Virus record (IMG/VR): IMGVR_UViG_3300028027_000001
Length of the DNA: 64,000 nt
Origin: a virus
Reading direction: 5' to 3' (one strand)
Of this stretch, positions 1-64,000 are shown one piece after another. Positions within the stretch are counted from its first letter, which is position 1; every line of letters begins with the position of its first letter. A program made the translations under genes and the position numbers. The notes below the pieces were generated by a model that saw only the letters and a list, made by a program, of their open reading frames with translations, had not been told where the DNA came from and did not search any database.

Positions 1-520
1 TTTCAAAGAATGATGGTTTATGTTTTTTACCTCTTAATAAGTGGGACCTGTTAGGATATGTTCTAGATTTTCGGGTGGCTATGGTTTTATCTATGACTTC
101 TTGGGGGACTTTATATCCTAATCTAGCTTTTGATTGGCGTTCCCTAGTTTCAATAGATCTCTTTTTCCCTTTATTAGATTGAGATCTTCTTTTATTTTGA
201 TCCTCAGTCCATACTATTCCCTTATTACCTCCTTCTCCCCCTTCACTAATGTTAACTAACATACCATTGGGATCTACATTTTTTCTCCCAAATTGTTTGA
301 TATAATTAATCTCCATTTCACATGCTTGTGATTTAGTTAAATTTTCATGAACTAATTTTACTGTGGGATCACCATGTTTTTCCACGTATCTTTTCCATAT
401 TGGGTTCCTCTCCCCAAAATTATAAGGTCTAGATTTAACTGATCCTATTCCTACATAAAATACTTCTTGTGTTGTAGGGTTTAGGTGAAAATAAACAAAA
501 TATATATTATCTTTTGACAT
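1..520 (-). CDS. Putative GIY-YIG-like homing endonuclease with NUMOD3-like basic repeats (3' end runs off the window)
   Basis: Hand translation from ATG at 520: MSKDNIYFVYFHLKPTTQEVFYVGIG...ACEMEINYIKQFGR...LVNISEGGEG, then a basic RSQSNKGKKRS tract; open to the window edge. Confidence 0.75.
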   Translation of the reverse strand, partial: MSKDNIYFVYFHLNPTTQEVFYVGIGSVKSRPYNFGERNPIWKRYVEKHGDPTVKLVHENLTKSQACEMEINYIKQFGRKNVDPNGMLVNISEGGEGGNKGIVWTEDQNKRRSQSNKGKKRSIETRERQSKARLGYKVPQEVIDKTIATRKSRTYPNRSHLLRGKKHKPSFFE

Positions 521-603
521 CGTTTTTGTATGGGAATATACAAAACGATATGTTAACATCCTAGTATTCTTTCTAAAAACCTTTACTTCTTTAATTATTT
601 TTA

Positions 604-741
604 TTATGAATCTCTTTTAGTTAATTTAACTCTAATTACTTCTCCTTGACCGACAATGATGTTGCCTATTTTAACTGACTTATCTTTAAGATAAAATGAT
701 GTTACCTTACCGGCTCTATTCTTAACATATATGTAAGGCAT
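604..741 (-). CDS. Small hypothetical protein (45 aa, not in ORF track)
   Basis: MPYIYVKNRAGKVTSFYLKDKSVKIGNIIVGQGEVIRVKLTKRDS; fills the gap between co-oriented genes. Confidence 0.55.
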   Translation of the reverse strand: MPYIYVKNRAGKVTSFYLKDKSVKIGNIIVGQGEVIRVKLTKRDS

Positions 742-742
742 A

Positions 743-994
743 TTATTCTATAGATGTTAAATACTTTAAACAATCATCGATACATTCTTCTATGGTTTCA
801 AATCCTTCCCAACAACATTCTGCCATAATAGCATTGCCTGGGAGTTGATGGTGTTTCCATATTATTCTATTTTCCCATTCACCACCCATTCGTTTAATGG
901 TATTTTGGAATGATATTGAATGTCCTGATTCAAATACTTGATTAAATTTTTCTGCTAGCATGTTATTTTGTCCTTTAATTATAACGTTAACCAT
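743..994 (-). CDS. Hypothetical protein
   Basis: ORF in a tightly packed minus-strand array. Confidence 0.65.
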   Translation of the reverse strand: MVNVIIKGQNNMLAEKFNQVFESGHSISFQNTIKRMGGEWENRIIWKHHQLPGNAIMAECCWEGFETIEECIDDCLKYLTSIE

Positions 995-1368
995 CCTCTA
1001 TCAATTAAGTATCTAACAACACATTTTAGTTCTGATATTCCTTGTTTTGATAGTGATTCTTGAGCTGATTCTATGGATTCAATATCATTCTTTAATACTC
1101 CTATTAAAAACTTATCGTTATCCCATATATCTTCAGTCCATTCTGTTCTATCAGAGTGCCGTTTATCAGTAAATTTAATAACAAGCCCGTCATAGAACGT
1201 TTCATCATCTCGATACATTCTCTCTACTTCAAATACACACTCATCAGTTTCAAATGTTAACCCTTCAGTGTGAACTGGGTTTAGTTCGATGCTGTCTTCG
1301 GGTTGGGTTGGTTGTAAATCTTCTCTAACATACCAAACACCATTAATTTCTACTCTGTCCATAACCAT
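979..1368 (-). CDS. Hypothetical acidic protein
   Basis: ORF with a promoter motif just upstream (~1393). Confidence 0.7.
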   Translation of the reverse strand: MVMDRVEINGVWYVREDLQPTQPEDSIELNPVHTEGLTFETDECVFEVERMYRDDETFYDGLVIKFTDKRHSDRTEWTEDIWDNDKFLIGVLKNDIESIESAQESLSKQGISELKCVVRYLIDRGWLTL

Positions 1369-1404
1369 TTTTATTTATTTTTTAATTTAACTGAATATAC
1401 GGCT

Positions 1405-1599
1405 TTATTTTTGAGTAACTTTGTCCCTCACTAATCTTACGTATCCTGTTTTCTTAAATCTACATTTATCAAATGTCATTTCATACCCTAAATCACATAC
1501 CACAGTATATCCGTGTTGTGTTTCAGCTAGTACTTGGTATTGTTGGTTTTTAGTTAAATAATCTTCCATTCCATTAATGTAGTTCCCGTAAACAATCAT
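1405..1599 (-). CDS. Hypothetical protein
   Basis: ORF packing. Confidence 0.6.
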   Translation of the reverse strand: MIVYGNYINGMEDYLTKNQQYQVLAETQHGYTVVCDLGYEMTFDKCRFKKTGYVRLVRDKVTQK

Positions 1600-1625
1600 A
1601 ATTAATCCGTTTTATTTAATTATAA

Positions 1626-1913
1626 CTATTTCTTTATTATTTCAAAGTTATTTAATTTTAACCATTCTAGGAATTCTACTACATCCCATTCTTTAGGATC
1701 CAATTCCCCCATCACACCATCACCAAATTGTTCAATAAACCTATTCAAATATGAATTTTCTATTTCATCACTAAAGTGAAATTGATTATTATGAGTAAAT
1801 GCTAATGCAGTTGGTTCATTTTCAATATCTTCTTGGGTGGTTTGAGGTAATTTACCTTCTTCCCTCAATATGTCTATACGAGCAAATACTCGTGCTATGT
1901 CTTCGTTATTCAT
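1626..1913 (-). CDS. Hypothetical protein
   Basis: ORF packing. Confidence 0.65.
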   Translation of the reverse strand: MNNEDIARVFARIDILREEGKLPQTTQEDIENEPTALAFTHNNQFHFSDEIENSYLNRFIEQFGDGVMGELDPKEWDVVEFLEWLKLNNFEIIKK

Positions 1914-1919
1914 AATATA

Positions 1920-2453
1920 TTATCTTTCAATTCCTAATTCTTCTAATGTTACTGGAGTGTAGTCTACATGCTCACAAGATACGCAGTGGTACCTATCGTC
2001 AGGCACTTCAGTATAAGACATTCCCGTCATCCATTCATCAACCCACTGAGTTTTCATTATCCGTTCTTCATGTATATGTCCGTGTATATTTCTAGGTACT
2101 CTAAATTCAAGTTCACGCTCATGTACAGGACAATGTGTTAACCATAACCCTTTATATCGAATCATCCCCGATACACTATGAACATATTTTAATAGTTCGG
2201 GTATGTCTTTAGCCATATCGTGGTTACCTAATACAACGCGTTTAAGTCCGTTCATTCTGTTTAGTAATGGGTATGGTTTACTGGATTCCATAGTTACATC
2301 ACCTAAGATATAAACTGTGTCACGTTTGGATACTTTCTTATTCCATTGTGAAATAATATGTTCGTCGTGTTCTTCGGCTGTAGAGAAACCACGTTTTTTA
2401 GCCATGTTTAAGTGGCCTAGATGTAGGTCTGCTATCATAAAAACTTTACTCAT
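1920..2453 (-). CDS. Calcineurin-like metallophosphoesterase
   Basis: DLHLGH, LGD, GNHD, TH and HGHIH motifs. Confidence 0.9.
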   Translation of the reverse strand: MSKVFMIADLHLGHLNMAKKRGFSTAEEHDEHIISQWNKKVSKRDTVYILGDVTMESSKPYPLLNRMNGLKRVVLGNHDMAKDIPELLKYVHSVSGMIRYKGLWLTHCPVHERELEFRVPRNIHGHIHEERIMKTQWVDEWMTGMSYTEVPDDRYHCVSCEHVDYTPVTLEELGIER

Positions 2454-2491
2454 AACTTTAATTTTTATTGAATATACGAACTATATTTTAA

Positions 2492-2944
2492 TTATTTTAG
2501 TCCTTCTCTCACTTCTTTAATATGTTTACAATTCTGTTTTGATCGAATGGCACCAAAACAATTACATTTTAATCCATTCGGTGTCATTCTTACCTCATAA
2601 AAACCACCACCACTAGATGATTCAAATTTCCAGGTTTTAGGTTTTTCGATTGGTTTAGGTTCGGTAACCGGTTTTTCTCCAATAATATCTAAATCTTTGT
2701 ATCGAGTGTGAGGAACACATTCAATTCCGTATGGAATTATTACCCATTTATTCAAAGCAGCATAATGTACAACGCCTATCGCTTTGGTAGGATGTTTAGG
2801 TACCTTATATTTGAACGGTTTATGATATGCGGACTGGATATTGTCGCGTTGTGGGTATAAAATGGCTTGCTCACCTGGTTTGGTGTGTATTATTTTGTGT
2901 TCGGTTCTACCGTCTTTGTATTCGATGTGGAGTTCGTGTAACAT
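2492..2944 (-). CDS. Protein with C-terminal SWIM-type zinc finger (start revised to 2944)
   Basis: YEV...KCNC...CKHI; ATG 2944 follows the AAAGGTTATG start motif and the promoter at ~2965. Confidence 0.7.
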   Translation of the reverse strand: MLHELHIEYKDGRTEHKIIHTKPGEQAILYPQRDNIQSAYHKPFKYKVPKHPTKAIGVVHYAALNKWVIIPYGIECVPHTRYKDLDIIGEKPVTEPKPIEKPKTWKFESSSGGGFYEVRMTPNGLKCNCFGAIRSKQNCKHIKEVREGLK

Positions 2945-2964
2945 AACCTTTATTTTTATAAGTG

Positions 2965-3002
2965 GAATATACGAAAGGATTATCGGTAATAAGCGTCCTT
3001 TA
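2965..3002 (-). repeat. Duplicated promoter cassette (second copy ~3986-4022)
   Basis: aatatacgaaaggattatcggtaata(ag/ga)cgtccttta occurs twice. Confidence 0.8.
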
Positions 3003-3200
3003 TTGGCTGTATTTCTCACTAGCTTTTAAGGCACTTGGAAGATAATCCCAACAACCACCTGTATTAACTTCTTTACCATTAACAGACATTATGGTATAGG
3101 CCCATTCATTATAGTGATTTTGTTCATGAATAATAACAGAATCCCCTTTTGAATTTTTAGTGTGGATTTTTCTGTAAGAAACATATTTATTTTTACCCAT
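3000..3200 (-). CDS. Hypothetical protein
   Basis: ORF packing. Confidence 0.6.
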   Translation of the reverse strand: MGKNKYVSYRKIHTKNSKGDSVIIHEQNHYNEWAYTIMSVNGKEVNTGGCWDYLPSALKASEKYSQ

Positions 3201-3202
3201 GA

Positions 3203-3715
3203 TTAATTTATTTTAGGATTACTAATTAAATTAGATTCTTCACCCCAAGAAGTTACCATTAAAAAACCTCCTTTAACTTTGCAAAAGACTATAGGATCAG
3301 GATCAAATTCAGCCGCGGCTCCAAACATAGTATGTGGAGCTAAAATATGGAAATGTGCTATTATTGAAGAACCATCAGATAACCACTCTCCTTCTGTTAA
3401 GTATTTTTTATCAATTTTAAAATTAAGAATGTCTTGTATATTTTTATATGGTATTGAATAAATATAATTATTAGATGTTCTAAATCTTAAATTTTGGTTT
3501 TCTACTAAAATTTCATTTATATTTTCTTCAGTTACAAATGGATTTTGAGGGAATAATAATTCATATACTCTAATTAAATCTTTAAACTCTTCTCGAATTA
3601 AAAAATCATCAACTGTGGTTGTTTTATTAAACCCTAAATCAATAAGTTTTTTACAATCATCAATTGTTAACTCATTGGATTGTTTAATTTTTTCTAAAAC
3701 TAATTCTTTTAACAT
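3203..3715 (-). CDS. Hypothetical protein
   Basis: ORF with AAAGGTTATG start; C-terminal DPIVF...SWG motif. Confidence 0.7.
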   Translation of the reverse strand: MLKELVLEKIKQSNELTIDDCKKLIDLGFNKTTTVDDFLIREEFKDLIRVYELLFPQNPFVTEENINEILVENQNLRFRTSNNYIYSIPYKNIQDILNFKIDKKYLTEGEWLSDGSSIIAHFHILAPHTMFGAAAEFDPDPIVFCKVKGGFLMVTSWGEESNLISNPKIN

Positions 3716-3764
3716 AACCTTTATTTTTTGTAAGTGAAATATATGATATTATTAGGGATAATTA

Positions 3765-3968
3765 TTAGATGCTATTATTGTATGTTTCACTGTAATACTT
3801 ATACCCTGTTTTAAATTCCTCTTCTTGTAGTTTTGCCTCTACCTTACCACATCTGTACGCGCGTACTATTTGGTGTTTTTCCATTTGAAATGCTTGATCA
3901 ACTAAATCAGATTCAATAAATCTTGTTTTATGTATTTCAGATATTAACCATTCTACTGCTGTTTTCAT
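3765..3968 (-). CDS. Small phage protein (MKTAVEWL type)
   Basis: TAVEWL...AFQMEK..I..AY pattern; promoter upstream. Confidence 0.7.
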   Translation of the reverse strand: MKTAVEWLISEIHKTRFIESDLVDQAFQMEKHQIVRAYRCGKVEAKLQEEEFKTGYKYYSETYNNSI

Positions 3969-4022
3969 ATTTTTTTATTTGATTAAATATACGAAAGGAT
4001 TATCGGTAATAGACGTCCTTTA

Positions 4023-4292
4023 TCATTTATTTTTATATTCGTCAATATAATAAGCACAACCAAAAATTAACCCTACTAATAGTAAAATTCTATCAACCCA
4101 AGTTGCACCTACGAAAGGTAGTGGAAAGTGTGTGGGTAATTTCCCCGTTACAAAACTACCAATGATTAATAAACTATACATCAAACCATAGAATGCATAG
4201 AATGGTGCTAGAACCATATGAAATACATTTATGTATTTAAATAATGTTTTAAAGAACATTACAATACCTAGTGAATTAAATAAATCTTTCAT
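4023..4292 (-). CDS. Membrane protein (start revised to 4292)
   Basis: Hydrophobic segments; AAAGTTATG start and promoter at ~4313. Confidence 0.65.
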   Translation of the reverse strand: MKDLFNSLGIVMFFKTLFKYINVFHMVLAPFYAFYGLMYSLLIIGSFVTGKLPTHFPLPFVGATWVDRILLLVGLIFGCAYYIDEYKNK

Positions 4293-4436
4293 AACTTTTA
4301 ATTTTATAGGTGAAATATATGAATAAAAAATGGAGAACAAACGTCCTCCATTAAAATCCAAGATAGTTAGCTCATTTCTATCCCACGTGTTTGTTCGGAA
4401 GTTCACTCTCCTTGATATGCATTGTGTGGTGGATTT

Positions 4437-4652
4437 TTATAATTTAAAAAATCGTTTTTTATAAAAACTGTGTGGTGATTGTACATCATCATGCCATTCA
4501 TCGTATGGCCGAGCATGGAAGCCACCAAATGATAATGATTTGTAAATAACTAATACTTCATCTGTTGTTGTGTGGTTACACATTCCAACTATTTCGTACT
4601 GGCCCCCTTTATAGTGCTGCCAAATTTCTCCTGGTTGTGGGTATTTTTTCAT
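4437..4652 (-). CDS. DUF1653-family protein
   Basis: PGEIWQHYKGGQY...VIYKSL...ARPY. Confidence 0.8.
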   Translation of the reverse strand: MKKYPQPGEIWQHYKGGQYEIVGMCNHTTTDEVLVIYKSLSFGGFHARPYDEWHDDVQSPHSFYKKRFFKL

Positions 4653-4656
4653 AATT

Positions 4657-5145
4657 TTAATGGTTTACTATATTTTGTAGTGCATTGTGAATTGCATTAT
4701 ATCGTGAAGCATATTCTAAATATTCTTCTTCTGGTATTTGTGTGTATTCTTTTAATTGTTTTTCAGTATATGATGAATTAACATGTCCTGATTCAAATTC
4801 TCTGTGATTAACACCCATTATGGAATTAAAATTATATATATCACCGTTTAATGCATAAGTGCGTTCCCATCTGTCTGTATATGATTCTGGGTTAATTGAT
4901 TTGATATACATAACAGATAATTCTGTTGCACCAAACCTGCTATCATTATCATGAAATTTTAAATATACATTTGTATATCTTTTAATTACCTTATTATCTT
5001 GTTTTATAAGATTTTCTTCATATTTCTCAATATTACTACTAGCTTTTTCTAATAAATCTTTTACTGACATGTTTTTATCAATATCAGAATTTTCTAATAT
5101 TTCAATTAATTGTCTACTTTTACGAATATTTACAACATCTTTCAT
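4657..5145 (-). CDS. Hypothetical protein
   Basis: ORF packing. Confidence 0.7.
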   Translation of the reverse strand: MKDVVNIRKSRQLIEILENSDIDKNMSVKDLLEKASSNIEKYEENLIKQDNKVIKRYTNVYLKFHDNDSRFGATELSVMYIKSINPESYTDRWERTYALNGDIYNFNSIMGVNHREFESGHVNSSYTEKQLKEYTQIPEEEYLEYASRYNAIHNALQNIVNH

Positions 5146-5157
5146 AATTTTATTTTT

Positions 5158-5352
5158 CTATAATTTTATTGATTTAATTTCTCCAGTTTTAACAAACTCC
5201 TCTAACAACTCAACAAATTTAATTGCAATTTGTTTTTTTAATGCTTTTTTCTTTTTACGAGGTAAAAATTCTAATTGTATCACCTCGGGAATAAATGGTA
5301 CTAGCATTTCAGTTTCGAAATACAATTTCTTTTTAGTTACTTTTGCTTTCAT
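5158..5352 (-). CDS. Hypothetical basic protein
   Basis: ORF with ATGA coupling. Confidence 0.6.
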   Translation of the reverse strand: MKAKVTKKKLYFETEMLVPFIPEVIQLEFLPRKKKKALKKQIAIKFVELLEEFVKTGEIKSIKL

Positions 5353-5609
5353 GACAATTTAATTCTAGGTTCATAAGTTGATGTATTTTGGAGTGCTTGT
5401 CTATACTTAATGTATAATTCGTTTAATACTTCATGGTAAAAATTTAAACTTTCCTCAGTTTGTAATATGTCTTCAATAGCCATTTCCACTAAGAAAATTG
5501 TATCTTCAATTTGCCTTAAACCCCAATAACCCATTAAATCATCTGGTTGTTTGTTTAATGGTGTTTCGTTAATAAGCCTATATGCTTCTGTTTTTGCGTC
5601 TAATGTCAT
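5349..5609 (-). CDS. Hypothetical protein
   Basis: ORF with AAAGTTATG start. Confidence 0.65.
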   Translation of the reverse strand: MTLDAKTEAYRLINETPLNKQPDDLMGYWGLRQIEDTIFLVEMAIEDILQTEESLNFYHEVLNELYIKYRQALQNTSTYEPRIKLS

Positions 5610-5614
5610 AACTT

Positions 5615-5842
5615 TTATTTTTTTAAATCAATAATCCAATTTCCTATTTGGTATAATAATCGTAGCATTAAGTAAATGTAACCTATAGCTATTACTACAA
5701 ACATTCCGTTAAAAAATACGACAATAATATCTTTTCTATTTATTTCACGGATTGAATCCATCATAAAAAGCCATAGTAAACCTATAAAATAAACTATAGT
5801 ACATACTCCTATTACACCCAATAATCCCATTAAAATTTCCAT
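5615..5842 (-). CDS. Two-TM membrane protein
   Basis: Two hydrophobic helices. Confidence 0.65.
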   Translation of the reverse strand: MEILMGLLGVIGVCTIVYFIGLLWLFMMDSIREINRKDIIVVFFNGMFVVIAIGYIYLMLRLLYQIGNWIIDLKK

Positions 5843-5847
5843 AACCT

Positions 5848-6180
5848 TTATTTATTGATGAAATATACGCTTTTTACTTTATTTGCTTCCATCCTTCTTT
5901 CTTGTTCTTTATGAAATTCAATTACATCATTTGCTTCTTGTTCGGTATGGAAAGGTGAAGGTGGGATGTGGTGGTGGATACTTATTGCTAATATTGTACG
6001 TTTACTATTTATGGGTATAATATCTAGCTCCTCTACATATTGGGGATATAAGTATTTCCAATCTAACCAAGGATAAACTGAATGTTTACCGATTGTTAAT
6101 TTGGGTGTTGCTACTTGAGGGATGTATTGTTTTTCACCGTTGTTTTTCTCCTCTACTTTAATTCTGTATTCGTATCTCAT
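5848..6180 (-). CDS. Hypothetical protein
   Basis: ORF with AAGGTTATG start. Confidence 0.65.
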   Translation of the reverse strand: MRYEYRIKVEEKNNGEKQYIPQVATPKLTIGKHSVYPWLDWKYLYPQYVEELDIIPINSKRTILAISIHHHIPPSPFHTEQEANDVIEFHKEQERRMEANKVKSVYFINK

Positions 6181-6184
6181 AACC

Positions 6185-6406
6185 TTATTTTAATTTATTT
6201 AAACAGTTTTTACATAGTATATCTTCAGAAATAATTTCTCTAGTGGGTTCTTTTAAAGGTAAATATAAAGCCCAATTCACATTTTCATATTGAATATAAG
6301 CCCAATTAAAATTTCTTGATTTAACATTGCATAGGGAGGCATTATTTGTAGTTCCTTCGAATAGATGCCACTTTTTGCTGGTAATACCTAAATTATATTT
6401 TTTCAT
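6185..6406 (-). CDS. Small putative Zn-binding protein
   Basis: H...SLC...CKNC. Confidence 0.6.
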   Translation of the reverse strand: MKKYNLGITSKKWHLFEGTTNNASLCNVKSRNFNWAYIQYENVNWALYLPLKEPTREIISEDILCKNCLNKLK

Positions 6407-6609
6407 GACTTCATATCTAATTTTAATCTGTTGATAGGCAATAAACTGATTTGTTTATATTCTCTGCTATTTGGATATGGTTGATAAGTAGCTGATGGGT
6501 GGATACAATAGGCCTCATTGTTATTGGTTGGGTTTAATCCTATAAAAATAAAAGTTAATCCACCCGCATATTTAACTCTATCACCATTCTTAAAATCTAT
6601 ATTTTCCAT
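6403..6609 (-). CDS. Hypothetical protein
   Basis: ORF packing. Confidence 0.6.
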   Translation of the reverse strand: MENIDFKNGDRVKYAGGLTFIFIGLNPTNNNEAYCIHPSATYQPYPNSREYKQISLLPINRLKLDMKS

Positions 6610-6615
6610 AACTTT

Positions 6616-6900
6616 TTATTTTATTGCATTAGATAATTGTGATTGAGCTTCTAGATAAACATCATTGAAATGTTTTTCTGTAGTTAAGCATGTTTCAAAA
6701 ATATAATTTTCTACTTGGAAATTCTCCTCTATGGATATAGTTAATTGATTCCATTCGTGTTTAATGGTGATTTTGTTATGTTCTGTAATTTTAACCAATT
6801 CATCTAGACCCATTTCATCCTGAAAATATAAATACACGGGTAAATCTAAATTTGTTTCAATTTCTTCTACTTTTCTTTTAATTACTTTTAGTTTACTCAT
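6616..6900 (-). CDS. Hypothetical protein
   Basis: ORF with promoter at ~6915. Confidence 0.65.
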   Translation of the reverse strand: MSKLKVIKRKVEEIETNLDLPVYLYFQDEMGLDELVKITEHNKITIKHEWNQLTISIEENFQVENYIFETCLTTEKHFNDVYLEAQSQLSNAIK

Positions 6901-6948
6901 AACCTTATTTTTGATTGAATATACGAAAAAATATTTGGTAAGACAAAT

Positions 6949-6973
6949 GAAGGCGACAATTTCTTGCCGCCTT
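6949..6973 (-). terminator. Hairpin (AAGGCG...CGCCTT) closing the ncRNA locus
   Basis: Inverted repeat aaggcgacaa/ttgccgcctt with an A-rich flank on the + strand. Confidence 0.5.
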
Positions 6974-7099
6974 ACTTACTAGGTCACCGATGCCTCCTAG
7001 CGTGATGGGTTATTTAATGTCATTTTGTCTAATTTCACTTTACGTGACATAGTCGCAGGGTCCCATTTAACTGACAAAACCCGATTCGGTATTAAGGTG

Positions 7100-7207
7100 T
7101 AGTTAGGACAGGATTCGAACCTGTGCAGGGTGTCATCCCCCGGAGCATCTAAAGTTTTGACGTACTTATTATTGAGCTCCTGCATTACCACTTTCTGCCA
7201 TCTAACT
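7100..7207 (-). ncRNA. tRNA-like RNA A (29-nt expanded anticodon loop, long variable arm)
   Basis: AGTTAGA/CCTAACT-A acceptor, D-loop with GG, GGAGC/GCTCC stem, T arm ACAGG-TTCGAAT-CCTGT. Confidence 0.7.
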
Positions 7208-7351
7208 ATTCCATAAATTGGTTCCGTAAGCATTTTTTGATATTGAAATTCTTATTACTACAAAAGGCAGTTGAATAACAATTTGCCCATCATAACAAAT
7301 ACCTAAAGTTATTTGCCATTTTCTATAAATGCTTAATCTATATTCTCCCAT
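7202..7351 (-). CDS. Small ORF (49 aa) inside the ncRNA locus
   Basis: MGEYRLSIYRKWQITLGICYDGQIVIQLPFVVIRISISKNAYGTNLWNS; A-rich leader; stop codon falls in the acceptor stem of RNA A. Confidence 0.45.
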   Translation of the reverse strand: MGEYRLSIYRKWQITLGICYDGQIVIQLPFVVIRISISKNAYGTNLWNS

Positions 7352-7372
7352 TATATTTATTTTAATTTTTAG

Positions 7373-7438
7373 TAGTTAGGATAGGAATTGAACCTACTGC
7401 CGATTTTTCACGAGGGCCACCATTGCCACTACCTAACT
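7373..7438 (-). ncRNA. tRNA-like RNA B (66 nt, no proper anticodon arm)
   Basis: Perfect AGTTAGG/CCTAACT-A acceptor; T arm GTAGG-TTCAATT-CCTAT. Confidence 0.65.
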
Positions 7439-7557
7439 TTAAACCAAATGCTTTAGTCGCCCGGAATCCATCTGGGGCTTATTACTAGATAACTTGTAGC
7501 TTACTTACCATGGTTCATACCGTTGCTACTAGGAAACCCAACATTGCATTTTATTAG

Positions 7558-7668
7558 TGGTGAGAACAGGACTCGAACCTATATGATAGCTGCAAGCAGT
7601 CTCCACGCTGGATACATTTTAGTGCACCATAACTATCTTTTCGCGTCTACCAATTCCGCCATCTCACC
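7558..7668 (-). ncRNA. tRNA-like RNA C (Leu-type D arm, large structured insert in place of the anticodon arm)
   Basis: GGTGAGA/TCTCACC-A acceptor; GCG-GAATTGGTAGA-CGC D arm; GATAGTT/AGCTATC stem; T arm ATAGG-TTCGAGT-CCTGT. Confidence 0.7.
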
Positions 7669-7836
7669 TTAATTACAGTAGGTTGTAAGGTACTTGTTAG
7701 TTAGACTTTCTCTTACCCCTTTATTAACCTGTATCAAAAATTTTTATTTTGGACCTAACTGGTGGAAACTTGAAAAAACCACCTCACGTATAGTACACTC
7801 ACCTAAGAACTACCAAAGACTTATGCCTAACTGTCG

Positions 7837-7915
7837 TAGTCAGATTAGGACTCGAACCTAAATTAAGATGCCTATTGGACTCATACTTCTCCTATTCCAA
7901 TTAGAGGATCTGACT
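7837..7915 (-). ncRNA. tRNA-like RNA D (aberrant anticodon arm with 11-nt loop)
   Basis: AGTCAGA/TCTGACT-A acceptor; T arm TTAGG-TTCGAGT-CCTAA. Confidence 0.65.
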
Positions 7916-8080
7916 ATAAAAAACAGGAAGCACCTGTTCAGATCTTGGACACTAGTATACTTATCCTCCTGTTTCGCCACCCATGCCTTTGGGTCAATCT
8001 GTTTTGTAGTTTTATGTTTTCACATCTACATGACTTTAACTACAAAAGTACGCGTAGTAATTTAATTCCCCACGCGGAAT

Positions 8081-8158
8081 GAGGTTGAGAGCCTCTGTGT
8101 TGTAATATATCAATTTAACATTCTTAATATTTATTCACTTCTCACATGAACAACACAT
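8081..8158 (-). ncRNA. Repeated structured motif, copy 1 (putative kissing-loop RNA)
   Basis: TGTGTTGT/ACAACACA stem; TGAGA loop complementary to the loop of GAGG-CTCTCAA-CCTC. Confidence 0.55.
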
Positions 8159-8244
8159 ATAACCAGTCGCTCGCTTTAGAGTCAGCCACCCACTAATGGA
8201 TCGCACAGGAATCTAATTTCTCACACCTGTACTGATTATTATTT

Positions 8245-8339
8245 GAGGTTGAGAACCACTGTGTTGTGAGTAAGATTCTTACTTTTCAGTATGTTTCTCT
8301 CCTTTACCTTCTTACGCCTTTCTCAAGGGAACAACACAT
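8245..8339 (-). ncRNA. Repeated structured motif, copy 2 (putative kissing-loop RNA)
   Basis: Same frame as copy 1 with an unrelated interior; TTGAGAA/TTCTCAA complementarity; starts just after the promoter at ~8352. Confidence 0.55.
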
Positions 8340-8365
8340 TTCTTTTTATACCTAAATATACGAAT

Positions 8366-8593
8366 TTATTCTGTAATCTCCAAATTTTCTTCTTCAATAA
8401 TCTCAGCTTCTTGAACTGTTTCTACAAATAAATAATGTGTTTCATTTCGTAAAACATGATCAACAAATGGTAAATAGTCTCTCCATGCCTTAATTTTGTC
8501 GGCATCTAATTGACCGTCTTTATTAATAAAGAACGTGTGAGCAATGCGTCTTCTTACAAGATAACATCGATCATTGTGTTTGTATAGTTCCAT
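8366..8593 (-). CDS. Hypothetical protein
   Basis: ORF packing. Confidence 0.65.
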   Translation of the reverse strand: MELYKHNDRCYLVRRRIAHTFFINKDGQLDADKIKAWRDYLPFVDHVLRNETHYLFVETVQEAEIIEEENLEITE

Positions 8594-8595
8594 GT

Positions 8596-8853
8596 TTAAA
8601 TCACGTTAATTTTAGTTACTTTATACTGTCTCATGTATCGATCAACAAACGACTTTCCAACACCTAAATCAATAACTTCATATTCGTTAGGAATCAGTGG
8701 TTTACGTTTTGATGAATCTAATACCTCATCTACAGTTACGTTTTGAAACGTAGATATAAATTGTCTTTTACCTTTTTTTAATACAACAACGGTTGTGATT
8801 GGTTCTTCTGATGGGCGACCTTTACCCGATGTCTGTTGAGTGTATGGATTCAT
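8596..8853 (-). CDS. Hypothetical protein
   Basis: ORF with promoter at ~8884. Confidence 0.65.
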   Translation of the reverse strand: MNPYTQQTSGKGRPSEEPITTVVVLKKGKRQFISTFQNVTVDEVLDSSKRKPLIPNEYEVIDLGVGKSFVDRYMRQYKVTKINVI

Positions 8854-8910
8854 AACCTTTATTATTTATTAATTTTATACCTGAAATATACGAATAGGAT
8901 ATTTGGTTTC

Positions 8911-9957
8911 CTAGTCTTTGATAATCATCTTTTTAGAGTCGATTACTTTATTGTCAACTATTAATCGGTAATAGTAGATTCCTGCAGGTAAATGTTCTTT
9001 TTCAATTTCAATTTTGTTTTTTTCAGGGTCTAATTCATATTTTAAATTAAAATTAGCATAAGTAGAATACTTAATGTCAATGTATGATTTTGAATGTTTA
9101 GGGACAATATATTCAATTACTGTTGAGTATTTGAATGGGTTTGGGTAATTTTGACCTAGTTTAGGTACAACTGTATCCTGTTTGTCTAGTATGGATTGGT
9201 TAGGTTTTAAATAATCAACTAAAATGGATTTTGATTGAACACACCCATTTTTATCTGTTACATTTACCAAATAAGTTCCCGCTTTTATTGTTTTTAGGTT
9301 TTGTGTTTTAGCACCATTACTCCAAGAATATGAGTATGGTGGTGTACCATAATTAACACTTATTGATATTGAACCATTACTAGCTGTTTTAGTGTTCGGT
9401 TTAATAACAGTTTCATCAATTGTCATTGGTGTTAAAGTATCTATAACATAATGAAAACCAACAGTTTCCATAGTACATCCCTTAGAATCAACTACTCTAA
9501 CCCTATATGCACCCGCTCCCACATTTCCAGTATTTGAAATGAATGGTTTATTGTTCCTATCAAAATAATAGAATGTATATGGAAACAACCCACCACTAAC
9601 AAAATTTTCCATATGAGATAAACCACCAGGACAAACTATTGGGGTAAATGTTGTTGTTAATCTAAGCTTAAGTGGTTGTGGAATTGAGTCAGAAACTGTT
9701 TTAACACATCCCTTGGTGTCTGTTACCTTAACCGTATATTTACCCGCCTTAGATTGCAGATTCTGCGCATTATACCCGTTAGACCACTCATATTTGTATG
9801 GGCCTGTTCCACCATCTACTTTAGTTAGTAATATTTTCCCATCTCCACCAAAACAATTTGCTGATACTGGTTTGGCTGTTACAATCATTTTTGAACAATC
9901 TTGAGTATAGGAAATGAAGGGGGTTAGAAAAATAGCAATTAAAGTAGATAGTTTCAT
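8911..9957 (-). CDS. Secreted SprB-repeat protein with type IX secretion (T9SS) C-terminal sorting domain
   Basis: Signal peptide; three repeats of C.G...G.I....GGT.PY.Y.WSNG...NL.AG.Y.V.VTD..GC; C-terminal LGQNYPNPF...LPAGIYYYRL......KKMII. Confidence 0.85.
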   Translation of the reverse strand: MKLSTLIAIFLTPFISYTQDCSKMIVTAKPVSANCFGGDGKILLTKVDGGTGPYKYEWSNGYNAQNLQSKAGKYTVKVTDTKGCVKTVSDSIPQPLKLRLTTTFTPIVCPGGLSHMENFVSGGLFPYTFYYFDRNNKPFISNTGNVGAGAYRVRVVDSKGCTMETVGFHYVIDTLTPMTIDETVIKPNTKTASNGSISISVNYGTPPYSYSWSNGAKTQNLKTIKAGTYLVNVTDKNGCVQSKSILVDYLKPNQSILDKQDTVVPKLGQNYPNPFKYSTVIEYIVPKHSKSYIDIKYSTYANFNLKYELDPEKNKIEIEKEHLPAGIYYYRLIVDNKVIDSKKMIIKD

Positions 9958-9967
9958 GGGGTTTTAA

Positions 9968-10216
9968 TTATAAATATTTGTTTTGGTAGTAAGGGACATA
10001 TTTGTTTCTGACATCCAGTCCTTTTTTAATATCACAAAACTTTGAAGACTCGGTTAATACAAATGCATCCATTTCTTCATCACTAGCACATTCACATATT
10101 ATATCCAATTCACTTGGTGTAATGTTATACATTGTATACATAAGGCTGTCAATCAAATAAGTTATGCCTCCACCTCCTGGTGCTCCTTCACTTACTTCTT
10201 TTCTTAGTTTTTTCAT
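9968..10216 (-). CDS. Hypothetical protein
   Basis: ORF packing. Confidence 0.65.
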   Translation of the reverse strand: MKKLRKEVSEGAPGGGGITYLIDSLMYTMYNITPSELDIICECASDEEMDAFVLTESSKFCDIKKGLDVRNKYVPYYQNKYL

Positions 10217-10226
10217 AACTATTTAA

Positions 10227-10640
10227 TTAAAATGAATTTCTTCTATCGGTAATATCTTTTATTATTCCTAAATCAGGAAATATTACAGATACTGTTCTTC
10301 CAAACTCTTTATTTGGGGTGAATTGATATGTTATTTCTTTTATAGGACCATATAATAAATTAATTGCAGTCTTTAAGTCTTCTACTTTATCTGCTTCATA
10401 TGGGGTTAAAGCAAATTTATAGACTAAGTCTTGAACATGAGTAACTGAAAATTGGTTTTCAAATATAATTATTGCCTCTGACTCACATTCAATGTATGGT
10501 AATAGAAAACCTAAAAAATCATCATTGAATATTTCTTGTTGGTTAGGGATAATATTAATTTGAGCTCCTTTAATTACATCAAACACATACCAAGTATTTG
10601 TGTCTTTATTTTTTCTAATTGATCCTAAATACGTTCTCAT
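10227..10640 (-). CDS. Hypothetical protein
   Basis: ORF packing. Confidence 0.65.
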   Translation of the reverse strand: MRTYLGSIRKNKDTNTWYVFDVIKGAQINIIPNQQEIFNDDFLGFLLPYIECESEAIIIFENQFSVTHVQDLVYKFALTPYEADKVEDLKTAINLLYGPIKEITYQFTPNKEFGRTVSVIFPDLGIIKDITDRRNSF

Positions 10641-10641
10641 A

Positions 10642-10830
10642 TTATTTTTCAGTTATAATTAAATTTTTTATAAATGTATCGTCTTGGTCATGTAAATCCA
10701 ATTCTAATCTACCTTCACCATTAGTATTCCATCTAATTATCCACCCATCGACCACAACTGAACCATCTTTTGGTTCGTTTGATACTTGGTTTGTTACTGT
10801 AAAATTAGGTAAATCACTCATATTAATCAA
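10642..10830 (-). CDS. Hypothetical protein
   Basis: ORF packing. Confidence 0.6.
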   Translation of the reverse strand: MINMSDLPNFTVTNQVSNEPKDGSVVVDGWIIRWNTNGEGRLELDLHDQDDTFIKNLIITEK

Positions 10831-11068
10831 GCATTATTCCATAACTAGTTAAAATCTCTCTAATCATCTCTCTGTAGCGTTCCGCTACTGAATCTTCTAC
10901 TGAGCATGCTTCTTTACCATGATTGATATGGGATTGAGCATATTTGGTAGTTTTTCTTAGTTCTTGATCTAAGTCCCACATAGCTAATTTCCACTTATAA
11001 CCATCAAGTGCTGTTCTAATATCATCTTGATCTTCTACAGCATCAAATTCTAATATAACCTTTGCCAT
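10823..11068 (-). CDS. Hypothetical phage protein
   Basis: ORF with promoter at ~11092. Confidence 0.7.
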   Translation of the reverse strand: MAKVILEFDAVEDQDDIRTALDGYKWKLAMWDLDQELRKTTKYAQSHINHGKEACSVEDSVAERYREMIREILTSYGIMLD

Positions 11069-11104
11069 CTTATTTATTTTTTAATTATGCTTGAATATAC
11101 GAAC

Positions 11105-11338
11105 TTATTTTTGATTTTCAAAATATAATTCAATTTCCTCATTGTGAGGTTTATTTAATTCTTCAAGTTTATCGGCGATCATCCTTAAACTAAATTCATT
11201 CCAATAACCTTGTTGTTTCGACCAAAACACCCAAAATCCATCAACTTCAGTATAAAAGTACCCCAAATGTTGGGTATGGAAGTATACTTCGTAGCGATAT
11301 TTGGATTCTGTGGATTGTAATTTTAGTTCTGGTTTCAT
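11105..11338 (-). CDS. Hypothetical phage protein
   Basis: EVDGFWVF...LRMIADKLEELN. Confidence 0.7.
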   Translation of the reverse strand: MKPELKLQSTESKYRYEVYFHTQHLGYFYTEVDGFWVFWSKQQGYWNEFSLRMIADKLEELNKPHNEEIELYFENQK

Positions 11339-11577
11339 TTAGTTACTGATTCTATTTTTTCAATGAGATATTTTTGTAATTCTTCAATTTCAATTTTAGT
11401 ACTTGGTGTATTGAAACATTCAAATTGAACCCCATCAACTCTATCAGTCATTATTAATAAGTGATAATCATCTGATATGGGATCCTGATTAAGTTGGGAT
11501 TTTACGGAATTGATCATTTCCACATTTTCCTCAAACTCTGCTTGTTGTGGTAATCTAATTACAAATATTGGTTTCAT
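11335..11577 (-). CDS. Hypothetical protein
   Basis: ORF packing. Confidence 0.65.
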   Translation of the reverse strand: MKPIFVIRLPQQAEFEENVEMINSVKSQLNQDPISDDYHLLIMTDRVDGVQFECFNTPSTKIEIEELQKYLIEKIESVTK

Positions 11578-11583
11578 ATTATT

Positions 11584-12630
11584 TCAATTTGATAATGGAA
11601 TTTTAATGGTTGGGTGTGATTGATAATTTTCTAAAGTAAAATCACTAATAGAATATGTCGGTAAACAATCACCCACAGCCCATTTAACAATTTCACTTTC
11701 AATTTTTAAAGTTGGTAGTGGGTATGGTTCTCTATTTAATTGTTCTTTAATTGGTTCAATTTGATTTGAATAGATATGACAATCCCCCATATTAGCAATT
11801 AGTTCATCCGGAATCATATTCACTTCTTTAGCGATTATTTCTAATAATAAGCCATAAGATGCTAGGTTGAATGGGGTGCCTAATGGAACATCTTGGCTTC
11901 GAGCATTATACATTAATGAGATTGCTCTTTTAGGAACAGTATCTCCATATATTTTAGGTTCACCTCTGTATAGGTATTTATTTGCCTCGTGTTTTGGGTC
12001 TTCAGCATTTCTAACCCAGTCTACGTTATCAATAACCCATTTCTGTCTTTCATCATCACTCAACTCTTTGGTGTAAAATTGAAAGCTATAGTGACATGGT
12101 CGTAAAATCATATTATCTAATTCACCAACATTCCAAGCTGAAACGATGATACCTCTATCGTCTGGGTTTGTTTTGAGTAGGTGGATTGCATTTGCTATTT
12201 GGTCTATTATTTTTCCATTATATTGAATTGATCTCCAGCCGGCACCATAGATGGGACCTAGATTAAACATTGAATCATGGAAGGAATGACCCCCAGTTTT
12301 TACCTTTTGTTTAATTTCTTCAAGTGTGTATGGGGAGGAACATGAGTTTTTATATTTTTTAAACCAATCCCCGTCCCAAATAGAAATGTTATCTTTCCAT
12401 AAATGTCTAATATCTGTTGAACCATTAAGAAACCATAAAAGTTCACCAACAATACTTTTCCAGTGAAGTTTTTTCGTAGTCAATAATGGAAACCCGTCTG
12501 ACATTTTATGTCTAATTTGTCTACCAAACACAGAAATTGTTCCAACTCCAGTCCTGTCTTGTTTTTTTACTCCATTATCTAAAATATCTTGAAGCAATGC
12601 TTGGTATTGTTTATCTAAATTGTTTGCCAT
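11584..12630 (-). CDS. thyA: Thymidylate synthase
   Basis: DRTG.GT, FPLLTTKK, ELLWFL, LGPIYG, PCH, RS.D..LG.PFN, GDCHIY. Confidence 0.95.
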   Translation of the reverse strand: MANNLDKQYQALLQDILDNGVKKQDRTGVGTISVFGRQIRHKMSDGFPLLTTKKLHWKSIVGELLWFLNGSTDIRHLWKDNISIWDGDWFKKYKNSCSSPYTLEEIKQKVKTGGHSFHDSMFNLGPIYGAGWRSIQYNGKIIDQIANAIHLLKTNPDDRGIIVSAWNVGELDNMILRPCHYSFQFYTKELSDDERQKWVIDNVDWVRNAEDPKHEANKYLYRGEPKIYGDTVPKRAISLMYNARSQDVPLGTPFNLASYGLLLEIIAKEVNMIPDELIANMGDCHIYSNQIEPIKEQLNREPYPLPTLKIESEIVKWAVGDCLPTYSISDFTLENYQSHPTIKIPLSN

Positions 12631-12660
12631 AACTTTTTTATTTGATTAAATATACGAATC

Positions 12661-12948
12661 CTATCGGCCTAGTACAATTCCTCTTTTAATATCATATTTG
12701 AATGGATCTGCCGGTCCTTTTCTAACAGCATTGTAATCTTCATGGTCACCATCCCACCAATCACCTCCATTCTCCTCACTATAAAAATCTCTACATACTT
12801 CGATATGTTCAATTCTATCTTTAGTTACATCTCTAAATCCACTTTCATATCCTTGAACGTATACTTCTAAATTACCATCTAATGTCATTAAATGGTTGAT
12901 TAATTCGTTAATAGTCATAACCGAATAATTTATCATATGAATAATCAA
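12661..12948 (-). CDS. Hypothetical protein
   Basis: MTINELI...VYVQGYESG pattern. Confidence 0.65.
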   Translation of the reverse strand: MIIHMINYSVMTINELINHLMTLDGNLEVYVQGYESGFRDVTKDRIEHIEVCRDFYSEENGGDWWDGDHEDYNAVRKGPADPFKYDIKRGIVLGR

Positions 12949-13072
12949 TCACTTCACCCCATCTTAACCCAGTTGTTAAAAATAGGAATGCTGGGATAAC
13001 AAATGTTATTAATAATAAGCTCCACATTGTGGAGATTAATAAAAATAATAATCTTTTAGCTAATAGTTTCAT
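12908..13072 (-). CDS. Small membrane protein (not in ORF track)
   Basis: MKLLAKRLLFLLISTMWSLLLITFVIPAFLFLTTG...; fills the gap. Confidence 0.5.
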   Translation of the reverse strand: MKLLAKRLLFLLISTMWSLLLITFVIPAFLFLTTGLRWGEVIDYSYDKLFGYDY

Positions 13073-13250
13073 CTTTTATTTCTTTTAAAAAAACACCACA
13101 ACCAAAGTCTTTGGTTTGGTTAATAATTCTGTGACTTAATGTCTTGTATTCTTTTTCTTTTAATAGGAACTGGAATTGTTCAAATTGAAATTCCTTTCCC
13201 TCACATACACATTCGTATGTTTTTCCTTCGAATTTAAACTGTAGTTTCAT
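13056..13250 (-). CDS. Hypothetical protein
   Basis: ORF packing. Confidence 0.6.
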   Translation of the reverse strand: MKLQFKFEGKTYECVCEGKEFQFEQFQFLLKEKEYKTLSHRIINQTKDFGCGVFLKEIKDETIS

Positions 13251-13575
13251 CTATTTTGGTTAATGTGTAATTACTGTTTTTTGTTTTAAATACTACTTTA
13301 TCAGGAGTAAATGAAATTAATTCGGTAATAGGTGTTGTTTGCCAAACATAATACTGGTTAAATGGGGACATAATCAATGATCTACCCACTGAGGGTTCTT
13401 TGTGTCTTGATTTAAATGTTGAATCATCATTCCACTCAATCCACGTAATATCAACGGATTTAACGATCATATTATCGTGTTCTCTAACAAGACACCACTT
13501 TGGGTGATCCACCGTTATTCCAATCATACTAGCAAAGGTATCTAAGTCAAAGGATGTGTTTTCTATTTTACTCAT
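13234..13575 (-). CDS. Hypothetical phage protein
   Basis: WQTTPITE...FKTKNSNYTL. Confidence 0.7.
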   Translation of the reverse strand: MSKIENTSFDLDTFASMIGITVDHPKWCLVREHDNMIVKSVDITWIEWNDDSTFKSRHKEPSVGRSLIMSPFNQYYVWQTTPITELISFTPDKVVFKTKNSNYTLTKIDETTV

Positions 13576-13876
13576 TTCTTATATTGTTTAATATATTCGT
13601 GTAATGATTTTAAATCAGTGCAAATTGGTAAACCGTTATCATCTGCTGTCAATCCCCATTTCCATAATTATTTTCATAGATGAACCAATTAATCCAATCA
13701 ATTCCTTCTACACTATAGTGACTTTTAAATGTTAATTGTAAAAGTTTATCTAAACCTTGCCATACCGGAAATTTTTCATTCTCTAAAAAGTCAAATCCCA
13801 AATTATACAACTCTTGGAATTGTTTAGTTGTTTGTTTATACTCTTTAATGATTTTTTTAAATTCTTTAAACTTCAT
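13572..13876 (-). pseudogene. Hypothetical protein with an apparent 1-nt frameshift near 13655
   Basis: The ORF stops at 13649, but another frame continues GLTADDNGLPICTDLKSLHEYIKQYKK to 13572 and abuts the next gene. Confidence 0.55.
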
Positions 13877-14040
13877 AACTTTATATTTAATTTTTCTTCT
13901 GTTAGATCATCTAATAGTTCGTGGCAATTAAGGCATTTTGGGTCACAATTCATATCTAATACTTCTTTAATATCAAATTGATGCTGACACACGTGTTCTA
14001 CTTTAAAATACTTTTTTACTCTCTTAATTACTCTTTTCAT
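13873..14040 (-). CDS. Small putative Zn-binding protein (not in ORF track)
   Basis: MKRVIKRV...CQHQF...CLNC; promoter at ~14060. Confidence 0.55.
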   Translation of the reverse strand: MKRVIKRVKKYFKVEHVCQHQFDIKEVLDMNCDPKCLNCHELLDDLTEEKLNIKL

Positions 14041-14081
14041 TATTTTTTTATTTATACTGGAATATACGAATGAGAATTTAA

Positions 14082-14291
14082 TTATCTCTGTCCTCTAATT
14101 TGAGAGAGTATTTCTTCGTTGGTTTGGTAATCGTGTGATTCGATTTCTTCTCCAATTAAAGCATCAATTCTACCTAATTGGTATGCTTTCTGTTCGAGTG
14201 ATGTGTTGAGGTGTTGAGGAAACACATCGTGTAAACTGTCGGTAAAACCCTTCATATACACTGCTAGTAGTTGTTCGTCGGTAATATTCAT
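14082..14291 (-). CDS. Hypothetical protein
   Basis: ORF packing. Confidence 0.65.
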   Translation of the reverse strand: MNITDEQLLAVYMKGFTDSLHDVFPQHLNTSLEQKAYQLGRIDALIGEEIESHDYQTNEEILSQIRGQR

Positions 14292-14292
14292 T

Positions 14293-14826
14293 TTATTTAT
14301 TTTTAGTTAAAATTAAACAACCATTTTCATCAAGTTTATAACCTGAATTTGGTGCGTGTTCTTCAAAACCTCTAACTTCTGATTCTGTTAATTCAGAACT
14401 GTATGGTAACATTTCAATCTCAACCTCTATTTCTGTTGGTTGTTGTAGCAGTAATTGTATAAATTCATCTACTGGTAATCTTGAAAGATAAATGTTTTCT
14501 GTTGACCTATCATATCCCCATACTATACCTTGTTTAAATTGCTCAAGTGTAAACAACTTATCTTTATTCAACTCCACGGCTTTGTTGAAACCTTTTAAAT
14601 AACCTATTCTAAAATAAGGGTCTTGTTTATACTTTTGACTATCCAATCTTAATGGGTCAGTATTGTTACATTCTTCTAAAGCTAATGCTCCAACATCTAT
14701 TATACCAAACATTTCATCACAGTTCTGTTTGGATAATCTTTTATAAGGAGATTCTTGGGTTGTAGCTATACAACTATCATCTTCGGCATATAACTTGTAT
14801 TCTTCACCAATTTTCTTTAATATCAT
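14293..14826 (-). CDS. Hypothetical phage protein
   Basis: LSKQNCDEMFG...LDENGCLIL; promoter upstream. Confidence 0.7.
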   Translation of the reverse strand: MILKKIGEEYKLYAEDDSCIATTQESPYKRLSKQNCDEMFGIIDVGALALEECNNTDPLRLDSQKYKQDPYFRIGYLKGFNKAVELNKDKLFTLEQFKQGIVWGYDRSTENIYLSRLPVDEFIQLLLQQPTEIEVEIEMLPYSSELTESEVRGFEEHAPNSGYKLDENGCLILTKNK

Positions 14827-14907
14827 AACCTTTGTTTTAATTTATTAATATGCTTGAATATACGAAACCTATTTAAGAAAACAAAAGCCCCTGTTGGGGC
14901 TTTAAAA

Positions 14908-15207
14908 TTATTTTTTCTCTAATATAATTATTGCATCCCGTATCTGGGCGCACACCTCATACAGCTCATTTTCTTCAAATATGGAGAGATTTTGTTTTAA
15001 GGTAGATAAAAATTCTTTCCTATCCACAGTAATGTCATATATTGTTTGTTCTTGTTCAACCAACACCGACAAAGCATGTAAGTGGCGTTTACGTCCCTTT
15101 AGGTTAGATAAGATAGTAGTAACCAATGCTTCAGCAATTCGCACATCTCTCTTAGTAATCAATTCCTCGAATTCATCACTATTAAATACAATAATTTCAC
15201 TTGCCAT
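14908..15207 (-). CDS. Hypothetical protein with UVR-like C-terminal helix
   Basis: ENELYEVCAQIRD. Confidence 0.65.
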   Translation of the reverse strand: MASEIIVFNSDEFEELITKRDVRIAEALVTTILSNLKGRKRHLHALSVLVEQEQTIYDITVDRKEFLSTLKQNLSIFEENELYEVCAQIRDAIIILEKK

Positions 15208-15208
15208 A

Positions 15209-15367
15209 TTAAAATAAATTTAAAAACCCAGGATCAATTGGTTTATCCTTGAGTTTTTGGTTACGCTCATCGTCTTTTAATAACCGAGTTGCTAACTTTT
15301 CTAAGTGTTTTTCCTTTTGTTTGTCGTAATCTTTAATTATACGTTGGTGTTTCTTAGACGGTTTCAT
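15209..15367 (-). CDS. Small basic protein (not in ORF track)
   Basis: MKPSKKHQRIIKDYDKQKEKHLEKLATRLLKDD... Confidence 0.55.
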   Translation of the reverse strand: MKPSKKHQRIIKDYDKQKEKHLEKLATRLLKDDERNQKLKDKPIDPGFLNLF

Positions 15368-15379
15368 ACTCATAAATAT

Positions 15380-16036
15380 TTACTTTTTTCTTGAAACCAA
15401 AGAATAAGGATCATCATCTACACTGTCATTCCATCCACCCAATTCCTCCAATTTAGATAAATGGTATTCGTCTAATTCAAAATGAACTAAATCAGAATGG
15501 AATTGACCTTGTCTACCTGTTTCAATCCACTGGATGTCACTTTTAGTGAATGTATTACCAATATATAGGAAATAACAATTGTAGCATAGTAATTGAACGT
15601 TATTTAATCCCCAATGGGTTCTATTTCCATCTATAAAATTAAGTAGTAATGGTGGTTTGTTATCAATTGTTCTACGTTGTGAAAAACCACACGCATAACA
15701 TTCCTCCTTCATATAACCAGATTCAATCATACTTGCTCTGATTTTATCTGGGTGGAAACTAGCTGCTGATACTTCTCCGTTTATTATTTTAAGTATATGG
15801 GGTAATGTTTTTGCATTTGGGTGAGGGCTAGATAAAAATTTCTTAATACCTTTACCACATTGGTTTTTATGCACGTCAAATAATGATTGTCCTGTGGCTT
15901 CATCGGTATAAGCCTTCATGTATCTTTTAACATGTTGGTAGGAACAATTCAAGTATCTTGAAGCGGCTCTAACTGACTTTGTCTGTGACATGGCCGCTAA
16001 AATCATTTCTTTAGTTAAATGTAAAGCTCTTGGCAT
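15380..16036 (-). CDS. HTH plus degenerate HNH-fold protein
   Basis: SVRAASRYLNCSY HTH; CYACG...LLNFIDGN...NVQLLCYNC. Confidence 0.7.
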   Translation of the reverse strand: MPRALHLTKEMILAAMSQTKSVRAASRYLNCSYQHVKRYMKAYTDEATGQSLFDVHKNQCGKGIKKFLSSPHPNAKTLPHILKIINGEVSAASFHPDKIRASMIESGYMKEECYACGFSQRRTIDNKPPLLLNFIDGNRTHWGLNNVQLLCYNCYFLYIGNTFTKSDIQWIETGRQGQFHSDLVHFELDEYHLSKLEELGGWNDSVDDDPYSLVSRKK

Positions 16037-16083
16037 ATTTTATTTTTTATTGAATATACAAAAAAAGCTTGGTAAAACCAAGC

Positions 16084-16341
16084 TTATTCTTCTTCTTCTG
16101 ATAATTTAGGATTTACAATATCGAGATGTTTCTTACTAATCGTTTCATATTTCTCGTATTGTTCGGGTTCCATAAATACTACATCGGTCCATGTGTGGTC
16201 CTTGTTTCCAAACATGGTAGTTACACCACGTTTAGCCCCCGTAGTAGAACAATCTACACAGGTTTTAGTTCCTGGGAGGGCTTTAATGCGGAGTGGGTTT
16301 ATTGGTTCTTTGCAATGGATGCAAGGTATAGATTCATTCAT
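16084..16341 (-). CDS. DksA/TraR-type C4 zinc finger protein
   Basis: CIHCKEPINPLRIKALPGTKTCVDCS. Confidence 0.8.
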   Translation of the reverse strand: MNESIPCIHCKEPINPLRIKALPGTKTCVDCSTTGAKRGVTTMFGNKDHTWTDVVFMEPEQYEKYETISKKHLDIVNPKLSEEEE

Positions 16342-16714
16342 ATTGTTTGATAAATTTGTATAATTGTTTTGGGGTTTTGATTATATGTTCGACATCGTTT
16401 TCATCTACTATACTACATTCTTCCCCATCTTCTGCTGTTCTTTCGAATACATACCATAAGATAACGGAGGATGGTATTTCTCCATATGTTTTAGCAAGTA
16501 AATTTTCAATTATCACCATATATCCCATATCGTATGCAAACAAGTTAATACCTAATTCTTCAGCTAATATGGATCTTTCACTAGCATCACATAACGCTTC
16601 AATTAAACTTAGGAAATACGCTTCATCTTGTTTTTTAGGTGATAATGTTTTTTCTTTTATTTCAACACCTTTCCCAATTAACTCAGATAGATGTTTCGTC
16701 TGTCTCTTCTCCAT
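16334..16714 (-). CDS. Hypothetical protein (probable paralog of 13572..13876)
   Basis: ILWYVFE...LYKFIKQY resembles INWFIYE...LHEYIKQY. Confidence 0.7.
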   Translation of the reverse strand: MEKRQTKHLSELIGKGVEIKEKTLSPKKQDEAYFLSLIEALCDASERSILAEELGINLFAYDMGYMVIIENLLAKTYGEIPSSVILWYVFERTAEDGEECSIVDENDVEHIIKTPKQLYKFIKQYE

Positions 16715-16868
16715 ATGCTTTTACGTTAAATATAGATATGAATTCATCTACTGTTAATTTTTTAATCTCAGCAAATATTTGAGCAGCTTCATAAGCATTA
16801 TTTGCTTTTACTTTGTGTATAGGCTCTGAATTTGAATCATAAGCACTAAAATAAACATAAGTTTCCAT
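16683..16868 (-). CDS. Hypothetical protein
   Basis: ORF packing. Confidence 0.6.
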   Translation of the reverse strand: METYVYFSAYDSNSEPIHKVKANNAYEAAQIFAEIKKLTVDEFISIFNVKAYGEETDETSI

Positions 16869-16869
16869 T

Positions 16870-18066
16870 TTATAAGTTTATTAATGTGTGAGATAAATCT
16901 TCTAAATGTTGGATATGGACCTTAAATATATCTGCTTCAAAATCTCCAGTAAATCCAGGACCATCTTTAATGATTTGTGGGAAGTTATGCAATATATGGA
17001 TACTATCAGTAGTCAATTGTTTAGCATCAAATTCAATTACAATGTCATTTTCACTAATAGGATCATTATGGCCAATACACATTACTCTTTTAGATAAATC
17101 GTATGTTGTATTATGCTGTTCCTGGTCAAGATAATGCGAATATAACACTTGCATTTCGTCCTCAATATAAATCCTGTCACACCACGGTTCAAACGCTTCT
17201 AACAACGCTAAATTACAGTTTTTAACAACATATGCAATGTTGTATACTGGTGGAATGATTGGGTACTGGAATTCATCATTTTTAATCCATGATTTCCATT
17301 TGCGCAAATAGTTACGTTGTGCTCGTTTAGATACTATTTTAAAATAATCATCATCCGTTCCCACTTTATCATTCCATCTGTGCCCACGACATGTTAAATG
17401 ATAGACAAAAGCATCTCTAGATTGAATTAATTCATACCCAGCTAGTATCCAACGTTGAAATATATCTGAGTCTTCATAAGGGAATGGAGCAAATAATGGG
17501 TCATGTCCTCCTATTGCTTGGAAATCTTTTTTATAGATAATCCAAGGTGCGAACATGCCTTTTGTTGTTTGATCTTTAAATTCAATTTGTGCGTCGGCAA
17601 CAAATGTTTCAAAAGCATCTATATCTAATGTGTCAAAATCCATTCCAAAATCACGAATGATTTTTTCTTTACCTTCAGGATGTAATGGTGGTTCGATTCT
17701 AGTACCACAAACAACAGTTCCAGGTTTGATATGTTTAACTAGGTTTTCAATATAATTAGGTCCTAGGATCATATCGGCATGGATAATACCTACAATTTCA
17801 TTAGTAGCTAACTCAATCCCTTTATCATATAAAATAGTATGACCTACTCGTTCTTCACTCCTAATAATTCTTGTTTTATTATTAGGTAATGTTTCTACTG
17901 TTTGCATCCATTCCCAAGTTCCATCAGTTGAACCATCATCTAATAAGATGATTTCAGCTTCTGGAGCATGTTTTAAGATAGAGGCATATGCATTTTGGAT
18001 ATGCTGGAGGTTGTTGTACGATGGTAATATTAAACTAATCATATTTTCTGTATTGTTAGTCCCCAT
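16870..18066 (-). CDS. Family 2 glycosyltransferase with C-terminal extension
   Basis: ISLILPSYN, DDGSTDGT, HAD, GGHD..F.P..YEDSD. Confidence 0.9.
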   Translation of the reverse strand: MGTNNTENMISLILPSYNNLQHIQNAYASILKHAPEAEIILLDDGSTDGTWEWMQTVETLPNNKTRIIRSEERVGHTILYDKGIELATNEIVGIIHADMILGPNYIENLVKHIKPGTVVCGTRIEPPLHPEGKEKIIRDFGMDFDTLDIDAFETFVADAQIEFKDQTTKGMFAPWIIYKKDFQAIGGHDPLFAPFPYEDSDIFQRWILAGYELIQSRDAFVYHLTCRGHRWNDKVGTDDDYFKIVSKRAQRNYLRKWKSWIKNDEFQYPIIPPVYNIAYVVKNCNLALLEAFEPWCDRIYIEDEMQVLYSHYLDQEQHNTTYDLSKRVMCIGHNDPISENDIVIEFDAKQLTTDSIHILHNFPQIIKDGPGFTGDFEADIFKVHIQHLEDLSHTLINL

Positions 18067-18728
18067 ATAACGTTAGGGGTGTTTATATCATAATATGGGT
18101 AATATTTTGGGTTATTAATTTCTGGTGAGGTTTCATCCCAATTTACATAATCTTGGGATATATAAAATTTCTCATTAGAAATATAATATCCATTCCTTTC
18201 TAATTCCTTTTTAATTAGGTTTTGTCTTCTATAATCATAGTACCTTAAAAATGGCTCACCCGTTTCTTCATAATTCATATACGGGCCTGCAGGTAATGTG
18301 ATTATTAATTTTGAGTTTTTATCCTTTAATAGTTTACATGACTTATTGATTCCCGCTAAATCATGATTCCATCTACAGGTATCATCTTCTGCTAAACCAT
18401 TTGCCATACGATCTCCAGCAAACCAAAAACCAAAATGTTCAAATACTGAAATTGATATTATATAATCGTATTGGTTATTTTCATCAAATTCAATAAAATC
18501 ACCTTGGATATGTGACCATTGAGTATTTTCTCTTAACCAACATCCAGGATTTGATGGTCTGATGTCGGTTGTGGTTACATTTTTAAAACCCAATTCATGA
18601 ATTGACTCTGATACTCCTTCTACTCCTCCCTCACATTCCCCAATAATTAAAACCGATTTGGTATTATCAGTTAATTGATCAGTAAAATAAGGTACTTCTA
18701 CTAATTTGGTTCCTCTTAAATTAATCAT
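18039..18728 (-). CDS. Class I SAM-dependent methyltransferase
   Basis: VLIIG, TTDI, GDF, YDYIISISVFEHFG, LIITLP. Confidence 0.8.
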   Translation of the reverse strand: MINLRGTKLVEVPYFTDQLTDNTKSVLIIGECEGGVEGVSESIHELGFKNVTTTDIRPSNPGCWLRENTQWSHIQGDFIEFDENNQYDYIISISVFEHFGFWFAGDRMANGLAEDDTCRWNHDLAGINKSCKLLKDKNSKLIITLPAGPYMNYEETGEPFLRYYDYRRQNLIKKELERNGYYISNEKFYISQDYVNWDETSPEINNPKYYPYYDINTPNVIWGLTIQKI

Positions 18729-18753
18729 GTGTTATTTTTTGGTTTATTATATC

Positions 18754-19563
18754 TTAATATTTTAAAGGGGCACCATAATATGGAGCATCCCAATTTGATT
18801 GCATAACTATACCCAAATATTGTTCTGAAATTTGTTGTTCTGTTATTTCTAAATGTTTGTATTCATCATATTGTTGTCCATAGTGGAATACTTTAAACAT
18901 CGGTTCTATGGGCCATATTTTGAAGTTATTTCTGTATAATAACCACTCCCCATACCATGTAAATTCACTCGGGCAGAATCCAATTAGATCAGCAAATGTT
19001 AAATTATTTGGCTTACAGTATTCTTCTTCTAATGTTTCCCAAACATTACAATTCCATATGGATGGGGTCGGACCAAAATCATACACTCTTCCAGGACGAG
19101 AAAATAAACTTTGGATCTTTTTTCTATCGTCTTTGAATGATATCCTACAATCAAATGGTAAATTATTAAATTTACTAGTTGCTACCCAAGTATGAAGTTC
19201 TTTTTGTTCATGCATACATGTATAAGGGGTATTTACATCAAACATAAAATCACTTATACTGAATGGTTTAATAAAATATGAATCTGAATCTATCAGTACA
19301 TAATTTTCACATATGTTTAGTTTCCAAAAACTGGATTTTACTATCTGTTGAGTTAGCCATCCTGGGCCTGAGACATTGTAAATAGTTTCATCAAATACTA
19401 AATGGGCATTTTCAAAAATTGAAAATAAATCTTGATCTTCTCTTGGGATACTGATGTAAAAAGGTATATTATCAGTATTGTGTTGTTGGATTGAGTTATA
19501 TAATACTTTAACTCTTTCTAAGTCACCCCTATATGACTTGCAGTATAAAACTATTTTATGCAT
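18754..19563 (-). CDS. GT-A fold nucleotide-sugar transferase-like protein
   Basis: GWLTQQIVK, YVLIDSD (DxD), SEFTWYG. Confidence 0.7.
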   Translation of the reverse strand: MHKIVLYCKSYRGDLERVKVLYNSIQQHNTDNIPFYISIPREDQDLFSIFENAHLVFDETIYNVSGPGWLTQQIVKSSFWKLNICENYVLIDSDSYFIKPFSISDFMFDVNTPYTCMHEQKELHTWVATSKFNNLPFDCRISFKDDRKKIQSLFSRPGRVYDFGPTPSIWNCNVWETLEEEYCKPNNLTFADLIGFCPSEFTWYGEWLLYRNNFKIWPIEPMFKVFHYGQQYDEYKHLEITEQQISEQYLGIVMQSNWDAPYYGAPLKY

Positions 19564-20425
19564 TTTTTAATCCGTTAATCATTCCTACTTCGTTGAATAT
19601 AGGAAAATTTCCCCACTTATCCAACCATTTTTGAATGTTCTTTTTTTCCGCTTCAACTTGCCTTGGATCACTTTTACCATCAAATAATTCTAAACGATGT
19701 GAACCTCGAGCTCCAAAATGCCATACTAGTGAAGACCCAGTTAATAAAAACTTGAATCCCTTTTGTAACATCCTTAAAAACAAATCCATATCTTCCCAGC
19801 TAGCTGGGGCGAATATAGGATCATTCCCTCCTATTTCATCCCAATCACGCTTACGGATTAATCCCGATACACCTTCTCCTTTAGGTATTTCATAGGTTTT
19901 ATTAGCCCACATAAATTCCATAGCATAATCTTCAAATTCTCTAGCATTAAAATCATGATAATACGCACCAAAAATTTCTTTATCTACGATATATGTTCCA
20001 GGCCTTGAGGAAGGATTATTAAACATATTGGGTTCCATTCTGTGAGATGACACCCACAATTTTTCATCAGGATACTTTTCCAGAGTATCTAGTAATGCTT
20101 TATCCCACCATTTACCAACGTAAAAGTCTGAGTGTAAAAACATGATATATTCGGTTTCAACGCGATCCGCACAAAAATTCATTCCACCACCTATACCAAC
20201 CGGTACTTCGTTTTTATCAATGAAATATGTTAAATTGTATTGCTTAGCATTTTGTTCTAACCACTCATCTGTCCCATCGGTACAATTTTCGGCATGGATT
20301 ATGAATGGAGCGTCTGTGAAAAAGCTGTTTTTCCTAACGGAATGAACAGCTAATTTAAGATAATCCAAATTATTATAAGTGGAAATGCAAAATGTAAGAT
20401 AATGATCTTTATTAAATACCTGCAT
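19556..20425 (-). CDS. Family 2 glycosyltransferase
   Basis: ISTYNN, CTDGT, FLHSD, IGGND..F...SWEDMD. Confidence 0.9.
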   Translation of the reverse strand: MQVFNKDHYLTFCISTYNNLDYLKLAVHSVRKNSFFTDAPFIIHAENCTDGTDEWLEQNAKQYNLTYFIDKNEVPVGIGGGMNFCADRVETEYIMFLHSDFYVGKWWDKALLDTLEKYPDEKLWVSSHRMEPNMFNNPSSRPGTYIVDKEIFGAYYHDFNAREFEDYAMEFMWANKTYEIPKGEGVSGLIRKRDWDEIGGNDPIFAPASWEDMDLFLRMLQKGFKFLLTGSSLVWHFGARGSHRLELFDGKSDPRQVEAEKKNIQKWLDKWGNFPIFNEVGMINGLKNA

Positions 20426-21050
20426 ATAGATTATTTTGAAGGATCTGACGTTTTAATGTTTTTGGATGGTACAAACTCCATTCTTCCTCAAATGGTAATC
20501 GGGATAATGTTTGGTAACCTTTTACTGTTTCGTGTACTTTACCTTCCCATCTAATATTTGGGTCGCGTCTGAAAATACGAAGTTGTGGGTCAAAAGCATT
20601 AATCCAACCTTTTTCATTCATTGTCCATCCCATTTGATTAACATATATGTCTATCTCATTTGCATCACCTGATAGAGTGTTGATTCGAGGGACCCAATAT
20701 GCGTCAATAGATGGATTTAATTCCAAGACAGCTGGTAGAGACTTAATTAAGTTCTCGTGTGGTAATTCATCTGCGTCTAAATTACAGATAAAATCTTTAT
20801 TACACATATCAATGAGTTTATTTTTCCATGATGCGAAATCACGGTCAAAGTGGCCTTTACCCCACATAAATTCATTGTTAATTGAATGGGTACGGAGAAA
20901 ATTCTCCACCTCGGGATCACCATTTGCTTCATCATATAAAATGACAATGTTATCTTGTGGTCGCTTGTGCTGAAGCAAAAAGTGCACTAAACGTTGAATC
21001 TCAAGGAATTCATTACACACAGTAACCGAGTATGAAATTGATGGACTCAT
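20412..21050 (-). CDS. Family 2 glycosyltransferase
   Basis: LDADE, VPRIN, DPQLRIF, W.GKVHE. Confidence 0.9.
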   Translation of the reverse strand: MSPSISYSVTVCNEFLEIQRLVHFLLQHKRPQDNIVILYDEANGDPEVENFLRTHSINNEFMWGKGHFDRDFASWKNKLIDMCNKDFICNLDADELPHENLIKSLPAVLELNPSIDAYWVPRINTLSGDANEIDIYVNQMGWTMNEKGWINAFDPQLRIFRRDPNIRWEGKVHETVKGYQTLSRLPFEEEWSLYHPKTLKRQILQNNLYAGI

Positions 21051-21107
21051 ATTTTTTATTTTATGTAAATATATGAAAAAAGCCTGGTTTAACCAAGCTT
21101 TCTTATT

Positions 21108-21569
21108 TTATTTAGGTAATACTCCTAGTTCCTCAAGTGCACCAATATAGTCGCGCTCTGGGAAGTATTTGATGTTTGCCATATCTGGTCTATGAGTCAT
21201 GTACTTTCCTTTTTGTCCTGGGATTGGGTGGTTTTTTTGTTCAGCTTCAGGTATTTCTACTTGTTTTACTACAGCCCATCCCCAATTATCTACAGATGTT
21301 CCACCAGCATAAATCATTCCTAATTCATTTTTAATTAGGTTTGGAAACCATACTAAACCTGTTTCAGGATCCTTCCAAGCTAATTCTTTATGTAACTCAG
21401 GTAAACCTTGGATGGTTTGCTCATAAAATTCACTACCTTCAGTTAGTAGTGTGTTTGAATAGAAACCACAAGATAAGGATAAGTAGTTATAAATACCTTT
21501 AGATACTTCTGTTTTGTAGCAGAGGTCCCCTTTTGATTTAGGACAATTGATTATTTCGTCGTTTTGCAT
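21108..21569 (-). CDS. Hypothetical phage protein
   Basis: ORF packing. Confidence 0.7.
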   Translation of the reverse strand: MQNDEIINCPKSKGDLCYKTEVSKGIYNYLSLSCGFYSNTLLTEGSEFYEQTIQGLPELHKELAWKDPETGLVWFPNLIKNELGMIYAGGTSVDNWGWAVVKQVEIPEAEQKNHPIPGQKGKYMTHRPDMANIKYFPERDYIGALEELGVLPK

Positions 21570-21575
21570 ATTATT

Positions 21576-22232
21576 TTATTTTAGGTATAAATGTTTAAGT
21601 ACTACTCTTTTAATTTGTTCTTTTATTAATTCATTTTTAGTTATACCCTTCAATTCTCTTTTTTTAGGATAAACTATTTTTTTATATGCCTCAGAAGGAG
21701 AGATTGATAAGTGTTCAGATAACCCCATTACTTTGTATTCATCAACGGGTGATAAATTTTTCTTAACAATCCAAACCCTATCATTAACCCAAGAAACATT
21801 ATATTTTTCAGATAATAATGATCTCCATCTTTCTAAAAAACTTTCATCTGAGTATATCCTTTCATGAGATTCAGTTAATCCACTAAAAGAAACTATGTCT
21901 GGGGAAATGGTAGATATAAATGAATATACTATTTTAAATAAAGTGGATGTTACTTTGAGAAAGCTTGAAGGGGTTTTTAGTTTATCAGATATATCACCCC
22001 ATTTCCAACTAACGTCCCAATATTTTGAAAGAGAATATTTTTTATGATCTATTGGGGCCCTATCAATGTCGTAATGATTTCTAAAATTTACAATAGCTAT
22101 TACATCTCCATCCAAAATGACTTTATATTCAAAATCATTTGACTTAAAGTAATCTAATGGAGAATCATATAACTCATTTAAAAAATGAGAATAATATTTT
22201 TTTACATATTCCTTAATTAACTTGGAATCCAT
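21576..22232 (-). CDS. Hypothetical protein, paralog family with 26969 and 46508
   Basis: FLKVTSTLFKIVYSFI...PDIVSFSG...IY. Confidence 0.7.
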   Translation of the reverse strand: MDSKLIKEYVKKYYSHFLNELYDSPLDYFKSNDFEYKVILDGDVIAIVNFRNHYDIDRAPIDHKKYSLSKYWDVSWKWGDISDKLKTPSSFLKVTSTLFKIVYSFISTISPDIVSFSGLTESHERIYSDESFLERWRSLLSEKYNVSWVNDRVWIVKKNLSPVDEYKVMGLSEHLSISPSEAYKKIVYPKKRELKGITKNELIKEQIKRVVLKHLYLK

Positions 22233-23527
22233 TATTGTTCTATTTTTTTAAGTTTAGGAAGAGTTGGGAGTGTTAGAGGAACCTGTTTAACTGGGGATGG
22301 AATAGCATCAAGGATTGTTTTGAATTTATCTTTCATATTATCGAATGAAAAATTATTTCTTGTATGGTAACCTTGGCGCTTAGCTAATTCAGCATACTTT
22401 TTATAATTGTCGAACATGTCTAAAATCACACTTGACGCCTGTTGAATATCAACGCTAAACCAGCTCGCTTCTTTCAACAGCATATTATTCGCTGCTGATT
22501 GATGAATAGGCGTTAAATTACCGCCTAAAAGCGCAGTAAACTCAGGTTTTAAATAATCTAATTGACCGCTCCACCCGGTAGTAATAATTGGTTTATTAAT
22601 TGATGAGAATTCACATAACGTTCTTCCCCAACCTTCTCCTTTAGTTAATGAAACCATACATTTTACTTTAGGATGATTATACAGCTTATTAATTTCTTCA
22701 TCTGTAAATTCACCATGTAACAAGTAAATATTAGGTAATGTATTCGCTACAACTGTTTTTTTAATTTCGTTAATTCGTTTAAGGATTTCTTCACGATCTG
22801 TATATGATGCTGAAACAGTAGATGTTTTAAGTATAAGTGCAGGAGTATTTTTCTTATTCTTGAATAATTCAAGGAATAACTTGATTAGCAATCCAACATT
22901 TTTTCTATCTTCACCAATTGGTGTATTTCCAACCCACATTGAATTGAATAAATAACAAAATTTTTCTGGGATTGTGTCTAGATTAAATTCAGAGTTATCA
23001 ACATCTGTTATTTTATATGTGTTTAGATCAACACCTTCTAATAATGTATCTCCTGGTTTAGTCCATTCAATTAAACCAATGTTTTGGTTTGTATTTTTGT
23101 CTACTTTATGGAATTTACTTGAACGTAACACATCAATTGTATGTTTTGATGAACCTAATACTAAATCCATACGTTGACATCCTTCTACCCAATCAGACGG
23201 AGCTATTGTAGATTCAATACCTGCGGTAATTCCACAATTCCATCCCCCAATTGGTTGAAATTCACCTGGGATGGTATGCATGAAGAAAAAATCAGGTTTA
23301 TATGTGATTTGTTTAGTAGGAAGAAAATATTCTTCTAAAAACTTCCATTCAGGATTAATATCAATAAAATTAGTTGGTGTGTTGCCCCAAGCACATGGTA
23401 GGATTTTAATATCCCACTCATCTTTTTTTAATTCGATTAATGCCTTTGCAATATTTCTCCCACACGCCCCGTAACCACTAAAAGTAGTTACTGGAGAGTA
23501 TAAGATGCATGTATATGCTTTTTTCAT
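22232..23527 (-). CDS. GT-B (GT4-like) glycosyltransferase
   Basis: SGYG, DRKNVG, TKGEGWGRTLCEF, PIITTGWSGQLDY. Confidence 0.9.
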   Translation of the reverse strand: MKKAYTCILYSPVTTFSGYGACGRNIAKALIELKKDEWDIKILPCAWGNTPTNFIDINPEWKFLEEYFLPTKQITYKPDFFFMHTIPGEFQPIGGWNCGITAGIESTIAPSDWVEGCQRMDLVLGSSKHTIDVLRSSKFHKVDKNTNQNIGLIEWTKPGDTLLEGVDLNTYKITDVDNSEFNLDTIPEKFCYLFNSMWVGNTPIGEDRKNVGLLIKLFLELFKNKKNTPALILKTSTVSASYTDREEILKRINEIKKTVVANTLPNIYLLHGEFTDEEINKLYNHPKVKCMVSLTKGEGWGRTLCEFSSINKPIITTGWSGQLDYLKPEFTALLGGNLTPIHQSAANNMLLKEASWFSVDIQQASSVILDMFDNYKKYAELAKRQGYHTRNNFSFDNMKDKFKTILDAIPSPVKQVPLTLPTLPKLKKIEQ

Positions 23528-23538
23528 ATTTGTTATTG

Positions 23539-24456
23539 TTATTTTAAATTATTAATATTAAATTTATCTATTTCATCTTCCCATATTCTATAAAGAGTAT
23601 ATCCTTTTTCCATAGCTAATTTATTTTTTACTCTATCATTAATTCTATTTCTCTTTTGGGTTTCATTTAAGTCATTATAGCCTTTATCTTTACCATGCCA
23701 ATATATACCATCAATTTCTATCAATATGTTTTTATGGGGAATGTAAAAATCATATACCTTGTATGGGGTTTTACCTCCCTTATATTCTATAACATGTTGG
23801 AATATATGAGAAACATTATGCTCATCCAATATTTGTTTAAATTTTAATTCAGGTTTTGTATTAGTTCCATTTAAACTACCGTTAATTTGGTTTTTTTCGA
23901 TGTTGGATTTACATAAACACTTTCTAGAGCAATAGCTACCTATATTTATCTTTCCTTCATAATACTTTATTAAAGAAGTATATACTATAAATTCTTTATC
24001 ACAATATAAACAATTATTTATTTGGGTTGCATTTTTAGTCCTTTGAAGGTTTTTACATGAAACCGAGCAGTATTTTTGGGATGAGTTCCAATTTTGGGTT
24101 GTAAAGGGTTTAGAACAATATTCACAACTATTTTTTAATTTTTCTTGAGTAATACTGTTATAAAAACATTTTCGACATACATCATTATTAGCTGAAGATG
24201 TTAAAAATGCAGGATATGTTTGAAACTTTTGAGTTTCCCCACATGATGGGCAATTTTTTACCCACAGGTCTGGGTTTTTAGATATTCCTGTGTATTTGTT
24301 TTTGTGTTGGCTACTTTTATCATATTCTTCTTTTTTGCATTGAGAGCATGAATAATTTAACCCATCTTTAGTAGCATTGTTTTTATAAAAATATTTTACA
24401 TCTTTTTCAATATTGCACCTACAACATTTCTTTTTTTTCTCTTCCATTTTCAACAT
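23539..24456 (-). CDS. Putative homing endonuclease with Zn-finger repeats and a Vsr/DUF559-like nuclease domain
   Basis: Many CxxC and YCS..C motifs; TKPE...YDFY...IEIDGIYWH...D..KN...RIWE. Confidence 0.8.
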   Translation of the reverse strand: MLKMEEKKKKCCRCNIEKDVKYFYKNNATKDGLNYSCSQCKKEEYDKSSQHKNKYTGISKNPDLWVKNCPSCGETQKFQTYPAFLTSSANNDVCRKCFYNSITQEKLKNSCEYCSKPFTTQNWNSSQKYCSVSCKNLQRTKNATQINNCLYCDKEFIVYTSLIKYYEGKINIGSYCSRKCLCKSNIEKNQINGSLNGTNTKPELKFKQILDEHNVSHIFQHVIEYKGGKTPYKVYDFYIPHKNILIEIDGIYWHGKDKGYNDLNETQKRNRINDRVKNKLAMEKGYTLYRIWEDEIDKFNINNLK

Positions 24457-24565
24457 ATTTAATAATAATTTGTTCTACCAATTTTTGTAATTTTAAGCCG
24501 TTCTCATCACAATATTGTTTTAATTGAGTGTGGACTTCTTCTCTGATAATAATTGATTTTTTCAT
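24419..24565 (-). CDS. Ribbon-helix-helix-like small protein (48 aa, not in ORF track)
   Basis: MKKSIIIREEVHTQLKQYCDENGLKLQKLVEQIIIKYVENGREKKEML; ATATTTATA motif directly upstream. Confidence 0.7.
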   Translation of the reverse strand: MKKSIIIREEVHTQLKQYCDENGLKLQKLVEQIIIKYVENGREKKEML

Positions 24566-24583
24566 TTTATTATAAATATGTAG

Positions 24584-24605
24584 AGGGTATACCAAAGTAT
24601 ACCCT
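24584..24605. promoter_or_regulatory. Perfect 9-bp inverted repeat (operator or terminator)
   Basis: AGGGTATAC-CAAA-GTATACCCT upstream of the RHH gene promoter. Confidence 0.5.
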
Positions 24606-24619
24606 TGTATAACTTGATT

Positions 24620-25561
24620 TTAATAAATTAGTTTTGTATTTCTTGTTGTGTCTGGAGTATACGAAGTAGCATTCACTAATTCAAATGTTTCTCTAGGTTC
24701 CCAAGTATTAAATAACACATCAATTGCTTCAATAGCACGTTGACCCATAATTTCACTTGTAAATCCCGCTTCGTTTAATGCCCATTCTCTACCAGCTAAA
24801 CCTCTACGTTTTCTTTCTGTTGATTCTAATGAGTAAATATTGAAAATTTGTTCAGCTGCATCTTCAGGTTTACATCTATCATCACTGATGTATGGTGTTT
24901 TAGGTGAACCTTGGATTGAAATATTGGTTGGGAATACAGGAAACGCCCATTCACCGTGGTTTTTGTATGTGCCTCTGTGGTTTGAAGGGAAATCAGCTGT
25001 GAAGTCTAACCATTCACCATTTTCATTTTCAAATCTCATTTGATCTTGCATACCACCTTGAACGTTTGCTATAATTGGTGTTCCTGATACTATGGCCTCA
25101 GCTAAAGATAACCCAAACCCCTCATTACTACTTAATAATATTTGAGCATCAGCCATATTGTATAACAAATTCATGGCGTCTGGTGAGTTGCGGTCAGTTG
25201 AAAAATAGATGTTTGATTTATAATCAGCTAATAAATAATCTACTACAGCAATTAAATCAGTCCCGTGGTCACTCACTGGTTCAGTGTGAAGAAGGAACGC
25301 ACATTTTTGTGCTTGCTCAGGGGTTAATTTATCTAAAAATAAACGAAACGCCAGCAATGCATCTGGGATTTGTTTGCGGCGCATATTTCTAGAGTTAAAG
25401 AATAATACGAAATCGTATTCTTTCTCTTTAAAGAATTTTTTCTTCATATCTACTAACTCAAGGGTGTTGGGATCTAATGGTTTAAATACATTATGATTAA
25501 CACCATGAGGAAGATAAGATAAAAGGATTGGACTGTTTCTATTTGTTTTCATTTTGTTCAT
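24620..25561 (-). CDS. GT-B glycosyltransferase, C-terminal part
   Basis: YLPHGV, NSRNMRRKQ, NEGFGLSLAEA, PIIANVQGGMQDQ; lacks the N-terminal Rossmann domain. Confidence 0.85.
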   Translation of the reverse strand: MNKMKTNRNSPILLSYLPHGVNHNVFKPLDPNTLELVDMKKKFFKEKEYDFVLFFNSRNMRRKQIPDALLAFRLFLDKLTPEQAQKCAFLLHTEPVSDHGTDLIAVVDYLLADYKSNIYFSTDRNSPDAMNLLYNMADAQILLSSNEGFGLSLAEAIVSGTPIIANVQGGMQDQMRFENENGEWLDFTADFPSNHRGTYKNHGEWAFPVFPTNISIQGSPKTPYISDDRCKPEDAAEQIFNIYSLESTERKRRGLAGREWALNEAGFTSEIMGQRAIEAIDVLFNTWEPRETFELVNATSYTPDTTRNTKLIY

Positions 25562-25691
25562 TTATATAATTTAAAACTGTTTTTTCGATAAAACCTCCAA
25601 TTTTTAAAGTATTGTCCTCACAATACTCTTTTATTTTAATATACGAATCTTCTCCGAAGGTCACAGTATATTTTTTCTTTTTTTCTTTCAT
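25539..25691 (-). CDS. Ribbon-helix-helix-like small protein (50 aa, not in ORF track)
   Basis: MKEKKKKYTVTFGEDSYIKIKEYCEDNTLKIGGFIEKTVLNYINEQNENK; ATGA-coupled to the HNH gene. Confidence 0.65.
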   Translation of the reverse strand: MKEKKKKYTVTFGEDSYIKIKEYCEDNTLKIGGFIEKTVLNYINEQNENK

Positions 25692-26344
25692 AATAACTTT
25701 TTTCCTTTGTTTCTGTTACCTATTTGATCTGTGTACCCGAATGACTCTGCTATTTCTGTTGTTTTGAATAAGGGTTGATGGTTAGAATAGTGAAAACATT
25801 TTTCCAAATCACCTTCTTGAGTAAAATCAAACGAGGCACATGGTAATATATGATCTATTTCCCAAACATCCCCGTGATTTTCCCAAGTCATTTCCGGTGA
25901 AAATAATGACTCAATATATTGTTTAAATTCTTCAACAGTACAACCTAATATCTCCATGGTTTTTTTAGATTTAGTAAAACCAGTTATCAAAGAATATATT
26001 CTAGATGTGGTAAGTTTTCTTAGTTTATAACTAATATCTTTCCCATATCTTCTTTGTTGGGCTAAATTATTATTTTTTAAATTAACTTTATTATATTCTT
26101 TTTGTCTATTAGGATGTTTTTGATCATACTCTTTTCTTTTTTGAGCAAATTTTTCTTTATTACTATGGTAATATTGGTTGTCATTTTGGTTTTTTCTTTT
26201 TCTATTTTCCTCATTACTTCTATACTCTATTTGGTATTGTTTTTCACAAGGAATGCACTTGCTAGAATGTCCACCTTTCACATGATTATTTATATAAAAT
26301 TCATTATATGGTTTATACTCTTTACATCTACAACATGTTTTCAT
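25688..26344 (-). CDS. HNH homing endonuclease
   Basis: N-terminal CxxC; LGC...MTWENHG..WEIDHILP...CFHYSNHQPL...N..K. Confidence 0.85.
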   Translation of the reverse strand: MKTCCRCKEYKPYNEFYINNHVKGGHSSKCIPCEKQYQIEYRSNEENRKRKNQNDNQYYHSNKEKFAQKRKEYDQKHPNRQKEYNKVNLKNNNLAQQRRYGKDISYKLRKLTTSRIYSLITGFTKSKKTMEILGCTVEEFKQYIESLFSPEMTWENHGDVWEIDHILPCASFDFTQEGDLEKCFHYSNHQPLFKTTEIAESFGYTDQIGNRNKGKKLL

Positions 26345-26405
26345 AATTATGTTTTTATTATAAATATGTTAAAAATAATGCAAAGTCATGAAACGGAATG
26401 AAAAA

Positions 26406-26963
26406 TTATGAAATTTTTTCTTTGTCAATATCAATATAAGGAATATCTCCCAATACTACCTTATTAACATTAAGGGTTTGTTTGGATATAGATAGTAACA
26501 TATCACAAGATTCATAATACGATTTGTTCCATAATGGATATGGTGTGGGTGAATCCCAAATATTTAGATAAATTATTGGGATTTGTTTTCTAACTTCATT
26601 TTCAATAGCAAACAACCACTCATAGTACCTAGGATCTGAAATAAATAAAATAGCATCAGGTTTCTCGGTTTTTAACAACGTGCGAATCAAATTAGCATCT
26701 CCATACCCACTTACAGGATATAAAAATACAGATGCATCTTCAACACCTGATGTTTTAGCAGTATCTGCAGATAAATCTAAACGTTTACCAGCTTCTGGGT
26801 GGTTTATGGCTCCTCCTATTGCTACAAAATTGTAGTGATGACATGTATTTAAGGTCAATTCACGGGCTACAGTCGCCACCCCGCTAAAAACCCTGAGATC
26901 GTCCGCAATTAATAATATTTTTTTCCTTTGTTCTTTAGGTATATAACCTGGTTTTTCTTTCAT
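26406..26963 (-). CDS. GT-B glycosyltransferase, N-terminal part
   Basis: KKILLIADD...SGVATVARE, EKPDAILF..DPRY, ESCD.LLSISKQT. Confidence 0.85.
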   Translation of the reverse strand: MKEKPGYIPKEQRKKILLIADDLRVFSGVATVARELTLNTCHHYNFVAIGGAINHPEAGKRLDLSADTAKTSGVEDASVFLYPVSGYGDANLIRTLLKTEKPDAILFISDPRYYEWLFAIENEVRKQIPIIYLNIWDSPTPYPLWNKSYYESCDMLLSISKQTLNVNKVVLGDIPYIDIDKEKIS

Positions 26964-26968
26964 ATAAC

Positions 26969-27493
26969 TTATTTTTTAGTTTTATAAACATTATATCCAT
27001 CATTTTTTGTTGATGATGAATACCCATTTATGGTTTTTAATTGTTTTAAAATATAAGCCCCATAGGTATTATTTTTTTGTTTTTCTCCTCCTTCACCAAC
27101 TTTACCACTACCTTCGATATAAAGACAATCGGGGTTATTTTTACTAATAAAATCTTTAACAATAACTGTTACTGTGGATAATATTCGGAGTAAATGTTTT
27201 ATTGAAGTTTTAACATATTGGTTATTATCACCCCCAACATCGTAACCTACATTATAATAAGTATTAAAATTTCTTAATGTTGGAGAAAAACAATATTTCC
27301 ATTCCTCACTACCAATCTCAAATTTATCAAAATTCACATCCACCACCACATTCTCCCCGTTCATTTCAATATGAAAAAAATAGTGGAGAGGTGATGTTGA
27401 TTTAAAATCGAGGGGGGGAATGTTAGATTCACCTATTTCATTTATTACAGATTCGGTAATAGTTTTAACTAAAATATTTTTAAAATTAGACAT
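26969..27493 (-). CDS. Hypothetical protein, paralog family with 21576 and 46508
   Basis: LLRILSTVTVIVKDFI...PDCLYIEG...TY. Confidence 0.7.
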   Translation of the reverse strand: MSNFKNILVKTITESVINEIGESNIPPLDFKSTSPLHYFFHIEMNGENVVVDVNFDKFEIGSEEWKYCFSPTLRNFNTYYNVGYDVGGDNNQYVKTSIKHLLRILSTVTVIVKDFISKNNPDCLYIEGSGKVGEGGEKQKNNTYGAYILKQLKTINGYSSSTKNDGYNVYKTKK

Positions 27494-27534
27494 AACTTAT
27501 TTTTTAATTTTAACGGGAATATACTAACTCCCTA

Positions 27535-27723
27535 TTACTTATCCAAATATTTTACCTCAGTTGTATGGATTAGTTTCCTAAATTCTGGGTCTGTGTTGTA
27601 CAGATGCATTGCTCTTTCGGTTAATTTTTGAAGAGAGAATTTTTGTTTTATCGTATTCACGCGAAATTCTTCAAATAGATCTTTGTCTACTTTTACTGAT
27701 GTTAATTGTTGGTTTGCACTCAT
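27535..27723 (-). CDS. Ribbon-helix-helix DNA-binding protein
   Basis: LTSVKVDKDLFEEFR...SLQKLTERAMHLY. Confidence 0.7.
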   Translation of the reverse strand: MSANQQLTSVKVDKDLFEEFRVNTIKQKFSLQKLTERAMHLYNTDPEFRKLIHTTEVKYLDK

Positions 27724-27794
27724 TTTAGTATATATTATAGTTCGTATATAAATATGGTGGAGGGATGTGTGAGTATATTCTTATATAACTTTAA

Positions 27795-27976
27795 TTATTT
27801 AACACCAATCCCCTCACCATCCAAATACACTAACTTTACTACCCTATCTCCATCTATAATGGATATTGTGGGGTACTCATCATCAGGTATAGGATGTGTT
27901 GGTTTAATTTCAATTTTATACTCCCAACAAAGTTTATCTACTTTACTTAAAAATTCTACTATTCTATCTTCCATAA
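27795..27976 (-). CDS. Hypothetical protein (start probably MEDRIV)
   Basis: AAAGTTATG start motif inside the longer listed ORF. Confidence 0.55.
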
Positions 27977-27978
27977 CT

Positions 27979-28923
27979 TTAACTATTATATGTTGCACTA
28001 CATAGTGATACTTTGTAAAAGGGACACCATTTACACCCATCACTCACTGTTGGTTTATGTTCCACTTTTTTATACCCACTCAAATCAAATGCTTCGTTAA
28101 TAAACGTATCTATTGATTGAGTTGCCTTGTTTAATTTAACTTTACCTGATGGAGGTGAAAACGTTTGAATACGGCGAATAACGAAATCCTCACTTTCGAA
28201 TAATTTACGTTTGACGATAAAGAATTCAATTTCAATTTTATCTACTGGATGGTTGAATATTTCGGATATGAATTTTTTGTATAGGATGAGCTGGAATTGT
28301 TTGTTTTCGTCTTTTTTCTCTTTGTCTCTCCATCCGTTACCCGAAGTTTTGATATCAATGATTTTAATTGTATCTGTTGGTTCATGATATAATACTACAT
28401 CAAGGTAACCTTGATATACAACATTAGGTAGTGAGGGGTTTTGTATTTTGGATACAGGTACCTCACACCCAACCAAATACCAACCACGTTTAGAGAAATG
28501 TTTGGATTTATTTTTAGCGAAATCACGGATAATTTCGATACCATCATCGAAAAATTCACGAAGTTGTTCAGGTGTGCAAAAGTGCTGGTTACCGTTTTTC
28601 TTGTATTGGGTCTTGTATTCAGCACGGAGTGCTTCCTCGAACATTTCTGATGTATTTAAACGGTCGGCTTCAGCAGCGCTTTGCTCATACATTACTGTTA
28701 AGTAGTGTTGGATCACAGTGTGGATGCTAGATCCGAATACTGTGTGAATGGTTGAGCTAAATTGTTTGTGCCCCTCTACATAGTTTAATGACCATTTCTT
28801 TCTACATTCATTAAACATGGATAACTGCGAGTACGAAATAAGTTTCTCGTTCGCCCAGTCCATTTCTTTCTGTTTATAGTTACGAATGTCCTGTACAATT
28901 TGGGGTATTTTCTTTTTAGCCAT
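27979..28923 (-). CDS. PD-(D/E)XK (RecB/Cas4-like) exonuclease
   Basis: ISYSQL...C, FGS..H, GYLD...IIDIKT, QL.LY, CKWCPF...C. Confidence 0.85.
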   Translation of the reverse strand: MAKKKIPQIVQDIRNYKQKEMDWANEKLISYSQLSMFNECRKKWSLNYVEGHKQFSSTIHTVFGSSIHTVIQHYLTVMYEQSAAEADRLNTSEMFEEALRAEYKTQYKKNGNQHFCTPEQLREFFDDGIEIIRDFAKNKSKHFSKRGWYLVGCEVPVSKIQNPSLPNVVYQGYLDVVLYHEPTDTIKIIDIKTSGNGWRDKEKKDENKQFQLILYKKFISEIFNHPVDKIEIEFFIVKRKLFESEDFVIRRIQTFSPPSGKVKLNKATQSIDTFINEAFDLSGYKKVEHKPTVSDGCKWCPFYKVSLCSATYNS

Positions 28924-28926
28924 AAC

Positions 28927-28965
28927 CGGAATATACAAAGAAAGCCTGGCAGAACCAAGCTTTTT
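28927..28965 (-). promoter_or_regulatory. Promoter-hairpin cassette (representative; near-identical copies at ~16051, 21065, 32674, 37266, 41387)
   Basis: Minus strand AAGCTTGG-n5-CCAGGCTTTCTTTGTATATTC immediately upstream of starts. Confidence 0.75.
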
Positions 28966-28987
28966 AAGTATTTTTGATAGTACTGGG

Positions 28988-29224
28988 TTATTTAATTATA
29001 CCAGCACGTACTTGAAATAGTTTACGCATTTCATCTAATTGTTCGGATTGACCAACAATAGAATCATATGATTCCATACCCAAACATTCACCTTCAGCGC
29101 TTAAACTGATTGCACGTTCAGCGGCATCATGTAAATCCATATCCGTTTTAGCGTCTTCTTTTGCGTATTCTAATAGACGAATGAATAACGGAACGTCTAC
29201 TGTGATTGTATCTTTTGGGTTCAT
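28988..29224 (-). CDS. Hypothetical protein, possibly virion-internal
   Basis: DVPLFIRLLEYAKED; C-terminal FQVRAGIIK motif. Confidence 0.7.
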   Translation of the reverse strand: MNPKDTITVDVPLFIRLLEYAKEDAKTDMDLHDAAERAISLSAEGECLGMESYDSIVGQSEQLDEMRKLFQVRAGIIK

Positions 29225-29243
29225 GTATTTTTATGTATAAATA

Positions 29244-29483
29244 TTATGAATTTTGTTCTCGTATGATTTTTTCCATTTTTTCCAGGTATAGAATACCATC
29301 CATTAATTCTTCACGTAAGTGTTTACAATAATCTAAAAAGTTTAAATCTGTACGTTCTAATCCAACACCATATTTTTCACGGCCGAATTGTGCACGTTCG
29401 ATAAATTTATCTATTACTGAATCAACAACATGGTCTGTTGTTGGGATAGTGCGGCTATTTTGTTTTTCTTGGTTTTCTTGCAT
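29244..29483 (-). CDS. All-alpha NTP pyrophosphatase-like small protein
   Basis: R...G..KYG..L.R.D......HLREELMDGILY. Confidence 0.6.
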   Translation of the reverse strand: MQENQEKQNSRTIPTTDHVVDSVIDKFIERAQFGREKYGVGLERTDLNFLDYCKHLREELMDGILYLEKMEKIIREQNS

Positions 29484-29880
29484 TTTTTTCAGGTTTTGAG
29501 TTGTCTATGCCCATTTTTAATAATATTTCGGTTACACCATTTTTACCTAGCAATTCCATATATTCTACAGCATCTCTCAAACTACATTCGTAGTAACGAG
29601 CTATATGTTCTGCTTCGGGAGGTGTTGATGTTTTGGTTTTACCAACCCATTTCAACCATACTTTACGTTTTGGGATTAAATTGCAATACGCAGTGTAAAT
29701 ATATTTCTTTTGGTCGTGTGGGATTTTTTGAACGTAATTGGCTAGCTCGATATAGTCTACGTTCATGGATATGAACTTATGGATCATATATGGTTGGAAG
29801 GACCCCCAGTCCCCCTCATCAAATGTGGAGGCTGGTTGTTTCTTCACTGTGATTTGCTCGAGCCAATCGAATAGAGTCAT
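29455..29880 (-). CDS. Clamp loader small subunit (T4 gp62-like)
   Basis: LFDWL..I, FQPYMIHKFISM, KW.K, IARYYECS...A.EY; next to the clamp loader ATPase. Confidence 0.8.
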   Translation of the reverse strand: MTLFDWLEQITVKKQPASTFDEGDWGSFQPYMIHKFISMNVDYIELANYVQKIPHDQKKYIYTAYCNLIPKRKVWLKWVGKTKTSTPPEAEHIARYYECSLRDAVEYMELLGKNGVTEILLKMGIDNSKPEKNARKPRKTK

Positions 29881-29882
29881 GG

Positions 29883-30113
29883 TTACAAGGAATGTTCTTT
29901 ATATTCATCACGTAACTCTTTTGGTAAAGAGTCTAAAACGATTTTTTTAGATTCGATATCGTAAAATACACTTATCGGAACCAAACCGTCTTCGTCTGAA
30001 CCAAGAATAAATTTGGAAATTTTACGTAAAATGTAACCTTGTTGGAAGATAATACCTCCGTCAAAACCTTCAACTGCTGTTGAATTAGCTAAATCAATTT
30101 GTGGTTGTTGCAT
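29883..30113 (-). CDS. Hypothetical phage protein
   Basis: IDL...F.QG.ILRKISKF...VPI.VFY. Confidence 0.7.
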   Translation of the reverse strand: MQQPQIDLANSTAVEGFDGGIIFQQGYILRKISKFILGSDEDGLVPISVFYDIESKKIVLDSLPKELRDEYKEHSL

Positions 30114-30126
30114 TGTTTATTTATTT

Positions 30127-30852
30127 TTATATGGTTTCTAAAATTTTAGCGATTGCAGCAAAGAAACATATTTCTTTATCTATCACGCTCGCACTCTGGA
30201 ACATATGATCATTTATTGTGATAATCACGAGTCCTTCATTTCCAGATGCATATTTTTCTACATCTGTGTATAGTTTTTTATATAGACTATCAAAATCACT
30301 CACATCACTATCCGCTATTAATTTACGGATTTCAGTAAATGTTTTTGAGTGTTTTTTAGATAGTAATTGAATTAAATTATTTTCAGTGTCTGCATCGTTG
30401 GTTAACGTTTGAGACAGCACAAGTTTATCGTCTATAATGTGTTTTTGCACATTGTTGATAATACGACGCAAATCAGGATAGTACGCGTTTATAATCGCCG
30501 CTACGTCGCTGATTTCGTACTGTATATTTTCAGTGTCGAGTATGTTTACTACGTGTTTGGCTACGTGTTTTTTGCTTGGTGGTTTCAAATTGTAGTCCTC
30601 CAAACGCGAACGCAACGGTTCAATTAAGCGTTCTGGGTAATTACCGGTTAATATGAATCGTGTATTTAAACTGTATGTTTCGATCATGTTTAGGAGCAAT
30701 ACTTGCCCTGCTTGCAGGATATGGGTGCAATTATGGGTTAATACGTCATTATTCTCACCTATAAAAAAATTATGATTTTTACTAACAGTTAAATCATACA
30801 CCTTTTTTTTTCCTTCAAGTTTTTTTACATTAACTATATTTAATTTTTTCAT
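30127..30852 (-). CDS. Split intein C-fragment fused to the C-terminal part of the clamp loader ATPase (gp44/RFC-like)
   Basis: VYDLTV..NHNFF...LTHN|C, then ...RFILTGNYPERLIEPLRSR...YPDLRRIIN. Confidence 0.92.
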   Translation of the reverse strand: MKKLNIVNVKKLEGKKKVYDLTVSKNHNFFIGENNDVLTHNCTHILQAGQVLLLNMIETYSLNTRFILTGNYPERLIEPLRSRLEDYNLKPPSKKHVAKHVVNILDTENIQYEISDVAAIINAYYPDLRRIINNVQKHIIDDKLVLSQTLTNDADTENNLIQLLSKKHSKTFTEIRKLIADSDVSDFDSLYKKLYTDVEKYASGNEGLVIITINDHMFQSASVIDKEICFFAAIAKILETI

Positions 30853-31973
30853 AACTTTAAACCTTTAATCATTTTATTATAATATACTAAAAAATTATCA
30901 CTCATACACACTTCTGGGTTTATGAAGTTGATTAAATTGGATTCGTTCACCCATATAAATTTATAATCATTTTCTAAACACCATTTTATAGCTCCATCCA
31001 TTTTATCAATTTGAGCAATATATTGACGTTTAGGCTTGAGTTCATATAATATTTTATTTTCCAAATCTATGAAATCAGGAATATATATTTTCCTCTCATT
31101 TTCTGTAACATATTGAATTCTTATAGACTCATATTCAAGTTTAGGATTTGAAATAAAAAAACACACCTCCCAACTACTTCTAAAGTAATAGGTTTTATTA
31201 TTGAATGGTATATCAATTCTTCTTTTAGTTCTATAATTATTTTGGGGAGAGAAGGTTCCATCCAATATGTTTTTTTTCTGAGAATCGGATGATTTTTTTC
31301 TTCTTATATTTTTTTCTTCTTCTGATATATTAAATAACCATGGGTGATCAATATTTTGGTGGGTTAATTTCATGTTTTCTCTCCAAATAGTATTCCTTGA
31401 GGGGTCATCTTTCATTTCATTCCATTTTTCCATTCTTTTCTCCACCACATCTGGGGATGTTAGTATTTGGGAATGGATTAAATTGTGGTCATTGATACTA
31501 AGGGATGAAATATATTTATTAAATAATGGGTTACACGGATGAGCAGTTTTAGCATTTTTGGATATTCTAAAATCATTAATGGTCAATGCCTGATTGGAAA
31601 ATATACAGGATGGAATTAAAGATGATTTTTTAAATAATTCATATACTATAATACGTCTATCATTCTCATTAAAAAAACACGCTAAATGATTAAATATTCT
31701 AGTATAACCATACCACTTGTTATCTACAGGAGATTTAATATGATTGTTTATGGGGTTTACATCCATCCTATCTAATATATCATTTAATTGATAGTTGGTG
31801 ATATAAACATACTTACTATCATATACATATTTGTATTCACTTGGGGTGAGGTATTTTTTTAGATCTGTCAAAAGAAGATTTCTCGATTCAAACTTATTAC
31901 CCGTTATAACATTTACCCACGGATAATGATATGTAATAAAGTTATTTTTTATTTCATCTAGATGTTTCATCAT
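30849..31973 (-). CDS. Free-standing putative endonuclease (TnsA-like PD-(D/E)XK C-terminal domain)
   Basis: YFRSSWE...EYE...I.Y...YIPDF...YELKP; lies between the split intein halves. Confidence 0.75.
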   Translation of the reverse strand: MMKHLDEIKNNFITYHYPWVNVITGNKFESRNLLLTDLKKYLTPSEYKYVYDSKYVYITNYQLNDILDRMDVNPINNHIKSPVDNKWYGYTRIFNHLACFFNENDRRIIVYELFKKSSLIPSCIFSNQALTINDFRISKNAKTAHPCNPLFNKYISSLSINDHNLIHSQILTSPDVVEKRMEKWNEMKDDPSRNTIWRENMKLTHQNIDHPWLFNISEEEKNIRRKKSSDSQKKNILDGTFSPQNNYRTKRRIDIPFNNKTYYFRSSWEVCFFISNPKLEYESIRIQYVTENERKIYIPDFIDLENKILYELKPKRQYIAQIDKMDGAIKWCLENDYKFIWVNESNLINFINPEVCMSDNFLVYYNKMIKGLKL

Positions 31974-32036
31974 ATTAATTTTGTTATAAATATATGATAA
32001 CCTTGGAGAGAATGGGAAATGTTGGTTGATTCGATG

Positions 32037-32657
32037 TTATATTGAAAGGACATAACCACATTCTATAACTTCTTTAGTAGTAACAACTATAGGATTGGAA
32101 TTTTCATCATTAATATACCATTTATGGGATTCAGTACATACAACTTTTTCTCCATTTTCAAATTCTATTTCATAACAATCTTGTTCCCCCTTATAAAATA
32201 ATTCAAAGGGCATCCACTGTATTTGGGATGTTTCTTCGTTATATGATTTTACTAAGTCGTTTTTTTCATCAAGGAATTTTATTGGGATTTTTACAATCTC
32301 CCCTTTTCTTAAAACAGTCACCAATGTTTGTTCTTCTAAACACTCATCTAATATTACTATTTTAGGTGCCGGTTTAAAAGACATTACCGACACAAAAGGA
32401 AGTATTTCATTCCTGATATCGTCTATACCCCTCTTATCTGTAGCATTGATCATGATATAGTCACAGTCAATGTTACGAGCGATGATTTTGGCTAAGGTGG
32501 TTTTACCGGATCCGGCTTTGCCAAAGAAACCTAACATAGGTATGTTCTGTTGTTCAATCCATCCCTCTACTTTTTGTTTAAGGTAATCATCACACACATA
32601 GCCCTCAAGTGTTGATGGTCTGTGTTTTTCGTTTAAAACATAATGTCTATCTTGCAT
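32037..32657 (-). CDS. Clamp loader ATPase N-terminal part fused to split intein N-fragment
   Basis: EKHRP, GKAGSGKTT, INATD, VILDE|CLEEQTLV...VCTESHKWY. Confidence 0.92.
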   Translation of the reverse strand: MQDRHYVLNEKHRPSTLEGYVCDDYLKQKVEGWIEQQNIPMLGFFGKAGSGKTTLAKIIARNIDCDYIMINATDKRGIDDIRNEILPFVSVMSFKPAPKIVILDECLEEQTLVTVLRKGEIVKIPIKFLDEKNDLVKSYNEETSQIQWMPFELFYKGEQDCYEIEFENGEKVVCTESHKWYINDENSNPIVVTTKEVIECGYVLSI

Positions 32658-32740
32658 AACTTATTTTTATAACCGGAATATACAAAGAAAGCCTGGCTAA
32701 GCCAAGCTTCTTTGATTAAATGGGATAGAATATGGGTGGG

Positions 32741-33811
32741 TTAAATTTCTTTCCCTTCATCTTTTAACATTTGTTTGATTTTAGATACACCGGATGATAT
32801 TCTTTCTGAAAAATTCTGAATAGTTGATAAGTGGGAAGATTGTTTATATTCTTCCTCAGTGATAATACCAGCCAATTTTTGCATGCGCAAGAATTCCTCG
32901 TTTACTGTAGGTGTAGCTTTAAGGGCATACGGAGCAAACAATTTAATCAAATCCAATTTTGCTTGTTGGTTTTTGACTTTATTAATAGTGATTACGTTGT
33001 TTGAATATTCGAAGTTTTTGTCGTATGTATTTTTCAAACGTTGAAGCAAACCATTAATTTCAACACGTTTACCTTTAATTTTAGCTGGGTCTAGGGTTAC
33101 TTTAAATGATACTGTTGCCTCAGAAGGTGCTGCTTTAGTTACACCTGGTGTTTCTGTATCGGTTGGTTCGATTCTTACAACATGATATTTAACTCCAGCA
33201 TTATCCATGATAGTTTTAACTACTTTCTCAAGATATGCTTTAGTTGCGAATGGGCTGTCTTTTTGTGGGAATGTGATTTCGTCTCCGTTTACAATGTAGT
33301 GAACGCCTTCCTCCATTTTGCCACTATATTTTTTAAGGTTTGCAGGTGTTTTTAATGGGAAATAGTTTTTTCCAAATTTACCAACAATCATTTTAGGTAA
33401 CGCTTTACCTGATAGTGTTTTCAAATATTCCTCAACAGTACCATCATTTCCTTCTGCTTGCCATGCTGCGTATCCTTTTTCCGCTTCTTTCAAACCAGCT
33501 TCGTATTCTTGAGGTTCACGAGCAGCAATATCTGCTAATTTGTTTTCTTTACCTTCATCGTCCAACTCGTCCCAGTGTTTCCATGCGGCTCCTGCTTTTT
33601 GTGCAGGGATTGATGGGCCAAATACTTTCTTGATTGCTTCTGGATCTCTCATGCTTTGGGCATAAGGGCCATAGTTGTCTATATTGTTTAGTGCGTCTAT
33701 GGCTGCTTGAGTTTCAGTTGATTGGATTGTTAAGTCGTAACTGTTACGGCCAAGGCCTTTCATTCCATCTTCTTCTCCATCCATTTCACGGATTATATCG
33801 AATAATTTCAT
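32741..33811 (-). CDS. Hypothetical protein, probably virion-associated
   Basis: MKLFDIIRE N-terminus; EFLRMQKLAGIITE motif; ATATTTATA upstream. Confidence 0.75.
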   Translation of the reverse strand: MKLFDIIREMDGEEDGMKGLGRNSYDLTIQSTETQAAIDALNNIDNYGPYAQSMRDPEAIKKVFGPSIPAQKAGAAWKHWDELDDEGKENKLADIAAREPQEYEAGLKEAEKGYAAWQAEGNDGTVEEYLKTLSGKALPKMIVGKFGKNYFPLKTPANLKKYSGKMEEGVHYIVNGDEITFPQKDSPFATKAYLEKVVKTIMDNAGVKYHVVRIEPTDTETPGVTKAAPSEATVSFKVTLDPAKIKGKRVEINGLLQRLKNTYDKNFEYSNNVITINKVKNQQAKLDLIKLFAPYALKATPTVNEEFLRMQKLAGIITEEEYKQSSHLSTIQNFSERISSGVSKIKQMLKDEGKEI

Positions 33812-33856
33812 ATTTGTATGTATGTTTATGTATAAATATACAAAAAGATGACGCTA

Positions 33857-34123
33857 TTAAATAGCGTCACCGTATAAATTGTATCTTTTTACAGGTTCTG
33901 GTTCGATTGCTTTCTCCTCAGTTCTGATAACATATAGTTTACTATCGAGTGGAGCTAAACGAAATTCAACTTGCTCTTGATTTTTGTCGAACCATGCTTC
34001 AAGTGCATCTGTTAGTGATGGATGGACTACTTTTTTAGTATCGCCTACTAGTATCCAGGAATCACCTTTACCCTTTACGCGCGTAGCCAACAATTCAAGT
34101 GTTTCTACTACCTGTGTTTCCAT
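33857..34123 (-). CDS. Hypothetical protein
   Basis: ORF directly downstream of groEL. Confidence 0.7.
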   Translation of the reverse strand: METQVVETLELLATRVKGKGDSWILVGDTKKVVHPSLTDALEAWFDKNQEQVEFRLAPLDSKLYVIRTEEKAIEPEPVKRYNLYGDAI

Positions 34124-34124
34124 A

Positions 34125-35771
34125 TTACATCATCATTTGAGATGGATCGTAAGCACCGTCTTCTTTTTTGTCTTCTGGTTTGTCTACGATAACACACTCT
34201 GTTAATAGAATAGTACTAGCAATACTGGATGCGTTGCTTAGGGCACTGCATGTTACTTTGGTTGGGTCGAGGATACCTGCTTCTTTCATGTTTACGATTT
34301 CCTCAGTTTTGATGTTAAATCCAAACCATGGGTTTGTTCCTGCATCACCCGCCTTTCCAATTTCTTGGTTAATTGGGTAAATCTCTTCAGCATCGTATCC
34401 TGCATTGATTAAAATTTGTTCGAATGGTTTACTACATATTTTGTATACTAAACGTTTACCAAAATTAAAATCAGATCCGTCTGCTTTTACCTCAGTAATT
34501 GCTTCTCTAGCATATAATAATGCAACACCACCACCAGGAACAATACCGTCTTCTAAGGCACATTTAGTTGCATGTAAAGCATCGTCTACACGATCTTTCT
34601 TTTCTTTCATTTCGGTTTCAGTATTTCCACCTACGTGTACTAAAGCAACACCACCAATGAATTTTGCTAAACGTTCTTGCAATTTTTCAGTTTCGAATGG
34701 AGTGGTTGATTTATCGATTTGTGCTTCTAATTCTTCAACACGTTGAGTGATTTTTTCTTCTGAACCTTGACCATCAACAATTGTGGTTTGTTCTTTGGTT
34801 ACAGTGATTGTACGTGCTTTTCCAAACCATTCATCCTGGAATTTGTCCAACTTCATGCCTTTATCTTTGTCGAATACAGTACCTCCAGTTAACACAGCAA
34901 TGTCTTCTAAGATTAACTTTCTACGATCACCAAAGTCAGGTGCTTTAACAGCAACTACTTTTAATGTACCACGCATTTTATTTACAATCAATGTTGCCAA
35001 TGCTTCCCCATCGATGTCTTCGGCAATGATAAGCAATGATTTTCCAGTACGAGCCACACCATCTAAGATAGGTAGCAATTCTTTCACTTGTGTGAATCTA
35101 TGATCAGCAATTAATACCAATGAATCATTTAATACCGCTGACATGTTGTTGTTGTTGGTAACGAAATATGGTGACTTGTATCCACGATCAAATTGCATAC
35201 CTTCAACTACCTCTAAATATGTTTCACCAGTACGAGATTCCTCAATGTGTACTACACCTTCACGACCTACTTTCTCCATTGCTCTAGCAATTAATTTCCC
35301 AGTTTCTGGGTCATTGTTTGCTGAAATAGAAGCAATTTGTTCAAGTTGTTCTTCAGATGTGATTTTTTCTGATGAATTTTTAAGTGATTCGATTACTTGC
35401 TTAACAGCAGCATCAATACCACGTTTAATTTCAACTGCATTTCCACCTTCATTTAAACGTTGTAAACCTTGTTTAACGATTTCACGAGCCAATAACGTAG
35501 ATGTAGTTGTACCATCACCAGCATTGTCTGCTGTTTTGATTGCGGCTTGTTTGATCATTTGCGCACCCAAATTTTCGATTGGGTCTTCCAATTCAGAAAT
35601 ATGTTTTGCGATTGATACACCATCTTTTGTAGATACTGCTACACCATCATGAAAATATACTGTATTTCTACCTTGTGGTCCTAAACTGGATACTACGGCA
35701 TCTGCCAAAATATCAATCCCGTTTGCTAATTTTTTACGTGCTTCAGCACCTAGTTTAATTTGTTTACTCAT
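34125..35771 (-). CDS. groEL: Chaperonin GroEL
   Basis: LGPQGRN, TKDGVSIA, AGDGTTT, GMQFDRGY.SPYF, KAPDFGDRRK, GIVPGGG. Confidence 0.98.
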   Translation of the reverse strand: MSKQIKLGAEARKKLANGIDILADAVVSSLGPQGRNTVYFHDGVAVSTKDGVSIAKHISELEDPIENLGAQMIKQAAIKTADNAGDGTTTSTLLAREIVKQGLQRLNEGGNAVEIKRGIDAAVKQVIESLKNSSEKITSEEQLEQIASISANNDPETGKLIARAMEKVGREGVVHIEESRTGETYLEVVEGMQFDRGYKSPYFVTNNNNMSAVLNDSLVLIADHRFTQVKELLPILDGVARTGKSLLIIAEDIDGEALATLIVNKMRGTLKVVAVKAPDFGDRRKLILEDIAVLTGGTVFDKDKGMKLDKFQDEWFGKARTITVTKEQTTIVDGQGSEEKITQRVEELEAQIDKSTTPFETEKLQERLAKFIGGVALVHVGGNTETEMKEKKDRVDDALHATKCALEDGIVPGGGVALLYAREAITEVKADGSDFNFGKRLVYKICSKPFEQILINAGYDAEEIYPINQEIGKAGDAGTNPWFGFNIKTEEIVNMKEAGILDPTKVTCSALSNASSIASTILLTECVIVDKPEDKKEDGAYDPSQMMM

Positions 35772-35777
35772 ATAACT

Positions 35778-36077
35778 TTATTTAATTTTGGATAAAACTG
35801 TTTTTTCGTTTCCGATGAAATATTCATCTCCATCATGTTCAATTTTAGTAAATCCTTGTGTTGGTAAAATTACCACATCACCCACTTTCAATACTGTTTC
35901 TACGAATGTTCCTGTTACTGTGTGTGAACCAGGACCAACAGCTACTACTGTTCCTTTTGGATTTCTATCTTTACCAGCATCTGGTACTACGATAGATCCA
36001 TACATTGTTTCCTCTGTTTCTAGTGGTTTAACGATAACCGCGTCGAATAGAGGTTCGAAAATTGTTTCGTTACTCAT
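35778..36077 (-). CDS. groES: Co-chaperonin GroES
   Basis: PLFD.VIV, GSIVVPD, G.VVAVGPG, LKVGD.V. Confidence 0.95.
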   Translation of the reverse strand: MSNETIFEPLFDAVIVKPLETEETMYGSIVVPDAGKDRNPKGTVVAVGPGSHTVTGTFVETVLKVGDVVILPTQGFTKIEHDGDEYFIGNEKTVLSKIK

Positions 36078-36442
36078 ATTTCTACTTTATTTAATAAATT
36101 ATTGATTCCGTCTTTTACTGTATTCCATGTATCGATATATTCTTTGATTGAAGAATACTGTCCTTTATTTACATAGAATTTTTGTTTTGCAATTGAATTA
36201 AGGGCATTTTTAAAATTACTATAGTAACCAATTACGTTTTCTGTTTCTTTACCTGAAGCTTCTGCTCCTCTAAATCCACGTTTAGCTGTAGTTCTTTCAA
36301 TTACTGTGAAATTAGAATTGTCTTTTGAAATGTAAAATGGTTCCATTACAGGATCTGTAATGATACATACGTTTGATTGAGCATCTACATTGTTTGCATC
36401 GCGAGCCGGACGACCCTTGCGTTTAGTTGTTGTTTCTACCAT
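36074..36442 (-). CDS. Hypothetical protein
   Basis: ORF with upstream promoter-hairpin. Confidence 0.7.
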   Translation of the reverse strand: MVETTTKRKGRPARDANNVDAQSNVCIITDPVMEPFYISKDNSNFTVIERTTAKRGFRGAEASGKETENVIGYYSNFKNALNSIAKQKFYVNKGQYSSIKEYIDTWNTVKDGINNLLNKVEI

Positions 36443-36513
36443 AACTTTATTTTAATTTATAACTAAATATACGAAAACTTATTGGCTAAGCCAAATATTT
36501 TTGATTATACATA

Positions 36514-37248
36514 TCAGAAGGTTGTTTGTTCTTTACGAATTAAGTAATATTCACTACTAGTATCCGATGTTTTAAATTCAAGTTTCATCAAACCACGGTA
36601 ACTTAATGATAATTTACCTTCTTCCATATCTTTATTAGCATTCAATATGTTACGGAATGCATCTGAATTGAATGGGATGGAGGATGGGGATGGGGTTAAA
36701 TTTGAATAGATCTGATATGTGATTTTGTTGTTATGTCCGTTTTCATCTCCAAAGGTAAATAAGATAATATCCTCATCATTTAAATCTTTACCAGTAGATA
36801 TCAACATGTTATTAACATCACCTAAAGCACCTTTTGCTTTGACTAAATTCACAATATCTTCCTTTTCTAGAATAGACACCGCATCCCATTGTGGAGCAGT
36901 TACAGAACCTACTTTACCCATTAGTAGCGGATCTGCCAATGCATATGTTAAATTGAATGCATTGTCAGCAATGTGTAATTTAGTATACACTGATTGTTTT
37001 TTCTCCAGGGTAAATATTAAATCACCAGCACATATATTTAGTAAACCCAGTAATTTTTTAGTATCATATATTGCCAAATCACTATCTTCTATGTCAATAT
37101 TGTTGTGTGTAATTTTACCAATAACTTCCTTACTTAACGACATAAAATCAATAGTAAGTTGTTTGTTGCGTGTAACCCATTTAACGGATTCAATTTCACC
37201 TAAGTGATATTTGTCTATAATTGACTTAAGTACTAATCTGTTGATCAT
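36514..37248 (-). CDS. DNA polymerase sliding clamp (T4 gp45-like)
   Basis: Size, beta-rich pattern, AIYD...LL..L motif; sits between polB and the clamp loader. Confidence 0.75.
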   Translation of the reverse strand: MINRLVLKSIIDKYHLGEIESVKWVTRNKQLTIDFMSLSKEVIGKITHNNIDIEDSDLAIYDTKKLLGLLNICAGDLIFTLEKKQSVYTKLHIADNAFNLTYALADPLLMGKVGSVTAPQWDAVSILEKEDIVNLVKAKGALGDVNNMLISTGKDLNDEDIILFTFGDENGHNNKITYQIYSNLTPSPSSIPFNSDAFRNILNANKDMEEGKLSLSYRGLMKLEFKTSDTSSEYYLIRKEQTTF

Positions 37249-37309
37249 ATAACTTTAATTTATGTTGAATATACAAAGAAAGCCTGGCAGAGCCAAGCTT
37301 TTCTATATT

Positions 37310-37579
37310 TTAAAATGTTTGATTAATGCGCTCAACACCAAGAGGTCTTAATTTATCCATGATTTCATTATTTTCCCTCTCTGCATCCTTCATTTGGCCA
37401 TAGTTATCAATGTACATATAGAATGCATCATATCTACTTGCCAAATCCATTATTTCATCGGTTAATTCATATCCATCTTTCATTACAATTTCTTGCCCTT
37501 CTTTAACCAATTGGGCTTTGTATTGACTTTCAGTAATTAAACCAGCCAACATTTGCATCCTAAGTGTTTCTTTGTTCAT
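37310..37579 (-). CDS. Hypothetical protein with LRMQMLAGLITE leader
   Basis: N-terminus shared with 41452. Confidence 0.7.
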   Translation of the reverse strand: MNKETLRMQMLAGLITESQYKAQLVKEGQEIVMKDGYELTDEIMDLASRYDAFYMYIDNYGQMKDAERENNEIMDKLRPLGVERINQTF

Positions 37580-37589
37580 AATATATTTG

Positions 37590-37625
37590 TTTATGTTTAT
37601 GCTTATGTTTATGTTTATGTTTATG
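37590..37625. repeat. Hexamer tandem repeat (TTTATG)x6
   Basis: tttatg tttatg cttatg tttatg tttatg tttatg between the promoter motif and the start of 37310..37579. Confidence 0.8.
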
Positions 37626-37663
37626 TATAAATATATGGATTTAAATTTAGGATGTCAAGTATC

Positions 37664-38566
37664 CTAGTCAAAGCTGAAGAAATCATCGATAAATGCATTC
37701 AATTTGAGGTCCCAACCAATATCTGAGTATAAGGTTTGGAGTTTGTTTCGCATAATTGAATCAAATAGGCCCTCACGGTCAATATATTTGTTTATGATTT
37801 CAATAATTTCTGGGGGATCGTTATAGCCATTAAATCCAATTACATCTATTTTATACGGGTTTGGTTTAAGCTGTGCATAATACATTTTATCACCCAAGGA
37901 AAACTCAGGGTATTTTGCTGATTGTTTCTTAAATCGGATAAAGTCGTTATATAATGATGCTGCTCTTGTATTAACGGGGCATTTTTTCTTGAGGGTGGAA
38001 AATAATTCACCAGGCATTGGTGGGCGCTCAATATACTCCCCTAGTTTTTTAAGTCCGGTTGGTTTGAGTAGATGCTTCCAATCTATGGTGTTTAACGACG
38101 CTTTGAATTCGAGTACATCTTTGTCTATATCTTCTTTCGATTTACCAAACAATATATCCTTGATTACCTTCTCTCCAAAGTTACGGAATATAGGGGGAAA
38201 GTTTGATTTTATCAAATCTAACCCTTTAGTATCTAATTCTTCAACTTTTACACCTTCTTTATCTATAATGTACTGGGCGTATCTTCGTTTACCTGACCAG
38301 TATACTCTTTTTATTATGTATTCAGGTTTAAGGTCTAGGTAATGTTCCTTTGAGTTAAAGCATCTAGATGCTATGTTGTTTTGGAAATCATTTAATTTAT
38401 CACCTATTGATAGTTGGAGTTTCTTTACCTCTTCAATAATGATTTCATCTGGGGTATTATCATAGTCGGGAAGTCTGTGTCTCAGTATTGATTCTAATCC
38501 AATAATAAGGGAATCGGTGTCACTACCTCTAACATGGGTATTAATTTCTTCTACATTAAACTGCAT
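37664..38566 (-). CDS. Family B DNA polymerase, C-terminal part (palm motif C and thumb)
   Basis: GSDTDS, KRRYA, KGLD..KS. Confidence 0.9.
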   Translation of the reverse strand: MQFNVEEINTHVRGSDTDSLIIGLESILRHRLPDYDNTPDEIIIEEVKKLQLSIGDKLNDFQNNIASRCFNSKEHYLDLKPEYIIKRVYWSGKRRYAQYIIDKEGVKVEELDTKGLDLIKSNFPPIFRNFGEKVIKDILFGKSKEDIDKDVLEFKASLNTIDWKHLLKPTGLKKLGEYIERPPMPGELFSTLKKKCPVNTRAASLYNDFIRFKKQSAKYPEFSLGDKMYYAQLKPNPYKIDVIGFNGYNDPPEIIEIINKYIDREGLFDSIMRNKLQTLYSDIGWDLKLNAFIDDFFSFD

Positions 38567-39477
38567 GGGATTATTTTTTCTAGTATATAATTTATATCAT
38601 TAAATTGCATATATGATATTCTAATCAAATTTATTTTATTTAACTCACAATATTTATTCTTAACTTGATCTAAATATTTTGCTTTTTCAAATGACTTTTT
38701 CCCTCCAAAAAATTTAACAGGTTTATAATGCAATTCCCCATCAAATTCTATACATAAGTTCAAATGAGGGATATAAAAATCAAATCTCAAAACTGCATTA
38801 GTTTCAGGATTTCTACAATCATCAAATGTCTTTTGGGCAATATACGAAATATTTTTTGTTTTTAAAAATAATTCTATAGATTCCTCTCCTTTACTCCAAC
38901 TACACCTAGGACATCGTTGCCCTTGTAGGTGGTTTGAAAGTTGTTGATTAAACCATCCGTGTTGGGGGCATTTTATTTTAAATTTATTATCAAAATACCC
39001 AACATAAGAATCCCAATCGTATTCATATCCTAAATTTAAATCGTTAACTCTTGATTTTAAATCATCTAAAGGTATTGGTTTTCTATGGTTTTTACATTTA
39101 GGGCATCTCTGTTTCCCATGAACGTGATTTGTCCACAACATTTCAAACAGTCCATGTTCCTTGCATATTATAGAAACCTTATCCATTGTCTGAAAATCTG
39201 ATGTTATTAAAGAATAATCATACAGCCCATCATGGATGTGATTGGCTGTTCTAATTTTATCTTCATATGTGTGGTTTTTTCCAACACATTTTGGGCATTT
39301 AGATTTTTTTGCAATATGGTTGTCTAAAGATACTTCCCACACCCCGTGGATTGAGCATATTATTGGGTATTTTTCCATAACCCCCCTATATTCTTTTATT
39401 AGGGAATAATCATATTTATCCCCATGCACATTTTTTGATTTTTGAATAGCTTCTTCTAATGTTAATCGTTTTCCCAT
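38551..39477 (-). CDS. Putative homing endonuclease (repeated Zn modules plus Vsr-like domain) splitting polB
   Basis: Three I.C..HG.....NH.....CPKC repeats; SKGE...LRFDFY...IEFDGELHY...D..KN.YC...LIRI. Confidence 0.85.
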   Translation of the reverse strand: MGKRLTLEEAIQKSKNVHGDKYDYSLIKEYRGVMEKYPIICSIHGVWEVSLDNHIAKKSKCPKCVGKNHTYEDKIRTANHIHDGLYDYSLITSDFQTMDKVSIICKEHGLFEMLWTNHVHGKQRCPKCKNHRKPIPLDDLKSRVNDLNLGYEYDWDSYVGYFDNKFKIKCPQHGWFNQQLSNHLQGQRCPRCSWSKGEESIELFLKTKNISYIAQKTFDDCRNPETNAVLRFDFYIPHLNLCIEFDGELHYKPVKFFGGKKSFEKAKYLDQVKNKYCELNKINLIRISYMQFNDINYILEKIIPCSLM

Positions 39478-39518
39478 GTGTGGCGTTTTAATGTCTTGTA
39501 CGGTTATACATATTAACA

Positions 39519-41366
39519 TTATTTGTTAAGATATTCACTTTCAATTAATTTATTAGCATAACGAATAGTTTCTTGTATACTTCTTTGTCCGAATGTGGTA
39601 ATAGCGGATGAACACATTTTGTATCCGTCTGTGTATCGCCATGAATTAATTGCGAAACAACCATAAACACTGTTCAATAGGATTTTTATGGAATGTTGTT
39701 TTTGATTATATAATTTCCCTTTATCTACATCCCCCGAGTTATATGCATCTTTCATTATTTTTTTATATTCTTGTCTAAGCCTAAACCAATCGGATAATAA
39801 TTCAGAGACAATACTGGTTTTACTAGTATCAAACATAACACCATTAGCTGAAATTGTCCAGTTATTTTTTTCAATCAGTGCTAACAGGTCTTTTACTGTT
39901 ATTTTACCTTGCTTTAACTTATATGACCTTCTATCTAATTTTTCTACTGTTAATATTTTGTCTGGGTCTTCTTCTTTAAGTTCTTCAAAACTGCACCAAC
40001 AATTATAATTAGGGTTTGGTACTACGATTCTTCCCTTCATGGTTTCAACACCTAAATTTAATGATCTAATAATAGATGGGTATAGGGAAGCATAGTCGGC
40101 ATTAATTAACCAACTGTGAAGCCCAACCATTGGGGGGAGTAAATAACCACCAGCATATCCGTCTTTTCTTTTAACAGTTCGAAGATTTCTTTGTATAAAA
40201 GAACCTGATATTGTTTTAACTATAATATTGTTTCCTTCAATACTATGGATATGACCTTCGATTGTTGGAGTACCACGTTGATGAACTACCAAATCACCTA
40301 CTTCTATCTCACGTATGCTGGGATTAGTGGTGGTTGGTTTATTTGGGGAGATTATACCCTTTCTCTTTAAGTAAGTCAAAATGGCTCCTTCATTTAAAAT
40401 TGTATTATAATATATAGATTCATAAGGCGTATGACATAAATGTGAAATCAATATGGTTAACTCGATAAATTTCAGTTTATCCTCTAACGCTTCCAATATT
40501 TCAACATCTCGAATGTTGTAATCTATATATTTGTTTGGATCTTCTCTGAACAATGTGTCAAGATTACCATCATATTCAATTTTACCTAGTTTGGCATATT
40601 TGATGCCAATATCCCCCAGTTTATACGACGGTTCTTCCTTCATGATGTACTTCTTAAGCAACAACATAAAGTCCAAACAGTTAACTAAACCAATACGAAT
40701 TGGGGAATTGGGGTTATTTATGTTTTCATCGATTTTACCAATTGGAGATAAACGATATACTTCATCACCTAAACGTTTTTTAATACGATAATACAAATAG
40801 GGCATATCGAAGAAATCACTGTTGAAACCAACACAAATAGTCGGATCCATCTGTTCCCACTTGCTTAAGAATTTACGTAACAACGTGTTTTCATCTACAC
40901 ATGGGAGTATTGATTTACCGTCTGCTGATATTTCTTCAATTTGATTTTGTTTATCTAAAATGAAACATATCTTTTCCTTAGTAGTAGCATCAATTAAAGC
41001 AATAGCGGTTACTTCAGCATTTGCTTCCCTAATAGTGGTTGGATTTAGTGGCCCAATAATTTCAATCTCAATATCCAGGTATACTAGGTTGTGATATGAG
41101 GGCATGTCATCTGTTTCGTAGTATAAATCACGTAACAAAACCAGTTCCTTATCTATATCGCGCTCCAATATTTTAGGGTCTTTCCAATCATACTTTCCGT
41201 ATACTGGGGAGCACTTGTCACCAAATAAAGTGGTGTGTTCTCCATATTCATCTAGTCTATAGACTGTTGGTCTGTATTGGAATTTGGAAATGCCAGATTT
41301 GTCGTCACGTAAGAAATAATGATACGCGTCTTCTCCGTTACGTGAATAGTATACACTTTGAAACAT
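39519..41366 (-). CDS. Family B DNA polymerase, N-terminal part (exonuclease, motifs A and B)
   Basis: LDIE, GFNSDFFD, YNIRD, YAGGY, DYASLYPSII, KILLNSVYG, ITTFGQ. Confidence 0.93.
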   Translation of the reverse strand: MFQSVYYSRNGEDAYHYFLRDDKSGISKFQYRPTVYRLDEYGEHTTLFGDKCSPVYGKYDWKDPKILERDIDKELVLLRDLYYETDDMPSYHNLVYLDIEIEIIGPLNPTTIREANAEVTAIALIDATTKEKICFILDKQNQIEEISADGKSILPCVDENTLLRKFLSKWEQMDPTICVGFNSDFFDMPYLYYRIKKRLGDEVYRLSPIGKIDENINNPNSPIRIGLVNCLDFMLLLKKYIMKEEPSYKLGDIGIKYAKLGKIEYDGNLDTLFREDPNKYIDYNIRDVEILEALEDKLKFIELTILISHLCHTPYESIYYNTILNEGAILTYLKRKGIISPNKPTTTNPSIREIEVGDLVVHQRGTPTIEGHIHSIEGNNIIVKTISGSFIQRNLRTVKRKDGYAGGYLLPPMVGLHSWLINADYASLYPSIIRSLNLGVETMKGRIVVPNPNYNCWCSFEELKEEDPDKILTVEKLDRRSYKLKQGKITVKDLLALIEKNNWTISANGVMFDTSKTSIVSELLSDWFRLRQEYKKIMKDAYNSGDVDKGKLYNQKQHSIKILLNSVYGCFAINSWRYTDGYKMCSSAITTFGQRSIQETIRYANKLIESEYLNK

Positions 41367-41451
41367 AAACTTTATTTTTAATTATTGGAATATACAAAGA
41401 AAGCCTGGCGGAGCCAAGCTTTCAATAACACAGCAGTAAGAGTTTTACTGG

Positions 41452-41805
41452 TTAAAATAAATGGTCTGGGGAACCAAATGTTATTTGCATTTCCCCAATT
41501 TTTACATCCATTAATCCAGATTTTACTCCATCCTCAGGATATTCATTTACTAGGTCATCGATTGAAAATGAAGCGTGGATAGTGCCTTCTCCTCCAGTTG
41601 AAGTTGCAACTTCCTTAGAAGTTTGCTCAAATGGAAAAAAAGTACTGTAGTCTACTCCAAAATGTTTGCTTTTTAATTCCATTTTTTCTAAAAATTCATC
41701 TTTATTTGAATTTAGGTAATTAGCTACATTTCCAATCCTTTCAGCATATTGAGCTTCAGTAATGATACCAGCTAACATTTGCATTCTTAATGATTCTTTA
41801 TTCAT
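41452..41805 (-). CDS. Hypothetical protein with LRMQMLAGIITE leader
   Basis: N-terminus shared with 37310. Confidence 0.7.
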   Translation of the reverse strand: MNKESLRMQMLAGIITEAQYAERIGNVANYLNSNKDEFLEKMELKSKHFGVDYSTFFPFEQTSKEVATSTGGEGTIHASFSIDDLVNEYPEDGVKSGLMDVKIGEMQITFGSPDHLF

Positions 41806-41832
41806 ATTTATTTACTTTTATGTATAAATATA

Positions 41833-42066
41833 TTATTTTTTAGCAGTTGTTGTTTTTGCTTTAGGTGCTTCAACGGTTTCCTCAACTGTTTCAACTACTG
41901 CCTCTACTTTAGCTGGTTTTTCTGCTTTTTCGATTGTAGTTTTAACGTTTGCTAATACTGTTTCTAATTCATCAATTAATGCAATGAATTCGTTGTATCT
42001 TACGTTTGGTTGAGACCATTCAGTTGTATGTCTCAAATCTGCTAAAATTTGTTGTGCTGTTCTCAT
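41833..42066 (-). CDS. Hypothetical protein with low-complexity C-terminus
   Basis: ORF packing. Confidence 0.65.
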   Translation of the reverse strand: MRTAQQILADLRHTTEWSQPNVRYNEFIALIDELETVLANVKTTIEKAEKPAKVEAVVETVEETVEAPKAKTTTAKK

Positions 42067-42624
42067 TTATTTTGTTTTTGAATTAAATTTACTAAGTTCG
42101 TCTTGCGTGAAGAATTGCGTTAAATTTGGCGAGAAATATTTTACGTTTTTCATTACCTTCATATCATCTCGGTAAACCACATAACCTTCACCAACTTTTT
42201 TATAACGGCATGGTCGACCTTGTTGTTCTGAGCGTATTTTAGCAGTTTCAAGAGCATCTTCTTCCGTCATACATATTTTGGATAAATTAGAGGCTTGGAC
42301 TTCAGCATATCCTGCTTCAAATTTGTCCTTTAAACCGAATACTAACGCACCATTTCCAGTACATACATATGTTATATCCAACAACGCGTCAAAAACACCT
42401 ACAATGTCATTAGCAGCAACCGCTTCTTTCAATTCGTCCAGTTCTTCCTGGATAAAATTAATTACGAAGTCAGCATCTGCTGCCTCGATGGTTGGTTCAG
42501 TTCGGTTTTGGTATGACTTACCCATCATGATGTTAAATTCTTCTACTTCACTGATGAATGGAATGTATTTTGATTTGAATAGGTTAGTACTCAAATCTGC
42601 TAGTTTTTTGTATATAGTTTTCAT
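42067..42624 (-). CDS. MazG-like (PRA-PH type) NTP pyrophosphohydrolase
   Basis: V.EFN, IQEELDEL.EA, DALLDITYV..G, EV..SNLSK, KV.K. Confidence 0.85.
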   Translation of the reverse strand: MKTIYKKLADLSTNLFKSKYIPFISEVEEFNIMMGKSYQNRTEPTIEAADADFVINFIQEELDELKEAVAANDIVGVFDALLDITYVCTGNGALVFGLKDKFEAGYAEVQASNLSKICMTEEDALETAKIRSEQQGRPCRYKKVGEGYVVYRDDMKVMKNVKYFSPNLTQFFTQDELSKFNSKTK

Positions 42625-42626
42625 AA

Positions 42627-43337
42627 TTATTTAAATTTGATCATTTCAATTACTTCTTGTTTTGCTGTTTTTTCATGATTAGCAAACACCCCAGATACTT
42701 CAGATGTAACCATAGATGCACCTTGATGTTTCACCCCTCTACAACTTACACAAGAGTGAGCAGAATCAATCATTACCATCACACCAATATTACCTACACA
42801 AATTTTAGAGATGGCATTATGTATAGCTACAGTTAATTGTTCTTGGATGGCTCCACGACGGCCAAAATGTTCTACAATGCGATTAAGTTTAGACAAACCT
42901 ACAACGTGTCCGTCTTTCCCAGGAATATATGCTATATGTACGTTTCCTCGAATGGTTTGGTGGTGGTGGGAACACTGGCTGGTTAAGGGGATGTTTTTTT
43001 CTAATACGATTCCATTATATCCGTCGGATGGGAACGAAGTAACGTCTGACATTAATTCGTATCGGCCTTTCCATAAGTCATTTACATAAGCTTTAGCTAC
43101 ACGACGTGGGGTATTGTCTGAATTTGGGTCGTCTTGCCACTTACACCCAAGGGCTGTTAAAAACTCCCCATATTTTAATGCCGCGGCATCAATAATTTGG
43201 GATTTTTCTTCATCATTTAATGAACGGTGTTCACCTTTAGCGATTAATTCAGCTAAATAAGTGGAAATACCATTAGCATGTCCTGCTGTTGCAATTTCGA
43301 GTTCCTCTACTTTTACTTTCTTTTCGTTTCTACTCAT
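42627..43337 (-). CDS. folE: GTP cyclohydrolase I
   Basis: TPRRVAK, SQCSHH, GLSKLNRIV, IQEQLT, HSCVSCRGV. Confidence 0.97.
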   Translation of the reverse strand: MSRNEKKVKVEELEIATAGHANGISTYLAELIAKGEHRSLNDEEKSQIIDAAALKYGEFLTALGCKWQDDPNSDNTPRRVAKAYVNDLWKGRYELMSDVTSFPSDGYNGIVLEKNIPLTSQCSHHHQTIRGNVHIAYIPGKDGHVVGLSKLNRIVEHFGRRGAIQEQLTVAIHNAISKICVGNIGVMVMIDSAHSCVSCRGVKHQGASMVTSEVSGVFANHEKTAKQEVIEMIKFK

Positions 43338-43389
43338 ATGTGTTTTTGTTTTTTATGTGAATATACAAATTTGGATTGTTATATCCAAA

Positions 43390-43893
43390 TTAAATTTTAT
43401 AAATTGCGTCTAAATTTCGACAATAACCACCATTATTGTCCATACCATAACCATACACCCATTCTTTATTTACTTCAATCCCATAAATAAATGGACAAGT
43501 TGGTCGTTTACAACGATATCTTTTAAGTAAAGTAACGGCCGTTAACGACGCAGGGTTATGCGATTTTAAGTGAGAATGAACCGCGTTCATAGTATTACCC
43601 GAGTCAAAGAAGTCATCAACTATATACACATGTTTCCCAGTTAAATCTAACTCGATATCCTTGATTATTTGTAGCTCGGATTGTTCCTGCCCACTATATG
43701 ACTTTACTCGCATAAAATCACATTGGATATTTAAGTCGATTTCGCGTACTAGGTCAGCGAAAAACATAAATCCACCATTTAACAGGCCTACCATCACCAC
43801 ATTGTTTAAATCAGGTTGGTGTTTTTTGGTGATAGCATTTCCCATTCTGCGAACGTGGTTTCTTATTACGGTTTTGGATATTATTTGTGACAT
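43390..43893 (-). CDS. Purine phosphoribosyltransferase (HPRT-like)
   Basis: LLNGGFMFFADL, KSY, PRPP loop VYIVDDFFDSGNT, WVYGYGMD...RNL. Confidence 0.9.
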   Translation of the reverse strand: MSQIISKTVIRNHVRRMGNAITKKHQPDLNNVVMVGLLNGGFMFFADLVREIDLNIQCDFMRVKSYSGQEQSELQIIKDIELDLTGKHVYIVDDFFDSGNTMNAVHSHLKSHNPASLTAVTLLKRYRCKRPTCPFIYGIEVNKEWVYGYGMDNNGGYCRNLDAIYKI

Positions 43894-43914
43894 GGTTGTG
43901 TGTATTTAGTTAAA

Positions 43915-44751
43915 TCAAACATAGCGGTTTTTCCCAAACATGAGGATGTGCAAACGAGGACAAAATCTCCACCCACGCTTAAGTGCTTGTTCAGCTACCC
44001 ACCCTGTTCTTGAGTTTAATGTATTTACATCTACTCCCTCTGGCATTAAGCATATGTCTGATGGTTGGAAGTGTCTAAGTTGAGATAATATACTTTCAAT
44101 CTCCTCAATATCTTGCTCAGTAGCAACAACAAATTTCAATTGGAAGTCGCATTCTCTAAATCTTCGATCATTTATGTATCGTTGTATTACTGTAATATCA
44201 ATACGATCGCGCTCATGACGTTCAGCCCACTTTTGTTTATATTCAACACCGGAATTTTTCAAATTAGCTACCCATGGGGTTGATGATGCTAATTTAGGTG
44301 ACATAGACATTAAATCTGAATATCTTGAAATACGATCATCGTATATGGTGGCATTGGTTTCAATGGTAATATGGTAATGTAATTCATGTAATTGTTTACA
44401 TAACTCAGCTAATGCGTCTGTTTGCATAGTAGGTTCACCACCCGAAATAACAACATGGTTAATGTTTTGATCATCTGTATTTTCTAATACGATTTTAACG
44501 ATATCCTCAATTTCCATTTGGTTTTTTTCCGGGTTGTGGCTGGAATATGGGGTGTCGCATAGTGAGCCGTTTCCGTCTAGTCCAACCCATGCACATCTCA
44601 AATTACAAGCAGATGTACGAATGAACAGACATGCGGTTCCTGTTAACTTTCCTTCTCCTTGAAATGTGCCACTATATTGGAATCCAGTGGAGTCCTCATT
44701 TAGTTTGCCTTTGATTGGGAATATACCCCCATGTACTAAATTTAATTTCAT
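43915..44751 (-). CDS. queE: 7-carboxy-7-deazaguanine synthase (radical SAM)
   Basis: TFQGEG, FIRTSACNLRC...CDTPYS, ISGGEP, IETNA, SPKL, LKFVV, RLH. Confidence 0.93.
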   Translation of the reverse strand: MKLNLVHGGIFPIKGKLNEDSTGFQYSGTFQGEGKLTGTACLFIRTSACNLRCAWVGLDGNGSLCDTPYSSHNPEKNQMEIEDIVKIVLENTDDQNINHVVISGGEPTMQTDALAELCKQLHELHYHITIETNATIYDDRISRYSDLMSMSPKLASSTPWVANLKNSGVEYKQKWAERHERDRIDITVIQRYINDRRFRECDFQLKFVVATEQDIEEIESILSQLRHFQPSDICLMPEGVDVNTLNSRTGWVAEQALKRGWRFCPRLHILMFGKNRYV

Positions 44752-44805
44752 ATAACTTATTTTTGGTTAAAGATACAAATGGCTCCTTTTGGAGCCAAAT
44801 GTTTT

Positions 44806-45048
44806 TTAAGATAACATACTCCTCAATTGCCCCTCAGTTAATACACCTGATTTTTTATCAATTGCTCTACCATTTTCTAATACTACTACAGTAGGTACTG
44901 AGCGGATACCATATTCCGCCACGGTTTGTGGGTCTTGGTCTACGTCTATGAATTTTACTGGGTGGTATTGACTTATAGCATCAATAGTGGGTCTGAATGA
45001 TTTGCATGGGTTGCAAAATGTTCCGTAAAAGTAGATTAGTTGTTTCAT
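44806..45048 (-). CDS. Thioredoxin-like protein (start revised to 45048)
   Basis: FCNPCK, IDVD, IRSVPT. Confidence 0.85.
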   Translation of the reverse strand: MKQLIYFYGTFCNPCKSFRPTIDAISQYHPVKFIDVDQDPQTVAEYGIRSVPTVVVLENGRAIDKKSGVLTEGQLRSMLS

Positions 45049-45138
45049 TTGATTATGTATTTTACAATAAGTGGGTGATGAAATTCGGGATCCCATGAGG
45101 TGGTATACGTCCAAACTGGGTGGATGTTACCATATTGG

Positions 45139-45634
45139 CTAATTGTTTGGGTATCCATATGTATCTTCTTGATATATTGATGAGTTGTTGTCGTTTTCAA
45201 AACATTCCACTTTGATTACTTTACAACGCCCACCATCGGTTTTGGATAGGACATCATTGAATTTGTCGAATACAAGTTTAGCACATGATTCAGCACCCAT
45301 CTTGTCCATAACTCTCAACGCACATAAACCTTCCATGGCCATTGATTCGAAAAAATCTAAATATGGATCATCTTTCTCAATTAACATGGTGTGATCCCAC
45401 ATATAATTCATCCATGATTTTAGACCGTTACCCACAGGTGCATCTTTAAACCCTCCATAATCCACGATCCAGTTCATATCGTCCAATTGGTTTTCTTCAA
45501 TTGGTTCATTGGATGCAAACCATACTTTGAATTTCAAAGAGTAGCCATGAGTTAGTTGACAGTGACTGTGAGATGCCTTCCATTGTCTCAAGGCAACAGA
45601 ATAGTTGTCGAATTTTTTTAGTTGAAATGTACAT
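45139..45634 (-). CDS. queD: 6-carboxytetrahydropterin synthase; natural start separated by a 1-nt frameshift in an A7 run
   Basis: HSHCQLTHGY, WIVDYG, WDH, GAES.A, VECFE; upstream MYISTKK is out of frame with FDNYSVALRQ. Confidence 0.85.
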
Positions 45635-45635
45635 A

Positions 45636-46301
45636 TTATTTTGATTTAAAAATTATTTTGATTGAATCATATTTGAATGTTTCTTTAGGGTGGGTAACCG
45701 ACCAATTGGAACAATCCCAAAATATTTTGGAATATACGGAAATAGTATCACCAACAAAATATCCTGGTATAGGTCCCACTATTTTTTTACTCCAGAGCAT
45801 GCCTGATTCTGGTTTATATTCGTCTGCGGGTTGATACATATTACCTTCAAAGTATTTTTTTAAATAAATTCCATATTCGCTAACCATGGGAACCAGGGTA
45901 TTTTTGAATTGATCTAAGCGAAGAAAAGTATCTTTTACTGCTATTGGTTTGCCTGTTGGGAATTTATAACTACCGAAGGGTTGGTATAGTGGTAATATTA
46001 TTCCTAAATCTTCTCCAAGTATCCCCAAACACCAGTATGAACTGCAATCAAATGTGGCTTCAATTACAGTTACACCGTTGTATTTGTAGTGGTCGATAAG
46101 ATCGGAAGCCTCTACATACATGTTTATTCGATTTGAATTTGAATTGGAATCAATGGGTACCAAATAGTACCCGTTGATATCCCTTTCATAATTCATTGTT
46201 AATTTGGACTGTTTCCCATTTAAAAATGGGTATGGGTCGACTTCTACTTTTTTACAACCCACAGTAGCTAAAATTGCTACTAAATATAACCACGTTTTCA
46301 T
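45636..46301 (-). CDS. Putative lipoprotein
   Basis: MKTWLYLVAILATVG-C-KKVEVD lipobox with charged residues after the Cys. Confidence 0.65.
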   Translation of the reverse strand: MKTWLYLVAILATVGCKKVEVDPYPFLNGKQSKLTMNYERDINGYYLVPIDSNSNSNRINMYVEASDLIDHYKYNGVTVIEATFDCSSYWCLGILGEDLGIILPLYQPFGSYKFPTGKPIAVKDTFLRLDQFKNTLVPMVSEYGIYLKKYFEGNMYQPADEYKPESGMLWSKKIVGPIPGYFVGDTISVYSKIFWDCSNWSVTHPKETFKYDSIKIIFKSK

Positions 46302-46348
46302 ATAACCTTTATTTTTAATCATGTTGGAATATACGAATTAGCATTTGA

Positions 46349-46504
46349 TTAAACAAGTTCTTCTGCAATTCCTATTATTTCAGATACTACCAAAGCAGAT
46401 ACTGCTAAAGGAATGTTTACTAATAAAAGCAAATATCCTACAATGCGTACTCCGGATTTTACGAAGCTAACTAGTTGATGTAATTTTGGATCTGGTTGTT
46501 TCAT
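46349..46504 (-). CDS. Small membrane protein (51 aa, not in ORF track)
   Basis: MKQPDPKLHQLVSFVKSGVRIVGYLLLLVNIPLAVSALVVSEIIGIAEELV. Confidence 0.65.
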   Translation of the reverse strand: MKQPDPKLHQLVSFVKSGVRIVGYLLLLVNIPLAVSALVVSEIIGIAEELV

Positions 46505-46507
46505 TGT

Positions 46508-47050
46508 TTATATGCGATTTAAGATTATACTATGCATGTCTCCCAAGTCTGGGTGATGCCACGATATTATGGATTTTCTGGAATATCCTGGTATTTTGTT
46601 TGTTTTGGTTAGTTGGGAGTATATTGGGAAATATCCACTTGAATCTGTACACGATATAGATAGATATTGTGGGTGTTTAGAAGTGGATGCATCTTGTATT
46701 ATTTTATGTATAGTTGAATATATTTTAATTAAATTTTCCCTACCACCTTTGGGTTCGGTTAATGGGATGTCTCCTTTAGGAGTAAAACCAATATCTAATA
46801 TACCACCAACAAATAATGTTTTGGATTTATCACCAGGAAATATAAATCGAATGGGTAATTCGTTTAATACAAATGAATACATAGTGTCACCTGTAGTGAA
46901 ATAACCACCGTCTCCTTCATACGTTACCTCAAATGCGTTCTCTGGGTTGAGTGATATTTCTTTTACTACTTGTTTACTTTCAACTAAATAGTGATTTGGT
47001 ATGCGGTTTGAAGGTAAAACGGATTGAAGGAGATCGGTAAGTTTAATCAT
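46508..47050 (-). CDS. Hypothetical protein, paralog family with 21576 and 26969
   Basis: MIKLTDLL leader; LIKIYSTIHKII...PQYLSIS...IY. Confidence 0.7.
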   Translation of the reverse strand: MIKLTDLLQSVLPSNRIPNHYLVESKQVVKEISLNPENAFEVTYEGDGGYFTTGDTMYSFVLNELPIRFIFPGDKSKTLFVGGILDIGFTPKGDIPLTEPKGGRENLIKIYSTIHKIIQDASTSKHPQYLSISCTDSSGYFPIYSQLTKTNKIPGYSRKSIISWHHPDLGDMHSIILNRI

Positions 47051-47052
47051 GG

Positions 47053-47967
47053 TTATGCATTATGAGTGGATAAAATATGTTCAGCGTGTGCTCGAGCTAC
47101 TTCCCAACTTACTTCACCAGTTTCGTCTTCATATTGTACTGGGTCTGGTTTGCCTAATTTGATGAATGCCTCAATGCGTTCAACTGAGGATGCTGATTTA
47201 TAGTCTGAATTACCTGATGGGTATGGTTTGTATGATGTGTTTGTGCGTTTGTACACCTCATTAAATTCCAGTCCTAATTCACGGCATAATATTTCCCCAT
47301 CTTGTAAAATAGTAAATTTATCTCCATGTAAGTATGGTGTAAAATATCCTACTTTTTCTGCACCCCAGTTTCCTAAACGAAACGCATGGTCGTCAGCATC
47401 ACGAAATTCTTGTCTGCAGTCAGGATAAACTCCAAAATCACCCGCGTGGATTCCTAGAGCAATATCACATGGTTCATCAGTTTTACCAGATATAGATAAT
47501 GCAATCGCTTGTACAATGGATGCAAACATCTTGTTACGGTTTGGAACTACGGTTTGCCTTTGATTTTCCTCAGCGTAGTGGCCTTCAGGTACGTCTTCCC
47601 CACCTTCTACTAATGTGGAATTAAGTAAATCAACTAAACCGTCTAGTTTAATTACACGGTAGTTAATTAGAGATTTATTTGATGCTGATTCTTTCCATTC
47701 CTTCTGCATTTTATCCAAGTCTAACCCTTCTTGTTTGTCTCCAGGGATGCCGTCTTTTACAGAAATATTATTAATTTTTTGGGATATGTAACCATTAATA
47801 TAATCAACTAATGATTGAGCGCGCTCCAATTCTACTCTATGTTTTTGACCATAGTCAAATGAAATAGCTGTTACAGTATCGAATTCTTTTAAGCAACGAA
47901 GTAACAATGTACTCGAGTCCATCCCACCACTCAGTGAAACTACGGCGTGTTTTCTTGTGTTTTTCAT
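47053..47967 (-). CDS. queC: 7-cyano-7-deazaguanine synthase
   Basis: SLSGGMDS, FDYGQKH..E, VVPNRN, GIHAGD..YPDCR.EF. Confidence 0.95.
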   Translation of the reverse strand: MKNTRKHAVVSLSGGMDSSTLLLRCLKEFDTVTAISFDYGQKHRVELERAQSLVDYINGYISQKINNISVKDGIPGDKQEGLDLDKMQKEWKESASNKSLINYRVIKLDGLVDLLNSTLVEGGEDVPEGHYAEENQRQTVVPNRNKMFASIVQAIALSISGKTDEPCDIALGIHAGDFGVYPDCRQEFRDADDHAFRLGNWGAEKVGYFTPYLHGDKFTILQDGEILCRELGLEFNEVYKRTNTSYKPYPSGNSDYKSASSVERIEAFIKLGKPDPVQYEDETGEVSWEVARAHAEHILSTHNA

Positions 47968-47968
47968 A

Positions 47969-48220
47969 TTATTTTATTTTGTTTTCAAATATTTGATTAA
48001 ATGTGTTTTCTAAATCATCTAATATTCCATCTAAATAATCGAATAAATAATCTTCTTGTTCAATATCCAAAGTACCATCCAATACATCAATGAAAGGAAT
48101 CTCAACATTACTATAGAACATTTTAACTAGATCTGGCTCATTGGATTGGATGTATAATAAGGCATTGTCTAATCTTTTACCCAAATATACTAAATCACTT
48201 ACTTCTTCTTCGTAACTCAT
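47969..48220 (-). CDS. Hypothetical acidic protein
   Basis: ORF packing. Confidence 0.55.
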   Translation of the reverse strand: MSYEEEVSDLVYLGKRLDNALLYIQSNEPDLVKMFYSNVEIPFIDVLDGTLDIEQEDYLFDYLDGILDDLENTFNQIFENKIK

Positions 48221-48377
48221 CTGTTAATGTTTTAATTCCATCTCCCAATTTCTCTACTTTTAATTTAAATTCGGGATCTATACCGTCATTTTGCTCACTA
48301 ATCCCTGCTAATTTTTGCATGCGTCTTCTTTCTTCGTATGCTTTAACAATAGTTTCACATCTGTTTTCTTTTTTCAT
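48195..48377 (-). CDS. Hypothetical protein with RMQKLAGISE motif
   Basis: Shared motif. Confidence 0.6.
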   Translation of the reverse strand: MKKENRCETIVKAYEERRRMQKLAGISEQNDGIDPEFKLKVEKLGDGIKTLTDELRRRSK

Positions 48378-48511
48378 AATTTATCTGATATTTGTTGTAA
48401 CGTATCTAAATCTTCCTCACTTAAGCGTAAACGAACAAATCTACTATATAGTTTTTTAATCATAGCTAGATATTGTTCATCCATGATGTTTGATTGGTTT
48501 GAATAACTCAT
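48374..48511 (-). CDS. Small protein (45 aa, not in ORF track)
   Basis: MSYSNQSNIMDEQYLAMIKKLYSRFVRLRLSEEDLDTLQQISDKL; ATGA-coupled. Confidence 0.5.
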   Translation of the reverse strand: MSYSNQSNIMDEQYLAMIKKLYSRFVRLRLSEEDLDTLQQISDKL

Positions 48512-48522
48512 AATAATATATT

Positions 48523-48774
48523 TTAAATAAATGGACAATCTTGTAAGTCACCTAATGTAGCATCGTCCATTGGGTCTGGTTCAGCGAAAAAACCATCTAA
48601 GAAGTCCTTCGGGTATAAAAATACCATACCTGCAAATGTGGGGTTGGATATAGGACGCTGTTTTGGTTGTATTTTACTTTTGTAAGCTGCTGATGCTACT
48701 TTTCTACCTAATTCAGGACCAGCTGCTTTTCCTAAATAGTCGTACAATGATAAAAATGTTTCTCTTGATTCCAT
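48523..48774 (-). CDS. Hypothetical phage protein
   Basis: SLYDYLGKAAG.ELG...V.LYP..FL. Confidence 0.7.
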   Translation of the reverse strand: MESRETFLSLYDYLGKAAGPELGRKVASAAYKSKIQPKQRPISNPTFAGMVFLYPKDFLDGFFAEPDPMDDATLGDLQDCPFI

Positions 48775-48828
48775 AACTTTTATTTTTAAATTTGATTGAA
48801 TATACGAACTTGATCTATGGACTCCAAA

Positions 48829-49623
48829 TTAGAGCCCATTAATTTCACGAAATTTTCTTACATTGTACTCCACTAATTCCATAGCAATATCATCCATTGG
48901 TATGTCCTGGTAGTTGTTCATGTTTGATGTGGGTTTACGGTTTACTCCGTCTTCTCTATATACAGTACCATCTAAAGCAGCCATGACTGGGTTTGATGTA
49001 TCTAGTGATTCGATGAATGGCATCTCTCTATATAGGGAAAATTCAGCAGGCCACGCCGTACCAAGTAAATGTACTCTATCACTACTTAATAATATACCTT
49101 CTTCGTACATTTTGGATATGGCTATGAAACGGCCTATTGCTTTACCAAAGTCTGGGTTTAATGCGGGGCATAGTTTGTTGTAATATGATGCACCATATGA
49201 AAATGCGAATTTTTTGTAACCTAAATCACGATATGCTTGAACGCATAATATTGCTTCATGGAATGACTTTGCTTGGATTACAGCACATTTAGTAGTTGTT
49301 TCGGGTACTACTATGGTTGACCATCTCCTCGCGTTTACAACTGATGTATCGTAGTCTTCCCACGCATCAGGAATGAAGAATGTAGTTGGTTCTAGAATGT
49401 TTACCCATTTTGTAAGTAATTCATCTGATACACTTTCTCCTAATTCGTGTAAGCTGTTGTCGAGGTATATTTCGATACCGTCTGTTTTACATTGCAAAAA
49501 ATGATTACGGTATTGCTCGTTTTCCTCCATTAAGTGAGGAAGACAGTACTGATATGGCATGTGTTTTTTACTCCATTCAAGTAATGCGAAGGGCACCTCA
49601 TGGCTGTACTTTACTTTTTTCAT
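48829..49623 (-). CDS. TGT-fold protein, DpdA-like deazapurine transglycosylase
   Basis: LDNS, IPD, VIQ, VHLLG and SLDTS in the order typical of TGT barrels; adjacent to queC. Confidence 0.7.
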   Translation of the reverse strand: MKKVKYSHEVPFALLEWSKKHMPYQYCLPHLMEENEQYRNHFLQCKTDGIEIYLDNSLHELGESVSDELLTKWVNILEPTTFFIPDAWEDYDTSVVNARRWSTIVVPETTTKCAVIQAKSFHEAILCVQAYRDLGYKKFAFSYGASYYNKLCPALNPDFGKAIGRFIAISKMYEEGILLSSDRVHLLGTAWPAEFSLYREMPFIESLDTSNPVMAALDGTVYREDGVNRKPTSNMNNYQDIPMDDIAMELVEYNVRKFREINGL

Positions 49624-49677
49624 ATAACTTTAATTTGTGTTGAATATACAAAGGCTCCTTTTGAGAGCCAATGTTTT

Positions 49678-49932
49678 TTAATTTAATGCGTAATTATGGT
49701 TTGAACATTCATTATATGAATACTCTACTTCTCTAAAGCGATCGGCTCGATATCCTACCCAACGCATGCCCATCTTGGTGATGCCTTCGTTTACGGCGCC
49801 TTTAATAATGTATACTCGCTGATCTAACGCGTTTATATATTCGTGTTCAACTTCGTATTCTTCATCGAACATAACATATGCTCCTTCTGGTAAATTTGTG
49901 TCATTAACACAGATTACTTGCTTCATTGCCAT
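49678..49932 (-). CDS. Hypothetical protein
   Basis: VICVND...Y.ADRF. Confidence 0.65.
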   Translation of the reverse strand: MAMKQVICVNDTNLPEGAYVMFDEEYEVEHEYINALDQRVYIIKGAVNEGITKMGMRWVGYRADRFREVEYSYNECSNHNYALN

Positions 49933-50456
49933 TCTATTTTATGATTATGTACTCTAATTGCGTACCCATTAATGCAAGGATAACCACAGTTATATGCACC
50001 AAATGTGGTTTTCCAATCACCATATAAATTATGTAATTTACGTAATAATTTCATTGAAGTCATTACATTATATTCAATGTCGTTTCGCAATTTGGATGCG
50101 CTTACAGTTTCGTGGTTAATATATTTTGCCGTAGCCACCATTACTTGCATTGCACCTTGAGCTCCTGCCCCCGATGTTTGATTATGTTTGTATTTCCAGT
50201 GGAATGGACCTTTATATCCGGTCTCACTGGATGCTATCCCGTATGCAAATCTTTTTGGTATGTTGAATGAATCTGCATATTTTTCAATGTAGTAGTACAT
50301 CTGTAAACATGGTGGGTCTGTTCTACTTACCGGAGAGCGTAGGGGTGGTAATTCCAATACGTTGGGGTCTTTTGGAGCAGGTTTGGGGTGTTCTCTAAAT
50401 GCTACTAGAGCCACTAAAACAATAGCGGCTACTAGTAAAAATCTTATTTGGTTCAT
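49923..50456 (-). CDS. Membrane-anchored lytic transglycosylase (SLT-like)
   Basis: N-terminal TM; catalytic SET; SGAGAQGAMQV; AYNCG. Confidence 0.85.
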   Translation of the reverse strand: MNQIRFLLVAAIVLVALVAFREHPKPAPKDPNVLELPPLRSPVSRTDPPCLQMYYYIEKYADSFNIPKRFAYGIASSETGYKGPFHWKYKHNQTSGAGAQGAMQVMVATAKYINHETVSASKLRNDIEYNVMTSMKLLRKLHNLYGDWKTTFGAYNCGYPCINGYAIRVHNHKIEWQ

Positions 50457-50788
50457 GGTTGGGTAGCGTTTTGGTAAATTCTATATGAATACATTTTAAA
50501 TATGCACATACCTACTGAATCTGAATATACCTGGTATTTTCCAGTTTGTTTATTGATTAATAGTAATTCATTATGTTCATCAACAGCAATAGATATGTCT
50601 TTGGTTGAGCGCATGCTGCGATATGGGTTGTCTTTGTAGGTGTTTTTTGACATATTATTGGTAACTTCAATTTTGTGAGTATATTTACCTACAAAAAATC
50701 CTATTACTAGTGCAATTACAATTATAGAATATTGCATAACTTTATTTAACGTTGGTACAACGTTTTCCTTGTTCAAAACTGATTTCAT
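50453..50788 (-). CDS. Single-TM membrane protein
   Basis: Hydrophobic helix; coupled to the SLT gene. Confidence 0.65.
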   Translation of the reverse strand: MKSVLNKENVVPTLNKVMQYSIIVIALVIGFFVGKYTHKIEVTNNMSKNTYKDNPYRSMRSTKDISIAVDEHNELLLINKQTGKYQVYSDSVGMCIFKMYSYRIYQNATQP

Positions 50789-50806
50789 ATTATGGGATTT
50801 TATTGG

Positions 50807-51085
50807 TTACTTGGTTTTATTTGGGCATCCGTTTGCACCAAATTTGTCTAAAGATACTCCACACACACAAGTGCGAGATAGCACATCAAATTCACAATTA
50901 CGATAAGATGACTTTTTTGTTTGAAGGTAAATATACACTTCAGTGTCTAACGGAGATAAAGTCTTATCTGGGTATACTGTGTGGGAGATAAGTAGTTTTT
51001 TGAGTGGTTTTGGTTTGGAGATTTTACATAAAAATCCATTACGTCTCAAAAATAATAAGAAATGTGTTTTCAAATTGCGTTTCAT
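50807..51085 (-). CDS. Hypothetical protein
   Basis: AAAGGTTATG start, promoter at ~51110. Confidence 0.55.
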   Translation of the reverse strand: MKRNLKTHFLLFLRRNGFLCKISKPKPLKKLLISHTVYPDKTLSPLDTEVYIYLQTKKSSYRNCEFDVLSRTCVCGVSLDKFGANGCPNKTK

Positions 51086-51140
51086 AACCTTTATTTTTTA
51101 AATTATACTTGAATATACGAACAAATATTCTGATTATCAA

Positions 51141-51296
51141 CTATCCTTTCAATAGTTCACGAGTATCTTTTTTCTCTTCTGGTTCTTCCAATGGGAGAGG
51201 GGGCATCTTAAATATTACATACGCTACATACATCCCAGAAATGATTAAAATAGACATAACTATTATTATAAATGATAAAAGAATTAATATAGCCAT
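51141..51296 (-). CDS. Small membrane protein
   Basis: MAILILLSFIIIVMSILIISGMYVAYVIF. Confidence 0.5.
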   Translation of the reverse strand: MAILILLSFIIIVMSILIISGMYVAYVIFKMPPLPLEEPEEKKDTRELLKG

Positions 51297-51536
51297 AATA
51301 ATATATTTTGTTTTTAAAAACTCAACCAAAAACCCACACGTCTGTGGGTATGGTTGAGGGTGATGCAGGTTATACAACGGTTACTCGAGTGACACATTGC
51401 TTTCCCTTACATCTAAAAAGTCCAGCAAGCAGTTCTTATGGTATAGTTACTGGAGCATTTAACCTACCGAATAGAACCGATAGGGGGGTAAAAGACACAC
51501 CCTGGGACGCTGTTCGAATGGGTAGCGTGGTGTGTA

Positions 51537-51977
51537 CTATTTGGTTAAGTATATTTCTATAGTCATGTTTTCATGTCGTTCCAAATGATGGAAATCTCGA
51601 TGGCAATTAGAACAGAGTAATACACATTTTGATATTTCTTCTTCTAACAATTTATAGCTGGTTTGGTTAGCTCCGATATCAAATTTTTTTTGTGTTGGGT
51701 CTCTGTGGTGAAAATCAATAACATGGATTCTATCATCCCCACATCTTTCACACCCTGGTTTTTTATGATTATTTATCCATTCTAATTTACGTGAACGGGT
51801 AACTTTATTTCTTTCCAACCAAACCTCAGGCTGTTCAGAATATGTTTTTTTATACGATTTTTTCTCTTCTTCTCTAGAGCATACTCTACATATTCTTTGC
51901 AAACCATCTTTTTTTGATTTGTTCTTATTAAACTCGCTTACGGGTTTAATTATTGTACATTTTGGGCATTGTTTCAT
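51537..51977 (-). CDS. HNH endonuclease next to the tRNA cluster
   Basis: CPKC...CRVC, CERCG...DFHH.DP..K...KCVLLCSNCHR. Confidence 0.85.
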   Translation of the reverse strand: MKQCPKCTIIKPVSEFNKNKSKKDGLQRICRVCSREEEKKSYKKTYSEQPEVWLERNKVTRSRKLEWINNHKKPGCERCGDDRIHVIDFHHRDPTQKKFDIGANQTSYKLLEEEISKCVLLCSNCHRDFHHLERHENMTIEIYLTK

Positions 51978-52067
51978 GGTTATACATATATGAAACATAT
52001 GGCAGAATCGAACTCCTCTTGAGAGATTACAAATCAAACACAATGCCTGCAAAGCAGGAAGAAATTG

Positions 52068-52140
52068 AGCCTCTGGCCGGCTACGATCCGACGACCTTTT
52101 GATTACAAATCAAATGCTCTACCAACTGAGCTACAGAGGC
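52068..52140 (-). tRNA. tRNA-Thr(UGU)
   Basis: GCCTCTG acceptor; TTTGA-TTTGTAA-TCAAA anticodon arm; atypical T-loop ATCGTAG. Confidence 0.88.
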
Positions 52141-52146
52141 AATAAG

Positions 52147-52233
52147 CGGAAAAGGTAGGATTCAAACCTACGGAACCCTTGCGAGTTCGCCGCATTTCAA
52201 GTGCGGTGCATTAGATCGCTCTGCCACTTTTCC
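52147..52233 (-). tRNA. tRNA-Ser(UGA)
   Basis: GGAAAAG/CTTTTCC-G; CCGCA-CTTGAAA-TGCGG; long variable arm. Confidence 0.92.
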
Positions 52234-52235
52234 AG

Positions 52236-52460
52236 TTCCCATTTAACTAAGCCAAATGGGGAAAATGCTTTGAGTAAAACTACCTACTAGGCAGCAATAC
52301 TCATATGGTTTGTGTTGCCGTTTAAAGCGTTAAATAATTCTCAATATATCGTACCTCACATGCAATCAAAGCCAAAAACACGCCCATATGTGATGTATTG
52401 TCGGTTTGTGTGTGGACGTGCCGAGAGTCGAACTCGGGTCTTACATGTTTTCCAATATAA
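52236..52460 (-). ncRNA. ssrA: Circularly permuted (two-piece) tmRNA, tag GNTNHMSIAA
   Basis: Acceptor piece ACATGTAA-GAC-CCGAG-TTCGACT-CTCGG-CACGTCC-A (52448-52413) precedes the 5' end GGGCGTG (52385); G3:U70 pair; TTGCATGT/ACATGTAA helix; tag ORF 52319-52287; outer ends approximate. Confidence 0.88.
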
Positions 52461-52476
52461 ATCAACGAACTATTCG

Positions 52477-52548
52477 TATTCGATACGGGAATCGAACCCG
52501 TGCCTCTGCCGTGAAAGGGCAGCGTGTTAACCGCTTCACTAATCGAAC
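52477..52548 (-). tRNA. tRNA-Glu(UUC)
   Basis: CTGCC-CTTTCAC-GGCAG; T arm ACGGG-TTCGATT-CCCGT. Confidence 0.92.
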
Positions 52549-52685
52549 ATATGTATGTTTTTTGAAATTGCCCCAGAACATACAAACTGTGCCGACATAC
52601 GATTCGGAGCCGAGTGTGCTATTTTGTATACAACATTGCGTTTATATACCGCCTTGCGCTGCCTTCGTTCCCTTGTACTTCGGGC

Positions 52686-52832
52686 TTATTTTTTTAATGC
52701 GTCTCGCATAATTTGATCTAAAGATACTTTAGATTCACGAACTACACGTTGTTTTACAGGGGATTTTTTACCTAAACTGTTCATCCACCCTTGTAAACAT
52801 TCTACTCTTTGTCTTGTTGATGTTTTTGACAT
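52686..52832 (-). CDS. Small basic protein (48 aa, not in ORF track)
   Basis: MSKTSTRQRVECLQGWMNSLGKKSPVKQRVVRESKVSLDQIMRDALKK; promoter at ~52860. Confidence 0.55.
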   Translation of the reverse strand: MSKTSTRQRVECLQGWMNSLGKKSPVKQRVVRESKVSLDQIMRDALKK

Positions 52833-52959
52833 ATTTTTTTATTTTCTTTATTATGATTGAATATACGAATAAAATATATGATATCCAAGCATTTTTTGAA
52901 AGAAATAGCATCTCTTTTTGGAGATGCTAAATCATTGGGTAACGCGGGGTTGCGCGTAG

Positions 52960-53033
52960 TGGAGAAAACAGGAATCGAACCTGCGACCCTCTGCGTGCAA
53001 GGCAGATGCTCTAGCCAACTGAGCTACTTCCCC
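52960..53033 (-). tRNA. tRNA-Ala(UGC)
   Basis: GGGGAAG acceptor with G3:U70; TCTGC-CTTGCAC-GCAGA. Confidence 0.93.
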
Positions 53034-53093
53034 ATCTTATATCCATACATATGGGTAAATATGGTTAAAGTCGCATATTATGTGAAAGATAAT

Positions 53094-54032
53094 TTATTCT
53101 TGGTATATTAAATGGGTGGATAAGTCTGAGTATATTACTATTACCCACCCCTTGTAATCTCCATTAATATATCTTCCATTCATGTCAATTATATGGGATA
53201 TCTGTTTTGTGGCTGTTGGGTTAAATAGGGAAACTAGTTCACATTCGTGTTCACTACCATCAAAATCAGTTTGAGTTAGTTTATAGTATACAATTTTTTC
53301 TGAGATATATTCATCGGTATTTTGATAGTATGTTTTATTTGGTGTTGTACCTGCACCCTCTTGTTTTATTATAGGTACCCACACATATCCGTCTCCACTA
53401 CGATATATGCTGAAGTACCAGTTTCTAGTTTCAGTAGCGCTGCACCATTGAATTAGGTTGTGGGTAGGGGTGGGAGTTACTTTAAAATAAAGCAATTCAA
53501 TAGGTAGAGATGTGGGGGTTGATTCGGAAATGTTCATATCATCTAAGTATACAGATGTTGGTCCACCGTATACAGTACCAATTAATATTTGAATATATGC
53601 ACTTCCGCTATATGTTGAGGTTAAGTTTATATTCCATGTATACCAAGTGGAGAAATTAGATGAACATGATGAATTACTTTGAGTTTGGGATGCTATCAGT
53701 GTTGTTTGGTTTGCGGTCTCGTTTAAATTAACAGTAACATCACATGCCCTTTTTGTGTAAAAGGTAACATTATATGTGTTCCCACTTACTACAGTAACAG
53801 GAACATAAATGTATTTCCCATTACCAGTAGCAGCAGAAGATAATCTTGCGGAACGCGTTCCAGATACACTATTAGATGTTGCGGTAGCATCGTATGTGAA
53901 ACTCCATGAAGATGAAGTTGATGACCACCCCGAAGGAGCAGTAGATGAAAATGCTTCGCTAACGATGGTAGTTTGGACCCACCCCAAAAACGGGAGGAGG
54001 AAGAAAATATTTAATATTGACCACTTCATCAC
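53094..54032 (-). CDS. Secreted carbohydrate-binding-like protein with Bacteroidota LPIEL Ig-like domain and probable T9SS CTD
   Basis: Signal peptide; S/T-rich beta-sandwich ending VYLDDM; SLPIELLYF...W.SATE...F.IYRS.DG...YYKLTQTDFDG; C-terminal IIDMNGR...G.VIVIYSD. Confidence 0.75.
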   Translation of the reverse strand: MMKWSILNIFFLLPFLGWVQTTIVSEAFSSTAPSGWSSTSSSWSFTYDATATSNSVSGTRSARLSSAATGNGKYIYVPVTVVSGNTYNVTFYTKRACDVTVNLNETANQTTLIASQTQSNSSCSSNFSTWYTWNINLTSTYSGSAYIQILIGTVYGGPTSVYLDDMNISESTPTSLPIELLYFKVTPTPTHNLIQWCSATETRNWYFSIYRSGDGYVWVPIIKQEGAGTTPNKTYYQNTDEYISEKIVYYKLTQTDFDGSEHECELVSLFNPTATKQISHIIDMNGRYINGDYKGWVIVIYSDLSTHLIYQE

Positions 54033-54038
54033 AACATG

Positions 54039-54350
54039 TTATTGTAAGTTTCTACTATGAATTACTACTTTCCCATTTACCAAATGTACCAGCGGTTTAC
54101 CTTCACCCCACCCAACACTAGTGAAAAATTCAGGATTGATGAATTCGTCTATTGTTTCAATATAGCACTGCCCATAATCACAAGATATTTGCTCATATAA
54201 TTCCTCTATTATTTTTGGGTCAATTTCAACAACCCCATCAATTCGAGTTACGGCCATTTGGGACGTACTAGCTAACACATGGGTGTTGTCTTCTGATAAA
54301 ATGTATGGTTCATTTTCTAGATATACCATATTGGCTTTGGTTAATTTCAT
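54039..54350 (-). CDS. Hypothetical protein
   Basis: ORF packing. Confidence 0.65.
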   Translation of the reverse strand: MKLTKANMVYLENEPYILSEDNTHVLASTSQMAVTRIDGVVEIDPKIIEELYEQISCDYGQCYIETIDEFINPEFFTSVGWGEGKPLVHLVNGKVVIHSRNLQ

Positions 54351-54601
54351 CGCAATGATTTGTTTAGGTTTTGGGTAATTGTTTGTATATGTTCGGGAAG
54401 TGTTTTGTGTATGTTTACTACAGCTTCTCCTGCTTTTTTAAATATTATTGAATACTGAAATGAAGGATTGAATGTATGAAGTTTATTGAATTCTTTGTCG
54501 AGGCATTTAATAGCATCTGGTTCATCTATGGTCATGCCTGGGAATGGTTTAACTAGGTGGGATTTCCATTTAGTATTGAATTCGTTTAATGTCATCTCCA
54601 A
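54347..54601 (-). CDS. Hypothetical protein
   Basis: ORF packing. Confidence 0.65.
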   Translation of the reverse strand: MEMTLNEFNTKWKSHLVKPFPGMTIDEPDAIKCLDKEFNKLHTFNPSFQYSIIFKKAGEAVVNIHKTLPEHIQTITQNLNKSLR

Positions 54602-55308
54602 ATAATTTCGTTAGTGATGTGGTTCCAATCAAAGGTAAATGGTAAATTAGCATATGAATATCGCTCGTTTAATACAGCTGCGTTAAAGTGGTGGGTATGC
54701 CCATCGTAGTAGTAACCATGACCCGAATGAATGTGCCCACAAACATGTATTTTTGGTCGGATTACATCGATACGTTCACGCAATAATTCACAACCTAAAT
54801 GAGTGTCGCGACGGTATTGAGTTGTATCGTTGTATCCCCAAGCAGGACCATGTGTGATTAGTATATCTGTGTTGTCAGGTATAGCGGCCCATTTTTGCTT
54901 GAGTTCCTCTCCATTGCGTGGAAGGTTGAAAGCCCAATCGAAGAAAGCGGGTTGATGTGGTGAGCCATAAATGCGAATATTGTTTTCTGGCTCATCTCCA
55001 TTATGCCCATCATAGTATAACACACAAGTATCGTCTTCAAGATAGTCTATGGTTTTATATCCTGTTAACATACCTTGCATTGTTTCCGGGTGGTTTTGCA
55101 TAACGCGGTCGTGATTACCAGCAATGAATATTTTTGTTTCATATGTGGTAATAGCGTCAAACCATTCAAAAAATTGTTTTGCTTCTGTTTTGCTATAACC
55201 ATCGGTCATAAAATCACCAGCATGGATGAGAATATTTCCTTCTCCAAGATCACCATTTAATTGGTTGTGTTTTGCGTGAGTATCACTCAATAGTGTAATT
55301 CTATACAT
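54592..55308 (-). CDS. Calcineurin-like metallophosphoesterase
   Basis: SDTH, HAGD, AGNHD, ITHGP, CGHIH. Confidence 0.92.
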   Translation of the reverse strand: MYRITLLSDTHAKHNQLNGDLGEGNILIHAGDFMTDGYSKTEAKQFFEWFDAITTYETKIFIAGNHDRVMQNHPETMQGMLTGYKTIDYLEDDTCVLYYDGHNGDEPENNIRIYGSPHQPAFFDWAFNLPRNGEELKQKWAAIPDNTDILITHGPAWGYNDTTQYRRDTHLGCELLRERIDVIRPKIHVCGHIHSGHGYYYDGHTHHFNAAVLNERYSYANLPFTFDWNHITNEIIWR

Positions 55309-55324
55309 ATCTTCTAAATATACG

Positions 55325-55879
55325 TTAATCCCATAAGTTTTCCAAATGTCTTTCCATCAATTGAAAGAGCAATTTTTTACAGCGTTGTTGATTATAATCT
55401 GCTATATACATCGCTACTATTTGGCTGTCGTGTGGTATTGTGTTTCCACCCAAGGTATTAATTTTACCCGCAAGTACTTGCTTGTATGCGCGAGGATACA
55501 TAGCGAAATATTCCTGCAAGTTGTCTGAAATGATGGAGGTTTCCAAAGTACTACAGGATGGTTTATCTGGTATGGATTTAAATTCGAAATCCATTTCAAA
55601 ATACCCAAAATATTCATCGGCGTAATAACCATCACGGCAACGCTCAATTAATTTAGACATAACGTTAGCCCTGGATATATAGTGCGGGGTGTTTACAAAT
55701 GGGTTACGTTTTGTTAAATATTTTGATTGTTGTTCCAGTTTGAATTGCATTACATTATATGTGAAAGAAAAATCCCAGTCACGATCTTTCCATACAATGG
55801 GAAACCATTTGATTAAATTGTGGATACTTACGCCCATTTCACGTATTCTCCACGAAGTTGTATGGAATATATTTTTCAT
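55325..55879 (-). CDS. Hypothetical phage protein
   Basis: WFPIVWKDRDWD...LF.LM......WD. Confidence 0.75.
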   Translation of the reverse strand: MKNIFHTTSWRIREMGVSIHNLIKWFPIVWKDRDWDFSFTYNVMQFKLEQQSKYLTKRNPFVNTPHYISRANVMSKLIERCRDGYYADEYFGYFEMDFEFKSIPDKPSCSTLETSIISDNLQEYFAMYPRAYKQVLAGKINTLGGNTIPHDSQIVAMYIADYNQQRCKKLLFQLMERHLENLWD

Positions 55880-56382
55880 ATGCTTTGTTTTTTTGGTCTA
55901 CCTCTACGTTCTACTTTGGTTGTGCGAGGAGAGTATGTTTTTTGAATGTGAATATACAATTCTTCTAGTGTACCGTCAAATGTTTCTGCTTCTTGTTGGT
56001 ATTGTCTGTCGGTTATATTGAATTCAATGGTAAAATTTTTACATATTTCCTGTAACATGTTTGTTTCATGTGTGTTGAAGTCTTCCCATAATCGTTTGCG
56101 GCGAGCAAAATCTACGGCATGGTTTTCTAGCATTTTTTGCATATCACCACCACACGCTGAATATTTTTGGTTGATTTCTTGTTCACAGTGTTGTGCTTGC
56201 CAAAAGTAGTGGCTAAATTCAAATTCACCATTGCGTATACGTTGATAGAAAGATGTACCTTTGGGTAGTGGTTTGAATTTAGTGTCAAATCGTCTCCACC
56301 ATCTAAACTGGTTGTAGTTGAGAGGTTGGAGTTTGGATATTTGTTTTTGTAGGTATTCGGGTGAGGGAATAGCATATAACAT
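55876..56382 (-). CDS. Hypothetical phage protein
   Basis: YNQFRWWR; C-terminal RGRPKK. Confidence 0.75.
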   Translation of the reverse strand: MLYAIPSPEYLQKQISKLQPLNYNQFRWWRRFDTKFKPLPKGTSFYQRIRNGEFEFSHYFWQAQHCEQEINQKYSACGGDMQKMLENHAVDFARRKRLWEDFNTHETNMLQEICKNFTIEFNITDRQYQQEAETFDGTLEELYIHIQKTYSPRTTKVERRGRPKKQSI

Positions 56383-56409
56383 AACCTTTATTTTTAATTG
56401 TTTTATGCG

Positions 56410-56443
56410 TAAAGATACAAATGGCTCCTTGCGGAGCCAAATG
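56410..56443 (-). promoter_or_regulatory. Promoter-hairpin cassette, GGCTCC type (also ~44768, 49640, 59406)
   Basis: Minus strand TTTGGCTCC-GCAA-GGAGCCATTTGTATCTTTA; TTTG and TAnnTTT resemble Bacteroidota -33/-7 elements. Confidence 0.7.
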
Positions 56444-56462
56444 TTTTTTGAAATTATTTAAA

Positions 56463-56681
56463 TTACATTGGTAATTCACTCACAACTGGGTTATGAGGGA
56501 TTTCTGGTAAATTGTGGATCCATTCGAAGGAACCATTTTGATGGGTGCAATTATTTATTTCCTCATTTGAGATAAACCAGTTCCCATTTATATCTAAGGT
56601 TGGGTTGAAGAATTGAACACCATCATAAGTTTGCCCAACCAATGCGTCTTTTTGTTCGTTTGTTAATTGTCTTACTATCAT
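56463..56681 (-). CDS. Small protein, copy 1 of duplicated module
   Basis: Near-identical to 60363..60581. Confidence 0.8.
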   Translation of the reverse strand: MIVRQLTNEQKDALVGQTYDGVQFFNPTLDINGNWFISNEEINNCTHQNGSFEWIHNLPEIPHNPVVSELPM

Positions 56682-56702
56682 TGTGTAATATTATTAGGTA
56701 AA

Positions 56703-57539
56703 TTAAACTTGCCTTCCAAGTGTTGTTTGATATGTTTGGACTGCTGCATATAAGTTAGCTGATTCTGTGTCTGTTAATCCTTCACCAATAGATGAGAATA
56801 AACATGTTTTATCAGTAAAACCAATAGCTACACCATTATTATTTGAACACCCAAAAAATATTGGTTTGGTAGGGGTGCTCAATCCCGTAGAAGCGGTTGT
56901 ATTTGATGCTTGTAATGTGTTATTTCTAAATAATTTAATTGTGGTAGCTAATTGTGTTCCAACTAAGAAACCAGTACCTGTTGTACCCGTTGAATTACTT
57001 GCTACATCATATGTTGATCCTATATTATTCGAAAAATAAGCTTGTAAATTAGTATTTCTTCTTCCAATTAACGCCAATGCACTGGTGGCGTCACCTCCAC
57101 CCATAACATATTCAAATGATTTTTGGGAGTTAGTTGAGGAGTAATAAGACAAATGTGCAAAATTAGCTATTGTCATGTGGGTTGATGGTGTTAAAAAGGT
57201 ATTAGCATAGGCATTGGTCCCATTTGGTATAACCCCATTACCGTGTGTCCAACCACCTATAAATGCCAATCTGTATGCAGCATCCAAGTCTCTTGGGTCT
57301 TTTAGATTAAATTTATGTGATGTAGCATTCCCCCCAACAAATGGATAAATAGCTTTCATTTTACTCCAAATACCGTAACCTTTAAGGTCGGTTACCAACG
57401 TATTGATTGCGTTTTGTTGGGTTGTGTTGGTGATTGTAGCAGCCGTTATAAATGCTAACGCGTCTGAATCTTGCCCAGAAGATGTCCCCACAACACCTGC
57501 GACACGCCATCCTACCTGCCCATTAATTAATAATCCCAT
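56703..57539 (-). CDS. Putative virion beta-sandwich (lectin-like) protein, copy 1
   Basis: Paralog of 60603..61418; G/S/T/N-rich. Confidence 0.75.
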   Translation of the reverse strand: MGLLINGQVGWRVAGVVGTSSGQDSDALAFITAATITNTTQQNAINTLVTDLKGYGIWSKMKAIYPFVGGNATSHKFNLKDPRDLDAAYRLAFIGGWTHGNGVIPNGTNAYANTFLTPSTHMTIANFAHLSYYSSTNSQKSFEYVMGGGDATSALALIGRRNTNLQAYFSNNIGSTYDVASNSTGTTGTGFLVGTQLATTIKLFRNNTLQASNTTASTGLSTPTKPIFFGCSNNNGVAIGFTDKTCLFSSIGEGLTDTESANLYAAVQTYQTTLGRQV

Positions 57540-57644
57540 AATGTTTAAATTGTTTAAAGTTATTACTATTATACATATCGAATAAAGAACAAAAATGGCT
57601 CCTTTTGGGAGCCTATTTTGTGTAACTAACTTTAAATATATCCA

Positions 57645-58358
57645 TTAATCGTATTGGATGGTTTTGAATTTACCGTTCATACTTTCAAATGAGCGGATTC
57701 CGTCTTTTGGTATAAGTGAAACTGATACGCTGATTAGTTCATATACTGCTAGTGTTCTGTGAAAGTTTGTTGTATGAAATGAACTTGCAAATATAGCATC
57801 TATTCTTGAATTAATTGATGCGCGAGTTTCATTTCTCCATTTTTCAAATAACTCAACAACATATGCTGCATCTTTTTTGGTTAATCCTTTATCGATTAAA
57901 TGGCGCTCGCCTTTTAAGCAATAATTATCTACGATAGTGTTTAGTACTTTACGAATAATTTGTTTCAATTCATCACGTGATACCTCTCCATTTTTATGTT
58001 GTACAGCAATCATAACGATGAGTTTTTTCATGTTTTGATGTATTTCCTCTAACATAATATTGAGAAAATCATGAAATACCTTGGTTTTTACCTCATCACC
58101 AGTAAATTGGTGGAATTTTACAAGTGATTTTACTTCAAATATAACGTTAAATACATCATGGGAGTGTAAATCTTCGAATCTATATAGATCATTATCATTA
58201 TTTTCCCCACCACTTCTTTGTAATTTGTATTCTTTGATTTTATTTGATATAGCATCTTTAAAAAAATATGACACAATCAATAGCACCATCACCACAAACG
58301 CGAGGATTGGTGGTAAATTACCAAATTTGTTTACAAATGTTTTAAATACTTCTTCCAT
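57645..58358 (-). CDS. Single-TM protein in the lysis-like region
   Basis: N-terminal TM plus helical domain. Confidence 0.65.
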   Translation of the reverse strand: MEEVFKTFVNKFGNLPPILAFVVMVLLIVSYFFKDAISNKIKEYKLQRSGGENNDNDLYRFEDLHSHDVFNVIFEVKSLVKFHQFTGDEVKTKVFHDFLNIMLEEIHQNMKKLIVMIAVQHKNGEVSRDELKQIIRKVLNTIVDNYCLKGERHLIDKGLTKKDAAYVVELFEKWRNETRASINSRIDAIFASSFHTTNFHRTLAVYELISVSVSLIPKDGIRSFESMNGKFKTIQYD

Positions 58359-58437
58359 CTAATATAATGTTAATGTGTAATACATAAACAAAACAGTCCA
58401 CAGCCATAGTGGTTATGACCATACATATACATTGATT

Positions 58438-59400
58438 TTAATACGTTATGGAATTATCGTCATCATTAAATAATATCTTCTTTACTTGTGCCGCAGTTTG
58501 GGGTTCCACCATATCCTCTACAGGTTTTATAATATCTGGGTGAGTGGTAAGGGGCTCATGTAATGGTTCTGTTTTTGGTTCGCCGTATATATTAATTTTT
58601 GGTCGGTTTGCCTCGAATGCTTGGTTGGTGGCTATAACTAGTGTGATTGCTAGTGGATCAAACACAAATATAAGTAATAAGATAAATACATTTGCTATCC
58701 CCTTCATGCTCCATCCTGTTAACTCGTGGATGTATTTGATTACCCCCAATTCACCTGATGAGTTTTCAGTATTTTCTAGATCCAACACATGAATGTCCAG
58801 AGAGGTAATTGAATCATTTAATGCCTCTATTTTATTTGTGAGTTCTGTTCGGTTTTGGGAAGTTTCACGTAATTGTGTTTCGTATGCTTTACGATTACCA
58901 GCACTTTCATCGCGCGTAACAATTCCAGTATTTTTATCTATATGTAGTATGGTGGTATTGGTAGACAAGGCATTTCTAAGCGCAGATATATCTTTGTCTA
59001 GCGCATGTTTTTCTTGCATGTATTCTTGCTTGATTTCCTCGTAGCGTTGTTTTTTGGTGTCTACGCTTTTGATTACGCGTTCACCTACTTCTAGTTTGGA
59101 TATATTTTGCTGGAATCCACCACTTAATAAACCGTATATGCCTAGTGAGGTGATGAATGATAGTATAATTACTGCTGTAACTAAATATACTTTAAGCATG
59201 GTGTATATTTTACTCCATGAGTTGTGTAAGTAAGTAGCAATAGATAGTTTGGATATTTCCAAAAATGTACCCATGATTATAACAGGGATAGCTACACTGG
59301 AAAATACAATTGATAAGCCTATTACACTGTAATATGCTGCTGTGGTTGATAGCCCCAATGCGCAGAAAAGAAGGAGCCAAGGTAAATATGTTTTTTTCAT
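58438..59400 (-). CDS. Multi-TM coiled-coil membrane protein
   Basis: AAYYSV.GL, LE..KL, TSLGIYG.LS, coiled coil, IFVFDPLAI.L. Confidence 0.75.
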   Translation of the reverse strand: MKKTYLPWLLLFCALGLSTTAAYYSVIGLSIVFSSVAIPVIIMGTFLEISKLSIATYLHNSWSKIYTMLKVYLVTAVIILSFITSLGIYGLLSGGFQQNISKLEVGERVIKSVDTKKQRYEEIKQEYMQEKHALDKDISALRNALSTNTTILHIDKNTGIVTRDESAGNRKAYETQLRETSQNRTELTNKIEALNDSITSLDIHVLDLENTENSSGELGVIKYIHELTGWSMKGIANVFILLLIFVFDPLAITLVIATNQAFEANRPKINIYGEPKTEPLHEPLTTHPDIIKPVEDMVEPQTAAQVKKILFNDDDNSITY

Positions 59401-59458
59401 GGTAGGGAATATACAAAGGCCCCCAATGGGGGCCTAGTTTTTTGAAATGATTGGTTAA

Positions 59459-60055
59459 TTATTTGATATCGGCAGATTCAATTAATGTGTATGTGAATGA
59501 ATTACCATGGATTTTTGCTGATTTTTTAACGATTTTCATAAATTCGTCAAAATCTTTAACGCGTTTGAATACTTGACACCCTTCACTCCAATTTTCAACC
59601 CATGTTGAATCTTGTCCTGCTTTGTGGATATTGATTCCGAAAATACCCTCGTCAACTGTAGTTTCATCAAACGTTAAATCTTTATTTGGGTCACGATATA
59701 CCTTCACAGATTTTGCTTGTTTTAGTGCTTCGTATTTTCCTTGGTGAAGACCCAATGCATGTGATCCTCTATATTGACCTTCAACAAGTCTTGCAACACC
59801 TTTTGCATTATGGTATTCCATCACACCTTTTTTACCAGGTTCTGTTGTGTTAGCCCACTCAAAGTATTTCCATTCACCGTTTTCTTTGAATGAAATTGTG
59901 ATTACATCATCAAACACGTTGGTAACTTTATTACCAGTTGATGAATTTCTTACTCCAACGATATTTACATCGTATCCTTTATTTGCTTTGTCTTCAAACC
60001 AAACATATCCTTTTGATTTTACTGCAGCCTCGATTTTTTCTCTTGTGTATAGCAT
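59459..60055 (-). CDS. Putative endolysin (YkuD/L,D-transpeptidase-like cysteine peptidase)
   Basis: FGINIHKAG...WSEGCQVF His/Cys motif; next to a holin-like gene. Confidence 0.65.
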   Translation of the reverse strand: MLYTREKIEAAVKSKGYVWFEDKANKGYDVNIVGVRNSSTGNKVTNVFDDVITISFKENGEWKYFEWANTTEPGKKGVMEYHNAKGVARLVEGQYRGSHALGLHQGKYEALKQAKSVKVYRDPNKDLTFDETTVDEGIFGINIHKAGQDSTWVENWSEGCQVFKRVKDFDEFMKIVKKSAKIHGNSFTYTLIESADIK

Positions 60056-60061
60056 ATATTT

Positions 60062-60289
60062 TTACTTTTTATTGTTTGTATATTTGTCTACTGCTGTTAA
60101 TGATAATGCACTTACTGCAAGGGTTAATACTGCATATATTAGTGCATCAGATGGGGATGATTTGTAGTGAATCGCAACATTTACTAGCAACGCTATTACC
60201 AATGATAGAGCGCAAATCACACCTACGGTACGTTTAGATGAAATGGATCCTTTTTCATCTGTTAACATTTTTTTTAAAAATTCACTCAT
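60062..60289 (-). CDS. Putative holin (two TM)
   Basis: ISSKR, two hydrophobic helices, basic C-terminus. Confidence 0.6.
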   Translation of the reverse strand: MSEFLKKMLTDEKGSISSKRTVGVICALSLVIALLVNVAIHYKSSPSDALIYAVLTLAVSALSLTAVDKYTNNKK

Positions 60290-60312
60290 ATTTTGTTTTG
60301 TGTATAAATATA

Positions 60313-60341
60313 AAAAAAGCCACCTTTTTGGGGTGGCTATT
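60313..60341 (-). terminator. Intrinsic terminator
   Basis: AGCCACC/GGTGGCT hairpin followed by a U-run on the minus strand. Confidence 0.7.
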
Positions 60342-60362
60342 TGAATTTTGGGTTATAGTTAA

Positions 60363-60581
60363 TTACATTGGTAATTCGCTTACAACTGGGTTGTGGTTGA
60401 TTTCTGGTAAATCGTGGATCCACTCAAATGCACCGTTTTCATGTATGCAATTGTTTACTTCCTCGTTTGAGATGAACCAGTTTCCATCAGCGTCAAGGGT
60501 AGGATTGAAGTATTGAACACCGTCGTATGTTTGGCCAACTAATTGGTCTTTTTGTTCGATTGTTAATTGTCTTACTGTCAT
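60363..60581 (-). CDS. Small protein, copy 2 of duplicated module
   Basis: Near-identical to 56463..56681. Confidence 0.8.
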   Translation of the reverse strand: MTVRQLTIEQKDQLVGQTYDGVQYFNPTLDADGNWFISNEEVNNCIHENGAFEWIHDLPEINHNPVVSELPM

Positions 60582-60602
60582 TGTGTAATATTGTTAGGTA
60601 AA

Positions 60603-61418
60603 TTAAACTTGTCTGCCTAGTGTGGTTTGGAATTTTTGGACTGCTGTATATAAGTTAGTTGATTCTGAATTTGTTAAACCCTCACCAATTGATGCGAAAG
60701 CTGATTCTTTTGTTCCAAATTGAGAAGCTATACCTGTATTATTCCCGGCACCCAAATAAATATTAGCAGTATTTCTTGAACTGGATGTTGAACCCAATGT
60801 TGATTTTAAAACGCCGTTTTTATAACTTTGAATTGTAGCACTTGAAATTTTTGAAAATGTATATAAACCCTGTGATACATCTCCAGGCATTGATGTAGAA
60901 TAAACGGTTGAAGTGTTGAGTAATCCGTACATCACACCACCTGTATATTTAATATGCGCATGATGGTAAACAGTCCCAACATAAGAACCCATATCAATAG
61001 CTGTAGAAGCGGGAGCAGCAGTTCTTGAGTAGTAACTCATGTGTGTGCTATCTAATAATCCATCAGATGGTTTATAGAACGTATTAGCATATCCGGTTGT
61101 TCCATTTGGTAATGCACCCGTTGAACTATGTGTCCACCCACCACTAAATGTCAATCTATAAGCTGCATCCAAATCACGTGGGTCCTTCAAATTGAATTTA
61201 TGTGTAGTTGCAGTTCCACCAACAAAAGGATAAATTGCTTTCATTTTGCTCCAAATGCCGTAACCTTTAAGATCGGTTACTAGGGTATTGATAGCGTTTT
61301 TTTGTGTTGTGTCAGTGATTGCAGCCGCGGTTATGAATGATAACGCATCAGCATCTTGTCCGGATACCGGGTTAACATTAATAGCAGATCTCCAACCTAC
61401 TTGTCCATAAATGTTCAT
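60603..61418 (-). CDS. Putative virion beta-sandwich (lectin-like) protein, copy 2
   Basis: Paralog of 56703..57539. Confidence 0.75.
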   Translation of the reverse strand: MNIYGQVGWRSAINVNPVSGQDADALSFITAAAITDTTQKNAINTLVTDLKGYGIWSKMKAIYPFVGGTATTHKFNLKDPRDLDAAYRLTFSGGWTHSSTGALPNGTTGYANTFYKPSDGLLDSTHMSYYSRTAAPASTAIDMGSYVGTVYHHAHIKYTGGVMYGLLNTSTVYSTSMPGDVSQGLYTFSKISSATIQSYKNGVLKSTLGSTSSSRNTANIYLGAGNNTGIASQFGTKESAFASIGEGLTNSESTNLYTAVQKFQTTLGRQV

Positions 61419-61521
61419 AAATTAAATAATTTTAAAGTTATTACTGTCATAAATATCGTGCAGCAGCAAAAAAATAGCTACTCGTTTCCAAGTAGCTAAA
61501 TATTTTCATATAACACTTTAA

Positions 61522-62553
61522 TTATGCATGGCAGCTGATACACTCATTGTCTGTAGCAATACTATCACCACGTAATGAACTTTCACTGCGCATATAATAA
61601 AGGGTTTTGATTCCCTCTTTCCATGCCAATTTATGCACATCACTAATTACTTTTGGTGGAGTGTTTGGATCAAACATAAGATTAAGTGATATGGCTTGGT
61701 CAACATATTTTTGACGTATACCATTTTGTCTAACGATTTCAAATGGGTTGATTTCCTTGAATGTTAAGAACACCTCTTTTTCCTCGTCCGATAAAATATA
61801 GTCTGGTAAATTAAGTACACTTCCTTTGTCTTCTTGGATTTGCTTCCAAACACTGTCGATATTGTAACCTTTCGCCTCTAATACGCGCTCAAGCACTGGG
61901 TTTTTCTTGATGAATGTACCTTTTGCTGTTTTCAAGTTGAATACATTTGCTGGGATTGGCTCGATTGAGGCTGATACACCTCCAGAAATATTTGCATTTG
62001 ATACTGTTGGAGCTACTGCAACGTGGTGGGTATGGCGCAATCCTGTTCCTTTACACCATTCTGGTTCACCATATAATTCGGCTTGTTCTCTAGATGCACG
62101 CAATGCACCTTGTTCAATTTTATCAAACATTAAACGTGTGTACGAATTTGCTTGTAAACCGACAAATGGGATGTTGTGTTCTTGGAGGAATGTATGCCAT
62201 CCCAACACACCAATACCAATTGCTCTACCTTTTACTGCAGACCGGTATGTGTTTTCTAATAATTTTACGTTTTTGGAACGGTCGATGAATTCTTGTAATA
62301 CACCTTCCAAAAACCAACATGCTAGTTCGGGTAAGTCCATCCCATTTTCGAATTTGTAGTCTTTCCACTCGTCCCAACGAGCCAAGTTAAGTGACGATAA
62401 ACAGCAAATGAATGAGTGAAGTTCATCTGTGTATAACGTTATTTCTGAACAATTATGTACTACTGCGCCGTTTGCATAGAAGTTGTGGTTGTCTTGTACC
62501 GTTACATCATATACCGGTTTTGTTGTGTTTACTTTTGTAATTTTTAATGCCAT
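61522..62553 (-). CDS. nrdA: Split intein C-fragment fused to the C-terminal part of class I ribonucleotide reductase alpha
   Basis: VYDVTVQDNHNFYANGAVVHN|CSEI; CCLSSLNL, GIGVLG, APT, DQAISLN, KTLYY, C-terminal CxxC. Confidence 0.92.
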   Translation of the reverse strand: MALKITKVNTTKPVYDVTVQDNHNFYANGAVVHNCSEITLYTDELHSFICCLSSLNLARWDEWKDYKFENGMDLPELACWFLEGVLQEFIDRSKNVKLLENTYRSAVKGRAIGIGVLGWHTFLQEHNIPFVGLQANSYTRLMFDKIEQGALRASREQAELYGEPEWCKGTGLRHTHHVAVAPTVSNANISGGVSASIEPIPANVFNLKTAKGTFIKKNPVLERVLEAKGYNIDSVWKQIQEDKGSVLNLPDYILSDEEKEVFLTFKEINPFEIVRQNGIRQKYVDQAISLNLMFDPNTPPKVISDVHKLAWKEGIKTLYYMRSESSLRGDSIATDNECISCHA

Positions 62554-62556
62554 AAT

Positions 62557-63357
62557 TTATTGTGTTTTAAATTTCCATATATAACCGTATATGGTGGTGT
62601 ATTTTCCTTTAGCGCATTGTCCTATCGCCGCTCCTGTTTTTTTACCCAAAGCACGACCTGCTTCTGTTGTACTGGCAAATTCCCGAATGAATATACCATC
62701 TTTGCTGTACTGAAACACGGGTTTGTTGTTTTTTCCCAAATTGTTCAATCGTGCCTTTTCTTTTGATTCGGGTGATTGGGTTTTTCCTTTCATAGGCGAT
62801 ACTCTACCTTTGTGTCCCTTTGATTTACCAACATGGGCTTCGCCTATTTTTCTACTGTGTTCTTCACTGCGTGGGGGTTTTGGTTTTTGATTGGCCAAAC
62901 TAATTTTCTGTTTAATTTCATCGTTCATGAAATCGGGTCTAGGTATACCTTTGTGCGAGTGTTCCTTTGAATGTTTCTTACCAATTTTACCTTCGGACAT
63001 TCTACGTTTAGTTTCTTCACTTTTGGGACCTGACCCATTGTCATATAAATCACAAAATAACGCCATTTCCCACCCAAATTCTTCTATGTGCTGTAATTTG
63101 TAATGCAGTTCACGCTCTAATAGTATGTCAATATCACATATTTCCAGTAAATAAAATGTATGGTTTTCAAACCCATATTTGTTGAATGATCTGTGTATCC
63201 TAGGTTGCGATTTTGTGTGTCCATTTTTGTATATGTTCATCCTAGCTTGCATATGTTGTGATTTACCAATATATACCTTCCCACTAGGGGATACAATTTT
63301 ATATATCCCGGATATCTCTTCCTTTTGATTCGCGATACTTTCTTTTAAGTTTTTCAT
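62557..63357 (-). CDS. GIY-YIG homing endonuclease with NUMOD3/NUMOD1-like repeats
   Basis: SGIYKI.SPSGKVYIGKS; SEETKRRMS; C-terminal VFQYS.DG.FI.EF.S..EA...GYIWKF. Confidence 0.9.
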   Translation of the reverse strand: MKNLKESIANQKEEISGIYKIVSPSGKVYIGKSQHMQARMNIYKNGHTKSQPRIHRSFNKYGFENHTFYLLEICDIDILLERELHYKLQHIEEFGWEMALFCDLYDNGSGPKSEETKRRMSEGKIGKKHSKEHSHKGIPRPDFMNDEIKQKISLANQKPKPPRSEEHSRKIGEAHVGKSKGHKGRVSPMKGKTQSPESKEKARLNNLGKNNKPVFQYSKDGIFIREFASTTEAGRALGKKTGAAIGQCAKGKYTTIYGYIWKFKTQ

Positions 63358-63454
63358 CGATTGCTTGCTTATTTGCCCAGTAGTATTTTTTACTGTATTC
63401 TCGTTGGGCGAGAACACGTTCTTCTTCTGTTTGGAATTTTTTAATACGTCCCAT
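63299..63454 (-). CDS. Small basic protein (51 aa, not in ORF track) overlapping the GIY-YIG start
   Basis: MGRIKKFQTEEERVLAQREYSKKYYWANKQAIDEKLKRKYRESKGRDIRDI; ATATTTATA just upstream. Confidence 0.6.
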   Translation of the reverse strand: MGRIKKFQTEEERVLAQREYSKKYYWANKQAIDEKLKRKYRESKGRDIRDI

Positions 63455-63508
63455 ATCGGTTATAAATATTACAGGTCTAAGAACAAGTCGCAGAAAAACA
63501 AAAGTATT

Positions 63509-63829
63509 TTACAACATTTGCTGCTTCAAGTTAAATATCTCTTGGTTATATAAATTAGTAAATTGTTCATTTGATTCAATAGTAATGGTTGAATCGGTTA
63601 ATACGTTGTATTCAATTTCATGACACACAACATTGTTACCCACACCTAAAAACCATATATTTTCCCAGTTACCCTGGATGAATACTAGTAAGTTTGGGTC
63701 GCTAGGGGAAATAAAAAAATAATCTCCTACTTCAAGGTTACGAGTGGATAGGTCTTTTGGCAGACCCATGAATCGACCACGCGAAGTAGGGATTGGTTCA
63801 GTGTAGTGTTGTTTAGTATACAAGCTCAT
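63509..63829 (-). CDS. Hypothetical protein inside the fractured nrdA locus
   Basis: 106-aa ORF overlapping the stop of the N-intein ORF. Confidence 0.6.
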   Translation of the reverse strand: MSLYTKQHYTEPIPTSRGRFMGLPKDLSTRNLEVGDYFFISPSDPNLLVFIQGNWENIWFLGVGNNVVCHEIEYNVLTDSTITIESNEQFTNLYNQEIFNLKQQML

Positions 63830-64000
63830 CTTCTTCAGTTAAATGTTGTGCCTCAACCCAACCACGGTTTTTGGTTAAGATTTTATGCTCAGGTGTACAT
63901 TGCAATTTAAATCCAGTTGACTCGTCCTCGATTTCCAACAATTCTGCGTCTGGGTGGGTCAAGCCAAAATTAGTTACTAGTTTAAATTCTTGTGCATTGG
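63813..64000 (-). CDS. 3' end of the split intein N-fragment, presumably fused to NrdA-N (5' end is outside the window)
   Basis: Hand translation ...THPDAELLEIEDESTGFKLQCTPEHKILTKNRGWVEAQHLTEEDELVY-stop; block B TxxH. Confidence 0.85.
   Translation of the reverse strand, partial: NAQEFKLVTNFGLTHPDAELLEIEDESTGFKLQCTPEHKILTKNRGWVEAQHLTEEDELVY

What the first reader, a model, noticed from the sequence alone, without database searches (positions are those of the whole stretch)
52236..52460. Minimal, circularly permuted two-piece tmRNA in a phage
Seen: the T arm and 3' acceptor strand (CACGTCC-A, 52420-52413) come before the 5' strand GGGCGTG (52385-52379), separated by a 27-nt spacer. The strands pair fully with the alanine identity pair G3:U70. 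Helix 2 (TTGCATGT/ACATGTAA) is present. The resume context TAAAC-GGC opens GNTNHMSIAA followed by tandem TAG stops. The whole gene fits in about 240 nt between tRNA-Glu and tRNA-Ser, leaving little room for the usual pseudoknots. Known: permuted tmRNAs occur in alphaproteobacteria and some cyanobacteria and betaproteobacteria, while Bacteroidota tmRNAs are one-piece as far as I know. Inference: an independent permutation and extreme reduction that lets the phage run its own ribosome rescue or redirect proteolysis, perhaps against tRNA- or mRNA-cleaving defences.
Basis: partly seen in the sequence, partly recalled or inferred. Interest (0 to 1): 0.8.

Follow-up and report, generated by a model that had tools for sequence, protein, structure and literature searches.

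The report
Small two-piece tmRNA gene in phage
A large phage that probably infects Bacteroidota carries, inside a tRNA cluster, a real but unusually small circularly permuted ribosome-rescue RNA (tmRNA) gene; it belongs to a little-studied phage lineage whose crAss-like members are already annotated in RefSeq, so it is a solid find but not a new kind of thing.

Summary
On the minus strand at about 52476-52234 lies a circularly permuted tmRNA gene. ARAGORN calls it with tag GNTNHMSIAA**, and Rfam RF04321 scores 53.5 bits against a cut-off of 47. Two related phage contigs carry the same gene (tag GNQNHMSIAA**), with six double-sided compensatory pairs among the three copies.

It is not a one-off. 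Its tRNA-like domain, TAAAC|GRC-AAY resume context and G1-to-resume distance (64-68 nt) match a family on crAss-like contigs. Four RefSeq Crassvirales genomes already annotate that element as tmRNA. Two-piece tmRNAs in phages are also published (PMC9004378).

What is unusual:
- The family has no room for pseudoknot 1. A long three-part helix 2 ends 12 nt before the resume codon.
- The predicted mature size is about 215 nt, against 347-383 nt in 30 Bacteroidota host tmRNAs, all one-piece.
- Real tRNAs abut both ends, which suggests the tRNA-processing enzymes release both pieces.
- No SmpB is found in the window.

"Independent permutation" is not shown. Most likely this is a working tmRNA that depends on the host. 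The scan also noted this same stretch in an overlapping window. Interest is moderate.

The parts
52477..52548 (-). tRNA-Glu (UUC). Its 3' end directly abuts the start of the tmRNA acceptor piece.
   Evidence: ARAGORN. Rfam tRNA, 69 bits.
52413..52476 (-). Predicted acceptor piece, about 63 nt before CCA addition. It holds the 3' strands of helix 2 (52475-52467, 52459-52453, 52448-52441), the T arm (52437-52421), the 3' acceptor strand CACGTCC (52420-52414) and discriminator A (52413). CCA is not encoded: CAC follows.
   Evidence: Sequence. Alignment to the Rfam model. Consensus fold with compensatory pairs. Covariation over 22 distinct cores. The ends are inferred from the flanking tRNA, not measured.
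52386..52412 (-). 27-nt intervening sequence, expected to be removed between the 3' and 5' acceptor strands.
   Evidence: Sequence. It is 26 nt and nearly identical in L235 and L236. It is 15-174 nt long in the crAss-type relatives.
52234..52385 (-). Predicted coding piece, 152 nt. It holds the 5' acceptor strand GGGCGTG (52385-52379), the D-loop analogue TTTTTGGCTTTGA (52378-52366), the 5' strands of helix 2 (52365-52358, 52351-52345, 52340-52332), a 12-nt single-stranded leader (52331-52320), the tag frame, helix 5 and a terminal hairpin.
   Evidence: The 3' end is inferred from the tRNA-Ser 5' end four nt downstream.
52284..52319 (-). Tag reading frame GGC AAC ACA AAC CAT ATG AGT ATT GCT GCC TAG TAG, giving (A)GNTNHMSIAA and two stop codons.
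   Evidence: ARAGORN. The relatives encode GNQNHMSIAA** in the same frame, with one synonymous change and one T-to-Q change. The resume context AAAC|GRC AAY is shared with the crAss-type genes.
52271..52303 (-). Helix 5. The outer stem is TGAG/CTCA. The inner stem is GCTGCCT/AGGTAGT, a 7-bp hairpin that overlaps both TAG stop codons.
   Evidence: Consensus fold and single-sequence folds. The inner stem does not vary, so there is no covariation test.
52238..52260 (-). Terminal 10-bp hairpin CCCATTTGGC-TTA-GTTAAATGGG. An alternative fold is a small H-type pseudoknot, with AAGC (52269-52266) pairing to GCTT in the loop.
   Evidence: The sequence is the same in all three copies, so the choice between hairpin and pseudoknot is untested.
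52146..52233 (-). tRNA-Ser (UGA). Its 5' end lies 4 nt after the tmRNA terminal hairpin.
   Evidence: ARAGORN. Rfam tRNA, 55 bits.

Best explanation
This is a working phage-encoded two-piece tmRNA (ssrA) gene.

Proposed mechanism:
1. It is transcribed as part of the run tRNA-Glu, tmRNA, tRNA-Ser, tRNA-Thr.
2. The host tRNA-processing enzymes (RNase P at 5' ends; RNase Z or exonucleases at 3' ends) cut the precursor. This releases the flanking tRNAs, discards the 27-nt spacer, and leaves an acceptor piece of about 63 nt and a coding piece of about 152 nt.
3. The host CCA-adding enzyme adds CCA.
4. The two pieces stay joined through the 7-bp acceptor stem and a 24-bp, three-part helix 2.
5. Host AlaRS charges the RNA with alanine, using the G3:U70 pair and A73. 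Host SmpB and EF-Tu deliver it to stalled ribosomes.
6. Translation resumes at GGC and appends (A)GNTNHMSIAA. The IAA end resembles the LAA end that ClpX reads, so the tagged product is probably degraded.

Shown here: the gene anatomy, its conservation and covariation, the tag frame, the absence of a phage SmpB in the window, and membership of a family shared with crAss-like phages.

Inferred: the processing sites, charging with alanine, dependence on host factors, proteolysis of tagged products, and the benefit to the phage. A plausible benefit is keeping ribosomes free late in infection, when host RNA synthesis has stopped and mRNAs are being cut.
For: - ARAGORN calls a permuted tmRNA with tag GNTNHMSIAA**.
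- RF04321 scores 53.5 bits against a cut-off of 47 and matches the T arm, acceptor stem, D-loop analogue and helix 2.
- L235 and L236, which are 88% and 82% identical in a neighbouring protein, hold the same gene in the same tRNA context with tag GNQNHMSIAA**.
- The consensus fold of the three copies has 6 pairs changed on both sides and kept: 3 in the T stem, 2 in helix 2a and 1 in the middle of helix 2. Several further changes on one side also keep the pairing.
- Across 22 distinct cores, every T-stem and helix-2a position except the invariant closing T-stem G-C shows 2-5 types of standard pair.
- The G1-to-resume distance is fixed at 64-68 nt across the ARAGORN-called tag types (61 nt by my own parse in L164), and the resume context AAAC|GRC AAY is shared. 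This fits the known role of the five upstream nucleotides in choosing the frame (PMC3968760).
- The stop codons sit in helix 5, as in standard tmRNAs.
- Real tRNAs, or tRNA-like minihelices in the crAss type, abut the ends.
- RNase P and tRNase Z processing of permuted precursors is the accepted model (PMC3985003).
Against: - There is no experimental evidence of expression, cleavage, charging or tagging.
- PK1 is required for tagging in E. coli unless a stable hairpin replaces it (PMC3968760). PK1 is missing here, with only 12 nt between helix 2 and the resume codon.
- No SmpB gene is found in the window, so activity depends on the host SmpB accepting a tRNA-like domain that differs from the host's. 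The phage has GGGCGUG and UUUGA; the hosts have GGGG(G/A)UG and UUCGA.
- With only three copies, the tag, helix 5 and the terminal hairpin are almost invariant and give no covariation test.
- One synonymous change, AGT to AGC, falls just outside the 4-bp outer stem of helix 5 in the consensus fold. It would break one pair only in the 6-bp version that the single-sequence folds give.
- The rest of the phage genome could not be searched.
Confidence: 0.75

Rival explanations
1. It is an SmpB decoy. The RNA folds into a tRNA-like domain that soaks up host SmpB, or occupies stalled ribosomes without productive tagging. This would shut down host trans-translation instead of supplying it. The mycobacteriophage DS6A RNA, which has a tRNA-like domain only, has been suggested to act this way.
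For: [quoted passage not shown]
- PK1 is absent.
- The phage encodes no SmpB in the window.
Against: - A decoy needs no tag frame. Yet the frame, its resume context, its distance from G1, the AA end and the stop codons in helix 5 are conserved from this phage to the crAss-like phages.
- Between the close relatives the tag frame shows one synonymous and one conservative codon change.
Confidence: 0.1
2. It tags proteins for a different fate. The RNA does rescue ribosomes, but its non-host tag (GNTNHMSIAA, against host tags such as GENNYALAA or ANYNYALAA) sends products to a different protease, or spares them, to the phage's benefit. It might also counter defences that cut tRNA or mRNA.
For: - The tags of this family differ consistently from the host tags sampled.
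- The crAss-type tags end in NVA or HVA rather than LAA.
Against: - The window's tag ends in IAA, close to the LAA that ClpX reads (PMC3968760). Ordinary degradation is therefore the simpler reading.
- Nothing in the window links the gene to a defence or counter-defence system.
Confidence: 0.1
3. It is a false positive or a relic: a chance arrangement of tRNA fragments inside a tRNA cluster, or a decaying gene with no function.
For: - ARAGORN does make such errors in phage tRNA clusters. Its 'permuted tmRNA' in Cellulophaga phage phi4:1 spans three tRNAs and has no Rfam support.
- The ARAGORN call in the window also overlaps the flanking tRNAs.
Against: - The core lies wholly between the tRNAs.
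- Rfam passes its cut-off independently.
- The pattern is absent from 100 shuffles.
- Compensatory changes are seen in three copies and across 22 distinct cores.
Confidence: 0.03

Closest known systems
Permuted tmRNA genes of crAss-like phages. Examples are NC_055901 cr130_1, NC_055895, NC_055899 and NC_055902, where RefSeq annotates them as 'transfer-messenger RNA, SsrA', plus about 30 IMG/VR contigs of 50-105 kb.
   Same: - The acceptor stem is identical (GGGCGUG/CACGUCC, with G3:U70).
- Both have the UUUGA form of the D-loop analogue.
- Helix 2a is 8 bp, placed next to GAC and the T arm.
- The G1-to-resume distance is 64-68 nt, and the resume context AAAC|GRC AAY is shared.
- Tags start G/D-N and end in A.
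- There is no room for PK1.
- CCA is not encoded.
- A tRNA-like structure follows directly after the coding piece.
   Different: - The window's gene has a shorter spacer (27 nt against mostly 62-174 nt).
- It lacks the extra hairpin in the acceptor piece.
- Its tag is shorter and ends in the canonical AA (10 residues against 12-15, which mostly end in VA).
- It has real tRNAs on both sides rather than a minihelix.
- It sits in an unrelated, roughly 170-kb phage with a T4-like DNA polymerase.
Two-piece tmRNAs of Alphaproteobacteria, Betaproteobacteria and Cyanobacteria (Rfam RF01849, RF01850, RF01851), together with the phage copies reported for Melnitz, pelagiphages and cyanophages (PMC9004378).
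   Same: - The gene order is circularly permuted.
- The tRNA-like domain is assembled from two RNAs.
- The number of pseudoknots is reduced.
- A tag frame is followed by helix 5.
- The generic model RF04321 is passed.
   Different: - Those forms typically keep PK1 and PK2 (PMC3985003). This one has no PK1.
- The best lineage model, beta, reaches only 32 bits against a cut-off of 84, and covers only the tRNA-like domain.
- The host phylum uses one-piece tmRNA.
Standard one-piece tmRNA of Bacteroidota, the presumed hosts.
   Same: The overall logic is the same: an alanine-type acceptor with G3:U70, a T arm, and a short N-rich tag ending in AA.
   Different: - The host genes are one-piece and 347-383 nt long.
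- The G1-to-resume distance is 89-102 nt.
- The acceptor is GGGG(G/A)UG and the D-loop analogue is UUCGAC.
- The tags are GENNYALAA, ANYNYALAA, DNNYSYRLAA and the like.
Mycobacteriophage tmRNAs (the Bxz1 group) and the DS6A RNA that consists of a tRNA-like domain only.
   Same: They are phage-borne ssrA genes without a phage smpB noted (PMC4131195).
   Different: Those are one-piece forms, or lack a tag frame altogether.

Membership tests
tmRNA (ssrA), any form | A tRNA-like domain with a 7-bp acceptor stem, the alanine identity pair G3:U70 and discriminator A73. | tested here: met
   GGGCGTG (52385-52379) pairs with CACGTCC (52420-52414), position 3 is a G:U pair, and A lies at 52413.
tmRNA (ssrA), any form | A T arm with a GTTCGANTC-type loop, and a D-loop analogue (UGG..UUYGA) between the acceptor stem and helix 2. 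| tested here: met
   The T arm is CCGAG-TTCGACT-CTCGG and the D-loop analogue is TTTTTGGCTTTGA. Both align to the Rfam consensus. The T stem covaries.
tmRNA (ssrA), any form | A short tag frame with a Gly or Ala resume codon, a hydrophobic end, and a stop codon in helix 5. | tested here: met
   GGC opens GNTNHMSIAA, and TAG TAG lies in a 7-bp hairpin. The frame is kept in the relatives. A glycine resume codon is a known minority case (PMC3968760).
tmRNA (ssrA), any form | Pseudoknot 1 between helix 2 and the resume codon. | tested here: not met
   Only 12 nt separate the last helix-2 pair from GGC. The G1-to-resume distance is 66 nt, against 89-102 nt in host tmRNAs. PK1 can be replaced by a hairpin in E. 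coli, so it may not be strictly defining.
tmRNA (ssrA), any form | An SmpB partner is available. | tested here: inconclusive
   No SmpB is found in the window (tblastn and phmmer with E. coli SmpB, E > 1). None is found in cr130_1, L235, L236 or a 455-kb phage (PF01668). The host SmpB is presumed. The remainder of this genome was not searchable.
tmRNA (ssrA), any form | Charging with alanine and tagging activity. | not testable with these tools
   This needs aminoacylation assays and mass spectrometry.
Permuted (two-piece) tmRNA, Rfam RF04321 | The 3' half of the tRNA-like domain lies upstream of the 5' half, with an intervening sequence, and the score is above the gathering score. | tested here: met
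   53.5 bits against 47. ARAGORN marks the gene as tmRNA*. The spacer is 27 nt.
Permuted (two-piece) tmRNA, Rfam RF04321 | The precursor is cleaved into two stable RNAs. | not testable with these tools
   This is inferred from the flanking tRNAs and the accepted RNase P / tRNase Z model. It needs Northern blots or RACE.
Alpha-, beta- or cyanobacterial two-piece lineages (RF01849, RF01850, RF01851) | A match to a lineage-specific model above its gathering score, covering the mRNA-like part as well. | tested here: not met
   The best is beta_tmRNA at 32.1 bits against 84, over model positions 67-176 only. The control is weak: three other permuted viral tmRNAs also stayed below 84 bits, although they matched the full model length.
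Bacteroidota-phage permuted tmRNA group (crAss type; defined here) | An acceptor stem of GGGCGUG/CACGUCC, a UUUGA D-loop analogue, a G1-to-resume distance of 61-68 nt, the resume context AAAC|GRC AAY, and no PK1. | tested here: met
   The tag of L164 (GNTSYVMDYTGIAA) bridges the window's tag and the crAss-type tags.

The most novel reading that the evidence does not exclude
The window's gene and the crAss-type genes together form a further lineage of two-piece tmRNA, outside the three known bacterial lineages (and the mitochondrial form). It is carried only by phages of Bacteroidota, whose own tmRNA is one-piece. It arose by a separate permutation event and has been exchanged between unrelated phage groups (Crassvirales and a roughly 170-kb phage with a T4-like polymerase). 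It works without PK1, with a long helix 2 taking over that role. That would make the roughly 215-nt window form one of the smallest tmRNAs that still encodes a tag.
Probability: 0.4. Interest if true: 0.6.

Novelty: new member of a known kind. Interest (0 to 1): 0.42.

Why it matters
If it is active, this RNA shows how far a tagging tmRNA can be reduced. It would have a tRNA-like domain, one long helix, a 12-nt leader, a 10-codon frame, helix 5 and one hairpin. That bears on what PK1 actually does.

It also points to an unstudied group of tmRNAs spread among phages of Bacteroidota, including abundant gut crAss-like phages. This raises the question of why lytic phages invest in ribosome rescue.

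For annotation there are two practical lessons. Permuted tmRNA calls inside phage tRNA clusters can be real, as here. They can also be spurious, as in Cellulophaga phage phi4:1. They need a second line of evidence.

Tried and rejected
- My first IMG/VR pattern was off by one in the T loop and found nothing. The corrected pattern worked.
- An exact search for the window's own T stem found nothing in IMG/VR.
- The single metagenome scan added no new window-type copy, only the L236 contig again.
- blastn of the gene against GenBank phages found only tRNA matches and a 36-nt match to cr130_1.
- Cellulophaga phage phi4:1, listed as 'Permuted' in Table S1 of PMC9004378, is not a precedent. That call spans three tRNAs and has no Rfam support.
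- The phage GroEL gave no host signal. It is 50-53% identical to many phyla. The host call therefore rests on one T9SS type-A sorting domain and on the kinship with crAss-like phage tmRNAs.
- The lineage-specific Rfam models proved a weak test, because other permuted viral tmRNAs also fall below their cut-offs.
- A 7-bp version of the pseudoknot downstream of the tag was dropped because it would leave a 1-nt loop. Only a pseudoknot of 4 bp plus 7 bp is sterically plausible, and it is untested.
- The sigma-70 promoter scan is not informative for Bacteroidota-type promoters.
- The papers PMC516066 and PMC16621 are not held.
- The supplementary tables of the 2025 tmRNA database paper, as held, contain no phage entries. 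I could not check whether this form is in that database.
- No whole genome is held for the window.

Full report
**What is there**

On the minus strand between tRNA-Glu (52477-52548) and tRNA-Ser (52146-52233) lie 242 nt that read, 5' to 3':
- three stretches that form the 3' side of a long helix;
- GAC and a T arm, CCGAG-TTCGACT-CTCGG;
- the 3' acceptor strand CACGTCC and discriminator A (52420-52413);
- a 27-nt spacer;
- the 5' acceptor strand GGGCGTG (52385-52379);
- a D-loop analogue, TTTTTGGCTTTGA;
- the 5' side of the long helix;
- a 12-nt leader ending in TAAAC;
- the frame GGC...GCC TAG TAG (52319-52284);
- a hairpin that overlaps both stop codons;
- a final 10-bp hairpin.

**Is it more than chance?**

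ARAGORN calls a permuted tmRNA with tag GNTNHMSIAA**. Rfam's generic permuted model RF04321 scores 53.5 bits against a gathering score of 47, E 1.3e-7 for the whole window. Its alignment covers the T arm, acceptor stem, D-loop analogue and helix 2. A pattern that demands the permuted order matches once in the window and never in 100 shuffles. The precursor folds 3 sd better than shuffles.

Caution was warranted. ARAGORN's 'permuted tmRNA' in the tRNA cluster of Cellulophaga phage phi4:1, which a published table lists as permuted, spans three real tRNAs and has no Rfam support. The decisive evidence is therefore comparative.

**Relatives of the window's own form**

I searched IMG/VR with the neighbouring metallophosphatase (54592-55308). 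This gave 17 related phage loci. The two closest, L235 (88% identical) and L236 (82%), hold the same gene in the same tRNA setting, with tag GNQNHMSIAA**. A more distant relative, L243 (66%), has tRNA-Gln in that slot instead. The tmRNA is therefore a recent gain or swap in this tRNA cluster.

The three copies give a consensus fold with these parts:
- the acceptor stem;
- the T arm;
- a helix 2 of 8 + 7 + 9 bp;
- helix 5;
- the terminal hairpin.

Six pairs changed on both sides and were kept, and several further one-sided changes also preserve pairing. The tag frame differs by one synonymous change and one T-to-Q change. L235 and L236 encode CCA after the discriminator. The window has CAC there, which amounts to one extra A.

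**A wider family**

A degenerate pattern over the T arm and 3' acceptor strand found more than 119 IMG/VR loci. About 45 are standard tmRNAs, about 15 look like tRNA-Ala, and 34 have the permuted order.

Most of the permuted ones sit on contigs of 50-105 kb. Their tags include (G/D)NVNNIVDYTNVA, (G/D)NYNVVDYTHVA and GNINVVDYTGLQEAA. They include cr130_1, a RefSeq Crassvirales genome.

They share these features with the window:
- the identical acceptor stem;
- the UUUGA form of the D-loop analogue;
- an 8-bp helix 2a in the same place;
- the resume context AAAC|GRC AAY;
- a G1-to-resume distance of 64-68 nt (61 nt in L164).

The tag of L164, GNTSYVMDYTGIAA, bridges the window's tag and the crAss-type tags. 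Across 22 distinct cores, every T-stem and helix-2a position except the invariant closing T-stem G-C shows 2-5 different standard pair types. In the crAss type a tRNA-like minihelix follows the coding piece. In the window, tRNA-Ser does.

**What is unusual**

- The G1-to-resume distance is 64-68 nt in this family. It is 89-102 nt in 30 Bacteroidota host tmRNAs, 75-167 nt in standard tmRNAs on viral contigs, and 129 nt in another permuted type.
- Together with the 12-nt leader, this leaves no room for PK1. Two-piece tmRNAs typically keep PK1 and PK2 (PMC3985003). PK1 is needed for tagging in E. coli unless a stable hairpin replaces it (PMC3968760). Here the long helix 2 may do that job. That is an inference.
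- Downstream of the tag there is at most one small pseudoknot: 4 bp plus 7 bp in the window type, which does not vary and so is untested. A candidate at the matching place in the crAss type shows one compensatory change.
- The predicted mature size is 63 + 152 = 215 nt before CCA, against 347-383 nt in the hosts.

**Host side**

One window protein carries a T9SS type-A sorting domain (TIGR04183, E 3.9e-8). This points to a Bacteroidota host. The phage GroEL gave no signal.

In a sample of Bacteroidota genomes:
- 56 of 61 had a full-length standard tmRNA;
- all 30 that I examined were one-piece, with acceptor GGGG(G/A)UG, UUCGAC, and tags such as GENNYALAA;
- none of 151 exceeded the permuted model's cut-off.

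The phage gene is therefore not a copy of a host gene.

No SmpB is detectable in the window. None is found in cr130_1's complete genome, in L235 or L236, or in a 455-kb phage that carries another permuted type. The RNA must rely on the host's SmpB.

**Prior knowledge**

Phage ssrA genes have been listed since 2014 (PMC4131195). A 2022 paper counted 53 two-piece calls among 18,146 phage genomes and analysed one of them (PMC9004378). Four RefSeq Crassvirales genomes annotate the homologous element as tmRNA.

I found no paper in the searchable library that discusses a permuted tmRNA family in crAss-like or other Bacteroidota phages. I could not check the 2025 tmRNA database tables.

Lineage models do not place the family. 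The best is beta, at 32 bits against 84, over the tRNA-like domain only. That test is weak, because other permuted viral tmRNAs also miss those cut-offs.

**Verdict**

This is a real permuted tmRNA gene, most likely functional and dependent on the host. It is a new member of a catalogued but undescribed Bacteroidota-phage group. The loss of PK1 and the small size are the features worth following up. 'Independent permutation' and the anti-defence role remain untested.

Noticed in passing
L002 4800-5461 (Cellulophaga phage phi4:1, NC_021788): Table S1 of PMC9004378 lists a 'Permuted' tmRNA for this phage. It looks like an ARAGORN false positive: it spans tRNA-Tyr, tRNA-Ser and tRNA-Asn, has a 24-residue 'tag', and has no RF04321 match.
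   Followed up: yes
L235 and L236, aligned to window 52413-52409: The two relatives encode CCA after the discriminator (CACGTCCA-CCA). The window has CAC there, one extra A, so its 3' end would need the CCA-adding enzyme.
   Followed up: partly
L243 11255-11620: In a 66%-identical relative, the slot between tRNA-Glu and tRNA-Ser holds tRNA-Gln instead of the tmRNA. The tRNA cluster swaps its contents between close phages.
   Followed up: partly
L125, L001 and other crAss-type loci: A tRNA-like minihelix (acceptor stem plus T arm, no anticodon arm) directly follows the crAss-type permuted tmRNA genes. The spacer of cr130_1 contains a further T-arm-like hairpin. These may be processing signals.
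   Followed up: no
L164 2601-7626; L125 211-934: These crAss-like contigs carry RAGATH-6, RAGATH-7 and RAGATH-9, three Hatchet ribozymes, a hammerhead and twister-P1 matches within a few kb of the tmRNA gene.
   Followed up: no
L122 and L141 (IMG/VR contigs): These contigs hold very small standard-form tmRNAs of 244 nt, with tags AKQNQFALAA and ANKNQFALAA. Strong size reduction is therefore not limited to the permuted form.
   Followed up: no
window 7100-7207 (-): A weak tRNA match (33.8 bits, 108 nt long) lies in a region where earlier notes describe tRNA-shaped RNAs with replaced anticodon arms.
   Followed up: no
window 52022-52066 (-): Just after tRNA-Thr there is a fragment that repeats part of its anticodon arm and T loop.
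   Followed up: no
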